NCBI GenBank assembly: GCA_965231125.1
Contig: OZ246414.1
Span: 81,739 to 145,738, forward strand
Direction: 5' to 3'
From: an uncultured Gammaproteobacteria bacterium
GTDB lineage: Bacteria; Patescibacteriota; Microgenomatia; Woykebacterales; RBG-16-39-9b
DNA: 64,000 nt
Positions 1 through 64,000 of the stretch are shown here, piece after piece. The position numbers were made by a program, and so were the translations under genes. The notes beneath the pieces were generated by a model. The model was not told the origin of the DNA. It saw nothing but the letters and a program-made list of their open reading frames with translations, and searched no databases. Every line of letters starts with the position of its first letter. The stretch's first letter is position 1.

Positions 1-239
1 TTTATCACGACCAAAATCAAAAAGAGGCGGCTGAAAAAATAATCCAGAAAATGAACAAGGATGTTTATGAGGGCAAAATCGTCACTGAGCTTTCCCATTT
101 TGAAAAATTTTACCCGGCGGAAAATTATCACCAAGATTATTATGCGAAGAACTCTTCGGCCCCATATTGTCGTATTATAATCGACCCAAAAATCACAAAA
201 CTTTATAAGGAATTCAAAGAAATAACCAAGGAAAATTGA
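1..239 (+). CDS. msrA: peptide-methionine (S)-S-oxide reductase MsrA, C-terminal fragment (5' end outside window)
   Basis: Frame is open from the window edge (nt 3) to TGA 237-239. Translation YHDQNQKEAAEKIIQKMNKDVYEGKIVTEL..FYPAENYHQDYYAKN..PYC matches the conserved MsrA C-terminus. Confidence 0.8.
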   Translation, partial: YHDQNQKEAAEKIIQKMNKDVYEGKIVTELSHFEKFYPAENYHQDYYAKNSSAPYCRIIIDPKITKLYKEFKEITKEN

Positions 240-862
240 ACATCTTGTCTATCTTTGATTCGTGGATTGATTGGCTTGGGCCTTTTCTAACCCACCACGG
301 CGCTTACGCGCCAATATTACTGCTGGTTCTCGAGGAAGCTGGCCTTCCTCTTCCAGTCCCCAGTGATGTTATCTTAGCTTACACAGGCTATCAGATTTCC
401 CAAGGCGTTCTTTCCTACTCGATCGCGTTCGGAGCACTTCTTGCGTCAGTACTGACAGGCTCATCAATATTGTACTACCTATCTTCAAAGTACGGAAAGA
501 TTCTTGTCCTTAAACTTGGGCATTATCTTCATCTAAACGAGCAGAAGTTGCTGGTTGTTGAGGAGCATTTTAAAAAATACGGGCCTTGGGCGATAATTTT
601 TGGCCGTCATATCCCCGGTTTTCGGATACCCATAACCGTTTTTGCCGGCATATCTGGGGTCAGCTATAAAACTTTCATCATCAGCACTTTTATTTCCGTT
701 GTCTTTTGGATTGCAGCGTACCTCTCCCTCGGTGAGCGGCTCGGGCCAAAAACCGTCAGCTTACTCCACACTAACCCATTATATCTTTTAGTTGCCTTTA
801 TTCCCTTTATCTTTTTCATCTGTTCCATTGCCTTTATCTATTTCAAAAATAGAAATAATTAA
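236..862 (+). CDS. DedA/SNARE-associated family membrane protein
   Basis: 208 aa, multi-TM. VLEEAGLPLPVPSDVILAYTGY and GRHIPGFR strings are typical of DedA. TTG start overlaps the msrA stop. Confidence 0.7.
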   Translation: MNILSIFDSWIDWLGPFLTHHGAYAPILLLVLEEAGLPLPVPSDVILAYTGYQISQGVLSYSIAFGALLASVLTGSSILYYLSSKYGKILVLKLGHYLHLNEQKLLVVEEHFKKYGPWAIIFGRHIPGFRIPITVFAGISGVSYKTFIISTFISVVFWIAAYLSLGERLGPKTVSLLHTNPLYLLVAFIPFIFFICSIAFIYFKNRNN

Positions 863-918
863 ACTAACGTTGGGATTGGACACGTATGTTAATTAATGTA
901 TAATATGGAACCGTACGT

Positions 919-993
919 TCCGGCGTAGCTCAACGGTAGAGCAGGCGACTGTTAATCGTCTGGTTGTAGGTTCGAATCCTACCGCCGGAGCCA
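919..993 (+). tRNA. tRNA-Asn (anticodon GTT)
   Basis: Cloverleaf read by eye: acceptor tccggcg/cgccgga, anticodon loop ct-GTT-aa, T-arm ggttcgaatcc, encoded CCA. Confidence 0.9.
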
Positions 994-1094
994 AACTTTT
1001 TAGCCTCATTTTTTTATTTCCTGAAATACTCTCTTTTATTTAAATAGGAAAAGTGAAATGATTGACGGGTAAAACTGTAAGGGGGTGATTATTT

Positions 1095-1367
1095 ATGCCA
1101 ATAGGAACGTTCTTAGATTCAATGCCATCCGTCTTATTTATCTCAACCCATATAGTACTTCTTTTGATTGGTTTGTGGGCTGTCAAAAAAGCAATGGATA
1201 TGAAACTACCTTATGCCTCAGCTTTTTGGCTTTATCCGGTTGTGCACGTTGGATTCCTTGCCTACTTTGGAGGACTCTTTACGTTTAAGATGGCTGTCTT
1301 GCTCGAGCAAATGCTCATAGTGGTTATGGTACTTTGGATAGTTAGTAAAGCTCAGAAAGCAAGTTAG
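1095..1367 (+). CDS. small 3-TM membrane protein, paralog A (unknown function)
   Basis: 90 aa, GGGGGTGA SD 8 nt upstream. 75/90 residues identical to the ORF at 2038-2310. Confidence 0.6.
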   Translation: MPIGTFLDSMPSVLFISTHIVLLLIGLWAVKKAMDMKLPYASAFWLYPVVHVGFLAYFGGLFTFKMAVLLEQMLIVVMVLWIVSKAQKAS

Positions 1368-1392
1368 GAATAAATTTTAACGATTTTTTTAA

Positions 1393-1426
1393 GAAAAACG
1401 ATTCGTGAGGGTCGTTTTTCTTTTCG
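1393..1426 (+). terminator. rho-independent terminator of paralog A
   Basis: gaaaaacga / tcgtttttc stem followed by a T-run. An almost identical hairpin follows paralog B. Confidence 0.6.
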
Positions 1427-1520
1427 TAAAAATTCCAATCAAATGTTCTAAGTGCGTCAAGTAGCGGGAGCCATGAACCAGTCACTTAGTTCCGGTTCAC
1501 GGCTTTACTAAAAACCCAGG

Positions 1521-1847
1521 TCACATCCCAGGTATTGGCAGCATTTCAAAGACATCAATAGAGGTTCCTGGTCTTTTTAAATGAGGATGCGTTTTCAGAA
1601 GTTCCAAGAGAGCTTCTTTCGATTCGCCTTCAACAATAGAGTATCCAGAAACTGGATTATCACCTTCTGTTATTCCTTCTGCGGTAACTCGTTTCACTAC
1701 CTGGAGTGGTAAGCCAAAATCCACTTTGAAGTTTTTACTAACCTCGTCTCTCCATTTCAGCCATTCATCCATACTGGCCTTTACCTGCTCGGGGCCAGCA
1801 TTAGACATTACTTCGCTTGCTGACTCCTCTGAATTGTAGAAAATCAT
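1521..1847 (-). CDS. hypothetical small cytoplasmic protein (108 aa)
   Basis: ORF with no TM segment. I recognise no family with confidence (an alpha/beta-barrel YCII/Dabb-like guess only). Confidence 0.45.
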   Translation of the reverse strand: MIFYNSEESASEVMSNAGPEQVKASMDEWLKWRDEVSKNFKVDFGLPLQVVKRVTAEGITEGDNPVSGYSIVEGESKEALLELLKTHPHLKRPGTSIDVFEMLPIPGM

Positions 1848-1888
1848 AAATTTCGCCGTAATACACCTCCAGTTAGTTTAACTACTTC

Positions 1889-1913
1889 CATGGTAGTGCT
1901 ACCATGCTAAAAT
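1889..1913 (+). promoter_or_regulatory. perfect palindrome catggtag-tg-ctaccatg abutting an extended -10 (TGcTAAAAT); candidate operator plus promoter for paralog B
   Basis: 8+8 bp palindrome at 1889-1906, TG 1905-1906, TAAAAT 1908-1913. Lies between divergent genes. Confidence 0.4.
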
Positions 1914-2037
1914 CTCAAGCTTAAGTTACAACATAGGGATTTTAGCTTTGGCTTCTACCTTTAAAAATAACCACTACTCTTTTTTAAATATTCATATAAA
2001 ATGTTTGTTAGGCGAATAATAAAGGAGGTGATATTTT

Positions 2038-2310
2038 ATGCCGATAGGAACATTTCTAGATTCAATGCCTACAATCTTATTTATCTCGACCCATGTGGTT
2101 TTTCTATTGATTGGTCTGTGGGCTGTCAAAAAAGCTTTGGATATGAACCTACCATTTGCGAAGGCTTTTTGGCTCTATCCGTTGGTGCACATTGGATTTC
2201 TTTCCTACTTTGGGGGTATCTTTACGTTTAAGATGGCGGTTCTGCTCGAGCAAATACTTATAGTTATTATGGTTGTTTGGATAGTTAGTAAAGCCCAGAA
2301 AGCAAGTTAA
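2038..2310 (+). CDS. small 3-TM membrane protein, paralog B
   Basis: 90 aa, AAGGAGGTGA SD. Paralog of 1095-1367. Confidence 0.6.
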   Translation: MPIGTFLDSMPTILFISTHVVFLLIGLWAVKKALDMNLPFAKAFWLYPLVHIGFLSYFGGIFTFKMAVLLEQILIVIMVVWIVSKAQKAS

Positions 2311-2335
2311 AAATAGATTTTAATGACTTTTTGAA

Positions 2336-2370
2336 GAAAAACGATCCAAGACGGGTCGTTTTTCTTTTGT
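2336..2370 (+). terminator. rho-independent terminator of paralog B
   Basis: Same gaaaaacga / tcgtttttc stem plus T-run as at 1393-1426. Confidence 0.6.
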
Positions 2371-2486
2371 TATGAAAAAGTATAAAAGATTCTAACGTCA
2401 TCTATTAAGCGGCGGCAGTGGTTTTTAACCTCCAATTTTCCCAGATTACTCTTTTATTTCCTTAGACAAAGTGAGATGATTTGTAA

Positions 2487-3368
2487 GTGGATGAAAAAAC
2501 GAATTCACCAAGCGGCTCTAAACGAAACTTAGTCTTGATTGGTTTAGGGGTGGCAATTCTTGCTCTTGCTTCGACTACTTGGGTTGCTTCGCAATATAAA
2601 ACTACAGCTTTAGAAAAAACTCCTACAACTTCAAAACAAACGAGGGCTACCAAATCTCCAAGCAAGGGGACAACCAAAACTACTGTTCCGAGTAAAGCAA
2701 AAACCAAAACTACAGTTATTGGCCCTGGGGAATCAGCCGAGGTCGACTGCGGCGTTGGTACTGGTGGTACCGAACCTCGATTAGATAGCAGTTCTAACCT
2801 CAAATTTACAACAATCGGTGGGGAGAAGAGAACTCTGAATGTCTACTTAGTGGATAAAGATTATAAACGTGCCGCTGGAGCTCGTCTGAAATGGACATTT
2901 GGGGATTGGGGCTTTGAGGGAAGTCTAGAAATTGATGGGTGTAGCGCGACTTTCACGCCACCCACTTCTATAGGTACAGCTTACAATGCTGGTGCCCATT
3001 TTTATATCAAGGCTGTCTTGCCTACCCCGCCTCCTTCTAAACCAGTTAGTCCAGGTGAGGCAGGACCAATTTTTGCTGGATATACACTTGAACAATCTAT
3101 ACTTGTTTATGACAGCAACAATGGCGGTTCGACTGGCTGTTATGATCCGGCCGGAGTTGCTATTTCTATTAATTCAGTCTCCACGTTCAGCAACGTGCAA
3201 ATAGTAGTAAATACTCCAAGGTACACTGGCCGTAGCTACAGCAGTCGAGTTGCAACAGTCCGTGATGGTCCAGGAACGTACGAGATATACTTCTATGTCA
3301 ACGGTTCTTTGTATGACTCTACCACCTCGCAAGTTGGGGAATGCCAGTTAGCAACGGTAAAACGGTGA
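2487..3368 (+). CDS. N-terminally anchored secreted protein with Thr/Lys-rich linker (unknown function)
   Basis: 293 aa, GTG start, one N-terminal TM (LVLIGLGVAILALAS), low-complexity TTSKQTRATKSPSKGTTKTT linker. Confidence 0.5.
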   Translation: MDEKTNSPSGSKRNLVLIGLGVAILALASTTWVASQYKTTALEKTPTTSKQTRATKSPSKGTTKTTVPSKAKTKTTVIGPGESAEVDCGVGTGGTEPRLDSSSNLKFTTIGGEKRTLNVYLVDKDYKRAAGARLKWTFGDWGFEGSLEIDGCSATFTPPTSIGTAYNAGAHFYIKAVLPTPPPSKPVSPGEAGPIFAGYTLEQSILVYDSNNGGSTGCYDPAGVAISINSVSTFSNVQIVVNTPRYTGRSYSSRVATVRDGPGTYEIYFYVNGSLYDSTTSQVGECQLATVKR

Positions 3369-3386
3369 AATTGATAAAGGTTGCCC

Positions 3387-3986
3387 ATGAAGAATAACAC
3401 AGGATTTTCAGTCATCATTCTATTGATCATTTTGGGACTAGTAGCGGGCGCTACGGTGTATGTTGCTAGGGAAAACCCCTCGATATTTAGAACCGTAGAA
3501 CAGAAACTCAAGACAATGATAACCCCAAAGCCACCGATTGGTAATCTAACACCCTCTCGCGACCTTAAGGGAACCTGGACTTCGGCCATTAGAGGCAAGG
3601 GAATCCAATTATACGGCCAATTCGCCACCGGACCTAGTACTACGAAAGTTTACGAAGATGGCGATGTTAAATTAGTAATAAATACGGTGAAGAACAATAT
3701 TGCTTATGGAAATATACGTTACACCAATCTGTGCTCTTCTGGCCAAACGTCTGTTCCCGGCTATGGCTATATTTCTGTACCAAAACAGTGCACCAGCGAT
3801 TCAGGGGCTAGGCCAATTCAAATAAGAGTTAGTGGTAGCCGGCTGGATTTTGGGACAATTGCCACTGGCAGTGCCACTTTTTCTATGCAGGGCAGTTATA
3901 CAACCCACATTATCTCTGGAACAATGACGATGACCACCTCTTATGGTGTTATTAAGGGGGAGTTCCATCTTAATCGTGTGCGATAG
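3387..3986 (+). CDS. N-terminally anchored secreted protein (unknown function)
   Basis: ATG at 3387 (MKNNTGFSVIILLIILGLVAG). The ORF track starts 2 codons earlier at TTG 3381. Confidence 0.5.
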   Translation: MKNNTGFSVIILLIILGLVAGATVYVARENPSIFRTVEQKLKTMITPKPPIGNLTPSRDLKGTWTSAIRGKGIQLYGQFATGPSTTKVYEDGDVKLVINTVKNNIAYGNIRYTNLCSSGQTSVPGYGYISVPKQCTSDSGARPIQIRVSGSRLDFGTIATGSATFSMQGSYTTHIISGTMTMTTSYGVIKGEFHLNRVR

Positions 3987-4083
3987 CTAGATCAATTGTT
4001 GGATAAAAATTTCTAACATCGTTCACGACTCGGAGCCACGATTTTTAGCCTCAAATTTTAATACCTGGGAAGTCTGTTGCCGG

Positions 4084-4812
4084 CTAGCGGATTTGGAAGT
4101 TGACGGTTACGGTATAGGTAACTTCTTGCTCACCAGTTAATAAAACTGGAGGAGTAGAAGTTGAGGAGTCGCTACTAGGTACTGACTTTCCCTCTAGGGT
4201 TATAGGCCCACCAAACTGTGGTTCGGAAACTGAAATGACCTTCCCTACCTTAACTCCCAGCTCTTTCGCAGTTTGATCAGCTTTCGATCTTGCGTCAGAC
4301 AAGGCTTTACCACGAACCTCGCTTTCTAACTGTTTGCGGGTTTCATTGGCGAACGTACTTTGAGGGGAAACGCTATAAAGCGGACCTGTAATTGTTAAAT
4401 AATCAAGAATTTTTTGGGCTAAAACTTTATCGTTGATGGTAACTGTCAATGAGAACTGGGCAGTGATCTCATCAGTTTCTCGACCAGTTAACGGTTCGTA
4501 CCTTTTCTGGGTTGTAACATTAGTCTGAATAGATTTATCAGCAACTCCAAGTTTCTTTAACTTTGCCACCACACTATTACCTAGTTTTGAAACCTCGGAA
4601 ATAGCGGTGGTAGAATCTTTAGCCTTTTTCTCATAAACCGGTGAAAAAATAAATTCGTCTGGAGCTGCTTTGAGCGTTGCTTCCCCTTGGATTGAAATAG
4701 TTCGCTTTTCTGTACTTCCCCAAGGTCGCCAAACAAAAGCCATGGAAACAATAACAACTAGCAGTACCGCGCTTAAAATCCTAAAATCGAGTCGAAGGTT
4801 AATTGAACCCAT
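4084..4812 (-). CDS. SIMPL/DUF541 family periplasmic-type protein
   Basis: 242 aa, N-terminal TM. The overall pattern (ISIQGEATLKAAPDE ... TVNFQI) resembles SIMPL domain proteins. Confidence 0.6.
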   Translation of the reverse strand: MGSINLRLDFRILSAVLLVVIVSMAFVWRPWGSTEKRTISIQGEATLKAAPDEFIFSPVYEKKAKDSTTAISEVSKLGNSVVAKLKKLGVADKSIQTNVTTQKRYEPLTGRETDEITAQFSLTVTINDKVLAQKILDYLTITGPLYSVSPQSTFANETRKQLESEVRGKALSDARSKADQTAKELGVKVGKVISVSEPQFGGPITLEGKSVPSSDSSTSTPPVLLTGEQEVTYTVTVNFQIR

Positions 4813-4915
4813 TTCCTTAATGCTAGCATATTTTTAGGAAAAAGTATAAAAATTTCTAACTTCCTTTACCAAACGGGGCCAATCATAGGCATTACAGACT
4901 TGATATAATTTCAGT

Positions 4916-5416
4916 ATGAAGAGTCAAGAGAAGAGGTACCGAGTAGACTCGTTTGTCGGAATAAAGAAAATACTTGACGAGGCCGGTGCGAAAAAAGGAA
5001 AAGAGATTGTCACGACACACTATTACGCCCAGCAAGATGGTAATGATGTCGTCAAGTTGGTGGATTATGACAATCGAAACGAGATTCATATTCTTAAAGA
5101 ATCAGATGGAAATTTTTCTCTCACTGAAAAAATACCAGTAGAAAGTGTCGATGTGGGTTTAAAATGGCTTGAAGACAAAGGGTACGAAACAGTTGACGTT
5201 GTTAAGATGATTTATACAGACTACGAATACAAAGGTGGTTTGGTCGGTCTGTACATAATTGACGATTTTCTCCATTCTGTAATTCTAGATTTTCCGCCCG
5301 GACAACATAAAGCGATAGGAAAAGGGTTTGGGTTGAGTAACGCCGAAATCATTAGCGTTCCGTATAATAAATATCTTAAAGAAATTGGTCGTCTCCGCTC
5401 AATGAAACTTAGTTAA
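4916..5416 (+). CDS. hypothetical protein, possibly CYTH-like
   Basis: 166 aa. Weak resemblance of the N-terminus (EKRYRV..L...GA......Q.D.YY) to CYTH/class IV cyclase folds. Low confidence. Confidence 0.3.
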   Translation: MKSQEKRYRVDSFVGIKKILDEAGAKKGKEIVTTHYYAQQDGNDVVKLVDYDNRNEIHILKESDGNFSLTEKIPVESVDVGLKWLEDKGYETVDVVKMIYTDYEYKGGLVGLYIIDDFLHSVILDFPPGQHKAIGKGFGLSNAEIISVPYNKYLKEIGRLRSMKLS

Positions 5417-5427
5417 TAGGAGATTTT

Positions 5428-5901
5428 CTAAGTATGGCGGTCGGCAATTTTAGTGGCCCCGAAGGATTCCGGCTTAATTTTAAATTCAAAACCGCTACCT
5501 AAAACCATTCCGGTCACCCAACGAATCATGTCTCGTGTGGCACCATCTTCCCCAACGTCAAGATGAACCTCTGGCTCGTAGCCAGAAAGTCCGTTGTGTT
5601 GAAAAGTATCGCGAAGTTTCCAGGCAAGTTCAATTGAAAGTTGAGTTTCTTTTGCAATTCTTTCTTGAATGGAAAAAGTTTTTTGGGAAGTATTTCTTTG
5701 CCAAAAGTACACTCCACCTTTGCCAAGTCGGTGCACCACTACGGCCGTGGCAAACTCGACGTGAGAATTTCTCGCTTCAGAATCTGTCCCGACAATAATT
5801 TTATATTTAAAATTAGCGTCTTCTTTTATATAACCGGCCACTTTTTTTATCATTTCCTCGTAGCTTAAAGACCCAAGAGTCGGCGAGATAAAATTATCCA
5901 T
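5428..5901 (-). CDS. YkuK/DUF458 family (RNase H-like fold) protein
   Basis: 157 aa. YKIIVGTDSEARNSHVEFATAVVVHRLGKGGVYFW matches the conserved core of the DUF458 family. Confidence 0.6.
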   Translation of the reverse strand: MDNFISPTLGSLSYEEMIKKVAGYIKEDANFKYKIIVGTDSEARNSHVEFATAVVVHRLGKGGVYFWQRNTSQKTFSIQERIAKETQLSIELAWKLRDTFQHNGLSGYEPEVHLDVGEDGATRDMIRWVTGMVLGSGFEFKIKPESFGATKIADRHT

Positions 5902-5945
5902 AAAGGGCTATTTTACAATTTTTTGGCCGCTTTGCCAAGTTTGAC

Positions 5946-6404
5946 TTAAAGAAAACTTTTGAGAATGGTTATACCGCTTCCCCAAACTAACCCCGTCCAA
6001 AGTATCGAATTGGCGTATGTGCCGGCGACAAGCAAAGCTTTGGCTCTGGCTCCTCTAAAATTTAGAAGTCGAAAAGCCAGCGCCAATGGAAAGGGCCCCG
6101 CCGAAAAAACTAGCGGCAAGAGACTTGCTTCTGTACCTACTTTGAGAGATTTTTGATATGAGGGCGGTAATCTTTCAATCCAGTGGTTCACTTTGTCCAA
6201 TGCTCCTTCCGCAAAAAGGCTCTCGTAAAAAAACAAAACCAAAACACTTGCCAGAGTCCCCATAACTATAGTGGCCGGCACCACCCCAAAAAGGGCAATT
6301 AAACTTATGGTAAGAAATTTAAACAGGGTTACCGGTAGTGGTCCGTTAATTGGTCCGGGCCAGATACTTGCGGCGATTGCGAGGCGAAGTGTTCTCGACA
6401 TCAT
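5946..6404 (-). CDS. small multi-TM membrane protein (unknown function)
   Basis: 152 aa with about 4 hydrophobic segments. Confidence 0.5.
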   Translation of the reverse strand: MMSRTLRLAIAASIWPGPINGPLPVTLFKFLTISLIALFGVVPATIVMGTLASVLVLFFYESLFAEGALDKVNHWIERLPPSYQKSLKVGTEASLLPLVFSAGPFPLALAFRLLNFRGARAKALLVAGTYANSILWTGLVWGSGITILKSFL

Positions 6405-6501
6405 AGAAAGTTAGTTACCTACTCAAGATAATCTTTTAGTTTCTTTAGCCCGCGACCTGTCCGCCGGCAGGCGGGAGTGGTCGCAAGAAGCTGACACCTT
6501 T

Positions 6502-7563
6502 TTACTCTAAGTAGTCCTTAAGCTTCTTTGATCTTGTCGGGTGACGCAACTTTCGCAGTGCCTTGGCTTCTATTTGGCGGATTCGCTCCCGAGTTACTCC
6601 AAACTCCCGTCCTACTTCTTCCAAAGTGCGCTGGCGGCCGTCTTCTAAACCAAAGCGCAACTTTAAAACTTTTTTTTCTCGGTCATTAAGAGTGTCTAAA
6701 ACCTCGGAAAGGTGCGATTTAAGTAACTCAACGCTGGCTTGGTCTTCAGGACGGATTTCTTCATCCGGAATAAAATCTCCTAAAGTGGAGTCTTTTTCCT
6801 CACCAACTGGCGCTTCCAAACTTGTTGGCTGCTGGGAAACTTTTATAATTTCTCGAACCTTTTCCGGCTCAATTTCCATTTCCGCTGCAATTTCCTCTGG
6901 AGTCGGCTCGCGGCCCAGTTCTTGCATCAGCATCCGGCTAACCCGGATAAAACGGTTGATTGTCTCAACCATGTGCACCGGAATCCGGATAGTTCTTGCT
7001 TGGTCGGCAATTGCCCGAGTAATCGCTTGACGAATCCACCAAGTGGCGTAAGTCGAAAATTTATACCCTTTACGCCAGTCAAACTTTTCCACCGCCCTCA
7101 TTAAACCGATGTTGCCTTCTTCGATAAGATCCAGCAGTGAGAGCCCCCGACCAACGTATTTCTTGGCAATTGAAACAACAAGTCTTAAGTTAGAATTTAT
7201 CAGGCGCTCTTTGGCTTTCGCATCGCCACGTTCGGATCTTTTTGCTAGATCGGTTTCTTCCAAAGCTGTCAGAAGAGGCACGCGGCCTATCTCTTTCAAG
7301 TACATTCTAACTGGATCGGTAATTTGAACTTTACCAAGAGTCTCAATAACCTCTATCTCTTTTTCCAGTTCTCCCGCCTTTTTTTCCTCCCCAATTTCAA
7401 AAACGTCGACCCCTTCCTCAGCAAGTCTTGTGTAAAGCTCGTCCAGTGCTATTACATCCACCTCTGCCTCTGGGAAAATTTCCAAAATATCATCCTGAGT
7501 AACAAAACCCTGGTCTTTCCCTTTTTTAATTAAATCTTGAACTGTTTTAAGTGCTTTAGCCAT
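6502..7563 (-). CDS. rpoD: RNA polymerase sigma-70 factor RpoD
   Basis: 353 aa with regions 1.2-4.2: [57 protein letters not shown]. Confidence 0.95.
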
Positions 7564-7565
7564 AA

Positions 7566-9350
7566 TTAGCGAGATTCGCTTTTAAGTTGGGTGAGTTGGA
7601 GTGAAAGATCACGAAATTGTTTAGTTAAATTTTGTATCTTAGTTTCTTGTGAAACAGCTTCCGCTTGCTTGATTTCTAGTCCCAGCTTGCGCAGTTTCGT
7701 TCGTAAGTTTAACTCTTTGATTCGGCTCATGCAAGAGGAGATTTCTTTTTCTGAGCTTTCCGGGGAACCCTCTATCTCTTCACCAAGGTCATACAATATC
7801 GACTCGTCGTACAAAGGAAGAAGGCTTTCTGGAACTTGATTAGAAAAAGTTTTTAATTTTAGCCGACCTTCACTTTTAACTTGGTTTTTAATAAGCTTGA
7901 ATAAAGATTTTGTTTCTTCTTTATAGAAAAATTCTTCGGACAATTCTGCAGGTAAAACTCCGGTCTGTAAAACTAGCACCAGCAAATATTTTTCTAAGAT
8001 ATCTATCCTACTGCTTTTGGCGGCAGGGGTCTGTTCCACGACAGCCTGTTCAGTGTAACCGGCCGTGGTAACCGCTGTCCTTGGCAAGTATTTTTTCAAA
8101 TCGGCTCTTACTGCCTCTTCACTAACATCCAAAAGAGCGGCTATTTTTTGAATGTAATGGTCGCGACTAATTTCGTCGGCGATTTTCGCAATAAAAGGCA
8201 GAACTTCTTTTGAGATTTGCCGTTTACCTTCCGCTTCAGTTAGGTTAGATTGTCGAGCGGCCACGCTAATAACGAAATCGTAAACTGGTACAGCCTTTTT
8301 TATTCTCTCCTTCCAGACAGTTGGGTTTTTCCGAATTAAAAGATCTGGGTCTTTATCTTCGCCGAGTTCAATAACTTTGACAGAAAATCCTGCCTCTTCA
8401 GCAAGTTCAATTCCTCTTTTGGCGGCGGAACCGCCGGCAATATCCACGTCAAACCCAAATAACAGTTTATCGGCGGTTCTTCTTAAAATAGTAAGCTGCT
8501 TTTCTGTCAAAGCAGTTCCCAAGGGCGCAACCGTGTTGGTAACTCCAACTTGGTGGGAAGAAATAACGTCCAGGTTTCCTTCAACCAAAATCGCCGTCTT
8601 TTGCCGGCTTATTTCCCCTTTGGCTAGATCGATACCATAAAGGGAATTACTTTTGTTAAACACGATGCTATCGGGGGAATTTAAATATTTTGGCTCGCGC
8701 GAACCAAGAGCTCTACCAGAAAAAGCAACTACCCGTCCTTGGGAATCTTTAATCGGGAACATCACCCGACCTTTAAACCTGTCAAAATTTTTATTGCCGT
8801 CACCGGAAACGCTCACCCCAGCTGCTCCCAGATCTTCTTTCGAAAAACCTTTTTTAAAGAAAAAACGCGTCGCCAAATCTTGCCTTTCCGGGGCAAAACC
8901 GAGTTGAAATTTTTTTATTGAGGGGTCCGAGATTTTTCTCGCGTGCAGGTATCCAAGGGCCGCTTTTCCCACCTCATGCTTTGTTAGAAGGAAATTGTAA
9001 AGCTCGGCCGCGAGTTTGTTTATCGAAAATATCAGTTCTCTTCTCTTCTCAATTCCGCTCGGTTTATACTCCTTCAGTTGCACACCGGCTCGGGCGGCAA
9101 GTTTCCTAATCGCCTCCCCGAACTCTACACCATCTGCTCTTTTTACAAAAGCAAAAACATCTCCGCCCTCCCCGCAACCAAAACATTTAAAAATTTGCCT
9201 GTCGGCCGAAACCATAAAGGAGGGGGTCTTTTCAGCATGAAAAGGGCACAGTGCCTTGTAGTTGCGCCCGGCTTTTTTCAAAGATACATACTCGCCAATT
9301 AAAGCAACAATATCTACCTTACGTTTTATCTCTTCTATCTGATTATCCAT
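7566..9350 (-). CDS. dnaG: DNA primase DnaG
   Basis: Zn-ribbon [16 protein letters not shown] and TOPRIM EGNLDV. Start set at ATG 9350 (MDNQIEEIK) because the longer ORF runs through the tRNA-Ser gene. Confidence 0.9.
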
Positions 9351-9360
9351 CAAATTTGAA

Positions 9361-9450
9361 TGGCGGAGGGGGTGGGATTTGAACCCACGATACCCTTGCG
9401 GGCATGCACGCTTTCCAAGCGTGTGCACTAGGCCACTATGCGACCCCTCC
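9361..9450 (-). tRNA. tRNA-Ser (anticodon GGA)
   Basis: Reverse complement ggaggggtcgcatagtgg...ct-t-GGA-aa...long variable arm...gggttcaaatccc...ccctccgcca. Confidence 0.9.
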
Positions 9451-9484
9451 AAGTTCAGCCATTATACCAGAAAAATAAATTAAC

Positions 9485-9513
9485 TTGACTAGACAAGCAA
9501 GCAGTAGTATTAT
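9485..9513 (+). promoter_or_regulatory. sigma-70-type promoter TTGACT-N17-TATTAT for the GC-rich ORF
   Basis: TTGACT 9485-9490, 17-nt spacer, TATTAT 9508-9513. Confidence 0.45.
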
Positions 9514-9568
9514 TTGTTCCACAAGGACAGAGGTTTGTTTGGTCGGGCAAAAAGGAAGGAAGGTGCAC

Positions 9569-10051
9569 ATGAAACTCCGAGGAATCTTGACGATGCTATT
9601 CGCGATGTTCGCTTTCGCGCTCACCATCGTCGCGGCTCTCGCCGGTACGAGTGCTTCGTACGCGGTGCCGGCAACACAAGGCATCAAGACGACAAGCCAC
9701 CGACGCAGCTTGCTGGCAACGCTGCTGTTACCTGTAGCGTTCCTCGCAGGTCTACTGCTGACAATCACCAACATCAACGTGACGACGTCAACCGACACAC
9801 CGACGGACACACCGACCGCAAAACACCGCAGATGGGGCCTGTTCGCTCTGATCACTGGAGCAATCGGCGCTCTCATGCTGCTGTTACGACTGTCGACAAC
9901 CGGCACCGACGATCGAGTTCCGATCGAACGTCTGCAAACGCACCTTGACCAGAGCAGGTCGGGCGCGGGGACGAAGGGCGACGGCGACGTTCATCACAAA
10001 GAGGTCAACTACACGACTCCTGTTCCGGTAGCGGCTCCCGCCGGCACGTGA
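9569..10051 (+). CDS. GC-rich membrane/secreted protein (160 aa, unknown function)
   Basis: ATG 9569 preceded by ggaaggaagg. Signal-like MKLRGILTMLFAMFAFALTIVAALA, two further TM segments and a TDTPTDTPT repeat. Composition visibly GC-richer than the neighbours. Confidence 0.5.
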   Translation: MKLRGILTMLFAMFAFALTIVAALAGTSASYAVPATQGIKTTSHRRSLLATLLLPVAFLAGLLLTITNINVTTSTDTPTDTPTAKHRRWGLFALITGAIGALMLLLRLSTTGTDDRVPIERLQTHLDQSRSGAGTKGDGDVHHKEVNYTTPVPVAAPAGT

Positions 10052-10215
10052 ACATCGACGATCGGTACGTAAGCGCTCCTTTCCTTCCTTTCCGGTCGGA
10101 ACTGAGGCGCTCTAGCTAACTACTTAACCCGCTGGTTATTAAGTAGTTCAGTAACCAAGAACCAGCAAGTTTTCATCAGGACGTCCTGGCCCGACCACCA
10201 ACCTCGTCCTGTCTC

Positions 10216-10256
10216 AGCCCACCTTGTGTTTTCACCAGGTGGGCTTTACTTTTTTA
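10216..10256 (+). terminator. terminator hairpin closing the GC-rich insert (overlaps the Nudix stop)
   Basis: agcccacct / aggtgggct 9-bp stem followed by ttactttttt. Confidence 0.55.
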
Positions 10257-10716
10257 ATAACTCTCTTGCTTTTCGGAAAATTTCTTTATCACTTTTGAAG
10301 GAGAGGGTTCCTTCAACCTCATCGCTTGGTATCCACTGCGCGTCTTCCATTTCCCAATCGTGATCCGCTGGATCACCGGACAAATATTCCATCAGAAAAT
10401 ACGTAACTTTTTTCTTAACTAGCTGGCCTTCGAGTTTGTAGAAATATTCTATTGGTGAGAATTCTTGGACTATCTTTGCTTCCACTCCGCCTTCTTCTTT
10501 TACTTCGCGGACGGCAGTTGTTTGTCTGTCTTCGCCCGGATCAATAAGACCTTTGGGAAAAACCCAACCGTGGTGTTGGGAATGCTTTGTAAGGAGAATA
10601 TGAATTTGACTGTCCTCTTTTTTTAGTCCGGCTGGACGCAAGCTCCGCTTTAGTCGAGGACGTAAGCTCCGCTTATAGACAATGCCGCCAGCGCTTTTTT
10701 CAAATTTAAGAGCCAT
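10246..10716 (-). CDS. Nudix hydrolase
   Basis: Nudix box GLIDPGEDRQTTAVREVKEEGGVEA. Carries an N-terminal repeat-encoded insert KRSLRPRLKRSLRPAGLKK. Confidence 0.85.
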   Translation of the reverse strand: MALKFEKSAGGIVYKRSLRPRLKRSLRPAGLKKEDSQIHILLTKHSQHHGWVFPKGLIDPGEDRQTTAVREVKEEGGVEAKIVQEFSPIEYFYKLEGQLVKKKVTYFLMEYLSGDPADHDWEMEDAQWIPSDEVEGTLSFKSDKEIFRKARELLKK

Positions 10717-10783
10717 GTTTTTGCCTTTCAGCTTACTCTCTGGTAAAATTATACGCGTTTTTGAGGTAAAAAAGTAAATTCTT

Positions 10784-10859
10784 GCCCCCGTAGCTCAGTG
10801 GATAGAGCGCAACGTTGCGGACGTTGAGGCCGGAGGTTCGAATCCTCTCGGGGGCACCA
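10784..10859 (+). tRNA. tRNA-Arg (anticodon GCG)
   Basis: gcccccg ta gctc agtggata gagc g caacg tt-GCG-ga cgttg ... ggttcgaatcc ... cgggggc a cca. Confidence 0.85.
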
Positions 10860-10860
10860 T

Positions 10861-10950
10861 GGAGGGATGCCGGAGTGGTTTAACGGCCAGGTCTCGAAAA
10901 CCTTGGGTCCCGTAAGGGGCACGGAGGTTCAAATCCTCCTCCCTCCGCCA
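10861..10950 (+). tRNA. tRNA-Ser (anticodon CGA)
   Basis: ggagggatgccggagtgg..., anticodon loop ct-CGA-aa, long variable arm, encoded CCA. Confidence 0.9.
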
Positions 10951-10958
10951 CTAATATT

Positions 10959-11029
10959 GTCCCAGTAGCTCAGTGGAAAGATCGCTACGCGCTCTGCGAC
11001 CACTTCGTAGTCTAAAAGCGCAAAAACAT
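10959..11029 (+). pseudogene. tRNA-like 5' fragment fused to the dispersed repeat (not a functional tRNA)
   Basis: gtcccagtagctcagtggaaagatcgc mimics the acceptor and D-arm of the adjacent tRNA-Arg(CCG) (gtccctgtggctcaatggatagagcac). It continues as acgcgctctgcgacc... with no T-arm. Confidence 0.45.
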
Positions 11030-11105
11030 GTCCCTGTGGCTCAATGGATAGAGCACCAGTTTCCGGAACTGGGGATTGAGAGTTCGAATCTCTCCAGGGA
11101 CACCA
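11030..11105 (+). tRNA. tRNA-Arg (anticodon CCG)
   Basis: gtccctg tg gctc aatggata gagc a ccagt tt-CCG-ga actgg ... gagagttcgaatctctc cagggac a cca. Confidence 0.9.
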
Positions 11106-11123
11106 CTACCTTCTTAATATCAT

Positions 11124-11762
11124 TTAGCTGGCCATTTTGTGGAATAATTTTGAAAGGGTTTCGCCCAGACTGTCCATCCAAGAAGTTTTTGGAACTTCGC
11201 GGTAGGGCAAATATCTAAGCAGCGCGGATTTAACTTTTTCTTTTTCTTTGGGGTCAATAATCATTATTAACCTAGCTGGAAAATTTACTAAAGTGTCTAT
11301 GTTAAGGACGGTTGACCCGTGTTTTTCGGTAAACCAAAAATCATAAAGTTCTTCCCAAAGATAGTTGTGAGTGCCCGTGATAATACCTTGATTGGTAATT
11401 TTATGATTAAGGTTATCTGGTGGAACGGAAGCCAAAACGTAAGCTAAAAAGGCTATCGCCAAAACGGGCGCAATTATGAAAAACTCCCTAACAAAAACCA
11501 GAATTAGAATAATTAAAATTGTCAGCAAGACAACGTACATAAGCCATTTTTTCCCTCGCGGAATAAAAACGTGGGCGGGGGAGGCCCACTCATACAAGGT
11601 TTTTACCTCAAACTCGCCCTCTCCCTCCTGACCTTCAAGTTCAGCTATTTTTGAGTGAAGACTATCAAGTTGTTCTTTTAACCCTGCGATTTGGTTTTCT
11701 TTGCCAGCTTGAGGGTTTGGAGAAGGGTTTCTCTTAAAAAACCGTTTTTGAGCAGACGCCAT
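11124..11762 (-). CDS. membrane protein (2 TM, unknown function)
   Basis: 212 aa. N-terminal coiled segment, a hydrophobic hairpin, then a soluble C-terminal domain. Confidence 0.5.
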   Translation of the reverse strand: MASAQKRFFKRNPSPNPQAGKENQIAGLKEQLDSLHSKIAELEGQEGEGEFEVKTLYEWASPAHVFIPRGKKWLMYVVLLTILIILILVFVREFFIIAPVLAIAFLAYVLASVPPDNLNHKITNQGIITGTHNYLWEELYDFWFTEKHGSTVLNIDTLVNFPARLIMIIDPKEKEKVKSALLRYLPYREVPKTSWMDSLGETLSKLFHKMAS

Positions 11763-11845
11763 ATATTTTTATGATACTACTAAATTTGCGCTTTTCCAAG
11801 AGCCGTTGAATTTAACCAGCCTTTTTGTTAGAATTTGCACACTCT

Positions 11846-11935
11846 GGAGGGGTCGCATAGCTGGTCCATTGCACGGGTTTGCTAAACCCGCGAGCCTTTT
11901 GGCTCACGTGGGTTCGAATCCCACCCCCTCCGCCA
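11846..11935 (+). tRNA. tRNA-Ser (anticodon GCT)
   Basis: ggaggggtcgcatagctgg..., anticodon loop tt-GCT-aa, long variable arm, CCA. Confidence 0.9.
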
Positions 11936-12025
11936 GGAGAGGTGGCCGAGTGGTTTAAGGCGACGGTCTTGAAAACCGTTTCCCGAGTAATCGGGACGGG
12001 GGTTCGAATCCCTCCCTCTCCGCCA
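11936..12025 (+). tRNA. tRNA-Ser (anticodon TGA)
   Basis: ggagaggtggccgagtgg..., anticodon loop ct-TGA-aa, long variable arm, CCA. Directly abuts the previous tRNA. Confidence 0.9.
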
Positions 12026-12035
12026 GCTTTATCCT

Positions 12036-12704
12036 TTATCTAGATCTAGCCAGAGTTAATCCCCAAACTTTTTCGGCGCCGGCCCTCTTCAAAACTGTCG
12101 CGCAGTTTTTTAAAGTGGCCCCAGAAGTCCAAACGTCATCAAAAAGTAAAAAACCTTCTCCCCGAACAGAGTCTTTATCGATGCACTCGAAAGCCTCTTT
12201 CACATTTTCTTTTCTTTTTTCGCGAGACAAATTAACCTGCGCCCTTGTGGCTTTTTCTCTTTTTAAAATTCCTGTTTTTAACTTCAGTTTTAATTTTTCG
12301 GCCAAAAAACTTGCTAGAAGTTCTGACTGATTAAAATCTCGCCATCTTTGTCTTCCTCCATGTAAAGGTATCGGCGTTAGATAAAATTTTTCAAGAAAGC
12401 TTGGCAATTTAGGGTTTACGTACTCAACCAAACTTTCGGCTAAATCTTTAACAAACTTATATTTTAATTTATACAAGGCTTGGGGGATTGGGTCCGAGTA
12501 ATAAACCAAGCAGTAGAGGCCGTTCAAAGCCAGTCTCGTTTGACATTTTGGGTGGGTTGTACCAAGAATTGAGGCTCTTCCGCAAACGGGGCACGTATGG
12601 TTTGTAACGAACTGAATATTTTTCCGACACTGCCGGCAAATATAAAAACCAAGCTTGCCGCAACCCACACATGTTTTCGGAAAAACTAAATCCAATAGCC
12701 CCAT
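12036..12704 (-). CDS. comF: ComF family protein (phosphoribosyltransferase domain)
   Basis: N-terminal Zn-finger CVGCG..C..C...CPVCG and PRTase motif LLFDDVWTSGATL. Start moved to ATG 12704 because the longer ORF overlaps the tmRNA terminator. Confidence 0.75.
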   Translation of the reverse strand: MGLLDLVFPKTCVGCGKLGFYICRQCRKNIQFVTNHTCPVCGRASILGTTHPKCQTRLALNGLYCLVYYSDPIPQALYKLKYKFVKDLAESLVEYVNPKLPSFLEKFYLTPIPLHGGRQRWRDFNQSELLASFLAEKLKLKLKTGILKREKATRAQVNLSREKRKENVKEAFECIDKDSVRGEGFLLFDDVWTSGATLKNCATVLKRAGAEKVWGLTLARSR

Positions 12705-12749
12705 AAATATAGGTACACAAAAACCCACCTTTTAAGTGGGTTTTTGTGG

Positions 12750-13112
12750 TGGTGGAGATGATGGGTATTGCACCCATGTCCGTGAAAGAATGATAACCAG
12801 ATACTACAAGCTTAGCTAACCTTAATCTCCTTTGGCTCCTACCGGTTAGCAGGATCAGTACCAAAGCAGGTTGTTGATAAGTTCTGAGTAGATTTAGGTT
12901 ACCAACCTAAAAATAATCGTCTTGGCTCCTGTTGCACTCTTAGGGCTTCACCAAGATAAAGCTTAAAAGAGCGCTCGATTACGCGAAAGCGAGTCGAGAT
13001 GAAAATGCCTTGTTGGCATTTACGAATTTGCCTGCAGATTTAACGGCTTCTAACAAGCTTATGCCGGCTTGCATCTAACTCACCAGTCTCACCGTCGAAA
13101 TTAGACATCCCC
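12750..13112 (-). ncRNA. ssrA: tmRNA (ssrA)
   Basis: 5' ggggatgtctaatttcgacgg, 3' T-arm plus catctccacca with a G3:U pair. Tag ORF GCC AAC AAG ... TAA (13017-12979) encodes ANKAFSSRLAFA. Adjacent to smpB. Confidence 0.85.
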
Positions 13113-13145
13113 ATGCTAGCCACTAGACTCTAGCGACTAGGATTC

Positions 13146-13610
13146 TTAATTAGATTGTTTTTGTGCTTTTAATTTTGTCTCGCGAAGAATAGACTCGGCT
13201 TCTCTGTCCAAAGCCCTCTTCTTTAGGGCCTCTCGTTTATCTACTTTCTTTTTGGCCCGAGCCAGAGCAACCTCTACCTTCACCAGATTATGCTTAGTAT
13301 ACACCTTTATAGGCACAATTGTCAAGGAGGAGGTGGTTAGCTTGCCAGCTAGGTGATCTATCTCGTCCCGACGCAAAAGGAGCTTGCGCTTCCTTCTCGG
13401 GTCATAAGAAGGGTCAATTGCAAGTTTGTACGGTGATATATAGGCATTAATTAAAAACGCTTCGGCTCCATCAATTCTCACGTAAGAATCTGCAAGAGTC
13501 GCACTACCTTCTTTTAGAGACTTTACTTCGGCTCCAGAAAGCGCCATTCCCGCCTCAAATTTTTCGTAAAGAAGATAGTTGTAACGCGCCTTTTTATTTA
13601 CTACGCTCAT
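13146..13610 (-). CDS. smpB: SsrA-binding protein SmpB
   Basis: 154 aa: NKKARYNYLL..FEAGMALSGAEVKSL...YDPRRKRKLLL. Confidence 0.95.
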   Translation of the reverse strand: MSVVNKKARYNYLLYEKFEAGMALSGAEVKSLKEGSATLADSYVRIDGAEAFLINAYISPYKLAIDPSYDPRRKRKLLLRRDEIDHLAGKLTTSSLTIVPIKVYTKHNLVKVEVALARAKKKVDKREALKKRALDREAESILRETKLKAQKQSN

Positions 13611-15517
13611 TTATAGTTAAAAACTTTTATGTTGCTGCCGATAGCAGCGTAAATCTTTTTATGTGTTTCGTCCACCGTGAAACTAGACGCGTTACCTAGA
13701 TCATCAGATTTATATTGCGAAACGTAATTTCCACTTTTGGCTAAAATTACAATCCGTTTTCCACCTTTATCCAGAACAAAAATATTGTTACTACTTGCGC
13801 TTGTGTATAGACCGGCGATTTCTCCAAAAGGAGTGTCCAACCCGTTTATTTCAAAATTTTGTTTTTTCCCGGTCAAGAAGTTAAGCAGCGCTCCATTTTT
13901 ACTTCCAATCCAAACTGAACCGTCAATCGCTATCGCCGAAGAAGTGCCTAAATCTGGATTTCCCCGAAAATAGTTCTGGGGCGCTGAAAGACTTGTACCA
14001 TTTCCTAGGTATTTCCAAACCTGTTTCTTTTCTTGATCAAGTAAATAAAGGTTACTTTGATAAGTAGCGGCGCCCACAATTTTCCCCCAACCTGAACTGG
14101 CTCCGGCAAGATTGGTTGTGGTTCCAGAACCTAGGTCCAACTTTTCAATACTGAGGGCTGTCTGAAGATAAAGTACGTTTTCGAAAGAAGCGACTGTATT
14201 TAAACCGACTTTCCTACCCACTTCTTTTTCTTCTTTGGTAGAAAGGTCAACTGCAAATAGTCTCGATTGATTTCTGTCCAAGGCCACCAATGTATTTCCC
14301 ACCACAAGCAAGGTAGATAAATTTGTATCTGAACTAAAGGAGTAAAAACTCCCAAGAGTTGTCTGATAAGCTTTGTTGACGGCTTTTTCCAAAGATTCAA
14401 AACGGGCTTGGAGAGAGTTCAACTTGTTGCTTTTAATTTCCGTTTCTTGCGCCTTTCCCAAATCCTCCCGAATTTGGGCGAGTGTCTTTTTTGCCCCCGT
14501 CGGATCTATAGAATTGAGACTCTCGGCATCAGAGATCTCCGCTTCTATAGAAGCGAGTTTTTTATTAAATTCGGCTACTTTCGCCGAGTTTGTCCGGTGA
14601 ACAAGCGCTCCCGCAATACTTAGTACCAAGAGAATAATTAAAACGCCGGCTATTTGAATCGATCTCGCTCTACGCCTTTTTGCTGGGTCTTCAATATGGC
14701 CAAGTTCACGGGCTTTCCAAGGCTCGGCTATTTTGTTCCACACCCAATTTAAAATTTTTAGTGCTTCATTTCGCAAAGACCCAACTGCGGGTTTTAACTG
14801 GCTTGTTATCAAAGATGCCGCTTGTGCCGAGCCGGATCTTAGATTTTCTATTAATGAGCCTATCTCAAATTTACTAGTGTCCCTAGCCTCAATTACCTCA
14901 CTGCTTTTATCTTGGTGTTCTTCAAGGTAAATTTTAAACGCCAAGGCAGCTGCTCCCTCTGCACTACTTACTTGCTCCTCAACTTCGTTAAGATATTCTC
15001 GAAACTCAGTTTTGTCTTGGGAAAACTTTTCGATCTCAACTGATTCTAAAAATTTCTTGTTAGTTAAAAATACTATGTCGCCTTCTTTTACTGACCCTGA
15101 AGCAGTTTTTTCAAATTTAAGAACTTTAAAGGCGTCACCCCTTTGAAAAACTACTTCCGTTCCAGCGGTCTTGACTAAGTACAAAACTTCACCCCACAAA
15201 ACGGCGGCGACAACGTTTATTAGCGAAGGGGCGGATGAATCCTGCTCGACAGACTTTAAGGAGTGCGCGAGAGCCCCCTCAAGCGTCGCTAGATTACTTC
15301 CGACGGAGCTGGCGTAATAAGCTTCCTGAAAGCTTTGGCAAAAGCTCTGGGCGAGTCTCTGTGCCATATCTGCTTGAACAGTAACTAATATGAAAAGGGT
15401 GCCCTTTGTGCTCCTCAACTCTTCCGTCTCAGGAGAAAATTGATGCGTAGTTGAAAAGCCTCCTTTTATTTCCTTACCTTTTATTCCCGCTGCTTGGGTG
15501 GAAAGTATCCTCGTCAT
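13607..15517 (-). CDS. large hypothetical protein with central TM segment and beta-rich C-terminal domain
   Basis: 636 aa. TM at IAGVLIILLVLSIAGALV. The C-terminal half has repetitive beta-strand-like periodicity. No family recognised. Confidence 0.5.
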   Translation of the reverse strand: MTRILSTQAAGIKGKEIKGGFSTTHQFSPETEELRSTKGTLFILVTVQADMAQRLAQSFCQSFQEAYYASSVGSNLATLEGALAHSLKSVEQDSSAPSLINVVAAVLWGEVLYLVKTAGTEVVFQRGDAFKVLKFEKTASGSVKEGDIVFLTNKKFLESVEIEKFSQDKTEFREYLNEVEEQVSSAEGAAALAFKIYLEEHQDKSSEVIEARDTSKFEIGSLIENLRSGSAQAASLITSQLKPAVGSLRNEALKILNWVWNKIAEPWKARELGHIEDPAKRRRARSIQIAGVLIILLVLSIAGALVHRTNSAKVAEFNKKLASIEAEISDAESLNSIDPTGAKKTLAQIREDLGKAQETEIKSNKLNSLQARFESLEKAVNKAYQTTLGSFYSFSSDTNLSTLLVVGNTLVALDRNQSRLFAVDLSTKEEKEVGRKVGLNTVASFENVLYLQTALSIEKLDLGSGTTTNLAGASSGWGKIVGAATYQSNLYLLDQEKKQVWKYLGNGTSLSAPQNYFRGNPDLGTSSAIAIDGSVWIGSKNGALLNFLTGKKQNFEINGLDTPFGEIAGLYTSASSNNIFVLDKGGKRIVILAKSGNYVSQYKSDDLGNASSFTVDETHKKIYAAIGSNIKVFNYK

Positions 15518-15750
15518 ACTTTGAAAATTTTCAATAAAGAGACTACTAAAACTGCAGTCCCGGCCACAAATTGGGCTAAGGCTAGAATTTTAAGAAGGTG
15601 GTTAGCATTGCGATCAACCACCGAGCACATTACGTTTACTTGTTTTATTACCAAAGCGGAGAAAAAAACATACCCAACTAAAAAGACGATCGTAACCAAA
15701 CTAACTATAAGGTCGATCGAGGCCGGAATAGTAAGATTTCCTACTTGCAT
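15514..15750 (-). CDS. small 2-TM membrane protein
   Basis: 78 aa, translationally coupled (4-nt overlap) to the downstream gene. Confidence 0.45.
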   Translation of the reverse strand: MQVGNLTIPASIDLIVSLVTIVFLVGYVFFSALVIKQVNVMCSVVDRNANHLLKILALAQFVAGTAVLVVSLLKIFKV

Positions 15751-15751
15751 A

Positions 15752-16321
15752 TCAGTTTAACCCTCCGCGTTTTCTCTTTTGACTCAGCAAATTTATTATT
15801 GTTTTCTGAACCAAGTTTGGGTTTGGAATAGCCGTAAACTCAAAACTAGGATTTTCACCGGCGGTCTCAATCACCAAATCCCCATAATTAAATAGAAGCT
15901 GGGCTACCCCGCCCCTTTTTTGAGTTACATCTTGAATGTTATCGATCGTTGTAGACGATATTTGCTTATAAAAAAGGTTAAAAAAATCAACGTCGACTAT
16001 TCTTTTATTAGTCACGATATAAACATTAAAAAACCAAACAAGAAACCTTTGGAATGCAAAGGCAAAAACAAATAAATACCAAGATACAATAAGTATAAGT
16101 TGGGTGCTGGCTGTCAAATTGAAACCTTTAAAGGTGTTGTCTCCCGTAAACACCAGTTTTAACGCTGGTGGAATTAAAATAAGGATGGCCGTTAAAACAA
16201 TCCACCAAAAGTTTGTAAAAAAATGCGCCCGGGAAAAAACAACCACCTCTTCATCATCCGCTTGGGTTTCAAAATGAGGCAGTTTCTTGGCTTCTGTATC
16301 TTCGCTGGCGGCCGCGCTCAT
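15752..16321 (-). CDS. membrane protein with bacterial PH (bPH_2/YdbS-like) domain
   Basis: 189 aa. Two TM segments followed by YIVTNKRIVDVDF...GDLVIETAG. Confidence 0.55.
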   Translation of the reverse strand: MSAAASEDTEAKKLPHFETQADDEEVVVFSRAHFFTNFWWIVLTAILILIPPALKLVFTGDNTFKGFNLTASTQLILIVSWYLFVFAFAFQRFLVWFFNVYIVTNKRIVDVDFFNLFYKQISSTTIDNIQDVTQKRGGVAQLLFNYGDLVIETAGENPSFEFTAIPNPNLVQKTIINLLSQKRKRGGLN

Positions 16322-16367
16322 TGCTTTATTCTAGCGATCGGCGCTGAATCGGTCAACAACTACAGTG

Positions 16368-18122
16368 CTATTTTATTACCACGTCAAAAAGGTTAGTTGT
16401 TAAAGAAAGGGTCCCGGGCGATCGCACGTGATAAATGGAACTGAAGAAAGAAGCGCCAAAAGTTTTTCCGGAAGGGTATTTAGAGCTGACAAAGGTCACC
16501 GATGAGGTGTGCCCTCTATTATCATAGCCGATAAATATACCACTATCATCAAGATTCCCAACGTCTTTTACACCCCGTGTATTTAGTTCGCTGATAACTT
16601 TACTACTACCCCAGCCAGCCGGGCCCAAACACCCATCGGTCGGTGAAAGGTGTTGATTGTAGCTACTGGATACTTGGGAAAGTAACGCCGCGTTGAAAAT
16701 ATCGGTAACCTGCGCCTTCGCTAGCCAAGGGAAATAGCTTCCACCGCAGCGGGAATTGCCCCACGCTTTATGAAACCATGGGGAAGATTTGTCATAAGCC
16801 CCCTTTGGCCAGCTACCGGAATAATCCTTAATACCGATAGCATAAGGTACGTTTGACCCCCAAACTTCTTGCGCCGACAACGTGTAGCCGCCAGCGGTTG
16901 AGGCGTACCAAGCCGTTATTGGTGAACCGCCGTAAGTAATAACAACTCCTTTAGTTGCTTTAACTGCACTGCACCAACGTGCGTTATAGGTACCGCTACA
17001 ATTGGCGTTGCTGGCATTATAAACTTGACAAGCCTGCGTTGTGCAAATTGCCGATCCTGGATTATTATTTAGCCAATTTAGGGCGTACGTGCGGGCGGCC
17101 ACTGCTTGGGCTTTTAAAGCCCCGCTCGGCCAGCTTCTTGGCATTTCGGAAATTCCCAGCAAATATTTATCTTCAAAGGAAATGGACCCGTAACCGGCAA
17201 CATTAATTTTAGACGGCACGGAATATTTTCCAACTGAAACTCCGGAATAGTACGCTTTCAAAATGGCTAAGTAGCTTTGTCCAGCAGCCGCGCGACCGTA
17301 AGCGCCGTATTGATTCATCCCAACTCGGTGCGGATAACCGTAGGAGGCAAATGCATAGGCTGGAGAAAACCCTGCGTTCGGCAGCGGTGTAGATGGTGGT
17401 GCTTGGTCCCCAATAGTTTGGTTTTCTTTGGCAGCGGCCAATTTCTTCGCAATTAGCTCTTTTTGTTTTTCTGTTAAGTTTTTCAAGTTGGAATTTATCT
17501 GGGCGAGTTTGCCTTGCAGGGCATTTTGTTGGTTGTTGACATAGTAATATTGAGAGGTAGTAGCGGCTAGTTGACTTGCAATTCTGGCGGCCGCCGTCTC
17601 TAAATCCTTTTTATCCAAGGCAATTTGGGCACGGGTTTCTTCGGCTAGTGCGATTTCTTTGTTCACATCTTTGATCAAATCCTCACTTTCACCTACAACC
17701 TTTTCCTGATAAACGGAAAGGGCAGTAAAATTCTGGAAATCGGCGCTTGCTAAGAAAAGCTCGAGCCCGGCGTTCGGCGGGTTCATGTAAAGGGCTCTTA
17801 TTTGTTCGTCTCTAATTTTAGTAAGGAAAGCTAAAGTCTCCTTTTTCTGGGAAAGATCCTTTTCGATCCTTTCCAAACTTTTCCGCACAGAAGCTACTTT
17901 CTTATTAGCTGCGGCCAACTGCGCTTGGGTTCCATAAATTGTGTTGGAAAGATAGGTTATATCTTTCCTTATTTGAGAGAGATCTGCCTGAGTTTGAGAA
18001 TAATCAGATTTGTTTTTATCAATGCCCTTCTGAACATCAAGCAGATCATCCGCTTTTACACGGGAAATGAAGGCACTGAATATCAGTAAACCGAAGAAAG
18101 AAATTAGGACAGCCTTTTTCAT
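16368..18122 (-). CDS. secreted coiled-coil protein with SpoIID/LytB-like peptidoglycan-remodelling domain
   Basis: 584 aa. Signal peptide, a coiled coil of about 230 aa, then ALKAQAVAARTYAL...WYASTAGGYT typical of SpoIID-like domains. Confidence 0.65.
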   Translation of the reverse strand: MKKAVLISFFGLLIFSAFISRVKADDLLDVQKGIDKNKSDYSQTQADLSQIRKDITYLSNTIYGTQAQLAAANKKVASVRKSLERIEKDLSQKKETLAFLTKIRDEQIRALYMNPPNAGLELFLASADFQNFTALSVYQEKVVGESEDLIKDVNKEIALAEETRAQIALDKKDLETAAARIASQLAATTSQYYYVNNQQNALQGKLAQINSNLKNLTEKQKELIAKKLAAAKENQTIGDQAPPSTPLPNAGFSPAYAFASYGYPHRVGMNQYGAYGRAAAGQSYLAILKAYYSGVSVGKYSVPSKINVAGYGSISFEDKYLLGISEMPRSWPSGALKAQAVAARTYALNWLNNNPGSAICTTQACQVYNASNANCSGTYNARWCSAVKATKGVVITYGGSPITAWYASTAGGYTLSAQEVWGSNVPYAIGIKDYSGSWPKGAYDKSSPWFHKAWGNSRCGGSYFPWLAKAQVTDIFNAALLSQVSSSYNQHLSPTDGCLGPAGWGSSKVISELNTRGVKDVGNLDDSGIFIGYDNRGHTSSVTFVSSKYPSGKTFGASFFSSIYHVRSPGTLSLTTNLFDVVIK

Positions 18123-18223
18123 GGACTAATTATACTTCAACCCAAAGAGAACTCAAAATTTCCAGGGCTAATTTCTATTTCCCAACTTGTCTCTTGTCAC
18201 TTGTTACTTACTGGCTGATAAGT

Positions 18224-18252
18224 TTGACAACCCCTACCAAACCAGCTACGAT
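18224..18252 (+). promoter_or_regulatory. TTGACA-N17-TACGAT promoter, -10 ends 7 nt before the ATG (leaderless-type)
   Basis: TTGACA 18224-18229, TACGAT 18247-18252, ATG 18260, no SD. Confidence 0.5.
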
Positions 18253-18259
18253 TAAGCTA

Positions 18260-19333
18260 ATGTCCTTGCCCAAAACCAAGATACTGTTTTTACCCGTATC
18301 GCTCCTATTAATAGCTTTTTACCTTACTTTTTTCATTTCCCCCGCATACGCTGGGTGCAATATAACCACCCCAGAGGGCGATTATTTCACTCCAGGTACT
18401 GCTATTAACTTTAAAATAACAGGTGTATTACCAAACCACAGTATAAAACTTGATCTTATTCAAGTCCACGGCGGTAATACTATCGATACAAAAACGCTCA
18501 CATCAGATCAAAACGGGGAAGCGAGTTTCACCTATAACGCTCCACCGGCGTTGGGAGATTATGTATGGATAGCTGACAACGATCCGAGAGATTGTACACC
18601 TGGCATCGGCAGTTCCCCTGGATTTACTGTTTCTAATCAAAGCTCTGGGGGTATTAATTTTGTAACTTTCCCGGCGCAAGTCGATAATGGGCGAACAACC
18701 ATAAGTATTAAAGTCACCGGCCTAGACCCAAATAGCTGTTATATAGTAAAAAAGGTTGACGGTTTTACCGGCAATATAGTAACCCAACATAACAGCCCCA
18801 TCGACAACGTCTGTCAGGATTTTACACAACTAGGTATGACGATAATTAAAAGCGACGATCAAGGTGCCCTCCAAATTGAAAATATCTGCGAAAATATGGA
18901 AGGCGCAAGAACCGATTGCACTAATCCTTTTGACGCCAATAAAACTTACTCTTTCCAAGTATATAAGTTCAAGTCTGGTTGTCATGTTATTGATCTACTA
19001 GATTGTTTTACAAAGGTCGGTGATCCCCTAAGTTTTACTGTCTCCAAAAGTATCAAATTTCCTCCAACAGAAGATCGAGGGAAAGAACTGTCAGGAGATA
19101 CTCGCAAATTTGTAAATACACTTGTTAGTTTCGGCATCGGGATTGCTGGAGGAGTCGCGTTTTTACTACTCATATACGGTGGGTTTAAATTTATCTTTAG
19201 CCTAGGCAATCCTGAAGCAGTGCAGCAGGGAAGGGAAATTATAACCGCTGCTCTAATTGGTCTAATTGTGGTTGTTTTTTCAGTTTTTCTTTTACGATTA
19301 GTCGGGATAAGTATTTTAGGTCTACCCTTATGA
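18260..19333 (+). CDS. secreted Ig-like-domain protein with C-terminal VirB2/TrbC-like two-TM pilin module
   Basis: Start MSLPKTKILFL with signal peptide ..SPAYA. The C-terminus GVAFLLLIYGGFKFIFSLGNPEAVQQGREIITAALIGLIVVVFSVFLL matches the module shared by 6 genes here. Confidence 0.6.
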   Translation: MSLPKTKILFLPVSLLLIAFYLTFFISPAYAGCNITTPEGDYFTPGTAINFKITGVLPNHSIKLDLIQVHGGNTIDTKTLTSDQNGEASFTYNAPPALGDYVWIADNDPRDCTPGIGSSPGFTVSNQSSGGINFVTFPAQVDNGRTTISIKVTGLDPNSCYIVKKVDGFTGNIVTQHNSPIDNVCQDFTQLGMTIIKSDDQGALQIENICENMEGARTDCTNPFDANKTYSFQVYKFKSGCHVIDLLDCFTKVGDPLSFTVSKSIKFPPTEDRGKELSGDTRKFVNTLVSFGIGIAGGVAFLLLIYGGFKFIFSLGNPEAVQQGREIITAALIGLIVVVFSVFLLRLVGISILGLPL

Positions 19334-20772
19334 GAACACCAACCTCAAGGAGAATTTTATCTTTTCTAGCCTTAGTCCTTGCCCTGCTTATTTTGAATCT
19401 AAATCAAACGTCTGGTCACAGAGTTTATGCGGCTGATCCTTGTCCCGTAGCGTTTCCCGCTTTTGACGGTACTGAGGGAACTACTACTACCGCCGATGGA
19501 GGGATAATAAAATCTTCCAACCCAATTCCAGAGGGTGCAAGTATTAAGGTTTTTTATAAAGCGTCAAGCGCTGTTCAATCCCAATCCCAACCAAATGATT
19601 GGATAGTAAGGGTAGATAGCGATATTGGTACAAGTGAGGCCCTAAGTGATGTGACCGTAGGGCCTCCTAATCCAGAACATTTGTGGTCCGCTTCGCTTGG
19701 TGCTACTATCCCATCTGGTGATCATTCCGTTTCGCTTATTTACCGCCCTACTGGAACTGTATGCGACACCCAAGGTTTCCACGTTTCGCTAACAGCTGAT
19801 TCTTCGAAGGGAATTTTTTCTGGTATTCTAGATCCTCTTCACGGGCGTTTTTCTAGCTTTGGGGAAATTGCCTCAAAACTTGCACCTTTTATACTGGCTC
19901 TTGGTGGAATGGTTGCTTTTCTCTTCCTTATCTGGGGTGGTATTAAATACATGCTGTCTCAAGGAGACCCAAAAGCAGTAACATCCGCCCGCAGCACAAT
20001 TGTTTCCGCCATAATTGGTTTAATAATACTGGCCTCCGTTTTTGTAATTCTCCAGCTCATAAACCTCATATTCAAAATTCCGGTGTTAGGCGCAACTTCG
20101 AACCAAGTGTTTGCCGCTAACTGTTCTTACCAACTATCAACTAATCAGATCGCCTACAACGGATCATTCAATGTAACAACCACTGTCCAAGGTAGTAATT
20201 ATTACACAATATCTTTCAATCCTGGTAACAATAACAAGATATTTATGGCCAACATTGCTGAAACATCCCACACCGAAACTATAAACATAGGTACCTTTTA
20301 CACCAACCCTCCTACTCAGATTACAGTGACAGTAGGACATGGGATTCCCTCCCAACATCCCGCGCCGTGTGATTTGCAAGGGAGTAATGAAGTAACCATA
20401 ACCCCTGCTCCCAACCCAACCGGGGGAAACAATAACGACGGTAACGACAACAGTACAACTGCGAAAGGTGGAATAAACATCGGAGATGCCTTCAAATTCG
20501 GAACTAAAGGTGTCAAAGACGTGTTTCCAAACTTTGGGGTGTTATTAACTAGTGTGGTTAATTTCGCTATAGCCGCAGCCGGTTTAATTTTCTTCTTCAT
20601 GCTAGTTTGGGGCGGCATGCGCTATATGCTTGCTAGAGGTGACGACAAACTAATCGTGGACGCAAGACAAACAGTCACCAATGCGGTGATAGGTCTCTTG
20701 ATAGTTGTTGCTTCTTTCGCGATAATTAAGTTAATAGCTTTAGCAACCGGGGCTCATATTTCTATTTTTTAA
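19330..20772 (+). CDS. secreted protein carrying two VirB2/TrbC-like two-TM pilin modules
   Basis: 480 aa. Module 1 at about nt 19858-20080 (LIWGGIKYMLSQGDPKAVTSARSTIVSAIIGLIIL). Module 2 at about nt 20521-20772 (LVWGGMRYMLARGDDKLIVDARQTVTNAVIGLLIVV). Confidence 0.6.
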   Translation: MRTPTSRRILSFLALVLALLILNLNQTSGHRVYAADPCPVAFPAFDGTEGTTTTADGGIIKSSNPIPEGASIKVFYKASSAVQSQSQPNDWIVRVDSDIGTSEALSDVTVGPPNPEHLWSASLGATIPSGDHSVSLIYRPTGTVCDTQGFHVSLTADSSKGIFSGILDPLHGRFSSFGEIASKLAPFILALGGMVAFLFLIWGGIKYMLSQGDPKAVTSARSTIVSAIIGLIILASVFVILQLINLIFKIPVLGATSNQVFAANCSYQLSTNQIAYNGSFNVTTTVQGSNYYTISFNPGNNNKIFMANIAETSHTETINIGTFYTNPPTQITVTVGHGIPSQHPAPCDLQGSNEVTITPAPNPTGGNNNDGNDNSTTAKGGINIGDAFKFGTKGVKDVFPNFGVLLTSVVNFAIAAAGLIFFFMLVWGGMRYMLARGDDKLIVDARQTVTNAVIGLLIVVASFAIIKLIALATGAHISIF

Positions 20773-20774
20773 TT

Positions 20775-21104
20775 ATGCCAGCTTCTAGTGCATCTTCAAG
20801 TAGTTCAAGTCTGCCGGTAATCGGTCATATAAAGCCGCCTTCTGGTTTCCCCATCGATCCTAACACTATTATCTCCGGCCTAATAAGCTTGATAATAGGG
20901 TTTGCTGGGTTAGTTTTCTTTGCAATGCTCGTTATTGGTGGGTTTCGGTATTTAACTGCCGGTGGGGACGAAAAAGCCGCCCAGGAAGCCCGTAAAACTC
21001 TAACCAACGCCGGGGTTGGGTTGATTATAATTGTGGCCGCGTTTTTAATCGCCCAACTACTCTTTCAAGTGTTTGGGCTGGAATCTTTAGTTAAGATAGG
21101 CTAA
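20775..21104 (+). CDS. VirB2/TrbC-like pilin-type protein
   Basis: 109 aa. Ser-rich N-terminus, then LVIGGFRYLTAGGDEKAAQEARKTLTNAGVGLIIIVAAF. Confidence 0.6.
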   Translation: MPASSASSSSSSLPVIGHIKPPSGFPIDPNTIISGLISLIIGFAGLVFFAMLVIGGFRYLTAGGDEKAAQEARKTLTNAGVGLIIIVAAFLIAQLLFQVFGLESLVKIG

Positions 21105-21108
21105 GCTG

Positions 21109-21591
21109 ATGTTTAAAAAATTTCTGCTGGGCAACGGATTAAACAAAATATCAACTTTCCTGATGACCGGGGGCATTTTGTTTCCGATAATTAACAGCTT
21201 GGCTGTAAAAACAATTTACGCAGCGCCAACAACTCCTACATCCGCTACCGCCAGCTCTACCGTCAGCGCAAGTTCGTCGGCAACCTTCCATATTCCAAAC
21301 CTAATCCCTTTTAAAAATCTTGGTGATCTTTTCCAAGTCCTTTTGAGTCTGGCTTTTTTTGCAGCGGGGCTCGCTTTTTTTCTCAATTTAATTGTCGGCG
21401 GCTTTCAGTGGATTTCCTCTGGTGGAGACCCCAAAGCCTTGCAAACCGCCAGAGGCCGAATAATGAACGCTTTTGTAGGATTGATTATAGTGGTTGCCGC
21501 CTACGCAATTGCCTTAATAGTCCAAACTGTGTTGGGAATAAGAATAGTCAGTGGTTTTTGTATTCGTTTGCCGGGCGGAACATGTCCTTGA
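21109..21591 (+). CDS. VirB2/TrbC-like pilin-type protein
   Basis: 160 aa. Signal/TM, Ser/Thr/Ala-rich linker, LIVGGFQWISSGGDPKALQTARGRIMNAFVGLIIVVAAY, C-terminal FCIRLPGGTCP. Confidence 0.6.
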   Translation: MFKKFLLGNGLNKISTFLMTGGILFPIINSLAVKTIYAAPTTPTSATASSTVSASSSATFHIPNLIPFKNLGDLFQVLLSLAFFAAGLAFFLNLIVGGFQWISSGGDPKALQTARGRIMNAFVGLIIVVAAYAIALIVQTVLGIRIVSGFCIRLPGGTCP

Positions 21592-21664
21592 CAGATTGGC
21601 ACTTGCCAAAGTATTTTTTATCTGTATATAATTATGTTAGAGGAAAGGTGGGGGTAGACAGTCT

Positions 21665-22063
21665 ATGAAAAAACTCGTCTCTGCCACAATAGTAAGTGTT
21701 GCTACATTCTTTAGTTTTGCGGGAGCTGCATTCGCGGTGGATTCCCCAAATATACGGGGTTTTGATTCAAACAGCATTCCTTTCCCAAACTTAGGTAAGT
21801 TGATAAGTAATATTCTCTCGTTATTATTTTTCTTCGCCGCCCTACTTGCATTTCTTTTTATTATCTTAGGTGGTATCCAATGGATTACTGCCGGTGGTGA
21901 CAAAGTCGCTGCTCAATCGGCCCGAGATAGAATTACAGCGGCGGTCATTGGTTTGGTAATAGTAGTCGCCGCTTTCGCCATAACCGTTATTCTCTCGAAG
22001 GTCTTGGGAATTAATCTCTTCGAATACAACTTCCCCGGCACATCCACTACCGCCGGCGCCTAA
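21665..22063 (+). CDS. VirB2/TrbC-like pilin-type protein
   Basis: 132 aa. Signal peptide ..AGAAFA, then IILGGIQWITAGGDKVAAQSARDRITAAVIGLVIVVAAF. Confidence 0.6.
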   Translation: MKKLVSATIVSVATFFSFAGAAFAVDSPNIRGFDSNSIPFPNLGKLISNILSLLFFFAALLAFLFIILGGIQWITAGGDKVAAQSARDRITAAVIGLVIVVAAFAITVILSKVLGINLFEYNFPGTSTTAGA

Positions 22064-22076
22064 AACTCTAAAAACG

Positions 22077-23255
22077 CTAATTTGAGAATCCGGTAGTTCC
22101 AGTAAGAATAGTAAAGTAGATTTTTGAGACAGGTAGACCAGTAAGTAATGGGTAGTAAAAAGCAAACAGCCCAAAGCACGAAATTATAAACCCCGCAAGT
22201 AAAAACTTTTTCCCCTCAAAATTCTCTTCTATCATTTTACTAAGTAAAATTACCCCAAACGGCAGCGCTGGGAGCAGATAATACTGTAGAGTGTTGTGGT
22301 AAGCGAAAAACCAAGGGAGCCAAAAGCAGGCAAAGGCTCCCAGCAAAAAGAGCTTTTCAGACGTAAAGTCTCTTTTTTTTATCACCAAAATAATTGCCCC
22401 CAGAATTCCCCAAAAAATGGCGGGGTTAAAGAGAAAAATAACGCTGCGGACTGTGTTTCCGACAGTTTGACCCAAATAAGGAAGCGGTGGATCCAAAAAC
22501 CAAAGCCAGGGAGGATAACCCAAGTTGTCTTTGGATTTTAGAAAAAGATGGTAATTAGCCATTTGCCACTGCAGGTGAAAAAGGCTGTCAAGAGTGTGGT
22601 TTTTTAAATAAAAACTATACGAGGCGAAGTAGACTAACAAAACAACTGTTATTAACTGAGCAATTTTCAACAGGGAACGGGGTTTCTTCTTAAGAAGATA
22701 AAATCCCAAAGCAAAAATTAGTAAAAATAGACCGCTCCATTTTGACGATATTGCCAGCCCAAAGAAAAACCCGCTTAATAATAAATCTTTGGAACTTTCG
22801 CTTTTAAGAAATTTCCAAAAGAAATAGCCAGCTGCCAGGCTAAAAGCAGCCACGTAAATTTCGATAGTACCGAGCCGTGAACTTACAAACCAACCAAACT
22901 CGGCTGTTAAAAAGAGGCTTGCCAAAACTGGAATAAACTTTCCGCCAAACATTTTTTCCGCCAGCAGGTAAATAAATACGACCCCCAAACTCCCGACTAA
23001 AACTTCTGGTATTCGCCAACCCCAAACGTTGTCACCAAAAACATGGATACTTGCCGCCATAAAAAGTTTTGCGACTGGCGGGTGTTGGAAATTAGCTAAA
23101 AAATCCCCGTGCAGGTAGGCACGGGCCGCCGGTATGTAAAAAGCGCCCTCGTCAAAATAAGCGCTTTGGGGAGAATTTAGTAGAAAAAGTTTCGTCAGAA
23201 AGTTAAAGAGAAAAATCAGCGTAAGGAATACAAAGTCAAAACGAGCAAATCTCAT
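22077..23255 (-). CDS. polyprenyl-phosphate-dependent glycosyltransferase (GT39/PMT_2, ArnT-like)
   Basis: 392 aa, about 10 TM segments. First-loop YFDEGAFY acidic motif typical of PMT/ArnT-type enzymes. Confidence 0.65.
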   Translation of the reverse strand: MRFARFDFVFLTLIFLFNFLTKLFLLNSPQSAYFDEGAFYIPAARAYLHGDFLANFQHPPVAKLFMAASIHVFGDNVWGWRIPEVLVGSLGVVFIYLLAEKMFGGKFIPVLASLFLTAEFGWFVSSRLGTIEIYVAAFSLAAGYFFWKFLKSESSKDLLLSGFFFGLAISSKWSGLFLLIFALGFYLLKKKPRSLLKIAQLITVVLLVYFASYSFYLKNHTLDSLFHLQWQMANYHLFLKSKDNLGYPPWLWFLDPPLPYLGQTVGNTVRSVIFLFNPAIFWGILGAIILVIKKRDFTSEKLFLLGAFACFWLPWFFAYHNTLQYYLLPALPFGVILLSKMIEENFEGKKFLLAGFIISCFGLFAFYYPLLTGLPVSKIYFTILTGTTGFSN

Positions 23256-23305
23256 TAACCAAATTCTAGCATAATTTAGAGGTTTCTAGACTCAGGTGTC
23301 TTTAA

Positions 23306-23334
23306 TTGACAGACTTCTCATTATTACTTAAAAT
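23306..23334 (+). promoter_or_regulatory. TTGACA-N17-TAAAAT promoter, -10 ends 7 nt before the ATG (leaderless-type)
   Basis: TTGACA 23306-23311, TAAAAT 23329-23334, ATG 23342, no SD. Confidence 0.55.
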
Positions 23335-23341
23335 CTAGTTA

Positions 23342-23746
23342 ATGCCGCCACCAAAGAAATTCGGGCCGTTATTATCTGCGATGCTATTTCTTTCAACCGC
23401 AGCCCCAATCTACGCTCAAGCCAAACTAGTTGACACTTCGCCCGGCTACGCTCCTCTAACAGAGCTGGAAACAATCTTCGGCAACGTTTTAAATGTCGTG
23501 ACGCTTTTAGCTGGATTTGCAGTTCTGCTTATGCTCATTATTGGGGCTTTTCGCTACATGGCGGCTCAAGGCGATCCAAAAGCAATAGGTTCCGCAAGAA
23601 GTCATATTACTTGGGCCTTTATTGGTCTTTTCTTCATTGTCGCGGCTTGGCTTGTATTACTCTTCGTCGCTCAATTTACCGGGGTTAATCTAACGCACTT
23701 TTGCGTTCAGCTTCCTGGTGGGACTACTTGTAAGCTTCAACGTTAG
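23342..23746 (+). CDS. VirB2/TrbC-like pilin-type protein
   Basis: 134 aa. Signal peptide ..PIYAQA, LIIGAFRYMAAQGDPKAIGSARSHITWAFIGLFFIVAAW, C-terminal FCVQLPGGTTC. Confidence 0.6.
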   Translation: MPPPKKFGPLLSAMLFLSTAAPIYAQAKLVDTSPGYAPLTELETIFGNVLNVVTLLAGFAVLLMLIIGAFRYMAAQGDPKAIGSARSHITWAFIGLFFIVAAWLVLLFVAQFTGVNLTHFCVQLPGGTTCKLQR

Positions 23747-24390
23747 TGAAGAAGCGATCCTTGTGGTACGTAGTTTATATTCAACGCGCCAATATCTTTT
23801 ATCCCCTCATCAGTAAACCAAGAAATCGCTTTCTGTTTGTAAAATTCAATCGGAGCTTTGTTAATAAAAACAAAAAACTGATCAGGAGCATCAAAACTTA
23901 TACCAAACCCATTCTTATTAATCGGCAGTTTTTTTCTTATCTTGTTGATTATTTCTGCTAAATTTTCTTGAGAAGTAGTTCCCTTTCCGGTTTTAAAATT
24001 CCAAGCAAAAAGTGGTTGGTTTGCTACCAAAACTTGTAAACTATATTTTGTATTTGGTTTAAGATTTACGCTCGGGCTAAAAGTAGCTGTCTGCCCATCC
24101 TTACTAAGATTCGTGCTAAATTTTACGCTGGGTGTACTTTTTAAATACACTGTGTAGTTTGCTACCGAGTCTGAAAAAGTAACCACCATTTGAGGCGTCG
24201 TGCTGACACCTTTTTGCCCTTGCAAAGGGTTTACACTAACTACTCTTGCGGATATTACTGGCGCGGTTTGGTTGTTATTGTTGTTTTGACTAGTTCGACT
24301 CTTAGGCGTAAACAAAATACCAACAACAATTAAACTAATTGCAAGAGCGGCTCCGCCTCCAAGTAAAATTTTATCTTTTGTAGTGATCAT
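23743..24390 (-). CDS. N-terminally anchored protein with Ig-like (SbsA-type) domain
   Basis: 215 aa. TM, Asn-rich linker, then VVSVNPLQGQKGVSTTPQMVVTFSDSV. Confidence 0.45.
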   Translation of the reverse strand: MITTKDKILLGGGAALAISLIVVGILFTPKSRTSQNNNNNQTAPVISARVVSVNPLQGQKGVSTTPQMVVTFSDSVANYTVYLKSTPSVKFSTNLSKDGQTATFSPSVNLKPNTKYSLQVLVANQPLFAWNFKTGKGTTSQENLAEIINKIRKKLPINKNGFGISFDAPDQFFVFINKAPIEFYKQKAISWFTDEGIKDIGALNINYVPQGSLLH

Positions 24391-24392
24391 AA

Positions 24393-24956
24393 TTAAAAAA
24401 TGTCTGGTTTTTTATCTTGCAAGCGATCAATCTGCGCCAACCTAGACTCAATATTTATTAAAGTATCGGGTGCAAAATACCATTGTTCGCTCACGCTCTG
24501 ACTTATCTCATCAACAACCTGACCCCTACCTTTGTTCGACAAAAGTAAAATTTTAAATCCCACATAATCAGGACTATAAACTAGGTCCGCGCCATCATCA
24601 AGCACTTTAATCCCAGCCGCTAAAGACGGTTTTACTTTTACTAAAATAACTATACTGTCTTTTACGTAAACCTTCGCTTCGTCACTACCAATTTTATATT
24701 TAAATAGTAGCATCCTGGTTTTTGCAAGAGTATAAGTTTGGTTTGGCTTTCCCAGGATCTTATTTAAACTCTCAACCGAAGTTTTTCCCGGCACAACGCC
24801 TCGCCAACCGTAACCAACTCCCCTAAAAAATATTAGATAAGTCAAAATTAGTAGGGCCAGGAGACCCAAAATTATTGGTGCTAAGACTTTTAGATTTTCG
24901 GACAGTTTAGTGAGGGTAAACATAACCAGCAAAAATATTATCTCTAACCCAAGCAT
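24393..24956 (-). CDS. membrane-anchored hypothetical protein
   Basis: 187 aa with two N-terminal TM segments. The start is uncertain because the ORF overlaps the upstream gene by 50 nt. Confidence 0.4.
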   Translation of the reverse strand: MLGLEIIFLLVMFTLTKLSENLKVLAPIILGLLALLILTYLIFFRGVGYGWRGVVPGKTSVESLNKILGKPNQTYTLAKTRMLLFKYKIGSDEAKVYVKDSIVILVKVKPSLAAGIKVLDDGADLVYSPDYVGFKILLLSNKGRGQVVDEISQSVSEQWYFAPDTLINIESRLAQIDRLQDKKPDIF

Positions 24957-26364
24957 ACTGGTGCGGGTACTCGCCCTGCAGATTTACTTGAATGCCAGAA
25001 CCAGAGGTATACGTACCATCCGCAACGTACCAAGCGTCGGATTCCGCTACTGATTCATTGTAACAGGTGATTGGTATATCCCCATCTACAGTGCAATCCG
25101 CTCCTCCTAAAGCCGCAGACGGGTAACTTTTTATTAAACCGCCATCATCTTCGTAAACATGCGCATTTTCAAAGCTCTGAAGAAGGCCACTATTGCGACC
25201 CATAATCACATGGGTAGATTCGTGAGCCAAAACAAAGATCCGTGTAGACTGGGATGTCGCTGCCGATTGTGCCAAGTATATTCCTGGATCAAAGCCGGAT
25301 GGGTTCACTTCGCTGTATCTTGCTGTCCATTTATGCAAAACTACGGCCCCGCCTTGACTACAAAGCAATTGAACAAATTTTGCCGATTGGGTAATGAAGC
25401 CGATTGCCTGCAGCTCCGAAGCCTGATCATCTGACGTCCAACTTCTGTCAAACTGGTAACACGCCTGCCCCCCCGGACCAGGCGAAACTCCCAAATCTTG
25501 TTTCCTTTGGTAAAACTGCCAAACGCTGTCACAATAATGGACATCAGGGTACCTTGGGTCCACACACGCCCCTAAATACGATCCCGCAACTGAATCCACT
25601 AAACTTTTATCCCAAGCGGAACTACTTCCTGAATAATTGTATTTTGTAAAATGTCCCGAGGTGCATTCTTCGACGGCGGCTGCGTCGCTTGAAGAAATAC
25701 TGTCACATTTAATTTTCCAGGCGGCCGCGTAAATAGAGTCCTCAATATTACAAATGTTCGGGGTCCGGCTTTGTCCAGTAGCAATATTCACAGCGTTTTT
25801 ATACCTATCCCATGTACTTGGTAAAAACTGCATCGGTCCTTGGGCGTTATCAACTGATACAGCACACCCTGGCATCACCGCCCCAGGCGCGCTATACTGC
25901 GTTATTTGAGACTCACTTAATATCATTGCTCCTCCCAAATTTTCACTAAGACCAATGCCGTTTAAAACTCCAGCCGGCACCTTCGCCCAACTCGCTGCTT
26001 GAAGAATAATCCCTTCCAATACTATAGAACAATCGTTGCGAGTGCCATCCCCATTTAAATCGTCAGGGCTCAAGTTTGTCTGACAGTAATTTTGGTTAAC
26101 TCCTAATCCGCCTCCCGGCGATGCATGGGCGGCCCCACCACCTGAACCAAGAATCCCAACTCCAACTAAAATTACTACTATTAGAATTACGGTAAATATA
26201 ACAACACCCATCACCGCCAAAAATCCAGGTAGCCATGGGGCCACCGCACCAATAGCGGCTGATATACCCGACCAAGCCGCTTGTCCGAAACGAGCGGCTT
26301 GATAAGCATCGCTAAGTGTACTAAGGGGGCTTTTTTTGTTTTGTTGGTCTTCTTGTTGGGCCAT
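24907..26364 (-). CDS. membrane-anchored cell-wall hydrolase: lytic transglycosylase-like region plus HExxH metallopeptidase-like region (VirB1 analogue)
   Basis: 485 aa. TM, then AQGPMQFLPSTWDRY (SLT-type motif) and C-terminal VLAHESTHVIMG (HExxH). Confidence 0.6.
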   Translation of the reverse strand: MAQQEDQQNKKSPLSTLSDAYQAARFGQAAWSGISAAIGAVAPWLPGFLAVMGVVIFTVILIVVILVGVGILGSGGGAAHASPGGGLGVNQNYCQTNLSPDDLNGDGTRNDCSIVLEGIILQAASWAKVPAGVLNGIGLSENLGGAMILSESQITQYSAPGAVMPGCAVSVDNAQGPMQFLPSTWDRYKNAVNIATGQSRTPNICNIEDSIYAAAWKIKCDSISSSDAAAVEECTSGHFTKYNYSGSSSAWDKSLVDSVAGSYLGACVDPRYPDVHYCDSVWQFYQRKQDLGVSPGPGGQACYQFDRSWTSDDQASELQAIGFITQSAKFVQLLCSQGGAVVLHKWTARYSEVNPSGFDPGIYLAQSAATSQSTRIFVLAHESTHVIMGRNSGLLQSFENAHVYEDDGGLIKSYPSAALGGADCTVDGDIPITCYNESVAESDAWYVADGTYTSGSGIQVNLQGEYPHQYAWVRDNIFAGYVYPH

Positions 26365-26431
26365 GGCAGGTGTATTTAAATTCTATCCTTTGATAGCTTT
26401 AAAAACAATCCTTATCAAGAAGGTGTCCTTA

Positions 26432-26537
26432 GCTAGCCATTAAGATGGCTAGCACAGGATTCGGGAGTACCCGAATCACTTGGATTTGGTTACGGAGAAT
26501 CCTTAGTCCAAAGGACGCGGGACACTTTAAGTGTCCC
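26432..26537. repeat. hairpin cluster containing the left copy of the 33-bp inverted repeat
   Basis: Four consecutive hairpins: 26432-26453 (9-bp perfect stem), 26456-26503 (aggattc/gaatcct outer stem), 26506-26516, 26519-26537 (gggacac/gtgtccc). The 33-mer 26465-26497 is the reverse complement of 33337-33369 (32/33). Confidence 0.6.
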
Positions 26538-26549
26538 ATAGCCAATGTA

Positions 26550-26558
26550 TGCTATAAT
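26550..26558 (+). promoter_or_regulatory. extended -10 promoter TGcTATAAT for the GC-rich lipoprotein gene
   Basis: TG 26550-26551, TATAAT 26553-26558, about 52 nt upstream of ATG 26611. Confidence 0.45.
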
Positions 26559-26610
26559 ATGGTGCAAAACTAGCTCTCAAACAAAACCATACTTCAGAAG
26601 GAGGAGAGAC

Positions 26611-27501
26611 ATGAAAAGGCTGCTGCCACTGGCAGCGATAACGCTTTTGGTTGTTCTGGCTTACGCTTGCGGAGCTAAGGCCAGTACGCTAAAGAGCAAC
26701 ACTAACGCAGCTTCTGGCCTAGAAGCACAAATAACGCCTTGGGAAAAAGCTCAAGACGTGGCGAATGTTTCGCCAGAGATCACCAAAGCAGAGCTTGGTG
26801 ATGGAGCAGAGCTTGCAAACGAAATTTCGTTTGCAACTCTACGTCCGTTTTACCTAGCTCAATTCACGGGACTATCCTACGACTCCAATTACCAGTGGTC
26901 CGATTGGAGTTCCGATCCGCAAGGACAGCAGTTGGCCAGTGAAATCGAGCAAGAAGGGGTGGCGAGTAAACAAGAAACGCTGGACGGTTTGTACGCATCT
27001 AGTTTCATCCGCTACCATACCGGTACACTGAGCTGGGATGGGACTTCGCTTGGTGCTTGCCCACCAGGACCGCAGCATTTGGTGATTATCACCACAATCG
27101 TGTTCGGGCAAGCCGAAGGGGCCGCTTCCTTCTTCAACAATATTGTTCTACCGGAAGACGACGGTCTGAAGGGCCAGGTGGAGGCTCACCCTACTAACGG
27201 TACCACCGGGTTCGCTTGGTTCGACGAGCAAGAGAAGCAAAACACTTGTCTCTTGCCGGTCCAAAACGATGGGATGGTGGAGACTCACTACATAACCTAC
27301 CCAAGAAAGCAGAGTATTGCCTGGGTAGTCACTGGTACTTTTGTGATCAGAGTGGTAGAGACACTCGGCACATCAACAACAGCCAATCTAACTACCAACA
27401 CTGGTGAGTCCTTTAATCCAGACCCGAACCACTCTGCTGGCAATTACGCTAGCGATCAGGAAACGGCACTGAGATCGGCTTTACCGGAATATTTCCAGTA
27501 A
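26611..27501 (+). CDS. GC-rich putative lipoprotein (296 aa, unknown function)
   Basis: ATG 26611 with GAAGGAGGAG SD. MKRLLPLAAITLLVVLAYAC is lipobox-like. The upstream-extended ORF start at 26545 is unlikely. Confidence 0.55.
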   Translation: MKRLLPLAAITLLVVLAYACGAKASTLKSNTNAASGLEAQITPWEKAQDVANVSPEITKAELGDGAELANEISFATLRPFYLAQFTGLSYDSNYQWSDWSSDPQGQQLASEIEQEGVASKQETLDGLYASSFIRYHTGTLSWDGTSLGACPPGPQHLVIITTIVFGQAEGAASFFNNIVLPEDDGLKGQVEAHPTNGTTGFAWFDEQEKQNTCLLPVQNDGMVETHYITYPRKQSIAWVVTGTFVIRVVETLGTSTTANLTTNTGESFNPDPNHSAGNYASDQETALRSALPEYFQ

Positions 27502-27504
27502 CCC

Positions 27505-27537
27505 AAAGCGGTTCGAAATCACATCGAACCGCTTTTT
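27505..27537 (+). terminator. rho-independent terminator of the lipoprotein gene
   Basis: aaagcggttcga / tcgaaccgcttt 12-bp stem plus T-run. Confidence 0.7.
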
Positions 27538-27539
27538 CA

Positions 27540-27568
27540 TTGACAAATAAACTCGGCATCTATAAAAT
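27540..27568 (+). promoter_or_regulatory. TTGACA-N17-TAAAAT promoter, -10 ends 7 nt before the ATG (leaderless-type)
   Basis: TTGACA 27540-27545, TAAAAT 27563-27568, ATG 27576, no SD. Confidence 0.55.
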
Positions 27569-27575
27569 TGAATTA

Positions 27576-29270
27576 ATGTCTCTGCCCAAAAGATTAATTT
27601 TAATCTTTACTGTAATTTTAATTGCGATTTCCTTTTTTAGCTTAATTCCCCTAACGCAAGCCGCCTCTTCGGCTAGCAAACCTCAGAATAATCAACCGGT
27701 AAGTTCTAATAAAATCCAACCGATACCGGCTTCTTCAAACACAAATTTTCAGTACATTCCGACACCAAATGGAAATTACCAAAACCAAGAAGTAGCCCTT
27801 GGACCTGTTGGCGATTGGTTTGCTAATCGATTTCACGACGCAATCACCTTTTTCAGTGACCCTCTAGCTCCAATAGTAAAAGCGGCTCTCTTCTGGACTC
27901 AAGACGCTGCCTACCAACAGGCGGAAGGTTGTCCTTTTGAGGATGCCCAGTGCCATAATGATCAACGCCAACAATACCTTGCCGGAACTGATATTGCCCA
28001 CCTTTCTCACCCTGGAGCGCTGGATTACGCTTCCACCCTTTTGAGTAGTAGTTTAGATCTTCCGGTCCCCCTCGACTCAAGTCAATACTTCGCCTCGATT
28101 AATCCTTTTAGCCAGGCCCATGCATCCGGGGTTGGGGACCTCGCTCAAGACCCCATCCTTCACGTCTGGCAAAGAGTCCGAAATGTTGCCTACGCTGCCA
28201 GTGCGGTGATAATGATAATTTTGGGCTTTATGATAATGCTGCGTTGGAAACTAGACCCCCGAACCTCTGTGACAATTGCAAATTCCCTGCCCCGAATAAT
28301 TGTTGCTTTACTTTTAATTACCTTTAGCCTGGCTATTGCCGGTTTAATGATTGACCTCGCCAGAATAGTCACCAACCTTGCCACTGATTTGATTCCAATT
28401 ACGCTGCGCGGGGCGATGGGGTTAGCAGTTCTCGGTTTTTTTGCAGTGGGATCTTTGGTCCTGCTTTTTACTGCTGGCAGTACTATTGCTGCGGGCCCGG
28501 CTGGCCTCAGTATCGCCTTCATTACAGTTCTTCTGCTGTCGTTGATTTTGGTGATAATAATACTAGTTGTCTTCATTGTCCTTATTTATAAAATCTTAAT
28601 GCGCTATATAACCTTCATCGTTTTGACAATTTTTGCGCCTTTCTTTTTCTTAATTGGGGCCATTCCGGGGCTGGAAGGCGTAACCGCCAGCTGGTTTAAA
28701 CGCCAAATTGCCGCCCTTCTGGCAATACCGGCCATTGCCCTGATGGTTAATCTTTCCTTTTGGATTGGTTTTTCTGGTGCTGGCAATCTACCCAATCCCT
28801 GGCAGACAGGACCGTTACCAGTTGGTATCGTTGGAAATATTTTAAACTGGACAATTCTTTCCCCGATTGTCGGGCTTGGACTTTTCTTCTTCGCCACAAA
28901 AATGCCGGATATTATTGATGAGATGTTGCAAGTTAAACCTCTCGGTGCCAGAGCCGGAATCGGCCCCGGTGCTATACTCGGCGCCCCGATCGCTGCCTTT
29001 GGAACGCTCGGAACTGTTAACAGAGGTTTTCGAACCTTCCAACAAGGAGGTATGCTTTACGGCGCTTTACAAAATGATTCCCTTCTTGGCCGCTTATACC
29101 GACCTGTGGCACGTTTTGGTAGTTCTTTCCGTAAAAACCCAAAACCAGCCTTTCCACCTGCAGCTGGTGACGCGTGGGGTCAGGGTCTAAGAGATTTTGA
29201 ACGAAGCCGACAGGCTCAAGGACAACCTAGACAGGAAGGTGAACCACCCGACAGACCCCCAGGGACATAG
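27576..29270 (+). CDS. polytopic membrane protein, VirB6/TrbL-like (type IV secretion channel component analogue)
   Basis: 564 aa from MSLPKRLILIF. Signal/TM, an extracellular region of about 150 aa, then about 7 TM segments and a Pro/Gly/Arg-rich tail. Assignment rests on architecture and context only. Confidence 0.5.
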   Translation: MSLPKRLILIFTVILIAISFFSLIPLTQAASSASKPQNNQPVSSNKIQPIPASSNTNFQYIPTPNGNYQNQEVALGPVGDWFANRFHDAITFFSDPLAPIVKAALFWTQDAAYQQAEGCPFEDAQCHNDQRQQYLAGTDIAHLSHPGALDYASTLLSSSLDLPVPLDSSQYFASINPFSQAHASGVGDLAQDPILHVWQRVRNVAYAASAVIMIILGFMIMLRWKLDPRTSVTIANSLPRIIVALLLITFSLAIAGLMIDLARIVTNLATDLIPITLRGAMGLAVLGFFAVGSLVLLFTAGSTIAAGPAGLSIAFITVLLLSLILVIIILVVFIVLIYKILMRYITFIVLTIFAPFFFLIGAIPGLEGVTASWFKRQIAALLAIPAIALMVNLSFWIGFSGAGNLPNPWQTGPLPVGIVGNILNWTILSPIVGLGLFFFATKMPDIIDEMLQVKPLGARAGIGPGAILGAPIAAFGTLGTVNRGFRTFQQGGMLYGALQNDSLLGRLYRPVARFGSSFRKNPKPAFPPAAGDAWGQGLRDFERSRQAQGQPRQEGEPPDRPPGT

Positions 29271-29353
29271 CTTCGCCAGCAATACCACTAGTTGCACCAT
29301 CCTGATATAATTCAAGTCACGGGAAATACTGACCTGACGCTAAAGGAGAGGTT

Positions 29354-29542
29354 ATGGTAAAAATAATATCCTTCCTATTAGGTCTCCAACGAGGTGGTTT
29401 ACTTTGGTCCCTGCTGGCTCAGCCTGATGGAGTTCTTCGCAGGTTAGCCAAATCGCTTCTGCGAATTGGTAGTTTTCGAAGAAAACGACAGATACCAGCA
29501 ATACCGCCAGACCCTTCACAGACACGCAGGATCCGAAACTAG
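29354..29542 (+). CDS. possible small basic protein (62 aa)
   Basis: AAAGGAGAGG SD 2-3 nt from the ATG and an extended -10 TGaTATAAT at 29312-29320. No homology recognised, so it could be non-coding. Confidence 0.3.
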   Translation: MVKIISFLLGLQRGGLLWSLLAQPDGVLRRLAKSLLRIGSFRRKRQIPAIPPDPSQTRRIRN

Positions 29543-29603
29543 GCAAAAGAAAAGGGCCGGTTCGTACATTAAGCATTTCTGCTTATTGCACTTACCGGCC
29601 CTT
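29543..29603 (-). terminator. terminator of the 1111-aa gene
   Basis: On the minus strand, aagggccggt / accggccctt 10-bp stem (32-nt loop with inner agca/tgct stem) followed by ttcttttg. Confidence 0.5.
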
Positions 29604-29609
29604 CGCAAC

Positions 29610-32600
29610 CTAAGCGGCTACAATCACAAATCCGCTATTGGGTTCTGGCACTGCGCTCGTAACTAGGTTGTTGTGGCCCATATAGACCATCTTGATGTAC
29701 CTGATGTAACGCTGCTTCTCCTCCTCTCCTATGTTCCTAATCGCTTCCCGTAGAACGTTATTGATTTGGTCCCAGCGATATTTGTCGACGATCATTTCCG
29801 CAAGCTTCATAGAGTATCGGGAGTCAATTTTTGCCCAGCGGGCAATAGTGACAGTCAGGCGATCAACGTCCATCTCCCTCATCGCCTTGCCTCTCTGGAC
29901 TCCATCTTGCTCTTTGAACCTAGAGAGCCACCAACTATTACCCTTTAGGCTCTTGGCGCTTTCCTTAACGAACTCGAGTTCGTCTGTCTCACTCCAGTGA
30001 CCAAGCTCCCGCGCCCTGGCTTTACCGAGACTGTTGTCGAACACTCGGTTCCACCAAACCCATTCCCCATCTCGAACAAATTTGGACTCTGACTCAGCAT
30101 CGTCCCCGATTCGGAAGGGGTAACCCTCGCTGATCCAGGAACCGTAGGTGCCTCCGGAGAAAGCGTGGGCCCGACCCAAAAGGGTGAGCTCCATCTCCCT
30201 CTCTTCCTGGTAAGCGATCGCTGGTCTGCGCAGATCCCAAATCATTCGCTCCATACCGATCCGGCGACCACCAGGAAGCCCGAGATCGAATCTGCCCTTC
30301 GGAATTACGATGGTGGGTAGGCCTTCGGTGTTCCGCCGGACTACGGGGACCACCTGCTGCACCCGGTTAGTCATCGCTTCTTGCAAAGCGTACTGAACCC
30401 TAGCCCGCTTTGGCTCCTCGGGCTGGTGAGCCCACATTGCGTACATGAAGTTACGCGCTGCAGTGGCGTTGTCGTAGTTCACCCGAATGAAGCTATCATA
30501 GCCGTACGTATTTGGGTTGGACAAGCGCACGTTAAGCACCGCCAACGCATTCATCTGACCTAGAATCGCCTCGTTCTGCAGCCAAACGGTGATAGGGTCT
30601 CGGACGGCAAACTCGATGGTACGGGTCCAATCGTCCTCGTCTCGGTAGTTGCGTACCCTGCTGGTGAACTCCTTAACTAGCGTGTCAAAGTCGGGCATCG
30701 CCCCATCACCAGCCGCCGAGTTTAGCCCTCGCTCGCGCTTGAGCTGATCCAAGGCGACTGCCATTGCCTCGGCGTACAAAGTTGCCTGAGCACCGTCGTG
30801 AGGCATCTTCTGCCAGGGTTCCTTGAAGAACCAGGCCCAGTCAAGTAGCGAGCGACGAAGCTCAACCCTTTCCTGGGACACCTCCACGAAACGCTCAAAT
30901 ATCTCGTTTCCGAGAACGTACGCTTCCCTTTCGTCCCGAGTCGGTTCTTTGATCTCCGAGAAGACAGCCTGCCATTCCTCATGAACAAGCTTGTCCGGTA
31001 TCTCTTCTGGACTAGGGATCGGCGCAAAAGCCTCCCCCCGATGCAGTTTGCCCAGAAGGTGGGCCTGGAACCGAGCGCACCGATGCAGAATCATGTACCG
31101 CCGGTCGCAGGTATAATCGATGCTCTCCCACTCACCACCGAAGTTGTTCTGGACATACCGAGCTACGTCCGCATCTTCCATATTCCAACCCTCACGTTTG
31201 GTCCGCATAGAGCGGGCCATCTGCCAGAATTGAATACGGTGCAGACGCTTTCTGCGTCGCTCGATATTTTCCGCCCTGTAGCGGAAGGTGGAGTGATCCA
31301 CCACTGGTTCCCAGCTACCGTAGGAAGGCTGGTAAACTAGCTTCCCTGTCTCCTTATCAACCTTGGATTTACCAGGACGGTATACCCAAGTCACGGTGGA
31401 TGGTTGCTCCACGTACACCGCGAGCTGCACGAGCTCCTTGAGAGCCTGTGCCTGGCTGACTGGATCCGAGGTTTGCGCCCCAAAAATATCCGCCAGAAGC
31501 CAAGGCTCGTTCATCTGCTCGCTTGGATACGAACGGTCCATGTTTTGGTCCACGAAGCTATCCTGATCGCGGAGCCAACGTGCCCACCATTTCTTTAGGG
31601 CTTTGCGACCCTTTGTCTTTTCGAGCTCTATCATCTCTTCTTCGGTGGGTATGCGGAATCCGCTAACTACCTCACCAGTTTTAGGATCGCGTTTCTGCTT
31701 CCGACGGACCGTTTCTTCGAAGTATTTCCACGTCGCCCCGTAACCGAAGTACTCGGTTCCATCCTCATCCGTATAGTAGAGGATTTTCTCCGAACACACT
31801 TTGTGAGCGAGCATGGTGCGGCCTTTTATGTTCAGGTCGCCCACGTCGATTTCGTACTTCTCAGTGTGCGGATTGTAGTGCAGGCCTTCGGGAAATTCCT
31901 GAAAGACCCCTTCACGAACGTTTGCACCATTGCGGTAATACTCCGCTTCCACGCGGCTGCGGAGTGCCTCTTTTTCAGCTTCAGACAGCTCTTCGAGCTC
32001 CCCGGTTTCGGGGTTCTCCACGAAGTAATACCACTGATCTGGTTCCTTCGGGCGAAGCTTCAGCCGAAGCGCGCGGCGGTAGACGTTGTCTTTCTCCCGC
32101 CATTCATCCATTGGTGCGTTGGGTTTGTGCGGTGGAGGGACTTTATTCAACCCTTCGTTGTTCACTGGAAGGTCTCCAGCTCCAACAGCAGGGTAGAACA
32201 CTCGATAGCGAGTAAAGTCCTCTCTCTTCGCGATATCCTCCGCGTGCAACTTGCGCATAACTTCCAGCCGGGAAGAGCCAGGGTTCTTTTTGAGAGCCCG
32301 ACGCATCCGGTGGTAGCTACGCGACACACGCCGAATTTCCCGGTGGTACATCCAGTTAGGATAGCGTCCACCGGGACCAATGTCTTGACGAACTCTAGCG
32401 TGGTTCAGCTCGGGCGAAAGAACGAACATGTTCGTGTCGATACGAACCTGCCCAAGAGAAACCTCAGAGTTCTCTATTTCTTGTTGAAGTTTCTGTACTT
32501 CTTCCCACATGTGCTTTTGTTTTACGGTGTCCGAGATTCCAAACGAGAGAGTGCTGATGAGAAACGGGTTTTTTCCCTTACGCTCAATAGCGTAGCATAG

Positions 32601-32945
32601 AATCGGTTCCCGCTCTCCCATTGGGAATTCGGGCTTTCCGTCTCTGCCAACCCGCCATACCCCGTCCCTTGGTACAACGACTCGCTCCTTAGGCTTGGCT
32701 GTAACCACTTCCATGAAGAAGCGGCGGCCACCCCTCTGCCCGTTGATCTGGAAACCTTGTTCCGAATACTGCGTCTCAGCCAGAGCTTTGAGCTCCTGCT
32801 CTAGCGATGGGAGACCAGCGTATGCCCCCGATCCATATTCGGCTGGGGTTATTACCAGATCCGGTATTCTACCGAACCTAGTTCCGGGAAGAGCTTCCTC
32901 GAACTCTTCGCCATAACCGTCACCGTCCCCATTACCATTTGTCAT
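29610..32945 (-). CDS. large GC-rich orphan protein (1111 aa, no recognisable domains)
   Basis: Uninterrupted ORF. Best start is ATG 32945 (MTNGNGDGDGYGEEF) with GAGGAGGA 8 nt upstream. No signal peptide or TM. Arg/Glu/Trp-rich. Confidence 0.7.
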   Translation of the reverse strand: MTNGNGDGDGYGEEFEEALPGTRFGRIPDLVITPAEYGSGAYAGLPSLEQELKALAETQYSEQGFQINGQRGGRRFFMEVVTAKPKERVVVPRDGVWRVGRDGKPEFPMGEREPILCYAIERKGKNPFLISTLSFGISDTVKQKHMWEEVQKLQQEIENSEVSLGQVRIDTNMFVLSPELNHARVRQDIGPGGRYPNWMYHREIRRVSRSYHRMRRALKKNPGSSRLEVMRKLHAEDIAKREDFTRYRVFYPAVGAGDLPVNNEGLNKVPPPHKPNAPMDEWREKDNVYRRALRLKLRPKEPDQWYYFVENPETGELEELSEAEKEALRSRVEAEYYRNGANVREGVFQEFPEGLHYNPHTEKYEIDVGDLNIKGRTMLAHKVCSEKILYYTDEDGTEYFGYGATWKYFEETVRRKQKRDPKTGEVVSGFRIPTEEEMIELEKTKGRKALKKWWARWLRDQDSFVDQNMDRSYPSEQMNEPWLLADIFGAQTSDPVSQAQALKELVQLAVYVEQPSTVTWVYRPGKSKVDKETGKLVYQPSYGSWEPVVDHSTFRYRAENIERRRKRLHRIQFWQMARSMRTKREGWNMEDADVARYVQNNFGGEWESIDYTCDRRYMILHRCARFQAHLLGKLHRGEAFAPIPSPEEIPDKLVHEEWQAVFSEIKEPTRDEREAYVLGNEIFERFVEVSQERVELRRSLLDWAWFFKEPWQKMPHDGAQATLYAEAMAVALDQLKRERGLNSAAGDGAMPDFDTLVKEFTSRVRNYRDEDDWTRTIEFAVRDPITVWLQNEAILGQMNALAVLNVRLSNPNTYGYDSFIRVNYDNATAARNFMYAMWAHQPEEPKRARVQYALQEAMTNRVQQVVPVVRRNTEGLPTIVIPKGRFDLGLPGGRRIGMERMIWDLRRPAIAYQEEREMELTLLGRAHAFSGGTYGSWISEGYPFRIGDDAESESKFVRDGEWVWWNRVFDNSLGKARARELGHWSETDELEFVKESAKSLKGNSWWLSRFKEQDGVQRGKAMREMDVDRLTVTIARWAKIDSRYSMKLAEMIVDKYRWDQINNVLREAIRNIGEEEKQRYIRYIKMVYMGHNNLVTSAVPEPNSGFVIVAA

Positions 32946-33086
32946 TTGTGTTTCCTCCTCGCTGTTGAACCACCTCGACTTAGTCGAGGGTGCTGACCGG
33001 CAAACTTTCTTTGTGAGAACTGTTTCCCACTTTGGTGTTTGCTGGATCAGCAGCAACACCAAGGGGCGGCCGAAGGCCAGTTTTAA

Positions 33087-33113
33087 ATTATAAGACGCGG
33101 GACATATGTCCAA
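33087..33113 (-). promoter_or_regulatory. candidate promoter (TTGGAC-N15-TATAAT) overlapping palindrome ggacatatgtcc
   Basis: Minus-strand TATAAT is the reverse complement of 33087-33092. TTGGAC is the reverse complement of 33108-33113. The spacer is short (15 nt). Confidence 0.3.
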
Positions 33114-33204
33114 AACACTAGAATCTTACATCCTAAATCTGACATCCATCCGTCCCTCGGTGTTACCTATACTAAGGAGGGGTCCTGGTTTTCACCGGGA
33201 CTTC

Positions 33205-33233
33205 GACTTGTCTAACGACAAGTCTTGTTTTTT
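33205..33233 (+). terminator. plus-strand terminator-like hairpin with no obvious upstream plus-strand gene
   Basis: gacttgtc-taac-gacaagtc perfect 8-bp stem followed by ttgtttttt. A second hairpin plus T-rich tract lies at 33260-33290. Confidence 0.45.
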
Positions 33234-33336
33234 GCTTGTTACCTCAATTTTTCGGCGTACTACAGGTTTAATCCTGTAGTTCTTTTGATCTTTATTCGTT
33301 TTTTAAGGTGCACATTAGCTTTTCGAAAATAGATCG

Positions 33337-33399
33337 CTCCGTAACCAAATCCAAGTGATTTGGGTACTCTCGCGTTCTGTGCTTTAAAAAAGCTAAGGG
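33337..33399. repeat. right copy of the inverted repeat (33-mer plus extended imperfect arm)
   Basis: ctccgtaaccaaatccaagtgatttgggtactc (33337-33369) is the reverse complement of 26465-26497 with 1 mismatch. The arm continues ...gttctgtgct..agctaaggg, matching 26427-26457. Confidence 0.65.
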
Positions 33400-33817
33400 C
33401 TCTGGGTGACAAATTTCTTATCAACCAGAGCCCACCTTCGGGGTCCTATGAAGGGACACCTCAACTCGGAGGTGGCTCTGGATTATTTAGTTTAATTTTA
33501 AGTTCGCCCTTACTCATTTTTTCTAGCCTCTACTGACTGGCCGAATTTTAGCATAACTTAGCTTAAATGTCAACTATAAGTCATTTTGTAACTTCGAAAC
33601 CTGCGAGCTCTTGGTTTCTCAGGTACTCTCACGTCTCGCGCTAGGCGTCTTAACGCCTAGCTAAGAGCGCATCGGTTTTTATTCGCGCAGTACGATACAG
33701 TTTGACTCGGTTGCTTTTAGCCTCCCCATGAGCCATAATAATCCCTACAATAGTCGTAAAAAGCTATTTTTCGGCGAAGGATCAGCGAAGCGAGCCGAAG
33801 TATTGTAACCAAAAGTT

Positions 33818-34342
33818 ATGCAACAGCATCCTGTCCCACAGAACATAACAAGTTTTGAATTTAAGCTAGTTGGGTTTCTGACGATTAAGCAATTCGGCTA
33901 TCTTGCCGCTGCCGGAATTTTTTCCTTTGTCTTTTTCATTTCTCCAATACCGACCCTTTTAAAAACTATCGTTATTACTCCTTTTGCCGCAGCCGGACTT
34001 GCCTTTGCTTTTGCTAACATAAACGGTCTCTCGTTTGACAAGTGGATCGTTGCCTTTATTCACTCGGTCTATTCCCCGTCAAGAAGGGTTTGGCACAAAG
34101 TGCCGAAGGAGATAAGTTTTCTCGCGCCAAATTTTTCCTACTATCTCAAGCGGCCGCCTACCCAACAAAAAATTGCCAGTGGCGATCGGACTCGTTTAGA
34201 AAAATATCTTGCGCAGTTGCGAAACCAGCGTTTTAATTCTAATCTCGATGTTTTTGAGGAAATGCGCCTTTCAAAAATTGACTTTAGGGCGACTGTTCCT
34301 CACTTTACAACCGTAGACTCCCAAAGGGATGAAGGCGACTGA
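33818..34342 (+). CDS. PrgI-like (VirB3 analogue) membrane protein
   Basis: 174 aa. The N-terminus HPVPQNITSFEFKLVGFLTIKQFGYLAAAG followed by two TM segments is the pattern I associate with PrgI family proteins of Gram-positive-type T4SS. Confidence 0.55.
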   Translation: MQQHPVPQNITSFEFKLVGFLTIKQFGYLAAAGIFSFVFFISPIPTLLKTIVITPFAAAGLAFAFANINGLSFDKWIVAFIHSVYSPSRRVWHKVPKEISFLAPNFSYYLKRPPTQQKIASGDRTRLEKYLAQLRNQRFNSNLDVFEEMRLSKIDFRATVPHFTTVDSQRDEGD

Positions 34343-35825
34343 GATGGCAGAACCCAACCAAGAAAAGACAGCGGCATATTTTCCTGAGATACCGACAGAT
34401 TTGCCGGAGAACGTCCCGTCTTATCCTGGCAAAAATCTACCCCGCGCCTATAAACCGGCGGCACCCTCCCGCGACGTTACTCACGGGCTGTTGGAGGGGA
34501 CGCGGAGTTTTGCCTCGGAAGTAAATTTTGATCCAGTTACAACTTTAAACCTGCCGGATAAAAACGTCTACGTGCGGCCGGTTAAAAACCTAAAATCCCG
34601 GGATATCACTCCATTACCTCTCAACGGCCCATTAAGTTTGCCTTCCAAAGGGGAGAAGATTTTTGATCTCTCGGCCGACTTTCAACGTCAGATTGAAGCG
34701 CGACTTTCTTATATTATGAATCAGTATGAAACCAAATCTAACCCTAACTTACCTGATTTAGCTCCACCACCTAACCTTAGTCCGGAGACTCCCAGTCCGG
34801 CGGAAACTGCTCCTGCCGCTGCCCAACCTGGGCAAGCTGTCCAGCGCCCGGTTATCAGCCCAGAAATTAGCGCGGCGGCCCAAGTCCCTCAAAGAGCACT
34901 GGAGACGCCACCTGCTCAACCCCAGAGTCCGGTTCCATATCAATCAGCCAATCGGTTACCTTCTGACCAAGAAGCTCTGCTTGATATTCTAACTAGACTA
35001 GAGAGGCAAATCCGAGAGTTGGAGATTCAAAAAAACGCCGCCCAAGCAAGGGTTGTTGAGCTAACCAACAAATATCAATCGCAAATTTTGGCGCTGGCAA
35101 AAAACCAAGAAGGTTTTAGCTCTGTTATTGAGCAGCTGAAAAATCAACTTGTCGAGGAGCAAAAAAAGAAACTGGCCGGGGACGCCATGGTCAACACTAT
35201 TAAAACAGAATCCCAAGTCGAAATTCAAAGACTAAAGATTGAAAGAGACTCTCTTCTTTCCCAGCTAAAAGAGGCCCAGACCAAAATTTCTGATCTACAA
35301 CAGACCGCGTCTAAATTCCCAGTTTCAGAAATACAAGTATCCGAACTTAAGGCCCGCCTGGCCCAGGTGGAGAGGGAAAGATCTGATTCCGAGGAAAAGA
35401 TAATGAAGTTGCAAAGTTTGGTGGACGATTTAAGGACGGGTTCCCGTGTGGCTGAGGAAGAAAGACACGTTATCACTGCTCAGGCGGTACCAGTAGAGTC
35501 TCTGACCACGGCAAAAATCGTGTCCCCGGCCCCAGCGTTTGGAAAAATGGCGCCTCCACTTACCACCATTCCTAACGTTGTTAACGGTATCATCAAAGAT
35601 CGCGCTGGCCTGCTCTTAACTGATGTCATAATTGTCGTAAAAGATGAGGCGAGTAACCCTGTAAGGGCCTTAAAATCGAATAAAATTGGTCAATTTGCTA
35701 TCTCAACACCACTACCAACCGGCACTTACACTATGGAACTTGAAAAAGAGGGTCAAGAATTTGATCTTGTCCAAATAAAATTGGAAGGAAAAGTAATGCC
35801 ACCCGTGGAAATAAAATCTCGGTAA
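34329..35825 (+). CDS. Pro-rich / coiled-coil protein with C-terminal carboxypeptidase-regulatory-like beta-sandwich
   Basis: 498 aa. Pro-rich spacer, coiled coil of about 150 aa, C-terminal VNGIIKDRAGLLLTDVIIVVKD..GQFAISTPLPTGTYTMELEKEG. Alternative start at ATG 34344. Confidence 0.5.
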   Translation: MKATEMAEPNQEKTAAYFPEIPTDLPENVPSYPGKNLPRAYKPAAPSRDVTHGLLEGTRSFASEVNFDPVTTLNLPDKNVYVRPVKNLKSRDITPLPLNGPLSLPSKGEKIFDLSADFQRQIEARLSYIMNQYETKSNPNLPDLAPPPNLSPETPSPAETAPAAAQPGQAVQRPVISPEISAAAQVPQRALETPPAQPQSPVPYQSANRLPSDQEALLDILTRLERQIRELEIQKNAAQARVVELTNKYQSQILALAKNQEGFSSVIEQLKNQLVEEQKKKLAGDAMVNTIKTESQVEIQRLKIERDSLLSQLKEAQTKISDLQQTASKFPVSEIQVSELKARLAQVERERSDSEEKIMKLQSLVDDLRTGSRVAEEERHVITAQAVPVESLTTAKIVSPAPAFGKMAPPLTTIPNVVNGIIKDRAGLLLTDVIIVVKDEASNPVRALKSNKIGQFAISTPLPTGTYTMELEKEGQEFDLVQIKLEGKVMPPVEIKSR

Positions 35826-35847
35826 GGGCAGCTGGTTTCAAAACCTT

Positions 35848-36564
35848 ATGGCCAACAAAAAAATTTACACAACTCAAGAACATTTAGATATCGATGACGT
35901 TAGAGACAATTTGGCCGTTCTAAAAAACGGGGAGGCGGTCGCGATTATTCAGACAAACGCGATCAACTTTGACCTTTTAAGTGAAAGGGAGCAGGACGCA
36001 ATGATCTTTGCCTACGCTGGCTTGCTAAACTCCCTCACGTTTCCGATACAAGTTTTGGTGAGATCAAAACGTTTAGATCTTTCCAATTATTTACAGTATC
36101 TTGCTCTTTACCGGCGGCAAGCCAAAAACCCACTTTTGGTTGCCCAAATGGATAAGTACGCCTCTTTTATTAAGGATTTAGTTGCAAGGAATGAGGTTTT
36201 GGATAAGAGATTTTATATAGTTGTGCCTTATCTAGCTATTAGCCTTACTCAATTAAAAAGTCTAGGCGGCGGCCTTTTAGGTAAAAAACCGCGAGGCACA
36301 AATCGCTGGAGCACCATTGAGAAAGCTAAAGTTAATCTTGAGCCAAAAATCGAACACATCGTTAAACAGCTTGCTCGGATTGGAATTAAAGCCAAACAGC
36401 TTACCACTGAAGAATTAGTCGAGCTTTTTTACGACTACTACAACCCCGAGGTAGCCAGGGAACAGAAAGCAGCTCTTTCCACCTCGGAGTACACAACTCC
36501 AATTGTGGAACCGGCGGTAAGCCCAATTTTAGAGCAGTCACAAGGAGACACGAATGCAACTTAA
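35848..36564 (+). CDS. hypothetical T4SS-associated protein (238 aa)
   Basis: The ORF overlaps the VirB4-like gene start by 11 nt. No family recognised with confidence. Confidence 0.45.
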   Translation: MANKKIYTTQEHLDIDDVRDNLAVLKNGEAVAIIQTNAINFDLLSEREQDAMIFAYAGLLNSLTFPIQVLVRSKRLDLSNYLQYLALYRRQAKNPLLVAQMDKYASFIKDLVARNEVLDKRFYIVVPYLAISLTQLKSLGGGLLGKKPRGTNRWSTIEKAKVNLEPKIEHIVKQLARIGIKAKQLTTEELVELFYDYYNPEVAREQKAALSTSEYTTPIVEPAVSPILEQSQGDTNAT

Positions 36565-38428
36565 TCCTTTTAAAAAAAGGGAAAAGGTTGACCCGGTAGA
36601 AGCAGAACTGGCTCAAACCCGAGCAAAAGTGGCCAATGTTCTCGGTAGGGGAATGACAGATGTAAAGGACGTGATTGCTCCACCGGCCATTGAAATCGAC
36701 TTTGATTACTTAAGAATTGGTGAGTTGTACTTCCGCACATTATTTATCACTGGCTACCCTCGCTTTGTCGGTGCTAATTGGCTGGCTCAAATTATAAATT
36801 TTGACCATACCCTTGATATTTCCTTCTACTACTACCCCGTTGAATCGAAGGGAATACTTGACGATCTGCGGCGAAAAATCGCCGAGATGGAGGCTACGAT
36901 TGAAAGCGACCTAGAGGCAGGTAGAGTCTTAGATCCTGGGGTCCGAATTGCTTTAGAGGATGCTCAAGCCCTCCAGGAACAGCTAACCGCTGGTATCGAA
37001 CGCTTCTTCCAGTTTTCTTTCTACATAACCATACCCGCTTACTCCTTAGAAGAACTCAACTCTGTTACCAAACAAGTAGAAGCGGCCCTTGGGTCTCTTT
37101 TGGTCGTCTCCAAGCACGCGACGCTACAACAAGAACAGGCTTTTCAATCTGTCTTACCTACCTTCACCGATAAACTTTTGGTGACTCGGAACATGGACAC
37201 GACTTCTTTGGCTACAACTTTTCCTTTTGTTTCTAGCGAGCTAACTGCTAATGAAGGGGTTATGTACGGCATTAACGAACACAATGGATCTTTGGTCATT
37301 TTTGACCGCTTTAGCCTGGAAAATGCAAACTGCGTCGTCTTTGCAAAATCCGGAGCCGGAAAAAGCTACTTAGTTAAACTGGAGACTTTGCGTCAATTAA
37401 TGTTTGGCACTGAAGTTTTAGTTATCGATCCAGAAAACGAGTATCAAGCCTTAGCCGAGGCGATTGGAGGAGAATATATGGAATTTAAGGCCGAGTCCGG
37501 AATAAAAATAAACCCCTTCGATCTTTCCGGTATCTACCAGCAAGGAGAAAACGAACTAGGTTTAAAAATTTTGGCTCTTCACTCCCTTTTCCGAATTATG
37601 ATGGGTCAGCTAACGCCAATGGAAGATGCTGTTTTAGACAGAGCCTTGGTTGCTACCTATAAATTAAAGGGTATAACTCCAGACCCGGCCACCCAAACAA
37701 GACAGCCGCCGATTATGGAGGACCTTTACAATATCTTACTTAACATGGCGGAGCCGGAAGCTAAGGGAATGGCAACTCGTCTGGAAAAATTCATTCGGGG
37801 TTCTTTATCCGGTGTATTTAATGAGCAAAGCAATATTAACCTTAGAAATACCTTTACTGTTTTTTCTATCCGTGATATGGAGGACGAACTGCGCCCAATT
37901 GCAATGTTCATCGTCTTAGACTTTATCTGGACGAGGATCAAAAGAAATCTTAAAAAGCGGGTTCTTGTGGTAGACGAGGCTTGGTATTTAATGAAGTACC
38001 CTGACTCAGCTGCTTTCATGTACTCCATCGCAAAAAGAGCCCGTAAATACTTTTTAGGGGTGACAACAATAACTCAAGACGTCGAAGACTTTCTTTCTGG
38101 AGATTACGGTAAGGCAATTGTTACTAACTCATCTATGCAATTTCTATTAAAGCAGTCACCGGCGGCGATAGATGCAGTTACTGATATTTTTTATTTGTCC
38201 GAGGGGGAGAGAAATTTACTGCTTTCTGCCGAGATCGGCGAGGGCCTTTTCTTTGCTGGCCCTAACCACGTGGCTATTAGGGTTCAGGCTGCACCACACG
38301 AACACGGGTTAATTACTTCAAACCCAGCTGAGCTTGTTGAGAGTAACCAGCCCTCAAATATTTCCGCGCCAAACAGCCCCCCGACAGAAGAAACTACTTA
38401 TCCGGGGTCTACCCCAAACCAACTCTAA
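36554..38428 (+). CDS. VirB4/TraC/PrgJ-like type IV secretion ATPase
   Basis: 624 aa. Walker A FAKSGAGKSY, Walker B RVLVVDEAW, and a VirB4-like N-terminal domain (FRTLFITGYPRFVGANWL). Confidence 0.85.
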   Translation: MQLNPFKKREKVDPVEAELAQTRAKVANVLGRGMTDVKDVIAPPAIEIDFDYLRIGELYFRTLFITGYPRFVGANWLAQIINFDHTLDISFYYYPVESKGILDDLRRKIAEMEATIESDLEAGRVLDPGVRIALEDAQALQEQLTAGIERFFQFSFYITIPAYSLEELNSVTKQVEAALGSLLVVSKHATLQQEQAFQSVLPTFTDKLLVTRNMDTTSLATTFPFVSSELTANEGVMYGINEHNGSLVIFDRFSLENANCVVFAKSGAGKSYLVKLETLRQLMFGTEVLVIDPENEYQALAEAIGGEYMEFKAESGIKINPFDLSGIYQQGENELGLKILALHSLFRIMMGQLTPMEDAVLDRALVATYKLKGITPDPATQTRQPPIMEDLYNILLNMAEPEAKGMATRLEKFIRGSLSGVFNEQSNINLRNTFTVFSIRDMEDELRPIAMFIVLDFIWTRIKRNLKKRVLVVDEAWYLMKYPDSAAFMYSIAKRARKYFLGVTTITQDVEDFLSGDYGKAIVTNSSMQFLLKQSPAAIDAVTDIFYLSEGERNLLLSAEIGEGLFFAGPNHVAIRVQAAPHEHGLITSNPAELVESNQPSNISAPNSPPTEETTYPGSTPNQL

Positions 38429-39528
38429 ACTTTAACTTCGACAGTTCCTTCATTAACTTTAAAAATTTTACTCTCCTTTAAAATCCACTCAGGGAAGATA
38501 GTCTCCGAAGTGGCGGTGATAATACTTTGCTGCTTTGGCAAAGCCTTAAGTATATGTTCTTGGTTAATTTTATCAAACTCACTTAAAACATCGTCCAAAA
38601 GAAGGGTAGGGTCGGTGCCGAAACTCTCTTTAATAAAGGCTAGCTCGACCAATTTTAAGGCTAAGGTGGCAAGTCTTTTCTCACCCCGAGATCCAAAGAT
38701 ATTAATATCTTTTTCCAGAAGCACGTCCGACTTTAAAGTTTCAAACACTATTTTGAAATCGTCTCGGTGGGGACCAAAAGACGTTACCATTTTTTCGATA
38801 TCGGTTTCTTTGTTTTTTACTAGTTGCAGGCTAATTAGCCTTTTTATTTCACTGGCGTCTTTAACTTTTTCTTTGAACGGCGCGTAATCTATGCGTATAG
38901 TCGCGTTTGCAATTTTTTCACTGGTTTTTTTCAGAAGCTTGTTTATCTCTCCAACAAACGCGAGCCGCCTCTCCCAAATGAAGCTTCCTAGGCTGGCAAT
39001 CTGTTTGTCCCAAGGCAAAAGGTCTTGGGGTTTACCTGCCTTTATAAGCCAGAGGAGTTTATTGCGGTTTTTCATGGCTCTAAAGTACCGGCTCAAAGAG
39101 TAGAGATAGTTTTTATCCGTCACCGAAAGGGTCTGGTCTAAAAACCGTCGTCTTTTTTCCGGACCGCCGGAAACAATATCCAAGCTTTCTGGTGAGAACA
39201 GGACTACCGGAAAGACTCCAATTACGGAGGCTCTGTTTTTGGGTTGATTGTTAACAGAAACTTTTTTCATCGTTTTGTTGATAAGAATTTTAATTTCGTT
39301 ATGCGCGGCGTTACCCCTAACTTGGGCTTCTTCCGCAGCCCAATTAATTAGATCCGCGTCGATATTCGTCCGAAACGATTTCGTGGTGGCTAAAAGATAA
39401 ATGGCTTCAATTATATTTGTCTTACCTTGAGCGTTATTACCGACAAGCAGATTAATTTTCTGAGAAAGAGGTAGTTTCAAATTTGAAATGTTTCTAAAAT
39501 TTTTTAAATAGAGGTTTTCTAACCACAT
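38425..39528 (-). CDS. recF: DNA replication/repair protein RecF
   Basis: 367 aa: LKNFRN...GNNAQGKTNIIEAIYLL and signature LLLDDVLSEFD. Confidence 0.9.
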   Translation of the reverse strand: MWLENLYLKNFRNISNLKLPLSQKINLLVGNNAQGKTNIIEAIYLLATTKSFRTNIDADLINWAAEEAQVRGNAAHNEIKILINKTMKKVSVNNQPKNRASVIGVFPVVLFSPESLDIVSGGPEKRRRFLDQTLSVTDKNYLYSLSRYFRAMKNRNKLLWLIKAGKPQDLLPWDKQIASLGSFIWERRLAFVGEINKLLKKTSEKIANATIRIDYAPFKEKVKDASEIKRLISLQLVKNKETDIEKMVTSFGPHRDDFKIVFETLKSDVLLEKDINIFGSRGEKRLATLALKLVELAFIKESFGTDPTLLLDDVLSEFDKINQEHILKALPKQQSIITATSETIFPEWILKESKIFKVNEGTVEVKV

Positions 39529-40631
39529 TAGTTCTGGGTTCGAACCGGCATAACAAGATACATAAATGAGGGGTCTTCGGCAGACTTTATCAGTGCTGGT
39601 TTATCGGGGCCGGCGAATTGAACCTCAAACTTTTCGCCGGTTAGTACTCCTACGCCCTCGGCGAGAAAACGACTGTTAAAAGATATTTTGATATCCTGTC
39701 CCTTAACTTTAGCCTGTAGACTTACCCTTCCTTCCCCAATTTGCGCTGAAGAAGCGCTTATAGATTGCTCTTTCTCGCTAAAGAGTAGGTGAACAACATT
39801 TCCGATATCTTTTGCAAAGGTGGTCGCCGTTTTTAGATTACTAAGAAAATCCTCTTTTTCTAAGAGAGCACTCGCGATAAATTGATCTGGAATTATTTGT
39901 TCAAACTTAGGGAATTCTCCCGCAAGTAGTTTTGTAAATACTTCTGTATGGGCTACTTCAAAGTAGGCTTGATTATCGCCCCGCGATATACCTATATTTA
40001 TAAACTCATCTTCTGATTCATCAAGAATTTTGCTTGACTCCATAAGTACACGCGCCGGAACAATTACTTCTTCCTCGTCCAGAAGGACTCCCATATCTTT
40101 TTTGGCGAGCCGATAACCGTCGGTTGCAACTAGCTGAGTGTTTTCTTTATTGGTCCTAAACAAGACTCCTGTTAGGATTGGTCGCCCTTCGTCTAAACTT
40201 GCAGCTACCCCTACTTGTTTTACCGAAGACAAGAGAGATTTTTTTTTAATTTTTTTGCTTTTTGATTTCTCTGCTTCCGGTGGGGTGGGGAACTCGCTGG
40301 CGGAAATTGTCGGCACGCTCGCGTGCGTTTTGGCGGTGTTGATCACTAAGCTTTCTTTTTCTAATTCTAATGATATCTTCTCGTCCGCTACACTAGCCAA
40401 AAACTCAATTAAAGTTCTTGCTGGAGCGGTTACTGCCCCTTCATTTAAAATCTTCGCTGGGACCCAGGTTTTGATTGTTGTTTCTAAATCCGTACCAATT
40501 AATCTCAACCCCCCAGATTCTGTTTCCATGAGGATATTACCTAAGACCGGAGTTGTCGGTTTAACCGTCACTGCTTTACCAACAAAACTGACCGCTTTGT
40601 AAATATCATCTTTGTTGATCTGTAATTTCAT
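39528..40631 (-). CDS. dnaN: DNA polymerase III beta sliding clamp
   Basis: Start at ATG 40631 (MKLQINKDDIYKAV). Three-domain clamp length. PILGNILMET, TDGYRLA. Confidence 0.9.
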   Translation of the reverse strand: MKLQINKDDIYKAVSFVGKAVTVKPTTPVLGNILMETESGGLRLIGTDLETTIKTWVPAKILNEGAVTAPARTLIEFLASVADEKISLELEKESLVINTAKTHASVPTISASEFPTPPEAEKSKSKKIKKKSLLSSVKQVGVAASLDEGRPILTGVLFRTNKENTQLVATDGYRLAKKDMGVLLDEEEVIVPARVLMESSKILDESEDEFINIGISRGDNQAYFEVAHTEVFTKLLAGEFPKFEQIIPDQFIASALLEKEDFLSNLKTATTFAKDIGNVVHLLFSEKEQSISASSAQIGEGRVSLQAKVKGQDIKISFNSRFLAEGVGVLTGEKFEVQFAGPDKPALIKSAEDPSFMYLVMPVRTQN

Positions 40632-40765
40632 ATATAGTATATATAATATAATAGTAGTATTAGGCGGTGTCAAAATGTCAGTAACTAGATGCAGGTTACA
40701 ATGACGTTAGAGGGCAGCAAAGGACACACTTCTCTGTGCAAAACATGTGAGCAGAAGGTGAGTAA
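40632..40765. other. dnaA-dnaN intergenic region with AT-rich tract (candidate origin/DUE)
   Basis: tatatagtatatataatataatagtagtatta at 40631-40662. I could not find clear consensus DnaA boxes. Confidence 0.25.
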
Positions 40766-42160
40766 CTACACCCCGTTTATGGAGTTTGTGAAAACACGCG
40801 CCCTTATCTGAGTGATTAATCCACGAGTTTTTGACGAGCCGTCAAGCAGGCGTTTGATTTTTTCCACAGAGTAAATCACACTGGTGTGGTCGGACTTGTT
40901 TAACAAGGAGGCGATTTTTTGCAGCGGTAGAGTTAGATCCATTCTCAGAATGTACATAGCTATCTGGCGAGGGAACACAATGTCAGACCGGCGGCTCGCG
41001 CTTTTCAAATCCTTTATCGAAAGCGAGAAGTATTTAGCCACCTGTAAAATAACAAAATCTGAGTTTGTCTGCGCGGTCTTCTCAAGACGGGTCAACTGAA
41101 GAACTTGCTGGACTAAATCTTCTGAGACAGGCTGGTTAGAAAATTTAGAATAAGTTAGCAGTCTAATGAAACCACCTTCAAGATCACGGATATTATTAAC
41201 GTAGACCTGCGCCAAAAGGCGGATTATTTTAGTCGGAAGCTGGACGCTTCGATCTTTACATTTTTGATAAAGTACAGCTTCGCGAAGTTCGAACTCTGGA
41301 GCGGCGATGTCGGCTATCATCCCGGCCTCAAAACGACTTTTTAATCTTTCGGCAAGACGGCCAATTAAAGCCGGCTGTCGATCGGCGGCCAAAACTACCT
41401 GTTTTCTCGCCGCGAATAGAGCATTGAAAGTGTGGAAGACCTCCTCTTGGGTAGATTCCCGTCCTGATAAAAACTGGACATCGTCGATCACGAGTAGATC
41501 AGCACTGCGGTATTTAGCTCTAAAATTAGTAGTCGTCTTGGTTTGAATGGCAGCAACTAAATCATTAGTAAATTCTTCACAGGTAGAATAGAAGACTTTA
41601 AGTTTGGGATTTTTCGCTAAAGCCTCCTGGGCAATAGCCTGGATGAGATGAGTCTTACCAACCCCAACCCCGCCGTAAATGAAAAGGGGGTTGTAAGGCT
41701 TGTCACCAAGTTCGGAGACCGCTTTAGCGGCAGCATAAGCGAGTTGGTTACTTTTGCCGGAGACGAAAGCGTTGAAGGAAAAGGCCGGGTTAAGCCGTGC
41801 CTTTGTTAAAGCTTCCTGTAATTCATCAACGTCGGTATTAGTGAAAAGCGCTGGCAATGAGTAAGCTTCCCGTACCCTTCTGAGTTTAGATTTGTTGGTA
41901 ACCTCTTTTTCCAAAGGGCGAACGCTAAAAACGATGCTAATATTTTTGGCAGTAGCTTTGTCTAAAATAGATTTAATTTGGCCATGGTAGCGAGATTCCA
42001 GCCAGTTTTTTACGTAGGAAGAGCTGCAGCCAATTTCTACCAAATTTTCGTCCAAAGAAACTAAGGTGGTCTTTCCTTTAAACCAAGTCTGAAAATTTGC
42101 AGCCGATAAATCCATCTGCAATTGAGCTAAGGTTGATTCCCAAAGATTATTTTTATCCAT
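40766..42160 (-). CDS. dnaA: chromosomal replication initiator DnaA
   Basis: Start at ATG 42160 (MDKNNLWESTLAQLQ). AAA+ GGVGVGKTHL, LLVIDDVQFL, C-terminal DNA-binding KSASRRSDIVFPRQIAMY. Confidence 0.95.
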   Translation of the reverse strand: MDKNNLWESTLAQLQMDLSAANFQTWFKGKTTLVSLDENLVEIGCSSSYVKNWLESRYHGQIKSILDKATAKNISIVFSVRPLEKEVTNKSKLRRVREAYSLPALFTNTDVDELQEALTKARLNPAFSFNAFVSGKSNQLAYAAAKAVSELGDKPYNPLFIYGGVGVGKTHLIQAIAQEALAKNPKLKVFYSTCEEFTNDLVAAIQTKTTTNFRAKYRSADLLVIDDVQFLSGRESTQEEVFHTFNALFAARKQVVLAADRQPALIGRLAERLKSRFEAGMIADIAAPEFELREAVLYQKCKDRSVQLPTKIIRLLAQVYVNNIRDLEGGFIRLLTYSKFSNQPVSEDLVQQVLQLTRLEKTAQTNSDFVILQVAKYFSLSIKDLKSASRRSDIVFPRQIAMYILRMDLTLPLQKIASLLNKSDHTSVIYSVEKIKRLLDGSSKTRGLITQIRARVFTNSINGV

Positions 42161-42392
42161 AAGATGGCAATTAATGACGTCCTCCCCGAGCCAAGTCGGG
42201 GTTGCCGACGTTTTCTCGCCCCGATAAATCGGGCCTCGAAAATAAATCACGCGAGCGTGATGGGCCGAGTTAAGGACTCGGTAGGCAGGGGGTAGATCTT
42301 TCAAAAGAGGTAAAACTATATTAGGTAAAAGTACCGAGACGGTCAAGAAGGACATACTACTACCTTTCTGTATCAGTAGATTCTGGGCGCAT

Positions 42393-42421
42393 TTGACATT
42401 GGTAGAGTCCTTATCTATACT
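42393..42421 (+). promoter_or_regulatory. TTGACA-N17-TATACT promoter 6 nt upstream of the rpmH start
   Basis: TTGACA 42393-42398, TATACT 42416-42421, GTG 42428. Confidence 0.5.
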
Positions 42422-42427
42422 ACTCTC

Positions 42428-42565
42428 GTGCCAAAAAGAACGTACCAACCAAAAAAATTAAAAAGAGCCAAAAAACACGGCTTTCGGGCTAGGGCCAAAA
42501 CAAAAGGCGGACAACAAGTCCTTAAAAGAAGAATATTAAAGGGAAGAAAACGACTTTCGGTTTAA
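42428..42565 (+). CDS. rpmH: 50S ribosomal protein L34 (absent from the ORF track because it is under 60 aa)
   Basis: GTG start. Translation (M)[44 protein letters not shown]. Stop TAA 42563-42565 overlaps the rnpA ATG. Confidence 0.9.
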
Positions 42566-42909
42566 TGCTCCCGAAAAGAAATAGATTAAATTTAAAAAAA
42601 GACAGGTTTTTAAAAGGGAGTACTCAATTTGCGAGCCCCTTTTTTAAGTTGCTTTTAAAGAAAAGCGCAGGAGACGGACCAAAGATCGGGTTTATTGTCA
42701 GTGGTAAAGTAGGCAAGGCGGCTTCTCGAAACCGGGTTAAAAGACTACTGTCCGAGGCAGCGGCAAGTAAATTAGAAATGATTTCCGAAGACGCTCTCCT
42801 CATTTTTATCGCTTTTCCTGCTTCTGGCAAAGCCGGTCTGGAGGAAATAAAAACTAGTGTTGATGATACCCTCTCTAAAGCAAAAATACTCAAAGGAGGA
42901 AGTCTATAA
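42565..42909 (+). CDS. rnpA: ribonuclease P protein component
   Basis: 114 aa, LPKRNRL...FIVSGKVGKAASRNRVKR. Canonical rpmH-rnpA-yidC order. Confidence 0.85.
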   Translation: MLPKRNRLNLKKDRFLKGSTQFASPFFKLLLKKSAGDGPKIGFIVSGKVGKAASRNRVKRLLSEAAASKLEMISEDALLIFIAFPASGKAGLEEIKTSVDDTLSKAKILKGGSL

Positions 42910-43632
42910 ATGGTAAATTTTTTTGTAGACCTCTTGATTAAACTTAATAACATAACGGGAAACTTAGGCGTAACGCTAATTGTTGTTGGAATTGTCAGCA
43001 GAGCAATCTTCTACCCGTTCTTAAAATCAGCCTACAAACAAAGTCAGCTCCAAAGAGAATTAAAGTCGAAAATGGATGAGCTCAAGAAAAAGCACAAAGA
43101 TAAATCCAGGCTTGCTAAAGAGCAAATGAGGCTTTATCGCGAAATGGGGATTAACCCTGTCGCTGGTTGCCTTTCTCTACCAATTCAGCTCGTCGTGCTC
43201 TACCTGATATTTGCTGGGTTGCGGCGGATTCTGGGCTCTGGGGTGGAAACCCATTTTTTAATTTGGGATTTAGCAAAGCCAGATACATATAAATTTGCGA
43301 GTATACCGTTTGCTATACCGGGCATTCTTATCGTTCTTACGGCGGTAGCGACTTTTTTCCAGACGAAAATGGCGACCCCGACTGCCCCAACACCGCCTCC
43401 CAAAAACCAGAAAGATGGTAGTGGGAATGTAGATTTTACCGAAGCATTAGCCGCCTCGCAAGGCCAAATGGTATTCTTATTACCAATTGTAATCTTATTC
43501 AGCGGTATTAGCTTTCCCGCTGGACTCGCGCTCTATTGGTTTGCGGGAAGTTTCTTTGGTATAATCCAACAATATTATATCGCTGGCTGGGGAGGTTTAA
43601 CTCCATGGGTAAAGATGTTGAAAAAAGCCTAG
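42910..43632 (+). CDS. yidC: membrane protein insertase YidC (short form)
   Basis: 240 aa: LQRELKSKMDELKKKHKDK..QMRLYREMGINP..GC. Confidence 0.85.
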   Translation: MVNFFVDLLIKLNNITGNLGVTLIVVGIVSRAIFYPFLKSAYKQSQLQRELKSKMDELKKKHKDKSRLAKEQMRLYREMGINPVAGCLSLPIQLVVLYLIFAGLRRILGSGVETHFLIWDLAKPDTYKFASIPFAIPGILIVLTAVATFFQTKMATPTAPTPPPKNQKDGSGNVDFTEALAASQGQMVFLLPIVILFSGISFPAGLALYWFAGSFFGIIQQYYIAGWGGLTPWVKMLKKA

Positions 43633-44078
43633 CTGTCGCCGAGGAGCTAACTAAAAAGTTGCTTAAGGACCTAGGGTTTTCCACCAAGGTAGAGGCTCGT
43701 CAGGAAAAAGATTTTGTCCAGGTCAATGTAAGTGGAGCGGATTTAGGCCTTTTGATAGGGTATCACGGCGAAAATCTAGGAGCGCTCCAGCTTATCCTAG
43801 GGCTGATGATAAATAAAAAATTAGAAGCCGAGGATTGGACACCAATTAATCTTGATGTTGGTGGTTGGCGCGATGAAAGATTAGACGCTTTAAAAAGTTT
43901 GGTAGAGAAAGCGGCCACCGAAGTAGGAGCCTCCAAGAAAGAGATTGCGTTGCCACCGATGCCGGCTTCACAAAGACGCAGTGTTCACATGATTCTGGCG
44001 GAAGAATTTCCGCACTTAACTTCGGAATCCGAAGGTGAAGAACCAAACCGCCGGATTGTAATCAAAAAAGCTTCGTAA
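43605..44078 (+). CDS. jag: Jag/KhpB-like RNA-binding protein (KH + R3H)
   Basis: Start ATG 43605 with GGAGG 9 nt upstream. LIGYHGENLGALQLIL (KH) and SQRRSVHMIL (R3H). Confidence 0.7.
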   Translation: MGKDVEKSLAVAEELTKKLLKDLGFSTKVEARQEKDFVQVNVSGADLGLLIGYHGENLGALQLILGLMINKKLEAEDWTPINLDVGGWRDERLDALKSLVEKAATEVGASKKEIALPPMPASQRRSVHMILAEEFPHLTSESEGEEPNRRIVIKKAS

Positions 44079-44080
44079 GA

Positions 44081-44548
44081 GTGGTCGAGAGGAACGAACT
44101 TTTGGAAATTTCTAAAAATAGTAAACCCCAACATTTAACTATCTATACTGATGGTGGAGCGAGAGGCAACCCAGGGCCAGGAGCGTGCGCCTGCGTAATT
44201 GAGGATTCTGCGGGAAAATTGCGGTTATTAAGCGGGAAATACTTGGGAATAACTACGAATAACGCTGCTGAATATCAAGGTGTGATTTTGGCCTTTGAGG
44301 AGCTGGTGAAAATTAAAGAAAACTTGGCGTCTGACATAAAATTAGAGTTTAGACTAGATTCGTCTTTGGTGGTGAACCAACTCAACGGAATCTATAAAGT
44401 TAAGGATAAGAACATAAGAGCGCAAGTGCTCCGGATTCGGCAGTTGGAAGCTGTCTTCCCGAACTTGTCTTATCGTTACATACCTCGAGAGCAGAATAAA
44501 ACTGCGGATGCTTTGGTAAACGAGACTCTCGATAAGGCAGTGGAGTAG
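44081..44548 (+). CDS. rnhA: ribonuclease H (type 1)
   Basis: 155 aa: IYTDGGARGNPGPGA, NNAAEYQGVI, DSSLVVNQL, EQNKTADALVN. Confidence 0.8.
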   Translation: MVERNELLEISKNSKPQHLTIYTDGGARGNPGPGACACVIEDSAGKLRLLSGKYLGITTNNAAEYQGVILAFEELVKIKENLASDIKLEFRLDSSLVVNQLNGIYKVKDKNIRAQVLRIRQLEAVFPNLSYRYIPREQNKTADALVNETLDKAVE

Positions 44549-44604
44549 CGGCAGGTATTTATTCTCTTGTAAATTCTTTCAACATTACTTAAAATCGAGG
44601 ATCT

Positions 44605-46263
44605 ATGAGTGAGTCTGCCAAAGAAAAAATTTTCCCCTTCGCCTTAAAAAACAAAGAAACTGCTTTGGTTGTGGGCGGTGCTGGTTTTATTGGAGCCTCC
44701 GTCTGCGAAAAACTACTTTCGGAAGGGCTCTCAGTAATTTGTATTGATAACCTAACTTCTGGGGTCAAGGAGAATGTTGAGCATCTTTTAAACGCACCAA
44801 ACTTTTCGTTTATAAACGCTGATATAAATACTCCCGGGTTTAGATTACCGGCAGCTGTAAAAGTCGATTTAATTTTTCACATCGCCGGAGTCGAGGAATT
44901 TCCTGCCAACACGAACCTTTCACTAGAAACACTTTTAGTAAATTCTTTAGGAACAAGAGTTTTACTGGAGATTGCGAAAGATCAGGCAGCGAAATTCATT
45001 CTTGTTTCGTCCGCGACTTTTTATCCAGAAGTTTTTTCTGCAAGTTCGCTTAAATATTATTTTGGCAAAGATCCTAAGGATGAATCTGTATTTACTTATG
45101 GAGAGGCCAAGCGGTTCGCCGAAGCGCTTGTTGTTGAGTACTTTAAAAACTACGGACTTTTCGCTGTCGTTACCCGAGTTAAAGATGTTTACGGTCCAAG
45201 AATGAATTTAGAGGCCCAGGGGGATTTGAATAGACTAGTCTCCGAGACATTAATTGGTAAAAAACTGACGGTTGCGGGGGACGGCCTGAAAATACTTAAC
45301 CCGACGTTTATTACGGATGTTAGTGAGGGGATTGTTAAGGCGGCCGTGGCGGGGCGCAAAGGCGAAATTTACAATTTGATTAACCCCGAAAAAATTACAG
45401 TGGCCTCCCTGGTCCAAACTATTAGACAGGTAGTTGGCAGCGTTGAAATAGTGCGTAAAAACGTTGATGAAGACCTCGAGCCTGCCTTTCACCAACCAGA
45501 TTTAACGACAAGTTTTGAGACTCTTTCCTGGCGCCCTAAAGTGGCTTTGGCGGACGGAGTCTCGGAGACGGTGGCGTATTTCCGAAAAAAAGGGGGTGGA
45601 AGAGCTCCCCAACCGACGTACCTTTTGCTGGAAAACAAAAACCAACCAGTAATCAAAACTAAAGAAAACAAGAAGAAACCGCATTTTAACTACCTAAGGC
45701 TGGTTATTTTCTTAGCTTCCCTGCTACTGATACTAATTACGGTTGTCTATCCGGCAGTTGCGCTAGTTTTTAATACTTATCAGGCCAATAGAAGTTTTAA
45801 GGCTGCCGCCGACAATTTACAAGGAGACAGAACGAGAGAGACGGAGAAGTCTGCGCAAAGCGCCCAAGACCATTACCAAAAGGCTTCTCAAGATCTACAA
45901 AACCTTTCTTGGCTATTGAGTATTTTTGTCAAGAGAGAAAAACTCTCCGCTCTTGACGATTTTTATTTCAGTGGCGAAAATGTGGCGCAGGCAACCTACT
46001 CAACCGCAAACGGGCTAGATATTCTTATCCAAGATACAACTGGCACCAAACTTAGCGCTGCCCAGTCTCAACAAGCACTAGAGGCAATTAAAAACGATGC
46101 TGCGGAGTCAAAGGGAAAATTGGATTTGGTTTCGCCAACTTTGGAGTCACTTGATGATAGGAGCATCCCCCAATCTTTAAGAGACGATTTAAACCGGATT
46201 AAGCAAACGCAGAGTGTTTTAGACGAAATTAATGCGCAGCTTCTGGGCTCGACAGGTACTTGA
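44605..46263 (+). CDS. NAD-dependent sugar epimerase/dehydratase fused to a TM segment and C-terminal extracytoplasmic-type domain
   Basis: 552 aa. VVGGAGFIGAS Rossmann motif, YGEAKRFAE (YxxxK), then TM LRLVIFLASLLLILITVVYPAV and a helical tail of about 190 aa. Confidence 0.65.
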   Translation: MSESAKEKIFPFALKNKETALVVGGAGFIGASVCEKLLSEGLSVICIDNLTSGVKENVEHLLNAPNFSFINADINTPGFRLPAAVKVDLIFHIAGVEEFPANTNLSLETLLVNSLGTRVLLEIAKDQAAKFILVSSATFYPEVFSASSLKYYFGKDPKDESVFTYGEAKRFAEALVVEYFKNYGLFAVVTRVKDVYGPRMNLEAQGDLNRLVSETLIGKKLTVAGDGLKILNPTFITDVSEGIVKAAVAGRKGEIYNLINPEKITVASLVQTIRQVVGSVEIVRKNVDEDLEPAFHQPDLTTSFETLSWRPKVALADGVSETVAYFRKKGGGRAPQPTYLLLENKNQPVIKTKENKKKPHFNYLRLVIFLASLLLILITVVYPAVALVFNTYQANRSFKAAADNLQGDRTRETEKSAQSAQDHYQKASQDLQNLSWLLSIFVKREKLSALDDFYFSGENVAQATYSTANGLDILIQDTTGTKLSAAQSQQALEAIKNDAAESKGKLDLVSPTLESLDDRSIPQSLRDDLNRIKQTQSVLDEINAQLLGSTGT

Positions 46264-46286
46264 GTCGCGTGCTATACTTAAGTTGA

Positions 46287-46661
46287 ATGTTAGGTAAGGG
46301 TGTGAATCGAGAGTTTCAAGAACAGTTTGGGAGGCAGTGGCGGTGCACGTGTAAAGCGCAGTTTAGACCGGAGAGTTTAGAGATTTTGTCAGAATCGGAG
46401 AATTCCCTGCTCGCCCATTATCAATGCCCTAAATGTGGGAGGGAACAGATGTTAGCAGCAGCAATTTCTGAAGAAGAAACAAACGAACAAACCTCAGAAA
46501 AATTGATCAAGTTACCGAAAACTACAGTTACAACTGACGATGTGCTGGATATAAAAGCTATGGTTTCGAAAATGAAATTAGCCTCTATAAAAGCACTTGG
46601 CCGAGAGCGCCAAAAACGTTCCAGCATCACTATCTCCCGGATAACTTCTCCGAAAAGCTAA
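46287..46661 (+). CDS. zinc-ribbon-containing small protein
   Basis: 124 aa. CTC...CPKCG. TGcTATACT extended -10 lies 8 nt upstream of the ATG. Confidence 0.4.
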   Translation: MLGKGVNREFQEQFGRQWRCTCKAQFRPESLEILSESENSLLAHYQCPKCGREQMLAAAISEEETNEQTSEKLIKLPKTTVTTDDVLDIKAMVSKMKLASIKALGRERQKRSSITISRITSPKS

Positions 46662-46705
46662 TCTGACAGCTGTCGGATTGACAGCCCCAATATAATAGAG
46701 GACGT

Positions 46706-47425
46706 ATGGAAAAAATTGCACTGAACGCCTCGGCGCGAAAGATTTTAGGGAAAAAAGTTAAAAACCTGCGCAAAGAAGGGTCTATCCCCGCGAATCTTTT
46801 TGGAAAAGATATAAAATCGCAAGCTTTGCAAGTGGATGACAAAGATTTTCGTAAAGTGTTTAGGCAGGCCGGTGAAACCGGAATAGTGGAAATAAAAGAA
46901 GATAAAGAGACTCATCCAGTGTTAATTCATAATGTGCAGCTGGACCCAAAGACAGACCTAATTCTTCACGTTGATTTTCATAAAGTAAACTTAAAAGAAA
47001 AGATTACTACCCACGTGCCCGTTGTTTTGGAAGGCGAGTCTCCAGCCGCGAAAAGCGGTGTAGGATTAGTTTTGCAAACTCTGAACGAACTTGAAGTAGA
47101 ATCTTTGCCGGCAGATATTCCCCACGAAATAAAAGTGGACGCTTCTAAGTTGACAGAAGTAGGGCAGTCGATCCACGTTAAAGATTTAAAAATCGATAGA
47201 GAAAAAGTGGAAGTTAAGAATGATCCAGAAGCAACGGTTGTAAATGTGCAAACCGCGGAAATGAAAGAAGAAGTTGAAGAGACGCCAGTTTCGCCAGAAG
47301 AGGTCGAAGCCATTGCCGAAAAGGGTGAAAAAGAAGAGGCCGCAGAAGGCGAAGAGGGTAAAGAAGCTCCAACAGACGAGGGGGCTAAGGAAGAGCCTCA
47401 AACTAGCGAAGAAATCCCAGCATAA
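46706..47425 (+). CDS. rplY: 50S ribosomal protein L25/general stress protein Ctc with acidic C-terminal tail
   Basis: 239 aa: LNASARKILGKKVKNLRKEGSIPANLFGK, HPVLIHNVQLDP. Confidence 0.85.
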   Translation: MEKIALNASARKILGKKVKNLRKEGSIPANLFGKDIKSQALQVDDKDFRKVFRQAGETGIVEIKEDKETHPVLIHNVQLDPKTDLILHVDFHKVNLKEKITTHVPVVLEGESPAAKSGVGLVLQTLNELEVESLPADIPHEIKVDASKLTEVGQSIHVKDLKIDREKVEVKNDPEATVVNVQTAEMKEEVEETPVSPEEVEAIAEKGEKEEAAEGEEGKEAPTDEGAKEEPQTSEEIPA

Positions 47426-47492
47426 TAACCTAGAGTTGGTTAGTGAAAAAGTCCCTAGTTCGAGAAAATAGTTGTAAACTATTCTCGAACGC

Positions 47493-47543
47493 AGGATTCA
47501 CAGTAGCTGGCTCGCCAAGCGAGGTATAAGCTACGAGAATCCT
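47493..47543. repeat. hairpin with the same outer stem (aggattc...gagaatcct) as 26456-26503 but a different interior
   Basis: Outer stem 47493-47499 / 47537-47543. Inner stems gtagc/gctac and ctcgc/gcgag. Lies 5 nt upstream of the -35. Confidence 0.5.
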
Positions 47544-47547
47544 ATAG

Positions 47548-47576
47548 TTGACAAATCCTTTAAGTTGTGTTAAAAT
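47548..47576 (+). promoter_or_regulatory. TTGACA-N17-TAAAAT promoter of the 47.6-48.5 kb GC-rich unit
   Basis: TTGACA 47548-47553, TAAAAT 47571-47576. Confidence 0.5.
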
Positions 47577-47582
47577 ACACCC

Positions 47583-47825
47583 ATTAACAATTGAAAATAG
47601 ATCGCTAACGCGCTCTGCGTCGCTAGCGCTCCTAATGGTTACAAGGTAAAAACTTTTAAAGGCACTTTGTAACTGGAGTTGAAGTTATAGCTAACTGTCA
47701 TTACGGAAACGTCCTGAAGTCTAGAACAATTCGAGTCCAGTTACCAGGTGCCTTTGTGTATCTAGGCGGTACGTCTTGCTGACCCGGCAAGCTATCGTTA
47801 AACAAATTATGGGTATGGAGGAACG
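47583..47825 (+). promoter_or_regulatory. long (~245 nt) structured 5' leader containing a copy of the dispersed repeat
   Basis: Repeat copy 47594-47638. Long-range stem aaaggcac..taactgga (47658-47677) / tccagtta..gtgccttt (47735-47754). SD atGGAGGa 47816-47822. Confidence 0.4.
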
Positions 47826-48152
47826 ATGTCAGTCAGACACCCCCTGTCAGACGTCGAAAGTTTCGAAAAGAAAGGTGTTAGGTATGTTCGGGTTTGCCAC
47901 GTAGGAAAGGGATCATTCCACTTCGAAGTCTACAGACGAATCAAACGAAGTGGGAGGCTCCATATGATTATCAGACCAGAGGCATACTCTCCTATCAGTG
48001 GGGAACTTCGCCCTTCTTCATCAGCGGTGTTCGTGGCTGAAGCGCAAGAGGATCTGTTCTGGCGTATGGTGCTCCCTTTCACAGACGCTGTAAACAGGTT
48101 GCCCGACGACGTGTCAATACAATTCATAGGCTGGACAAAGTATGGTGTGTAG
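47826..48152 (+). CDS. GC-rich hypothetical protein (108 aa)
   Basis: ATG with GGAGGA SD. No family recognised. Confidence 0.45.
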   Translation: MSVRHPLSDVESFEKKGVRYVRVCHVGKGSFHFEVYRRIKRSGRLHMIIRPEAYSPISGELRPSSSAVFVAEAQEDLFWRMVLPFTDAVNRLPDDVSIQFIGWTKYGV

Positions 48153-48264
48153 TGGTAATAATCCACAATCAAGCTTTGCTTGATCCCCAAATCCTAAGCA
48201 AATCTCACATACGGTGTCGTCGCTGTCGTTAGCGGCTGACAAAATAGTCAGCTAGAAAGGACGA

Positions 48265-48480
48265 ATGGTGATGGATCAGTTCACGCGGTTAGTTCTCGGG
48301 TGTATTGGCACGGTGATAGTTGCCATTGCTACACTTTGGCTGATCGATGGCATCTTCTGGACGCAAGTCTCGCCAAGGGCACTCATAATCGCGCCGGCGG
48401 TGATCGTTCTAGCGGTTGGAGGAGTCATGGTTCTAACCGCTGTGCTAACAGGAGACAGGGCACCGAGGGTACGACTGTAG
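48265..48480 (+). CDS. GC-rich small 2-TM membrane protein (71 aa)
   Basis: Two hydrophobic helices. AAAGGA SD. Alternative start at ATG 48271. Confidence 0.4.
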   Translation: MVMDQFTRLVLGCIGTVIVAIATLWLIDGIFWTQVSPRALIIAPAVIVLAVGGVMVLTAVLTGDRAPRVRL

Positions 48481-48503
48481 AAGGAGTAAAATCGGTGCCA
48501 CAG

Positions 48504-48546
48504 AAAGACCACAAAGCGAGTAATCGCAGCGTGGTCTTTTTATTTT
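48504..48546 (+). terminator. terminator of the GC-rich unit, overlapping the valS stop codon
   Basis: aaagaccac / gtggtcttt stem followed by ttatttt. Confidence 0.6.
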
Positions 48547-50753
48547 GGCCACGCGGAAACCATGATGGAATCATCCTTTTTTAGTCCGTTAGGACGCAGA
48601 GCGCGAAGCGATCTATTTGGTAACTTCTGCCAAAGATCTTCGGTTATGTACGGCATGAAGGGGTGGAGTAGTCGCAAAGATTCTTCAAGGACTTTTTCCA
48701 AAACCGGCTGAGCTTCGTCTCGTCGGGATTTTGAACTTTCAATATATTTATCGGCAAAGCGGTGCCAGACGAAATCGTAAAGCTCTCCGACCGCCTGACC
48801 AAAACGATAATTCTCGATTGCTTTGGTTACAATTTCTCTTGTTTTCTCCAATTCCTCCAAAATCCATTTGTCATCCAGGTGAGTGGGTGTAGGGTGTAGG
48901 GTATAGGGTTTAGGGTTTTTTGATTCGGGTTCATTCGAGTTATTATTCGCGTCCATTAGAATATACCGGCCGATGTTCCAGAGTTTATTAGTGAAATTGC
49001 GCATTCCTTTTATTTTATGTTCGCCAAGGTTAGCATCATTGCCTGGACCAGTTCCGAAGACGAGGGCCATCCGGACTGCGTCCGCACCGTATTTTTCCGC
49101 AACATCCAGCGGATCAATGACATTATTTTTACTCTTGCTCATTTTTTGACCCTTTTCGTCGCGAACCAGGCCATGTAAGTAAACCGTTTCAAAAGGGACT
49201 TTACCGGTCACATAAAGACCAAGCATGATCATGCGCGCGACCCAGAAGAAAAGGATATCGTAGCCAGTTTCCATTACAGAGGTTGGGTAAAATTTCTTAA
49301 AATCGGCTTCATCTTTTTGTCCGTAACCCAAAGTGGTAAACGGCCATTGCCCCGAGGAAAACCAAGTATCGAGGGTGTCCGGATCCTGTTCAAACTTGGT
49401 TGAGTCGCAATTTGCGCACCTAGTCGGGGGTTCAACTGAGACAAACTCCCCATTTTTCATTTTGCATTCTTCATTCTTCATTTCCTGACAGTAATAAACT
49501 GGCAGGCGGTGGCTCCACCACAGTTGCCGGGATATACACCAATCGTGAATATTCTCCATCCAATTAAAATAAATTTTTTCGAAACGGGGTGGAATGATTT
49601 TGATTTTGTTACTCTTAACCGCTGCCAGGGCGTCTTTAGCCAAATTCTTGCCGCTCTTACCGGTTTTGTTGACAGCAACAAACCATTGTTTGGAAACTAG
49701 AGGCTCGACGACAGTATCAGAGCGTTCGCAGACACCGACACTAGTCTTGTGATGCTGCGTTTTTTCCAACAGGTCCAGTTTTTCCAGATCGGTAACGATT
49801 TGTTTGCGGGCGGCGTATTTATCCAAACCAGAGTACTTACCTGCCTCTTTGGTCATTTTGTCGTCAAAACCGATGACTTGAATTTGGGCTAGTGAGTGAC
49901 GCTGTCCGACTTCATAATCGTTCGGATCGTGTGCTGGTGTTATCTTCACCGCTCCACTACCGAACTTTGGGTCAACGTAGGAATCTTTAATAATAGGAAT
50001 CTCCCGGTTCATCAACGGTAGGATGGCTGCCTTTCCAACTAAAGTCTTGTAACGTTTATCGCCCGGGTTAACCGCGACCGCTGTGTCGCCCAGCATTGTT
50101 TCCGGTCGGCTCGTGGCTACAGTTACAGTTTCTTTAGAATTCTTAACTGGATAACGGATAAACCAAAGGTTCGATTCTTTTTCTTTGTGAAGCACTTCGA
50201 GATCGGAAAGTACAGTCGCGCAGCGCGGACACCAATTAACCATTCGGCTGCCGCGGTAAATTAACCCGTCGTCATAAAGGTCTTTGAAGGTTTGGTAAAC
50301 TACTTTGGAGATTTCTGGATCAAGAGTAAATTTTTCGCGAGACCAATCTAAGCTAAATCCCATTGCCCGTAGTTGGTCGTACATTTGCTTTTTATTTTCT
50401 TGGGTGAATGCGTAAGTTTGCTTGAAGAATTCTTCCCGGCCAAGGTGGTGGCGAGTCTTACCTTGCCTTTCCAAAACCTCCCGTTCGTAAACGACTTGGG
50501 TTTGGATGCCGGCGTGATCTGCTCCTGGCAGCCACAAAGTCGAATCCCCAAGCATCCGGTGGTAGCGGATTAAAATATCCTCGATGACGTACATGGCGTG
50601 GCCGATGTGGAGCCGACCGTTGGCGTTTGGCGGAGGTAAAATAATTGAATAAGGTTTGCCTTTAGGATTGGTCTCTGGCTTGAAAAACTCCCCCTTTTCC
50701 CAAAGGGAATACCATTTGCTTTCAACTTGTTTATGCTCGTAAACTTTTTCCAT
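48540..50753 (-). CDS. valS: valine--tRNA ligase (short form without C-terminal coiled coil)
   Basis: 737 aa. PPPNANGRLHIGHA (HIGH), KMSKSKNN (KMSKS). Carries the repeat-encoded insert NRSLRALRPNGLKK near the C-terminus. Confidence 0.95.
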   Translation of the reverse strand: MEKVYEHKQVESKWYSLWEKGEFFKPETNPKGKPYSIILPPPNANGRLHIGHAMYVIEDILIRYHRMLGDSTLWLPGADHAGIQTQVVYEREVLERQGKTRHHLGREEFFKQTYAFTQENKKQMYDQLRAMGFSLDWSREKFTLDPEISKVVYQTFKDLYDDGLIYRGSRMVNWCPRCATVLSDLEVLHKEKESNLWFIRYPVKNSKETVTVATSRPETMLGDTAVAVNPGDKRYKTLVGKAAILPLMNREIPIIKDSYVDPKFGSGAVKITPAHDPNDYEVGQRHSLAQIQVIGFDDKMTKEAGKYSGLDKYAARKQIVTDLEKLDLLEKTQHHKTSVGVCERSDTVVEPLVSKQWFVAVNKTGKSGKNLAKDALAAVKSNKIKIIPPRFEKIYFNWMENIHDWCISRQLWWSHRLPVYYCQEMKNEECKMKNGEFVSVEPPTRCANCDSTKFEQDPDTLDTWFSSGQWPFTTLGYGQKDEADFKKFYPTSVMETGYDILFFWVARMIMLGLYVTGKVPFETVYLHGLVRDEKGQKMSKSKNNVIDPLDVAEKYGADAVRMALVFGTGPGNDANLGEHKIKGMRNFTNKLWNIGRYILMDANNNSNEPESKNPKPYTLHPTPTHLDDKWILEELEKTREIVTKAIENYRFGQAVGELYDFVWHRFADKYIESSKSRRDEAQPVLEKVLEESLRLLHPFMPYITEDLWQKLPNRSLRALRPNGLKKDDSIMVSAWPK

Positions 50754-50794
50754 GCCGGCTGATTATAACAAAAACCTGCTAAAATGAGTGTAAC

Positions 50795-52000
50795 ATGGAT
50801 TTTACGGATTTTTCCTTAGGAATAAATTACTGGCCCCAAAAAGAGGCCTTCTCCCTTTGGAAAAAATTTGATGCAGGAATCTTGAAAAGAGACTTTGAAC
50901 TGATCAAAAGTTTTGGTATGGACTGTGTAAGGATCTTTTTAGTCTGGGAAGATTTTCAGCCTTCCCCAAACAAAGTTTCCGCAGAGAAACTTAACTATCT
51001 TGTAACGAGCGCAAATATTGCTGCCGAAGCCGGTCTTCAAATTATCCCGACATTTTTCTGTGGGCATATGTCGGGAGCAAATTTTTTACCTTCTTGGATT
51101 TTGGGTAAAAGGGTCGGAGGCGGTAGATTTCCCATAGTCTCCCACGGTCATGTCGGTCTCTATGAAATTAAGAATTTTTATGAAGATAAAGAGTTGCAGC
51201 AGAGCCAAAAACTGCTTTTAAAAGAAGTAGCGGCAGTCTTAAAAAACCACCCGGCGATAAAAGCTTGGGATTTGGGCAATGAGCCTTCAGTGTATATCAC
51301 TCCGAGGACCGGCGAAGGCGCGGAACGTTGGCTGGCGGAAATGACCGGAACTTTGCGAGGGGTTGATGCGGATGTTCCAATTACAATTGGTACCCACATG
51401 GAGGATTTAATAAAGGACAACAAAATAGCGTTTGAAGCGATCGGTAAGTATTGCGACTTCTTAGTAATGCACGGTTACACTGTCTATAGCCCCGTCGCAA
51501 TTGATATTTACGACAGACGGTTCATATTGTTTTTGGTTGAATTAACAAAATGGTTAGGCGGCAAGAGAGTGCTACTAGAAGAGTTTGGTTTCCCGACGAG
51601 TGTCGACAGTGCCCAAATAAAACTTGCCAAAGAAAAGGGCCTAGTACTACTTTCCGACAGTGAGGGAGAAAAAACTGTCCAGTTTACCCAAGATTTGTTC
51701 GAGGATCTTTATGAAGAGGGTTGCCTAGGGGCCTATTGGTGGTGCTTTGCCGATTATGATAAATCGGCTTGGTCAAAGCCACCCTTGGACCAAAGAATCC
51801 ACGAGAGGTTCTTTGGCATTAAAAGAGTCGATGGAACCATAAAGCCAGTAGCCAGTGTTTTTAAAAAATTTGGGAAAAGACTATATAAGGATCGGCAACT
51901 AGAAAGTTTCTGGCGCACGCAAGACCGCGAAGACTACTTTAGTAATCCTGAAAAAAGTTTCAAAGACCTTTGGGAGAAATTTAAAAATCGGAAAGATTAG
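50795..52000 (+). CDS. clan GH-A glycoside hydrolase (GH5-like TIM barrel)
   Basis: 401 aa, no signal peptide. WDLGNEP (acid/base-type NEP) and LLEEFGFP (nucleophile-type EFG) motifs. Confidence 0.55.
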   Translation: MDFTDFSLGINYWPQKEAFSLWKKFDAGILKRDFELIKSFGMDCVRIFLVWEDFQPSPNKVSAEKLNYLVTSANIAAEAGLQIIPTFFCGHMSGANFLPSWILGKRVGGGRFPIVSHGHVGLYEIKNFYEDKELQQSQKLLLKEVAAVLKNHPAIKAWDLGNEPSVYITPRTGEGAERWLAEMTGTLRGVDADVPITIGTHMEDLIKDNKIAFEAIGKYCDFLVMHGYTVYSPVAIDIYDRRFILFLVELTKWLGGKRVLLEEFGFPTSVDSAQIKLAKEKGLVLLSDSEGEKTVQFTQDLFEDLYEEGCLGAYWWCFADYDKSAWSKPPLDQRIHERFFGIKRVDGTIKPVASVFKKFGKRLYKDRQLESFWRTQDREDYFSNPEKSFKDLWEKFKNRKD

Positions 52001-53028
52001 AAAAGTAATCCAGGGTCAGTTTTCACCTTTTCCCAAGGTATGGGTATGAAGTTGAAAAAGGCGGCGGAAGCAACCATCGCCCCATTATCCACAGAAAGTT
52101 TTGGGTTCGAAGAAATTACTCGACCAGAAAAAGATTGAGTCATCTTTTCTCTTAGCCTTTGGTTGGCGGCTACTCCACCAGCCAAAAGAATTTCTTTAAC
52201 ACCAGTAATTTCAGCAGCTTTAAGAGTTTTATTTACAAGAGAGTCCACAATAGCTTCTTGAATACTTGCGGCTAGATCGGCAGTCTGTTTTTGGGTTAGT
52301 TCCTGATCAGAATTTTTCCCTTTAACAGTGTTAACCAAATTAACAACGGCGGTTTTCAAACCAGAAAAAGAAAAATCTAGATCGCTAGAATCTGCAAGAG
52401 GTCTCGGCAAACGGAAAGCGTTTGGATCGCCGTTCCCACCCGCTTCCTGAATAGCCGGACCGCCGGGATAGGAAAGACCGAGCGTTCGGGCGGTTTTATC
52501 AAACGCTTCGCCAGCGGCATCGTCTCGGGTGCCTCCCAACCATTTAAATTTACCGTGACCTTTCATTAAAACTAATTCAGTGTGCCCGCCGCTGACAATT
52601 AAGGAAAGGTTTGGAAAAGTCGGGGGCTTGGGATTATCTAACCAGTTTGCATAAATATGCCCGATAAGGTGGTTAACCGGAACCAGCGGCTTATTCCAAG
52701 AATACGCGAGACTTTTAGCAGTTTCCACCCCTACTAGTAAGGAGCCAACTAGGCCAGGACCATAAGTGACGGCAACTGCGTCCACACTGGATTTATAGTT
52801 ATCAATACCTTTTTTATCTGTCCCAATCTTTAAATATTCAAAAACGGCATCCAAAACCGCTGTCATCGATTTGACCTGTTCTCGGGCGGCAACTTCGGGA
52901 ATAATACCACCAGTTTTAGCATGAATGGGTAAGGAAGAATAGGCAATATTGGATAGTATTTTTACTCCGTCTTCAACAACAGCGGCGGCCGTCTCATCGC
53001 AGCTAGTTTCGATTCCTAAAATCTTCAT
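51997..53028 (-). CDS. tsaD: tRNA N6-adenosine threonylcarbamoyltransferase TsaD
   Basis: 343 aa: ILGIETSCDETAAAV, GPGLVGSLLVG, VSGGHTEL, GGVAAN. Confidence 0.9.
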   Translation of the reverse strand: MKILGIETSCDETAAAVVEDGVKILSNIAYSSLPIHAKTGGIIPEVAAREQVKSMTAVLDAVFEYLKIGTDKKGIDNYKSSVDAVAVTYGPGLVGSLLVGVETAKSLAYSWNKPLVPVNHLIGHIYANWLDNPKPPTFPNLSLIVSGGHTELVLMKGHGKFKWLGGTRDDAAGEAFDKTARTLGLSYPGGPAIQEAGGNGDPNAFRLPRPLADSSDLDFSFSGLKTAVVNLVNTVKGKNSDQELTQKQTADLAASIQEAIVDSLVNKTLKAAEITGVKEILLAGGVAANQRLREKMTQSFSGRVISSNPKLSVDNGAMVASAAFFNFIPIPWEKVKTDPGLLF

Positions 53029-53155
53029 AAATCCTACTGAGCATTATACAAAATTAATAGAAATCTAAAAAGGTCAAGAAAATTGCTCGCGTGGGTTATA
53101 ATAGCTAAAACCGCATCGTAAGACTGAGAGATCAGAGAAAGGAGAGCGTAGGTAC

Positions 53156-53746
53156 GTGGGATATTCGCAGAGAGTGGCGGTATGGGTTTTGGTCTCGGTT
53201 TTTCTGACGGCGTGTTTTTCAGGGACGCAAGTAAGATCCAGCCAGCTGGGCGGGACACTCCAACCCACACTATTGCCAGAACAAACTCCTAAACAAGAGT
53301 TGGGTGTGGCAGTGTCGGTTCCACCTCAAAGCTCTTCACTCACAATTCCACCCGAGACCAAAGTAGTGAGAGGAAGTTGTAGCTCGGATGGAGAATGTCA
53401 TTGGTACAATTTTTACTGGGCGCCAACCCACGAAGCAGTGGTTCAGGAGGGAGAATCGCAAATCAAGGTGGAGCACGAGCTTTGCCATGCCCACCAGCAT
53501 TGGTCGATAAACGGTGGCGCACTGCTACCGCCAGACGACTACGACTTGCATACCTGGTACGACACGGCCGAAGGCAAGAGTTTTTTCGGGGCCGCCTCCG
53601 GTCTTTCTTGGCTCTGGAGTCACAGTGCGGTCAATGATCTCGAAGATTTTGCCTGGACGTGTGCTTACTGGTACCTAGGTCCAGTGTATCTGAACAAGAT
53701 TAGTCCGCAGCGTTACGATTGGGCAGCAGCCAATCTAACTAAGTAA
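53156..53746 (+). CDS. GC-rich putative lipoprotein with HExxH motif
   Basis: GTG start with AAAGGAGAG SD. Lipobox-like VFLTAC. KVEHELCHAHQH contains HExxH. Trp/Tyr-rich. Confidence 0.5.
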   Translation: MGYSQRVAVWVLVSVFLTACFSGTQVRSSQLGGTLQPTLLPEQTPKQELGVAVSVPPQSSSLTIPPETKVVRGSCSSDGECHWYNFYWAPTHEAVVQEGESQIKVEHELCHAHQHWSINGGALLPPDDYDLHTWYDTAEGKSFFGAASGLSWLWSHSAVNDLEDFAWTCAYWYLGPVYLNKISPQRYDWAAANLTK

Positions 53747-53750
53747 ATCC

Positions 53751-53787
53751 AACCGCCCTCTCAATTTTGAAAGGGCGGTTACTTTTT
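53751..53787 (+). terminator. rho-independent terminator
   Basis: aaccgccct / agggcggtt stem followed by actttttt. Confidence 0.7.
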
Positions 53788-53807
53788 TAATTCGCTAGAC
53801 CTTTCTT

Positions 53808-54371
53808 TTAGAGTTGCTCTGGTCCAAAATGCAGCGGTTTTTTTGTAGAAGCCTTTTCTCTACCAGGAAGTAGAAATTTATCGTAAACTTCATCCATATC
53901 GACAAACTCATCCACCTCACCGATTAGCTTAGCAGAAGTACTTTTTCCGAAAGCGACTACCTCTACCCGATGACCTTGGTTTCTTAAATATTCAACTAAG
54001 GGAACGTAGTCGCCGTCTCCAGAGACAAGAATTAAAACATCAAGCCGGGGAGCAAGCCGAATCATATCAAGAGCAATTCCAACATCCCAGTCCCCCTTTT
54101 TTACCCCGCCAGGAAAAACTTGTATTTCTTTAGATTTTACTTCAAAACCAGCTTTTTCTAAGGCATCAAAAAAAGATTGTTCCTCGGGCATGGATGCTTT
54201 GACAACGTAAGCAATTGCCCGTATTAGTTGTCGGTTTGATGTAGCAACTTCTAAAATACTACTAAAATTTACGCGTTTACCGTACAAATTTTTGGCAGAA
54301 TAATACATATTTTGGACGTCAACAAAAACGCCAACTCTTTGGTTTGGATTCTTTTTTAGCATAAAATTCAC
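53808..54371 (-). CDS. NYN/LabA-like (DUF88) domain protein
   Basis: 187 aa: RVGVFVDVQNMYYSAKN ... LILVSGDGDYVPLV. Confidence 0.75.
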   Translation of the reverse strand: MNFMLKKNPNQRVGVFVDVQNMYYSAKNLYGKRVNFSSILEVATSNRQLIRAIAYVVKASMPEEQSFFDALEKAGFEVKSKEIQVFPGGVKKGDWDVGIALDMIRLAPRLDVLILVSGDGDYVPLVEYLRNQGHRVEVVAFGKSTSAKLIGEVDEFVDMDEVYDKFLLPGREKASTKKPLHFGPEQL

Positions 54372-54484
54372 CTCCTTCGTTTTCTCACCCCGATGAATCC
54401 GGGGATCGGTCGAGCAGCTTTACTCGATTACGTTCCTATGATAACATTAATTCACAAATTTAGCTGAAAAAGTCAAGAGAAATA

Positions 54485-55369
54485 ATGAAAAAAATCACCA
54501 AAGCAGTTATCCCGGCAGCTGGTTACGGAACGCGATTTTTACCAGTTACTAAAGCCATGCCTAAAGAGATGCTGCCGATACTGGCCAAGCCTATTATTCA
54601 GTATGTAGTTGAAGAAGCAGTTTCATCCGGAATTGAAGATATAATCTTGGTTACAGGTGGGAACAAAAGAGCGATCGAAGATCATTTTGACCGCTCCCCG
54701 GAACTTGAAGATTGGTTAAAAGAGTCCGGCAAAGAAGGGCAGCTCGCAGAAATCATCCGCGTCGCCCACCTAGCGAACTTTATTTATATTAGGCAAAAAG
54801 GCCCCTATGGCAATGCTACTCCGGTGCTATCCGCTAAAAAGCTTGTTGAAAACGATCCCTTTGCTGTGCTTTGGGGAGACGAGATAATCTATGCAGAACC
54901 ACCCCGCCTTAAGCAACTTATAGATACCTTTGAAAAATACCAAGCGAGTATTATTAGTGGAGTTAAAATCGAAAAAAAGGAAGATTTAGCAAAGTACGGA
55001 ATTGCTGAAGTTGAACATGTAGAAGGCCCGGTCTATAAAATAAAAAAAATTGTTGAAAAGCCGGTACCAGGAGAGGCACCTTCTGATATCGCTACTCACG
55101 GGGCGTACGTTTTCACACCGACTATTTTTGAACATCTAGAAGCGCTTAAACCAGGTAAAGGTGGAGAACTTTGGCTACCAGAGGCGATTGATTCTCTGAT
55201 AAAAAAAGAGCCAGTCTACACAGTGATTGTTGAAAATGGAAGCTATTACGATCTCGGCAATAAATTGGGCTTTATCAGGGCTAACATTGAATTTGCTCTG
55301 AAAGATGAAGATCTGAGGAAAGAACTTATACCTTACCTGACAAAACTTGCCGAAAAGCCCCCATCCTAA
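54485..55369 (+). CDS. galU: UTP--glucose-1-phosphate uridylyltransferase
   Basis: 294 aa: KAVIPAAGYGTRFLPVTKAMPKEMLPI, VLWGDE. Confidence 0.9.
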   Translation: MKKITKAVIPAAGYGTRFLPVTKAMPKEMLPILAKPIIQYVVEEAVSSGIEDIILVTGGNKRAIEDHFDRSPELEDWLKESGKEGQLAEIIRVAHLANFIYIRQKGPYGNATPVLSAKKLVENDPFAVLWGDEIIYAEPPRLKQLIDTFEKYQASIISGVKIEKKEDLAKYGIAEVEHVEGPVYKIKKIVEKPVPGEAPSDIATHGAYVFTPTIFEHLEALKPGKGGELWLPEAIDSLIKKEPVYTVIVENGSYYDLGNKLGFIRANIEFALKDEDLRKELIPYLTKLAEKPPS

Positions 55370-55387
55370 TACAATTGATTTACTGCC

Positions 55388-56758
55388 ATGACTTCCACAA
55401 ACAAGAAATTAATCTGGATTGCTCTTGCCCTTCTCTCTCTTGAGGCAGTTGTGGGTTTAGTAATTGTCAGCGTAAAAAAAGAATTTTTTAAGAAAAAGGA
55501 AAAGCCCGTTTTTATTAGTTACGTTGGGCTTTGGGACTCATCAATAATTAACCCATTGAAAGTAGAATTTCAAAGAGAAAATCCAAATGTTACTATCGAA
55601 TACGAACAAAAGGACCAGACCTTGTATTTTAAAACCCTAAAAAATTTAATTTCGGCGGAAAAAGCTCCCGATATATTTTGGTGGCACTCCGGTTGGGGAC
55701 CAATGCTGCAAAACGATTTAGCACCGCTAGCTAGCCAGGTTTTGTCCGATTCCACTTACAAAAAAACCTATTATCCTATCACTACGCAAGACGCTAAGAT
55801 TGCAGGAACGTATAGAGGAATACCGCTTGAGTTTGACGGTCTTGCACTAATTTACAATAAGGCCCGTTTGCAAAGTAAGCACCTAAAACGACCACCCAAA
55901 ACTTGGAGTGAGCTACAACGAAGTTATGTCCCCTCCCTAACACGCAGAGACTCTTCCAATAACATAATTACGTCAGCAGTTGCCTTAGGCACGAGCAATA
56001 ATATTTCTAATTTTTCTGAAATTCTCGGTCTACTCTTCTTCCAGAATGGGGTTAACTTTGTTAAAAATGGACAAGTGACAGCGGCGAATAGTACTGCTGA
56101 AAACGGCGATAATTTGGGAGAACAAACGCTCGAGTTTTACACAAGCTTTGCTAAAAACCCAAAAGTTTGGGACACGAATATGCCCAACTCGATTCGGGCC
56201 TTTGCCCAAGGAAAAGTGGCGATGATAATTTTACCGGTCTATAAAATACCGGTTCTTGTAGGTCAAATAAAAGCTTTTGGCGATCGTGTGAAGTTTGGTG
56301 TTGCGCCGGTGCCCCAGCCCCCAGATAGTCCGAACGTAACGTGGGGAAGTTATTGGCTTTCCGGGGTCTCGGCAAAAAGTAAAAATCAAAACGAGGCTTG
56401 GAGTTTTATTAATTTTCTCTCGCAACCTGAAAATTTAAGAAAAATTTTCACCGCCGAGGCAAAAATTAGAGGTATTGGTCGGGTGTATCCAAGACTTGAT
56501 ATGGGAAGCGGATTAAGAAAAGACTCAGTACTATCCCCCTATGTTGCTCAAGCTCCCTACGCCACTAGCTGGTATTTAGATTCGGATACCCACGACGGAG
56601 CCTTAAACGACAAGATGATTGACAGTTTAGACGAACTTGTAACAAACGAAGTTTTGGAAAAGGGATCCACCACATCTAATTTAAAAACTTTTGCGCAGGA
56701 AGCCACCGGAATTTTGTCCTCCTACGGGGTGTTGAGCCCTGCGATAATAGAACGCTAG
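55388..56758 (+). CDS. ABC transporter substrate-binding protein (family 1, sugar-type), TM-anchored
   Basis: 456 aa. N-terminal TM anchor, PDIFWWH and GKVAMIILPVY strings typical of SBP_bac_1. No permease or ATPase genes adjacent. Confidence 0.6.
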   Translation: MTSTNKKLIWIALALLSLEAVVGLVIVSVKKEFFKKKEKPVFISYVGLWDSSIINPLKVEFQRENPNVTIEYEQKDQTLYFKTLKNLISAEKAPDIFWWHSGWGPMLQNDLAPLASQVLSDSTYKKTYYPITTQDAKIAGTYRGIPLEFDGLALIYNKARLQSKHLKRPPKTWSELQRSYVPSLTRRDSSNNIITSAVALGTSNNISNFSEILGLLFFQNGVNFVKNGQVTAANSTAENGDNLGEQTLEFYTSFAKNPKVWDTNMPNSIRAFAQGKVAMIILPVYKIPVLVGQIKAFGDRVKFGVAPVPQPPDSPNVTWGSYWLSGVSAKSKNQNEAWSFINFLSQPENLRKIFTAEAKIRGIGRVYPRLDMGSGLRKDSVLSPYVAQAPYATSWYLDSDTHDGALNDKMIDSLDELVTNEVLEKGSTTSNLKTFAQEATGILSSYGVLSPAIIER

Positions 56759-56782
56759 GAGAGTGGTTGCCTAAGCGATCAC

Positions 56783-56810
56783 TTGACAAACTCTAGGACT
56801 TTTGTATAAT
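56783..56810 (+). promoter_or_regulatory. TTGACA-N16-TATAAT promoter of groES-groEL
   Basis: TTGACA 56783-56788, TATAAT 56805-56810. Confidence 0.5.
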
Positions 56811-56893
56811 TAGCGGATTAAGCTCATGAGTGCGAATTTTGCGCTCTCCCCGACAATTTCTGCCTAGAAGAAAAATTATTTTTTGGAGGTAAA

Positions 56894-58838
<1,945 letters not shown>

Positions 58839-58867
58839 GTTAGTTAATTAGCCGACGGGCCACTTTT

Positions 58868-58896
58868 TTGACAAATCCTCTCCGCAAAATTACAAT
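58868..58896 (+). promoter_or_regulatory. TTGACA-N17-TACAAT promoter, -10 ends 6 nt before the ATG (leaderless-type)
   Basis: TTGACA 58868-58873, TACAAT 58891-58896, ATG 58903. Confidence 0.5.
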
Positions 58897-58902
58897 CGAC
58901 GC

Positions 58903-59535
58903 ATGATAAAGGCAGTTATTTTTGATTTGGACGGAGTCTTAGTCGATACCGAGCCTTTGTGGTACGAAACGTTTGCCAAAGTTAGTAGAGAATTTGGGTT
59001 TGAATACTCAGACGAACTTCATAGTTTGACTACGGGGCGTTACGACGGCGCTAAACAAATAGCAAAGGCTTTGGGCTTTGCTGAAAAACATTTAGAGTTT
59101 AGGGACAAGAGCCGGGAAATTTACAAGGATCTTTTTAAAAAAAGAGCAAAGCTTATCCCGGGTGTGGTAAATGTTCTAAACAATTTAAAAGGGAAATATA
59201 AGTTGGCCATAGCTACTTCAGCTTACAAACCCAGACTCGAATACAATTTAGATAAGTTTCCAGAGCTTAAAGAATTTTTTGATATAACTACCCATGGTGA
59301 GGAAGTCGAAAAAAGTAAGCCAGCGCCGGATATTTTTCTTTTTACAGCGAAAAAGTTGAAAGTTAAGCCAAAGGAATGTGTTGTTGTAGAAGATGCAAAA
59401 TACGGGATAGAAGCGGCTAAAGCTGCTGGTATGAAAGCAATTGGGTTAAAACTACCCCACGTTTTTCCCCAAGATTTGTCGCAGGCAGATAAAGTGGTAA
59501 CCTCCTTTTCAGAAATTGATCTAACCTCCCTATAA
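58903..59535 (+). CDS. HAD-superfamily hydrolase (beta-phosphoglucomutase-like)
   Basis: 210 aa: IKAVIFDLDGVLVDTEP, ATSA, KPAPDIF, VVEDAKYG. Confidence 0.8.
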   Translation: MIKAVIFDLDGVLVDTEPLWYETFAKVSREFGFEYSDELHSLTTGRYDGAKQIAKALGFAEKHLEFRDKSREIYKDLFKKRAKLIPGVVNVLNNLKGKYKLAIATSAYKPRLEYNLDKFPELKEFFDITTHGEEVEKSKPAPDIFLFTAKKLKVKPKECVVVEDAKYGIEAAKAAGMKAIGLKLPHVFPQDLSQADKVVTSFSEIDLTSL

Positions 59536-59619
59536 ACCCCAAATTTGACTATAAGATTTATAATTTAGCTAGTTCCTAAGCGAATTGCTGACGCCCAATA
59601 AACCAAGGAGGTTGAGAGA

Positions 59620-59886
59620 ATGGTAGGAGGAAGGGTTCGTCGGCCCAGCGTAATTGTTAAGGCCGATTGGGATAAACTTAGTGAAAAGCAGCAGCGGATC
59701 GTAGCTTTCATGGCTAAACACATACTTGAGCGTTTTTCGACCCGTTCTATCGCAGAAGGCGCGGGTCTAAAATCGGTGGAGGGTGTGGATCTGACTAAAT
59801 TGAACATTAAGTTTCAGAAGTTGGGAGTGGTAGTCAGAGTATCTTGGGAAGACGTTGGACAACAGACCTTTTGGTTTATGAGTTAA
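59620..59886 (+). CDS. hypothetical protein (88 aa)
   Basis: AAGGAGG SD 8 nt upstream. Hairpin 59909-59947 downstream. No family recognised. Confidence 0.45.
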   Translation: MVGGRVRRPSVIVKADWDKLSEKQQRIVAFMAKHILERFSTRSIAEGAGLKSVEGVDLTKLNIKFQKLGVVVRVSWEDVGQQTFWFMS

Positions 59887-59908
59887 TTGAGTCGTAACAC
59901 TAATCTTT

Positions 59909-59947
59909 GGCGGATCTTCAAGCCAAAAGAAGATCCGCCGTTACTTT
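59909..59947 (+). terminator. terminator-like hairpin
   Basis: ggcggatcttc / gaagatccgcc 11-bp stem with a weak T-tract. Explains why the ORF-track start at 59907 is spurious. Confidence 0.5.
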
Positions 59948-59974
59948 GACAAATACACCGACAAGCCGTAAACT
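59946..59974 (+). promoter_or_regulatory. TTGACA-N17-TAAACT promoter, 10 nt before the ATG
   Basis: TTGACA 59946-59951, TAAACT 59969-59974, ATG 59985. Confidence 0.45.
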
Positions 59975-59984
59975 TTTTTCAAAT

Positions 59985-60590
59985 ATGGTTAAAAAATCTG
60001 TAAAAGTATCCAAAGGAAAATCTAAAAAAGAAGAGAGGAAAAGGTTAATTGTGGTTCATGGGTGGGAAGGGTCCCCGGAACATGGTTGGTTCCCCTGGTT
60101 AAAAAGTGAAATGGAAAAAAGGGGCTGGCAAGTTCAAATCCCCGCAATGCCCAGTGCCGCGGCCCCAAAAGTTTACGAATGGGTCCCTTACCTCTTAGAA
60201 GTTGCCGGAAGAGTTGATGAAAACACTTTTATGATTGGCCATTCTCTTGGCTGTGTTACAATTTTGAAATTTTTAGAGAGCCTGCCAAAAGGAAAAATGC
60301 TTGGTGGAGCAATTCTTGTGGCTGGGTTTGATAATTCGTTGACTTTCAAAGAGCTGGAAAATTTTTTTGATACGCCGATTGATTGGGAAAAAGCTAAGAA
60401 GAAGTGCAAGAAATTTGTTTCTATTCATTCCGAAAATGATCCTTCGGTACCCGTGGAAAATAGTATAAAATTCGAAAAAGGTTTGGGCGCCAAGAAAATT
60501 ATTGTCGATGGTTACAAACATTTTAGTGGTGATGATGGCTTCACTTCATTGCCACTTATTCTTGAAGAACTACTTGAGATTTCACAATAA
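59985..60590 (+). CDS. alpha/beta hydrolase, RBBP9/YdeN family
   Basis: Start MVKKSVKV. LIVVHGWEGSPEHGWFPWL and nucleophile elbow GHSLG. Confidence 0.7.
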   Translation: MVKKSVKVSKGKSKKEERKRLIVVHGWEGSPEHGWFPWLKSEMEKRGWQVQIPAMPSAAAPKVYEWVPYLLEVAGRVDENTFMIGHSLGCVTILKFLESLPKGKMLGGAILVAGFDNSLTFKELENFFDTPIDWEKAKKKCKKFVSIHSENDPSVPVENSIKFEKGLGAKKIIVDGYKHFSGDDGFTSLPLILEELLEISQ

Positions 60591-60626
60591 TGTCTCGTCT
60601 ACTGATCAGTCGAGCCCTGACACAAA

Positions 60627-61133
60627 TTAGTAATATCTTTTTTCGCCAGCTGTCACTGCGACATTCAAAGTGTTTTCGTCTGGTGTTATCGGACAACGGA
60701 AATGGTTATTGTAGGCACAATAAGGGTTGTAGGCGTAGTTAAAATCTAAGTCCACTTTACCTTGATCTTCCTCCACCTCAATGTAACGGCCATCGTGATA
60801 AGTCTCGCTGGAATTAGTTTTATCTCGGAAAGATAAAAATAAGTGACTTCTATCCAGACTTTGGAAAACGGCCAGGTTATAATTGTTCCCATCTATTTGG
60901 AATTTAATCTCTCCGTACCGTTTGTAGGTCTCCGTGTCGCCAGCGCTGGTTTTAATGTCGACAATTTCTTGGCTTTCACTTTTTTCTAAGAAAGCTTTAA
61001 CATGAAATTTAGGGTTTTCGGGATAATACTGCAGGCCTTTAAATTTTTCTCTTTGCTCAGAAGTTATCGGTGGATCTTCACTTGAGCCGAAAAACTCGTC
61101 TTTTTCTTTGCGAAATTTTACGAGCTGGTCCAC
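60627..61133 (-). CDS. DUF1684 domain protein
   Basis: 168 aa: FRKEKDEFF, FKGLQYYPENPKF, DFNYAYNPYCAYN..RCP..P..N.L...V.AGEK. Confidence 0.7.
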   Translation of the reverse strand: MDQLVKFRKEKDEFFGSSEDPPITSEQREKFKGLQYYPENPKFHVKAFLEKSESQEIVDIKTSAGDTETYKRYGEIKFQIDGNNYNLAVFQSLDRSHLFLSFRDKTNSSETYHDGRYIEVEEDQGKVDLDFNYAYNPYCAYNNHFRCPITPDENTLNVAVTAGEKRYY

Positions 61134-61219
61134 AGACTAATTTTAACAAAAGGTAAAAACCCCAGTCCAGAAGTTTTGTTTTGACAAAATCTTGTAAAAG
61201 CGCTAAGCTGTATTTAATA

Positions 61220-62896
61220 ATGGATCCGCAGCCTGCTCAGACTAACACGTCTAATATTGAAGCTTTAAGTAAGGAATCAAAATCCAAAACTCCGGTAGCT
61301 GCCTTGTTAATAATTTTAATTATATTGGCTTTGGGCGTCGGTTGGTTTTTATATACTAAGAACCAGACATCTAAATCTCCCGAAGAAAAAATAGTCACCG
61401 GGTTGCCGCGGGACTCGATTACCATCGGCCAAACAGTTGCTCCTTCGGGAGTTTTCCCAAATTCTGTTGCCGAGGATGCCGATGTAGCCTTCAACGCCAA
61501 TATTTTTGACGGGTTAGGAAAGATAACGGATGGTAAGGTTGAACCTGCTCTAGCAGTCAGTTGGAGTAATCCAGATAAAAACACTTGGAGATTCAATCTG
61601 CGTAAGGGGGTTACATTTCAAAACGGAGATCCGTTCACCGCTGCCGATGTAAAGTTTAGCATCGAGGAAGCGCTGAATAGTATAAAGGATGATGTTAATG
61701 GGGTTGATGTTTTAAAGAACGATTGGCCGGACGTAGCCAACTTAGGATCTGTAAAAGCGGTGAAAGTTACCGACGACTATACGGTGGATGTCGAGACAGT
61801 CTCACCGGATCCAGTCCTTTTTAACCGGCTTGTTTTTGTACCGATTGTTTCCAAAAAACAATTCGGCGAAAATACCGGTAAATTTACTGCGGTGGGTACA
61901 GGAGCATATAAGTTGGTTAGTATAACTGGGACTAGCGCGGTGTTGGAAGCGAATGCGGATTATTATTTAGGAGCGCCGCGAGTTAAAAAGGTAGTTTATA
62001 AATTTTTCCCTGAAAATACCCCGGATTCGAAGCTGATTGCTGCTCTTAACAAAGGAGAAACCGATTTACTAAGAGTTAGCGACGAGAAGTTACTCGCCAA
62101 GCTCGACAGCGGTTTTCAAGTAAAGACTTTAGTAGACCCATCCATCGCCTTTATCTGGATGGATACGGCTCGTGATAAAAGTCCTTTTGTGAATAAAACT
62201 CCCAACCCCCTTAAGAACAAGCTTGTTAGACGAGCTATTTACGATGCAATCGATATAAATAAAGCCACTAAGGAAGCGAGTATCTCCGCCGAGCCTGCAT
62301 CTCAACTTGTTCCAAATTCCATCTTTGGATTTAACCCAGAGATAAAAAGACCGCAGCCTAATATAGAAGAAGCAAAAAATTTATTAATGCAGGCGGGAGA
62401 TAAAAGCTTTAGCCTAACTTTAGATGTCCCGGCTTTACAGACAGACGTAGCTAAAAAAATTGCAGTACAGCTTGACCGAATTGGTATTAAGATTAAAGTA
62501 AACCCATTAGTAAAGCAGGGTGGTCTCAACAAGTTGTTTACAGGCGATACCTCTGCGTTCATACTTAATTATAGTGCCGGGACTTATGATGCCGGAGAAA
62601 TTTTTACCGATGTGTTACACACTAGAACGGGCTCGTTTGGGGGTAGTAATATAACCAATTTTAGTGACCCAGAAATTGATAAGATCACCGATGAAATCGC
62701 CGTCACGTTTGACCCTAAATCTAGAGCTGAAAAACTGCAAGAGGCAATGACAAAAGCAATGGACTCTCTTCCGTTGGTACCTCTTTACAGCTATAAATTT
62801 TCCTACATTATCCGCAATAATTTTGATTGGACACCAACTGCATTTGGTGTGGTGTACCCCGACGAAATTTCTGGGCGCGATGTTATTGGGCAGTAA
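61220..62896 (+). CDS. ABC transporter substrate-binding protein (family 5, peptide/nickel-type), TM-anchored
   Basis: Start ATG 61220 (MDPQPAQ). The TTG at 61181 is the -35 TTGACA of its promoter. Strings such as WRFNLRKGVTFQNGDPFTAADVKFS. Confidence 0.7.
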   Translation: MDPQPAQTNTSNIEALSKESKSKTPVAALLIILIILALGVGWFLYTKNQTSKSPEEKIVTGLPRDSITIGQTVAPSGVFPNSVAEDADVAFNANIFDGLGKITDGKVEPALAVSWSNPDKNTWRFNLRKGVTFQNGDPFTAADVKFSIEEALNSIKDDVNGVDVLKNDWPDVANLGSVKAVKVTDDYTVDVETVSPDPVLFNRLVFVPIVSKKQFGENTGKFTAVGTGAYKLVSITGTSAVLEANADYYLGAPRVKKVVYKFFPENTPDSKLIAALNKGETDLLRVSDEKLLAKLDSGFQVKTLVDPSIAFIWMDTARDKSPFVNKTPNPLKNKLVRRAIYDAIDINKATKEASISAEPASQLVPNSIFGFNPEIKRPQPNIEEAKNLLMQAGDKSFSLTLDVPALQTDVAKKIAVQLDRIGIKIKVNPLVKQGGLNKLFTGDTSAFILNYSAGTYDAGEIFTDVLHTRTGSFGGSNITNFSDPEIDKITDEIAVTFDPKSRAEKLQEAMTKAMDSLPLVPLYSYKFSYIIRNNFDWTPTAFGVVYPDEISGRDVIGQ

Positions 62897-62940
62897 TCTT
62901 TTAAACCCCCTTGTGCTAAACTGAAGATGTTTGGAGATAA

Positions 62941-64000
62941 ATGCTGCTACCCGGAATAATTCGCAAATCCATAAGAGTTAAGTTTAGCTTGTTAATATTT
63001 GCGTTACTTTTGTTGGTCTTTTCCATCTCTTCTGGAATTCTAATTTACCAAAATATAGGTACACAGAGAAAAAATCTTATCAATCAAGCCCGTGCCTTTG
63101 CGAAACTATCAGCTAGGCCAATTGGCGATACTTATTCATTGTATTACGACTCCGGATATTTGAAATTTCAGGAACTCACCGGTGATGTTTTATCCTTAAA
63201 CTCTGATATCGAAAAAGTACAGATAATCTCAGTAAACGGCGACATTTTATTCGATTCAGACAGCCTGAACAACCCTAAACCCAGCACGACCCTTGCTATT
63301 GCAGACAAGGACACTCTTTCTAAGATTAACTCTAACTCAGAGACTGAAATCCCGGCAAAGGCCGGCAACTCACGTCCGGAACAGATAATCGAGCCTTATG
63401 TAGAAGATTTTGGGGCTCATCCTTTTTCCATCCGCTATTTTATTTCTTACGATGCTATTTCAAAAAATCTTCTGTACACGGTACTGACGACATTGGTCTT
63501 AAGTTCAATCTTTTTTCTGGGCTCCATCGCATTGATAGTTGTGGTGATTAACAGGACGATTCTTTCTCCAATCGAGGCAGTTATTCAAGGAACCAAAAAA
63601 ATTAGCGGCGGAAACTTATCGCACATAATTGAAGTTAAAACAAACGATGAAGTAGCTGATTTGGCCGCCGCCGTAAACCAAATGGCGCAGACTCTTAGAA
63701 AAAATATTGAAGATCTTAAAGAGCTGGACAAGCTTAAAGACGAATTTATTTTCCTCGCTTCTCATAATTTGCGCACGCCTCTGACAGTTATTAAAGGGTA
63801 TTTGGGCCTTCTTGAGGTGGACAAATCGTTGAGTACCCAAGTGCGAGGTAGCATCAGAAAAATTGTCGAGAGCACTAGCGATCTTGAAGAAATAACCGAA
63901 AATCTTCTCAGCCTAGTTTCATTGGAAAAAGGTAAAGAGAAGGCCATAACAAAGCGGGTGGACTTAGTAGAATTGCTAGAAAAAGTAACAAGTAAGCTTT
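62941..64000 (+). CDS. sensor histidine kinase, N-terminal part (runs off the window; absent from the ORF track)
   Basis: Own translation: MLLPGIIRKS.., two TM segments, HAMP (INRTILSPIEAVIQGTKKISGGNL..VADLAAAVNQMAQTL), H-box FIFLASHNLRTPLT. Confidence 0.8.
   Translation, partial: MLLPGIIRKSIRVKFSLLIFALLLLVFSISSGILIYQNIGTQRKNLINQARAFAKLSARPIGDTYSLYYDSGYLKFQELTGDVLSLNSDIEKVQIISVNGDILFDSDSLNNPKPSTTLAIADKDTLSKINSNSETEIPAKAGNSRPEQIIEPYVEDFGAHPFSIRYFISYDAISKNLLYTVLTTLVLSSIFFLGSIALIVVVINRTILSPIEAVIQGTKKISGGNLSHIIEVKTNDEVADLAAAVNQMAQTLRKNIEDLKELDKLKDEFIFLASHNLRTPLTVIKGYLGLLEVDKSLSTQVRGSIRKIVESTSDLEEITENLLSLVSLEKGKEKAITKRVDLVELLEKVTSKL

Follow-up and report, generated by a model that had tools for sequence, protein, structure and literature searches.

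An in-frame insert in valS of a Woykebacteria-like patescibacterium probably belongs to a family of small mobile DNA repeats that are non-autonomous

Introduction

Patescibacteria (CPR bacteria) have some of the smallest and most streamlined genomes on record, in which selfish repeats would not be expected to prosper. In the 64-kb stretch of DNA analysed here (referred to as the window), valS contains a short segment that resembles several stretches of non-coding DNA, which raises the question of whether this part of the gene is ordinary coding sequence or a repeat that has entered it. A sequence-only reading of the window had proposed the latter, with Rickettsia palindromic elements (RPEs) as a conceptual parallel.

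Small palindromic repeats are known from two bacterial settings in particular. RPEs insert in frame into housekeeping genes, so that their sequence appears as peptides on the protein surface; the classic RPE-1 has a size of about 100-150 bp and is restricted to Rickettsia. The presumed movers of repetitive extragenic palindromes (REPs) are RAYT (Y1/HUH) transposases, whose gene is typically flanked by REPs; head-to-tail arrays are rare among these repeats.

Results

An 11-residue insert in ValS

The product of the essential gene valS is a ValS (valine-tRNA ligase) of the short type that terminates just past the anticodon-binding domain. On the minus strand, the relevant region reads from CCA AAT AGA TCG to GGA CTA AAA AAG GAT and corresponds to LPNRSLRALRPNGLKKDD (Table 1). 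The closest orthologues, at 73-81% identity, have LPNK(K/Q)(G/S)(T/E)SIM at this position, and their DNA represents a clean empty site. Excision of 33 nt from valS results in LPN/KKDDSIMVS (slash, junction), which matches these orthologues codon by codon. The exact difference of 33 nt or 11 aa bears out the proposed in-frame insertion of a dispersed repeat, whereas the size first given to it (about 36 nt, 12-14 aa) was somewhat too large. Similarly, the count of 16 residues between LP and SI(T/M)V was correct for this ValS, but the orthologues have 5 (NKKGE) and not about 4. Among the best 120 ValS homologues, the insert was carried by the identical sequence only and was missing in 115+, demonstrating the lineage specificity that the alignment of orthologues had been suggested to reveal.

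An AlphaFold2 model of ValS (mean pLDDT 91.8) was in line with the surface exposure likewise suggested for examination: the insert appeared as a low-confidence loop that follows the final helix of the anticodon-binding domain (pLDDT about 55, and below 50 at residues 718-723), and the predicted fold remained intact. The 11 residues would thereby occupy a length-variable linker behind this helix, a location from which we infer that the insert is tolerated.

Table 1. Positions of valS, its insert and the related repeat units within the window
Feature	Position	Strand	Description
valS, host gene	48540-50753	minus	737 aa
33-nt unit in valS	48582-48614	minus	AGATCGCTTCGCGCTCTGCGTCCTAACGGACTA, encoding RSLRALRPNGL; empty site reconstructed from L230 and L231
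Hairpin 1 of valS unit	48598-48614	minus	
GC linker of valS unit	48596-48597	minus	
Hairpin 2 of valS unit	48584-48595	minus	GTCC-TAAC-GGAC
Terminal TA of valS unit	48582-48583	minus	
Intergenic unit A	47599-47634	plus	Hairpin 1 with TAAC loop; hairpin 2, GTCGCTAGCGCTCC
Intergenic unit B	33331-33395	plus	Hairpin 2, GCTTTAAAAAAGC, followed by TA
Intergenic unit D	10979-11014	plus	Hairpin 2, GACCACTTCGTAGTC; fused to the 5' tRNA-like fragment
Truncated tRNA-like 5' fragment	10959-10978	plus	GTCCCAGTAGCTCAGTGGAA; D-loop break where unit D starts

The three further non-coding copies that had been noticed in the window exist, and their nucleotide similarity to the valS segment held upon proper alignment. 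A 23-mer with up to three mismatches produced 2 matches in the window as opposed to 0.00 expected from shuffles; with at most one mismatch, CGCGCTCTGCG gave 3 matches (0.56 expected) and AAATAGATCGCT gave 5 (0.28 expected), the latter consisting of three exact matches representing element copies and two one-mismatch matches within genes that were due to chance. The second hairpin was misaligned by MAFFT; a fuzzy pattern scan returned the four known copies and no others. The linker between LP and SIMV does vary in length among more distant ValS lineages, as would be expected for ordinary ValS sequence. However, that the segment belongs to normal ValS variation, or resembles the other copies by chance, is already refuted by the shuffles, by its absence from 115+ homologues and by the occurrence of a 33-36-nt unit in the identical frame in UvrB and elsewhere in another ValS.

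The copies at 47599 (+) and 48614 (-), about 1 kb apart, constitute the only inverted pair in the window. A composite transposon bounded by the two was rejected, as the interval includes the final 13 codons of valS, for which the orthologues have homologous sequence. The two ORFs located between the copies had no match in Pfam. A promoter-like site close to consensus (11/12) lies about 20 nt upstream of unit A, which is flanked by CCATTA and TAATGG, which could pair around it. The tRNA-like fragment adjoining unit D is positioned between tRNA-Ser (10861-10950) and tRNA-Arg (11030-11105). A degenerate or split tRNA at 10959-11029 was considered and dismissed, as neither ARAGORN nor Rfam identified a tRNA in this interval, and a T-arm and a 3' acceptor strand are missing; the resemblance is confined to ATAGA(G/T)CGC of the D-arm.

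Anatomy and distribution of the repeat units

The four copies belong to a large family in related genomes. Each unit comprises 30-36 nt and is arranged as hairpin 1 (AGATCGC-TNC-GCGCTCT), the dinucleotide GC, a variable hairpin 2 and a terminal TA. Hairpin 1 is a 7-bp imperfect stem with a T.C mismatch and a conserved sequence, and its loop is TNC in 111/124 units; as an exact hairpin-1 pattern was used to collect all family members, part of this apparent conservation reflects ascertainment. Hairpin 2 is variable in sequence, but its stem, which is closed by G-C, co-varies: pair 4 was paired in 84% of 80 distinct sequences (as CG, GC, AT or TA), compared to 39% (maximum 57%) for permuted partners. 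The small hairpin GTCC-TAAC-GGAC, recognized earlier within the valS segment, is real and represents this second hairpin. The two-hairpin structure was the minimum-energy DNA fold for both strands, with -7.3 kcal/mol for the plus strand of the window and -5.0 kcal/mol for the other, and the stability of single units was unexceptional relative to shuffled sequence (z = -0.5 to -1.8). The better-folding strand appears to be the complement of that written as AGATCGC; its loops are GNA triloops, among them that of the classic GCGAAGC mini-hairpin. Unit B has an enlarged hairpin-1 loop that holds a nested hairpin and is closed by the stem AGATCGC / GCGTTCT, a structure that was reproduced by the DNA fold (z = -3.9). 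The 5' context among 127 units was ATAG in 73, GTAG in 11 and TTAG in 9, and the AG of this context pairs inside hairpin 1.

More than 120 low-GC contigs of CPR bacteria carry units, either singly or in head-to-tail arrays with 30-36 nt per unit. The anatomy is shared at about 14 low-GC genome loci and about 107 metagenome loci; most of the 118 matches of the genome-contig search were chance matches in high-GC genomes, and a search of viral contigs gave no match to the unit. The window has 4 copies in 64 kb, and other contigs have 2-4 exact copies per 100-850 kb. The proposed comparison of coding and intergenic copies showed that the units are mostly intergenic and dispersed in both orientations, with several independent in-frame copies inside genes. 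Relative to the upstream gene, 47 units had the same and 49 the opposite orientation, and relative to the downstream gene 49 and 51, respectively.

Some of these features would also be expected if the unit were mainly a functional structured RNA or protein-binding motif serving the host (such as a processing site, a terminator-like element or a stabiliser of mRNA ends) that is under selection and occurs in coding sequences by accident. The co-varying stem of hairpin 2 and the nested hairpin in the expanded loop of unit B point in this direction, as do complementary flanks of at least 7 nt around 12/78 sites (4.0 expected), the position of unit A just past a promoter-like site and the retention of a unit at one intergenic site, although the flanking proteins share just 55-64% identity between the genomes. 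However, the orientation of the units is unbiased with respect to adjacent genes, copies in coding sequences occur in both orientations, and the number of units differs at one and the same site. In addition, Rfam 15 yielded no match to the units at the gathering threshold in the whole window or at E<=1 in 47400-48640. A primary role as a host motif is therefore rather unlikely, and a host function would in any case be compatible with mobility, as has been discussed for REPs.

Insertion sites, targets and further genes

Empty sites could be reconstructed in two cases only, valS and the gene encoding endonuclease Q, which is filled at locus L120 and empty at L232 (95.7% nucleotide identity). In the latter gene the boundaries are unambiguous (AAAAT/AGATCGC...CTCCTA/GCGA). 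At both sites the boundaries are exact, the unit entered directly 3' of WAT and the target was not duplicated. The AT preceding AGATCGC is pre-existing target DNA in both, and the non-redundant sites have a T at position -1 in 46/49 cases and an A at position -2 in 34/49. The leading AAAT, earlier regarded as a part of the repeated motif, accordingly belongs to the target, as the empty sites demonstrate. Single sites can carry 0, 1, 2 or more units: the endonuclease Q site of L120 holds two in L164, and an orthologous intergenic site has 1, 2 or at least 5, depending on the genome.

Further in-frame copies within genes, which occur in either orientation, were found in UvrB, a WecB-like epimerase, a second ValS (P0052, where the unit has a different position) and, at two sites, endonuclease Q. 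Essential genes have thus retained units in frame. The 33-36-nt units of UvrB and the second ValS are read in the same frame as the valS insert. Four of five intragenic units have a length divisible by 3 nt; the exception is a 35-nt unit in endonuclease Q, a few bases from which a +1 indel restores the frame. As the indel compensates the 35-nt unit, the insert is evidently translated. Such a rescue would be pointless if the unit were a very small intron that is spliced from the RNA and leaves the protein, such as ValS, unchanged. Units do occur in tRNA-like loops as well as in mRNAs, as is the case for archaeal bulge-helix-bulge introns, but the tRNA hosts are truncated fragments beyond restoration by splicing, four of the five intragenic units are of a length that keeps the frame, and a direct reading of the valS sequence shows that a bulge-helix-bulge is impossible for the exon flanks. 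Splicing is hence a highly improbable explanation.

The units adjoin truncated tRNA fragments at D-, anticodon- or T-loops in at least eight loci, and in five loci a XerC/D-like gene is located within 100-300 nt of a unit. Both observations would fit a scar resembling the att site of tRNA-targeting integrative elements, left by a tyrosine or serine recombinase, or otherwise a DDE-transposase MITE. Sites within 100 nt of tRNA genes were also more frequent than for random positions (18/135 versus 3.7); as we estimate that intergenic placement alone predicts about 18/135, this proximity was set aside as evidence. Against both origins, the two reconstructed sites have neither terminal inverted repeats nor a target duplication, and the unit ends AGATCGC... 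and ...CTA are not inverted repeats of each other. The units carry no cargo, no core sequence is common to target and element, and what the recombinase loci have in common is not an element boundary but a larger composite repeat. A MITE or att-like origin is thus very unlikely. A recurrent neighbour that might serve as transposase did not emerge when 946 ORFs were clustered, as this resulted in housekeeping families and one XerC/D-like group only. Conservation of an orthologous site beside the XerC/D-like gene was likewise rejected, as the flanks could not be aligned past a composite repeat of about 90 nt.

Discussion

Our results make it probable that Woykebacteria-like Patescibacteria harbour a small, non-autonomous mobile DNA repeat, one unit of which inserted into valS and today encodes a surface loop of 11 residues. 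The unit is best read as a REP/RPE-like, non-autonomous element forming hairpins in single-stranded DNA, and we infer a mobilisation similar to that of IS200/IS605 or by RAYT. It would move in folded, single-stranded form through a 'peel-and-paste' reaction such as HUH/Y1 enzymes use for IS200/IS605 and as has been proposed for RAYT and REPs, and the gene for the mobilising enzyme would lie at another place in the genome, with the enzyme acting on the units in trans. This explanation does not need a host function of the unit, which may nevertheless exist.

The unit has the size range of GTAG-tagged REPs (20-40 nt), and shares with them an imperfect GC-rich hairpin with a 2-4-nt loop and the mainly intergenic location as singletons and clusters. 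The xTAG motif in front (mostly ATAG here, GTAG in 11/127) may be a further parallel. As here, REPs are sometimes found in frame within uvrB and aminoacyl-tRNA synthetase genes (PMC3733652). The unit differs from REPs by its second, variable hairpin, by head-to-tail arrays, that is, direct clusters in place of inverted pairs (REPIN/BIME), by an apparent copy density that is low compared to classical REPs and by an AT of the tag that belongs to the target DNA. It also differs by its host group, Patescibacteria, which our literature searches on REP/RAYT did not return. No RAYT gene was found near any unit copy by phmmer with Y1 queries.

The comparison with RPEs is apt by analogy: the unit is likewise found in frame in conserved protein genes, and it appears as a low-pLDDT loop in the ValS model. 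Its size of 30-36 nt, its occurrence in Patescibacteria and the absence of sequence similarity set it apart from RPEs, and in size and anatomy it is nearer to REPs. RPE-4 and RPE-6 themselves have been equated with REP-type repeats (PMC3733652).

With IS200/IS605 elements and PATEs, the unit has in common subterminal imperfect hairpins in place of terminal inverted repeats, entry on the 3' side of a short, specific motif with no duplication of the target, and a target that survives and can be used again, resulting in tandem copies. Those elements have two related hairpins, one per end, and a size of at least 100 bp (PATEs) or tnpA/tnpB, whereas the unit has one conserved and one variable hairpin, and no TnpA was seen in the window or about 1 Mb of element-bearing loci; a phmmer search with two Y1 transposase queries gave no match in the 4110 ORF segments of this DNA. 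BOX, Correia/NEMIS and ERIC, the modular repeats of Gram-positive and Neisserial genomes, are also small, dispersed and structured, with a variable number of internal modules, but are about 100-200 bp in size and mostly have terminal inverted repeats and target duplications (TA for Correia), neither of which was seen for the unit.

Behaviour of palindromic repeats as known from REPs and RPEs appears not to have been described previously for the Woykebacteria-like CPR group; literature searches on the unit sequence and on REP/RAYT in CPR returned nothing relevant. More tentatively, and as a possibility to which we give clearly less weight, the units may form an undescribed, minimal (30-36 nt) class of peel-and-paste elements that act as single-strand DNA in the ultra-small genomes of CPR bacteria and depend on an enzyme unlike any recognisable RAYT or IS200 TnpA. 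Hairpin 1 might then be selected for use by the host, e.g., as a protein-binding or transcript-end element, and the peptide insertions in ValS, UvrB and endonuclease Q would be a side effect.

The family provides a defined repeat with clean filled and empty sites in CPR bacteria, and its units may serve as a marker of recent genome change in uncultured lineages and as a handle toward finding the mobilising enzyme in this group. For annotation, short arginine-rich inserts in CPR proteins (RSLRALR, AEREAI) should be regarded with caution, as they can derive from repeats. The frame-restoring +1 indel shows selection acting on the translated insert, and the units may be considered an experiment of nature that probes the surface loops of essential enzymes for their tolerance of insertions.

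An in-frame repeat copy within valS

The sequence-only reading had proposed that a dispersed repeat is inserted in frame within valS. The 3' end of the gene reads CCA AAT AGA TCG CTT CGC GCT CTG CGT CCT AAC GGA CTA AAA AAG GAT GAT TCC ATC ATG, translated as LPNRSLRALRPNGLKKDDSIM, and AGATCGCT-N-CGCGCTCTGCG is found again in units D, A and B of the window, in unit B with an expanded loop (see table). Chance expectation was determined by dinucleotide-preserving shuffles. The 23-mer was found twice at up to three mismatches (0.00 expected); at up to one mismatch, CGCGCTCTGCG was found three times, always exactly (0.56 expected), and AAATAGATCGCT five times (0.28 expected), of which three were exact and within copies and two were intragenic chance matches. 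The recurrence was thereby confirmed, and chance resemblance is excluded.

A search of 5.8 billion proteins retrieved ValS of Woykebacteria-like Patescibacteria. Among the best 120 homologues the segment was present only in the identical sequence, and the insert is lineage-specific; a second identical copy (P0121) is encoded on a 915,171-nt contig (NCBI and Logan). The nearest homologues, at 73-81% identity, read ...WQ(K/R)LPNK(K/Q)(G/S)(T/E)SIM(V/I)S.WP, and at the DNA level two syntenic orthologues have CCC AAC AAA AAA GGC ACC TCG ATA ATG and CCG AAC AAA CAA TCA GAA TCA ATC ATG. Excision of AGATCGCTTCGCGCTCTGCGTCCTAACGGACTA leaves CCA AAT AAA AAG GAT GAT TCC ATC ATG (PNKKDDSIM), which matches PNKKGTSIM codon for codon. 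The valS insert is thus exactly 33 nt, lacks a target duplication and is ambiguous in its placement by a single A only.

Features of the window
Feature	Coordinates	Strand	Remarks
RNA-gene-dense region	9361-13112		six tRNA genes (four Ser, two Arg) and tmRNA
Truncated tRNA-unit junction	10959-11029
Unit D	10979-11014	+
tmRNA	12750-13112	-	92 bits
ORF flanking unit B gap	29610-33113	-	1167 aa, no Pfam match
Unit B gap	33114-33817		700 nt, no ORF reaching 100 aa
Unit B	33331-33395	+	nested hairpin
Nested insert of unit B	33340-33372		(A)TTTGGGTACTCTCG
PrgI-family gene	33818-34342		type IV secretion-like; other side of unit B gap
L25 gene-valS gap	47426-48539		1.1 kb; GC ~0.49-0.52 vs ~0.43
Promoter-like site in L25-valS gap	47548-47576		near-consensus, TTGACA-17-TAAAAT
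Unit A	47599-47634	+
Long hairpin in L25-valS gap	~47647-47764		sole Rfam match a spurious miRNA, E=0.34
valS	48540-50753	-	737-aa ValS
Insert in valS	48614-48582	-	33 nt

The L25-valS gap also contains two ORFs of 108 and 71 aa without Pfam match. In two syntenic relatives (L230, L231) the gap has another length and other contents.

Anatomy and folding of the unit

Each unit, mostly 30-36 nt in total, consists of AGATCGC-loop-GCGCTCT, GC, a second hairpin closed by G-C, and TA. The stem of hairpin 1 has 7 bp with a T.C mismatch, and TNC forms its loop in 111 of 124 units. On the opposite strand this corresponds to a GNA triloop, the commonest form containing GCGAAGC, a known extra-stable DNA mini-hairpin. 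Hairpin 2 varies in sequence among copies while its pairing is retained: in 80 distinct versions, pair 4 was paired in 84% (CG 27, GC 23, AT 9, TA 6), compared to 39% and at most 57% with permuted partners, and pairing at pairs 3 and 5 likewise exceeded all permutations. The valS copy was predicted to fold as DNA into two hairpins on either strand, more stably on the plus strand of the window (-7.3 vs -5.0 kcal/mol). Single units, which are too short for this comparison, showed no excess stability over shuffles; in unit B, hairpin 1 encloses a nested hairpin (z = -3.9). No Rfam family matched the unit.

The insert within the ValS protein

The alignment to Thermus thermophilus ValRS (1GAX) stops near the insert (query 2-719, chain 4-702), and the window ValS terminates 13 residues past it; judged from this alignment, the enzyme would be devoid of the C-terminal part of its Thermus counterpart. 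An AlphaFold2 model based on 56 homologues (mean pLDDT 91.8) shows a confident helix at 701-709 (ITEDLWQKL), and pLDDT drops to a block mean of ~55 in the insert, with values below 50 at 718-723. The linker holding the insert is also variable in length in more distant ValS lineages. Given its low pLDDT, the insert is modeled as a flexible loop within this length-variable linker.

ValS proteins of the lineage (P0002-P0120) are generally short, at ~695-740 aa compared to 862 aa in Thermus, and end in ..WPK directly after the anticodon-binding domain, the C-terminal part seemingly being absent. A few orthologues of 813-878 aa (P0004, P0005, P0010) align piecewise, the best local alignment of the 819-aa P0010 covering 58% of the query, and probably carry a large internal insertion.

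Further intragenic copies and the mode of insertion

In-frame units were also identified in UvrB (RSLRALRPLRGL), where the stretch between structure-aligned parts, including the unit peptide, is ~31 residues longer than in solved UvrB; in reverse orientation in a UDP-GlcNAc 2-epimerase-family protein (RRARSDL) and in endonuclease Q (AEREAI; one in locus L120, two in L164); at a second endonuclease Q site (P0128); and at a different position in a second ValS (P0052, EIKN-RSLRALHSKEL). The endonuclease Q site is empty in the source genome (P0146).

For the L120 endonuclease Q, a homologue without insert was available (94% identical in protein, 95.7% in DNA). In element orientation, the filled allele reads GAACAAAAT|AGATCGCTTCGCGCTCTGCGGGGCTTGCGCTCCTA|GCGACTC and the empty allele GAACAAAAT|GCGAGT, giving unambiguous boundaries and zero duplication. 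Both a DDE MITE and a scar left by an integrase are contradicted by the two reconstructed empty sites and are quite improbable. The endonuclease Q unit is 35 nt long, and with a single additional base only a few nt from it the difference amounts to +36 nt. This frame-restoring base makes sense only if the insert is translated, which speaks against its excision from the RNA. A mini-intron, by which the host protein would be spared, is contradicted by this compensating indel and by the truncation of the tRNA-like hosts, and is highly improbable. The remaining intragenic units measure 33, 36, 33 and 30 nt.

The AAT ahead of AGATCGC pre-existed in both reconstructed sites, and among 49 non-redundant sites the base at -1 was T in 46 and that at -2 was A in 34.

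Genomic placement, arrays and composite repeats

The majority of copies are intergenic, in divergent, convergent and co-directional gaps alike. Their orientation is random overall (47 same and 49 opposite relative to the upstream gene, 49 and 51 relative to the downstream gene). As an alternative explanation, a motif of the host that acts as RNA or in protein binding is unlikely, and it leaves both this random orientation and the coding copies unexplained; such a role could coexist with mobility, as has been debated for repetitive extragenic palindromes (REPs).

Head-to-tail arrays with a period of 30-34 nt are frequent (e.g., L211, L123, L205, L075, L185). One orthologous gap between sortase-like and membrane protein genes holds one, two or at least five units in related genomes; since the extra units differ in the second hairpin, they are new arrivals and not slippage copies.

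Complementary flanks of at least 7 nt surround units at 12 of 78 sites (4.0 expected), these units being parts of larger composite palindromic repeats. The composites (L173, L224, L135, L163, L182, L144, L209, L159, L148, L168, L205, L217) are nested and modular. In one form the unit is enclosed as ATTATATCTCGCTAGAGAAACAATA-unit-CGCGAGATGTAATC..GATTATAT, and compensating variants of this form occur (e.g., ATCCTGC/GCAGGAT). A second form, CCCTAGTTCAAG..unit..CTTGAACGCAGG, has a third small hairpin. The motif (A)TTTGGGTACTCTCG nested in unit B also occurs downstream of units elsewhere (L170, L175, L187, L151, L193), sometimes extended by AATGCTGCGACCAC..., which suggests a related family of repeats whose first hairpin differs.

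Units also abut or interrupt truncated tRNA copies precisely at D-, anticodon- or T-loops (besides the window, L180/L008, L174, L200, L123 at the T-loop, L138, L222, and L081/L121 at the anticodon loop). Usually the intact version of the tRNA concerned is adjacent to such a copy: in L081 the 3' half of tRNA-Lys is duplicated after the intact gene, and in L222 the 5' half of tRNA-Ile precedes it.

Distribution of the family

A search for the hairpin-1 pattern in a collection with a single genome for each species yielded 118 loci, mostly chance matches in high-GC genomes; ~14 loci in low-GC genomes have the complete unit anatomy and are labelled Woykebacteria, Patescibacteria, Saccharimonadales and in some cases 'Nanoarchaeia' or 'Gammaproteobacteria'. 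Of 111 metagenome loci, all except ~4 are low-GC and of the same type. No units were found in the viral contigs scanned. In public records, the unit-bearing MAGs of L008, L081, L087, L088, L013, L016, L004, L030 and L085 are entered as 'Candidatus Nanoarchaeia archaeon' or 'uncultured Gammaproteobacteria'. Because ValS and endonuclease Q sequences with the 'Nanoarchaeia' label rank with the close homologues of Woykebacteria type, both labels are probably taxonomic misassignments.

Relation to known elements and proposed mechanism

The closest literature is a survey of GTAG-/CGTC-tagged REPs, in many families of which the stem measures 6-13 bp and the loop 2-3 nt (PMC3733652). The unit resembles REPs in size, xTAG context and preference for the same genes, but differs in host group, in the variable second hairpin, in head-to-tail arrays, in a density of copies that appears low, and in that no RAYT has so far been found. 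With regard to the protein, Rickettsia palindromic elements are the same phenomenon, but the element itself is longer and different. In the literature, as far as covered, no description of the unit sequence or of REP/RAYT in CPR/Patescibacteria was found.

A Y1-like ORF was not detected in the window and ~1 Mb of loci, a weak negative since single-sequence queries were used, and no transposase-like family was enriched near units. Four properties were demonstrated for the unit: it has hairpins in place of terminal inverted repeats, it inserts exactly and 3' of a short motif, it does not duplicate its target, and one target can be used repeatedly, giving tandem copies. These are hallmarks of HUH/Y1 'peel-and-paste' transposition (IS200/IS605), and such single-strand transposition has been proposed for REPs and RAYTs as well. 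From this correspondence we infer that the unit would be a REP-like, non-autonomous single-stranded DNA hairpin element, which may be mobilized in trans. The initial view of a dispersed repeat inserted in valS was right in substance and the finding is real: the unit is a variant, not previously described as far as found, of a known element type.
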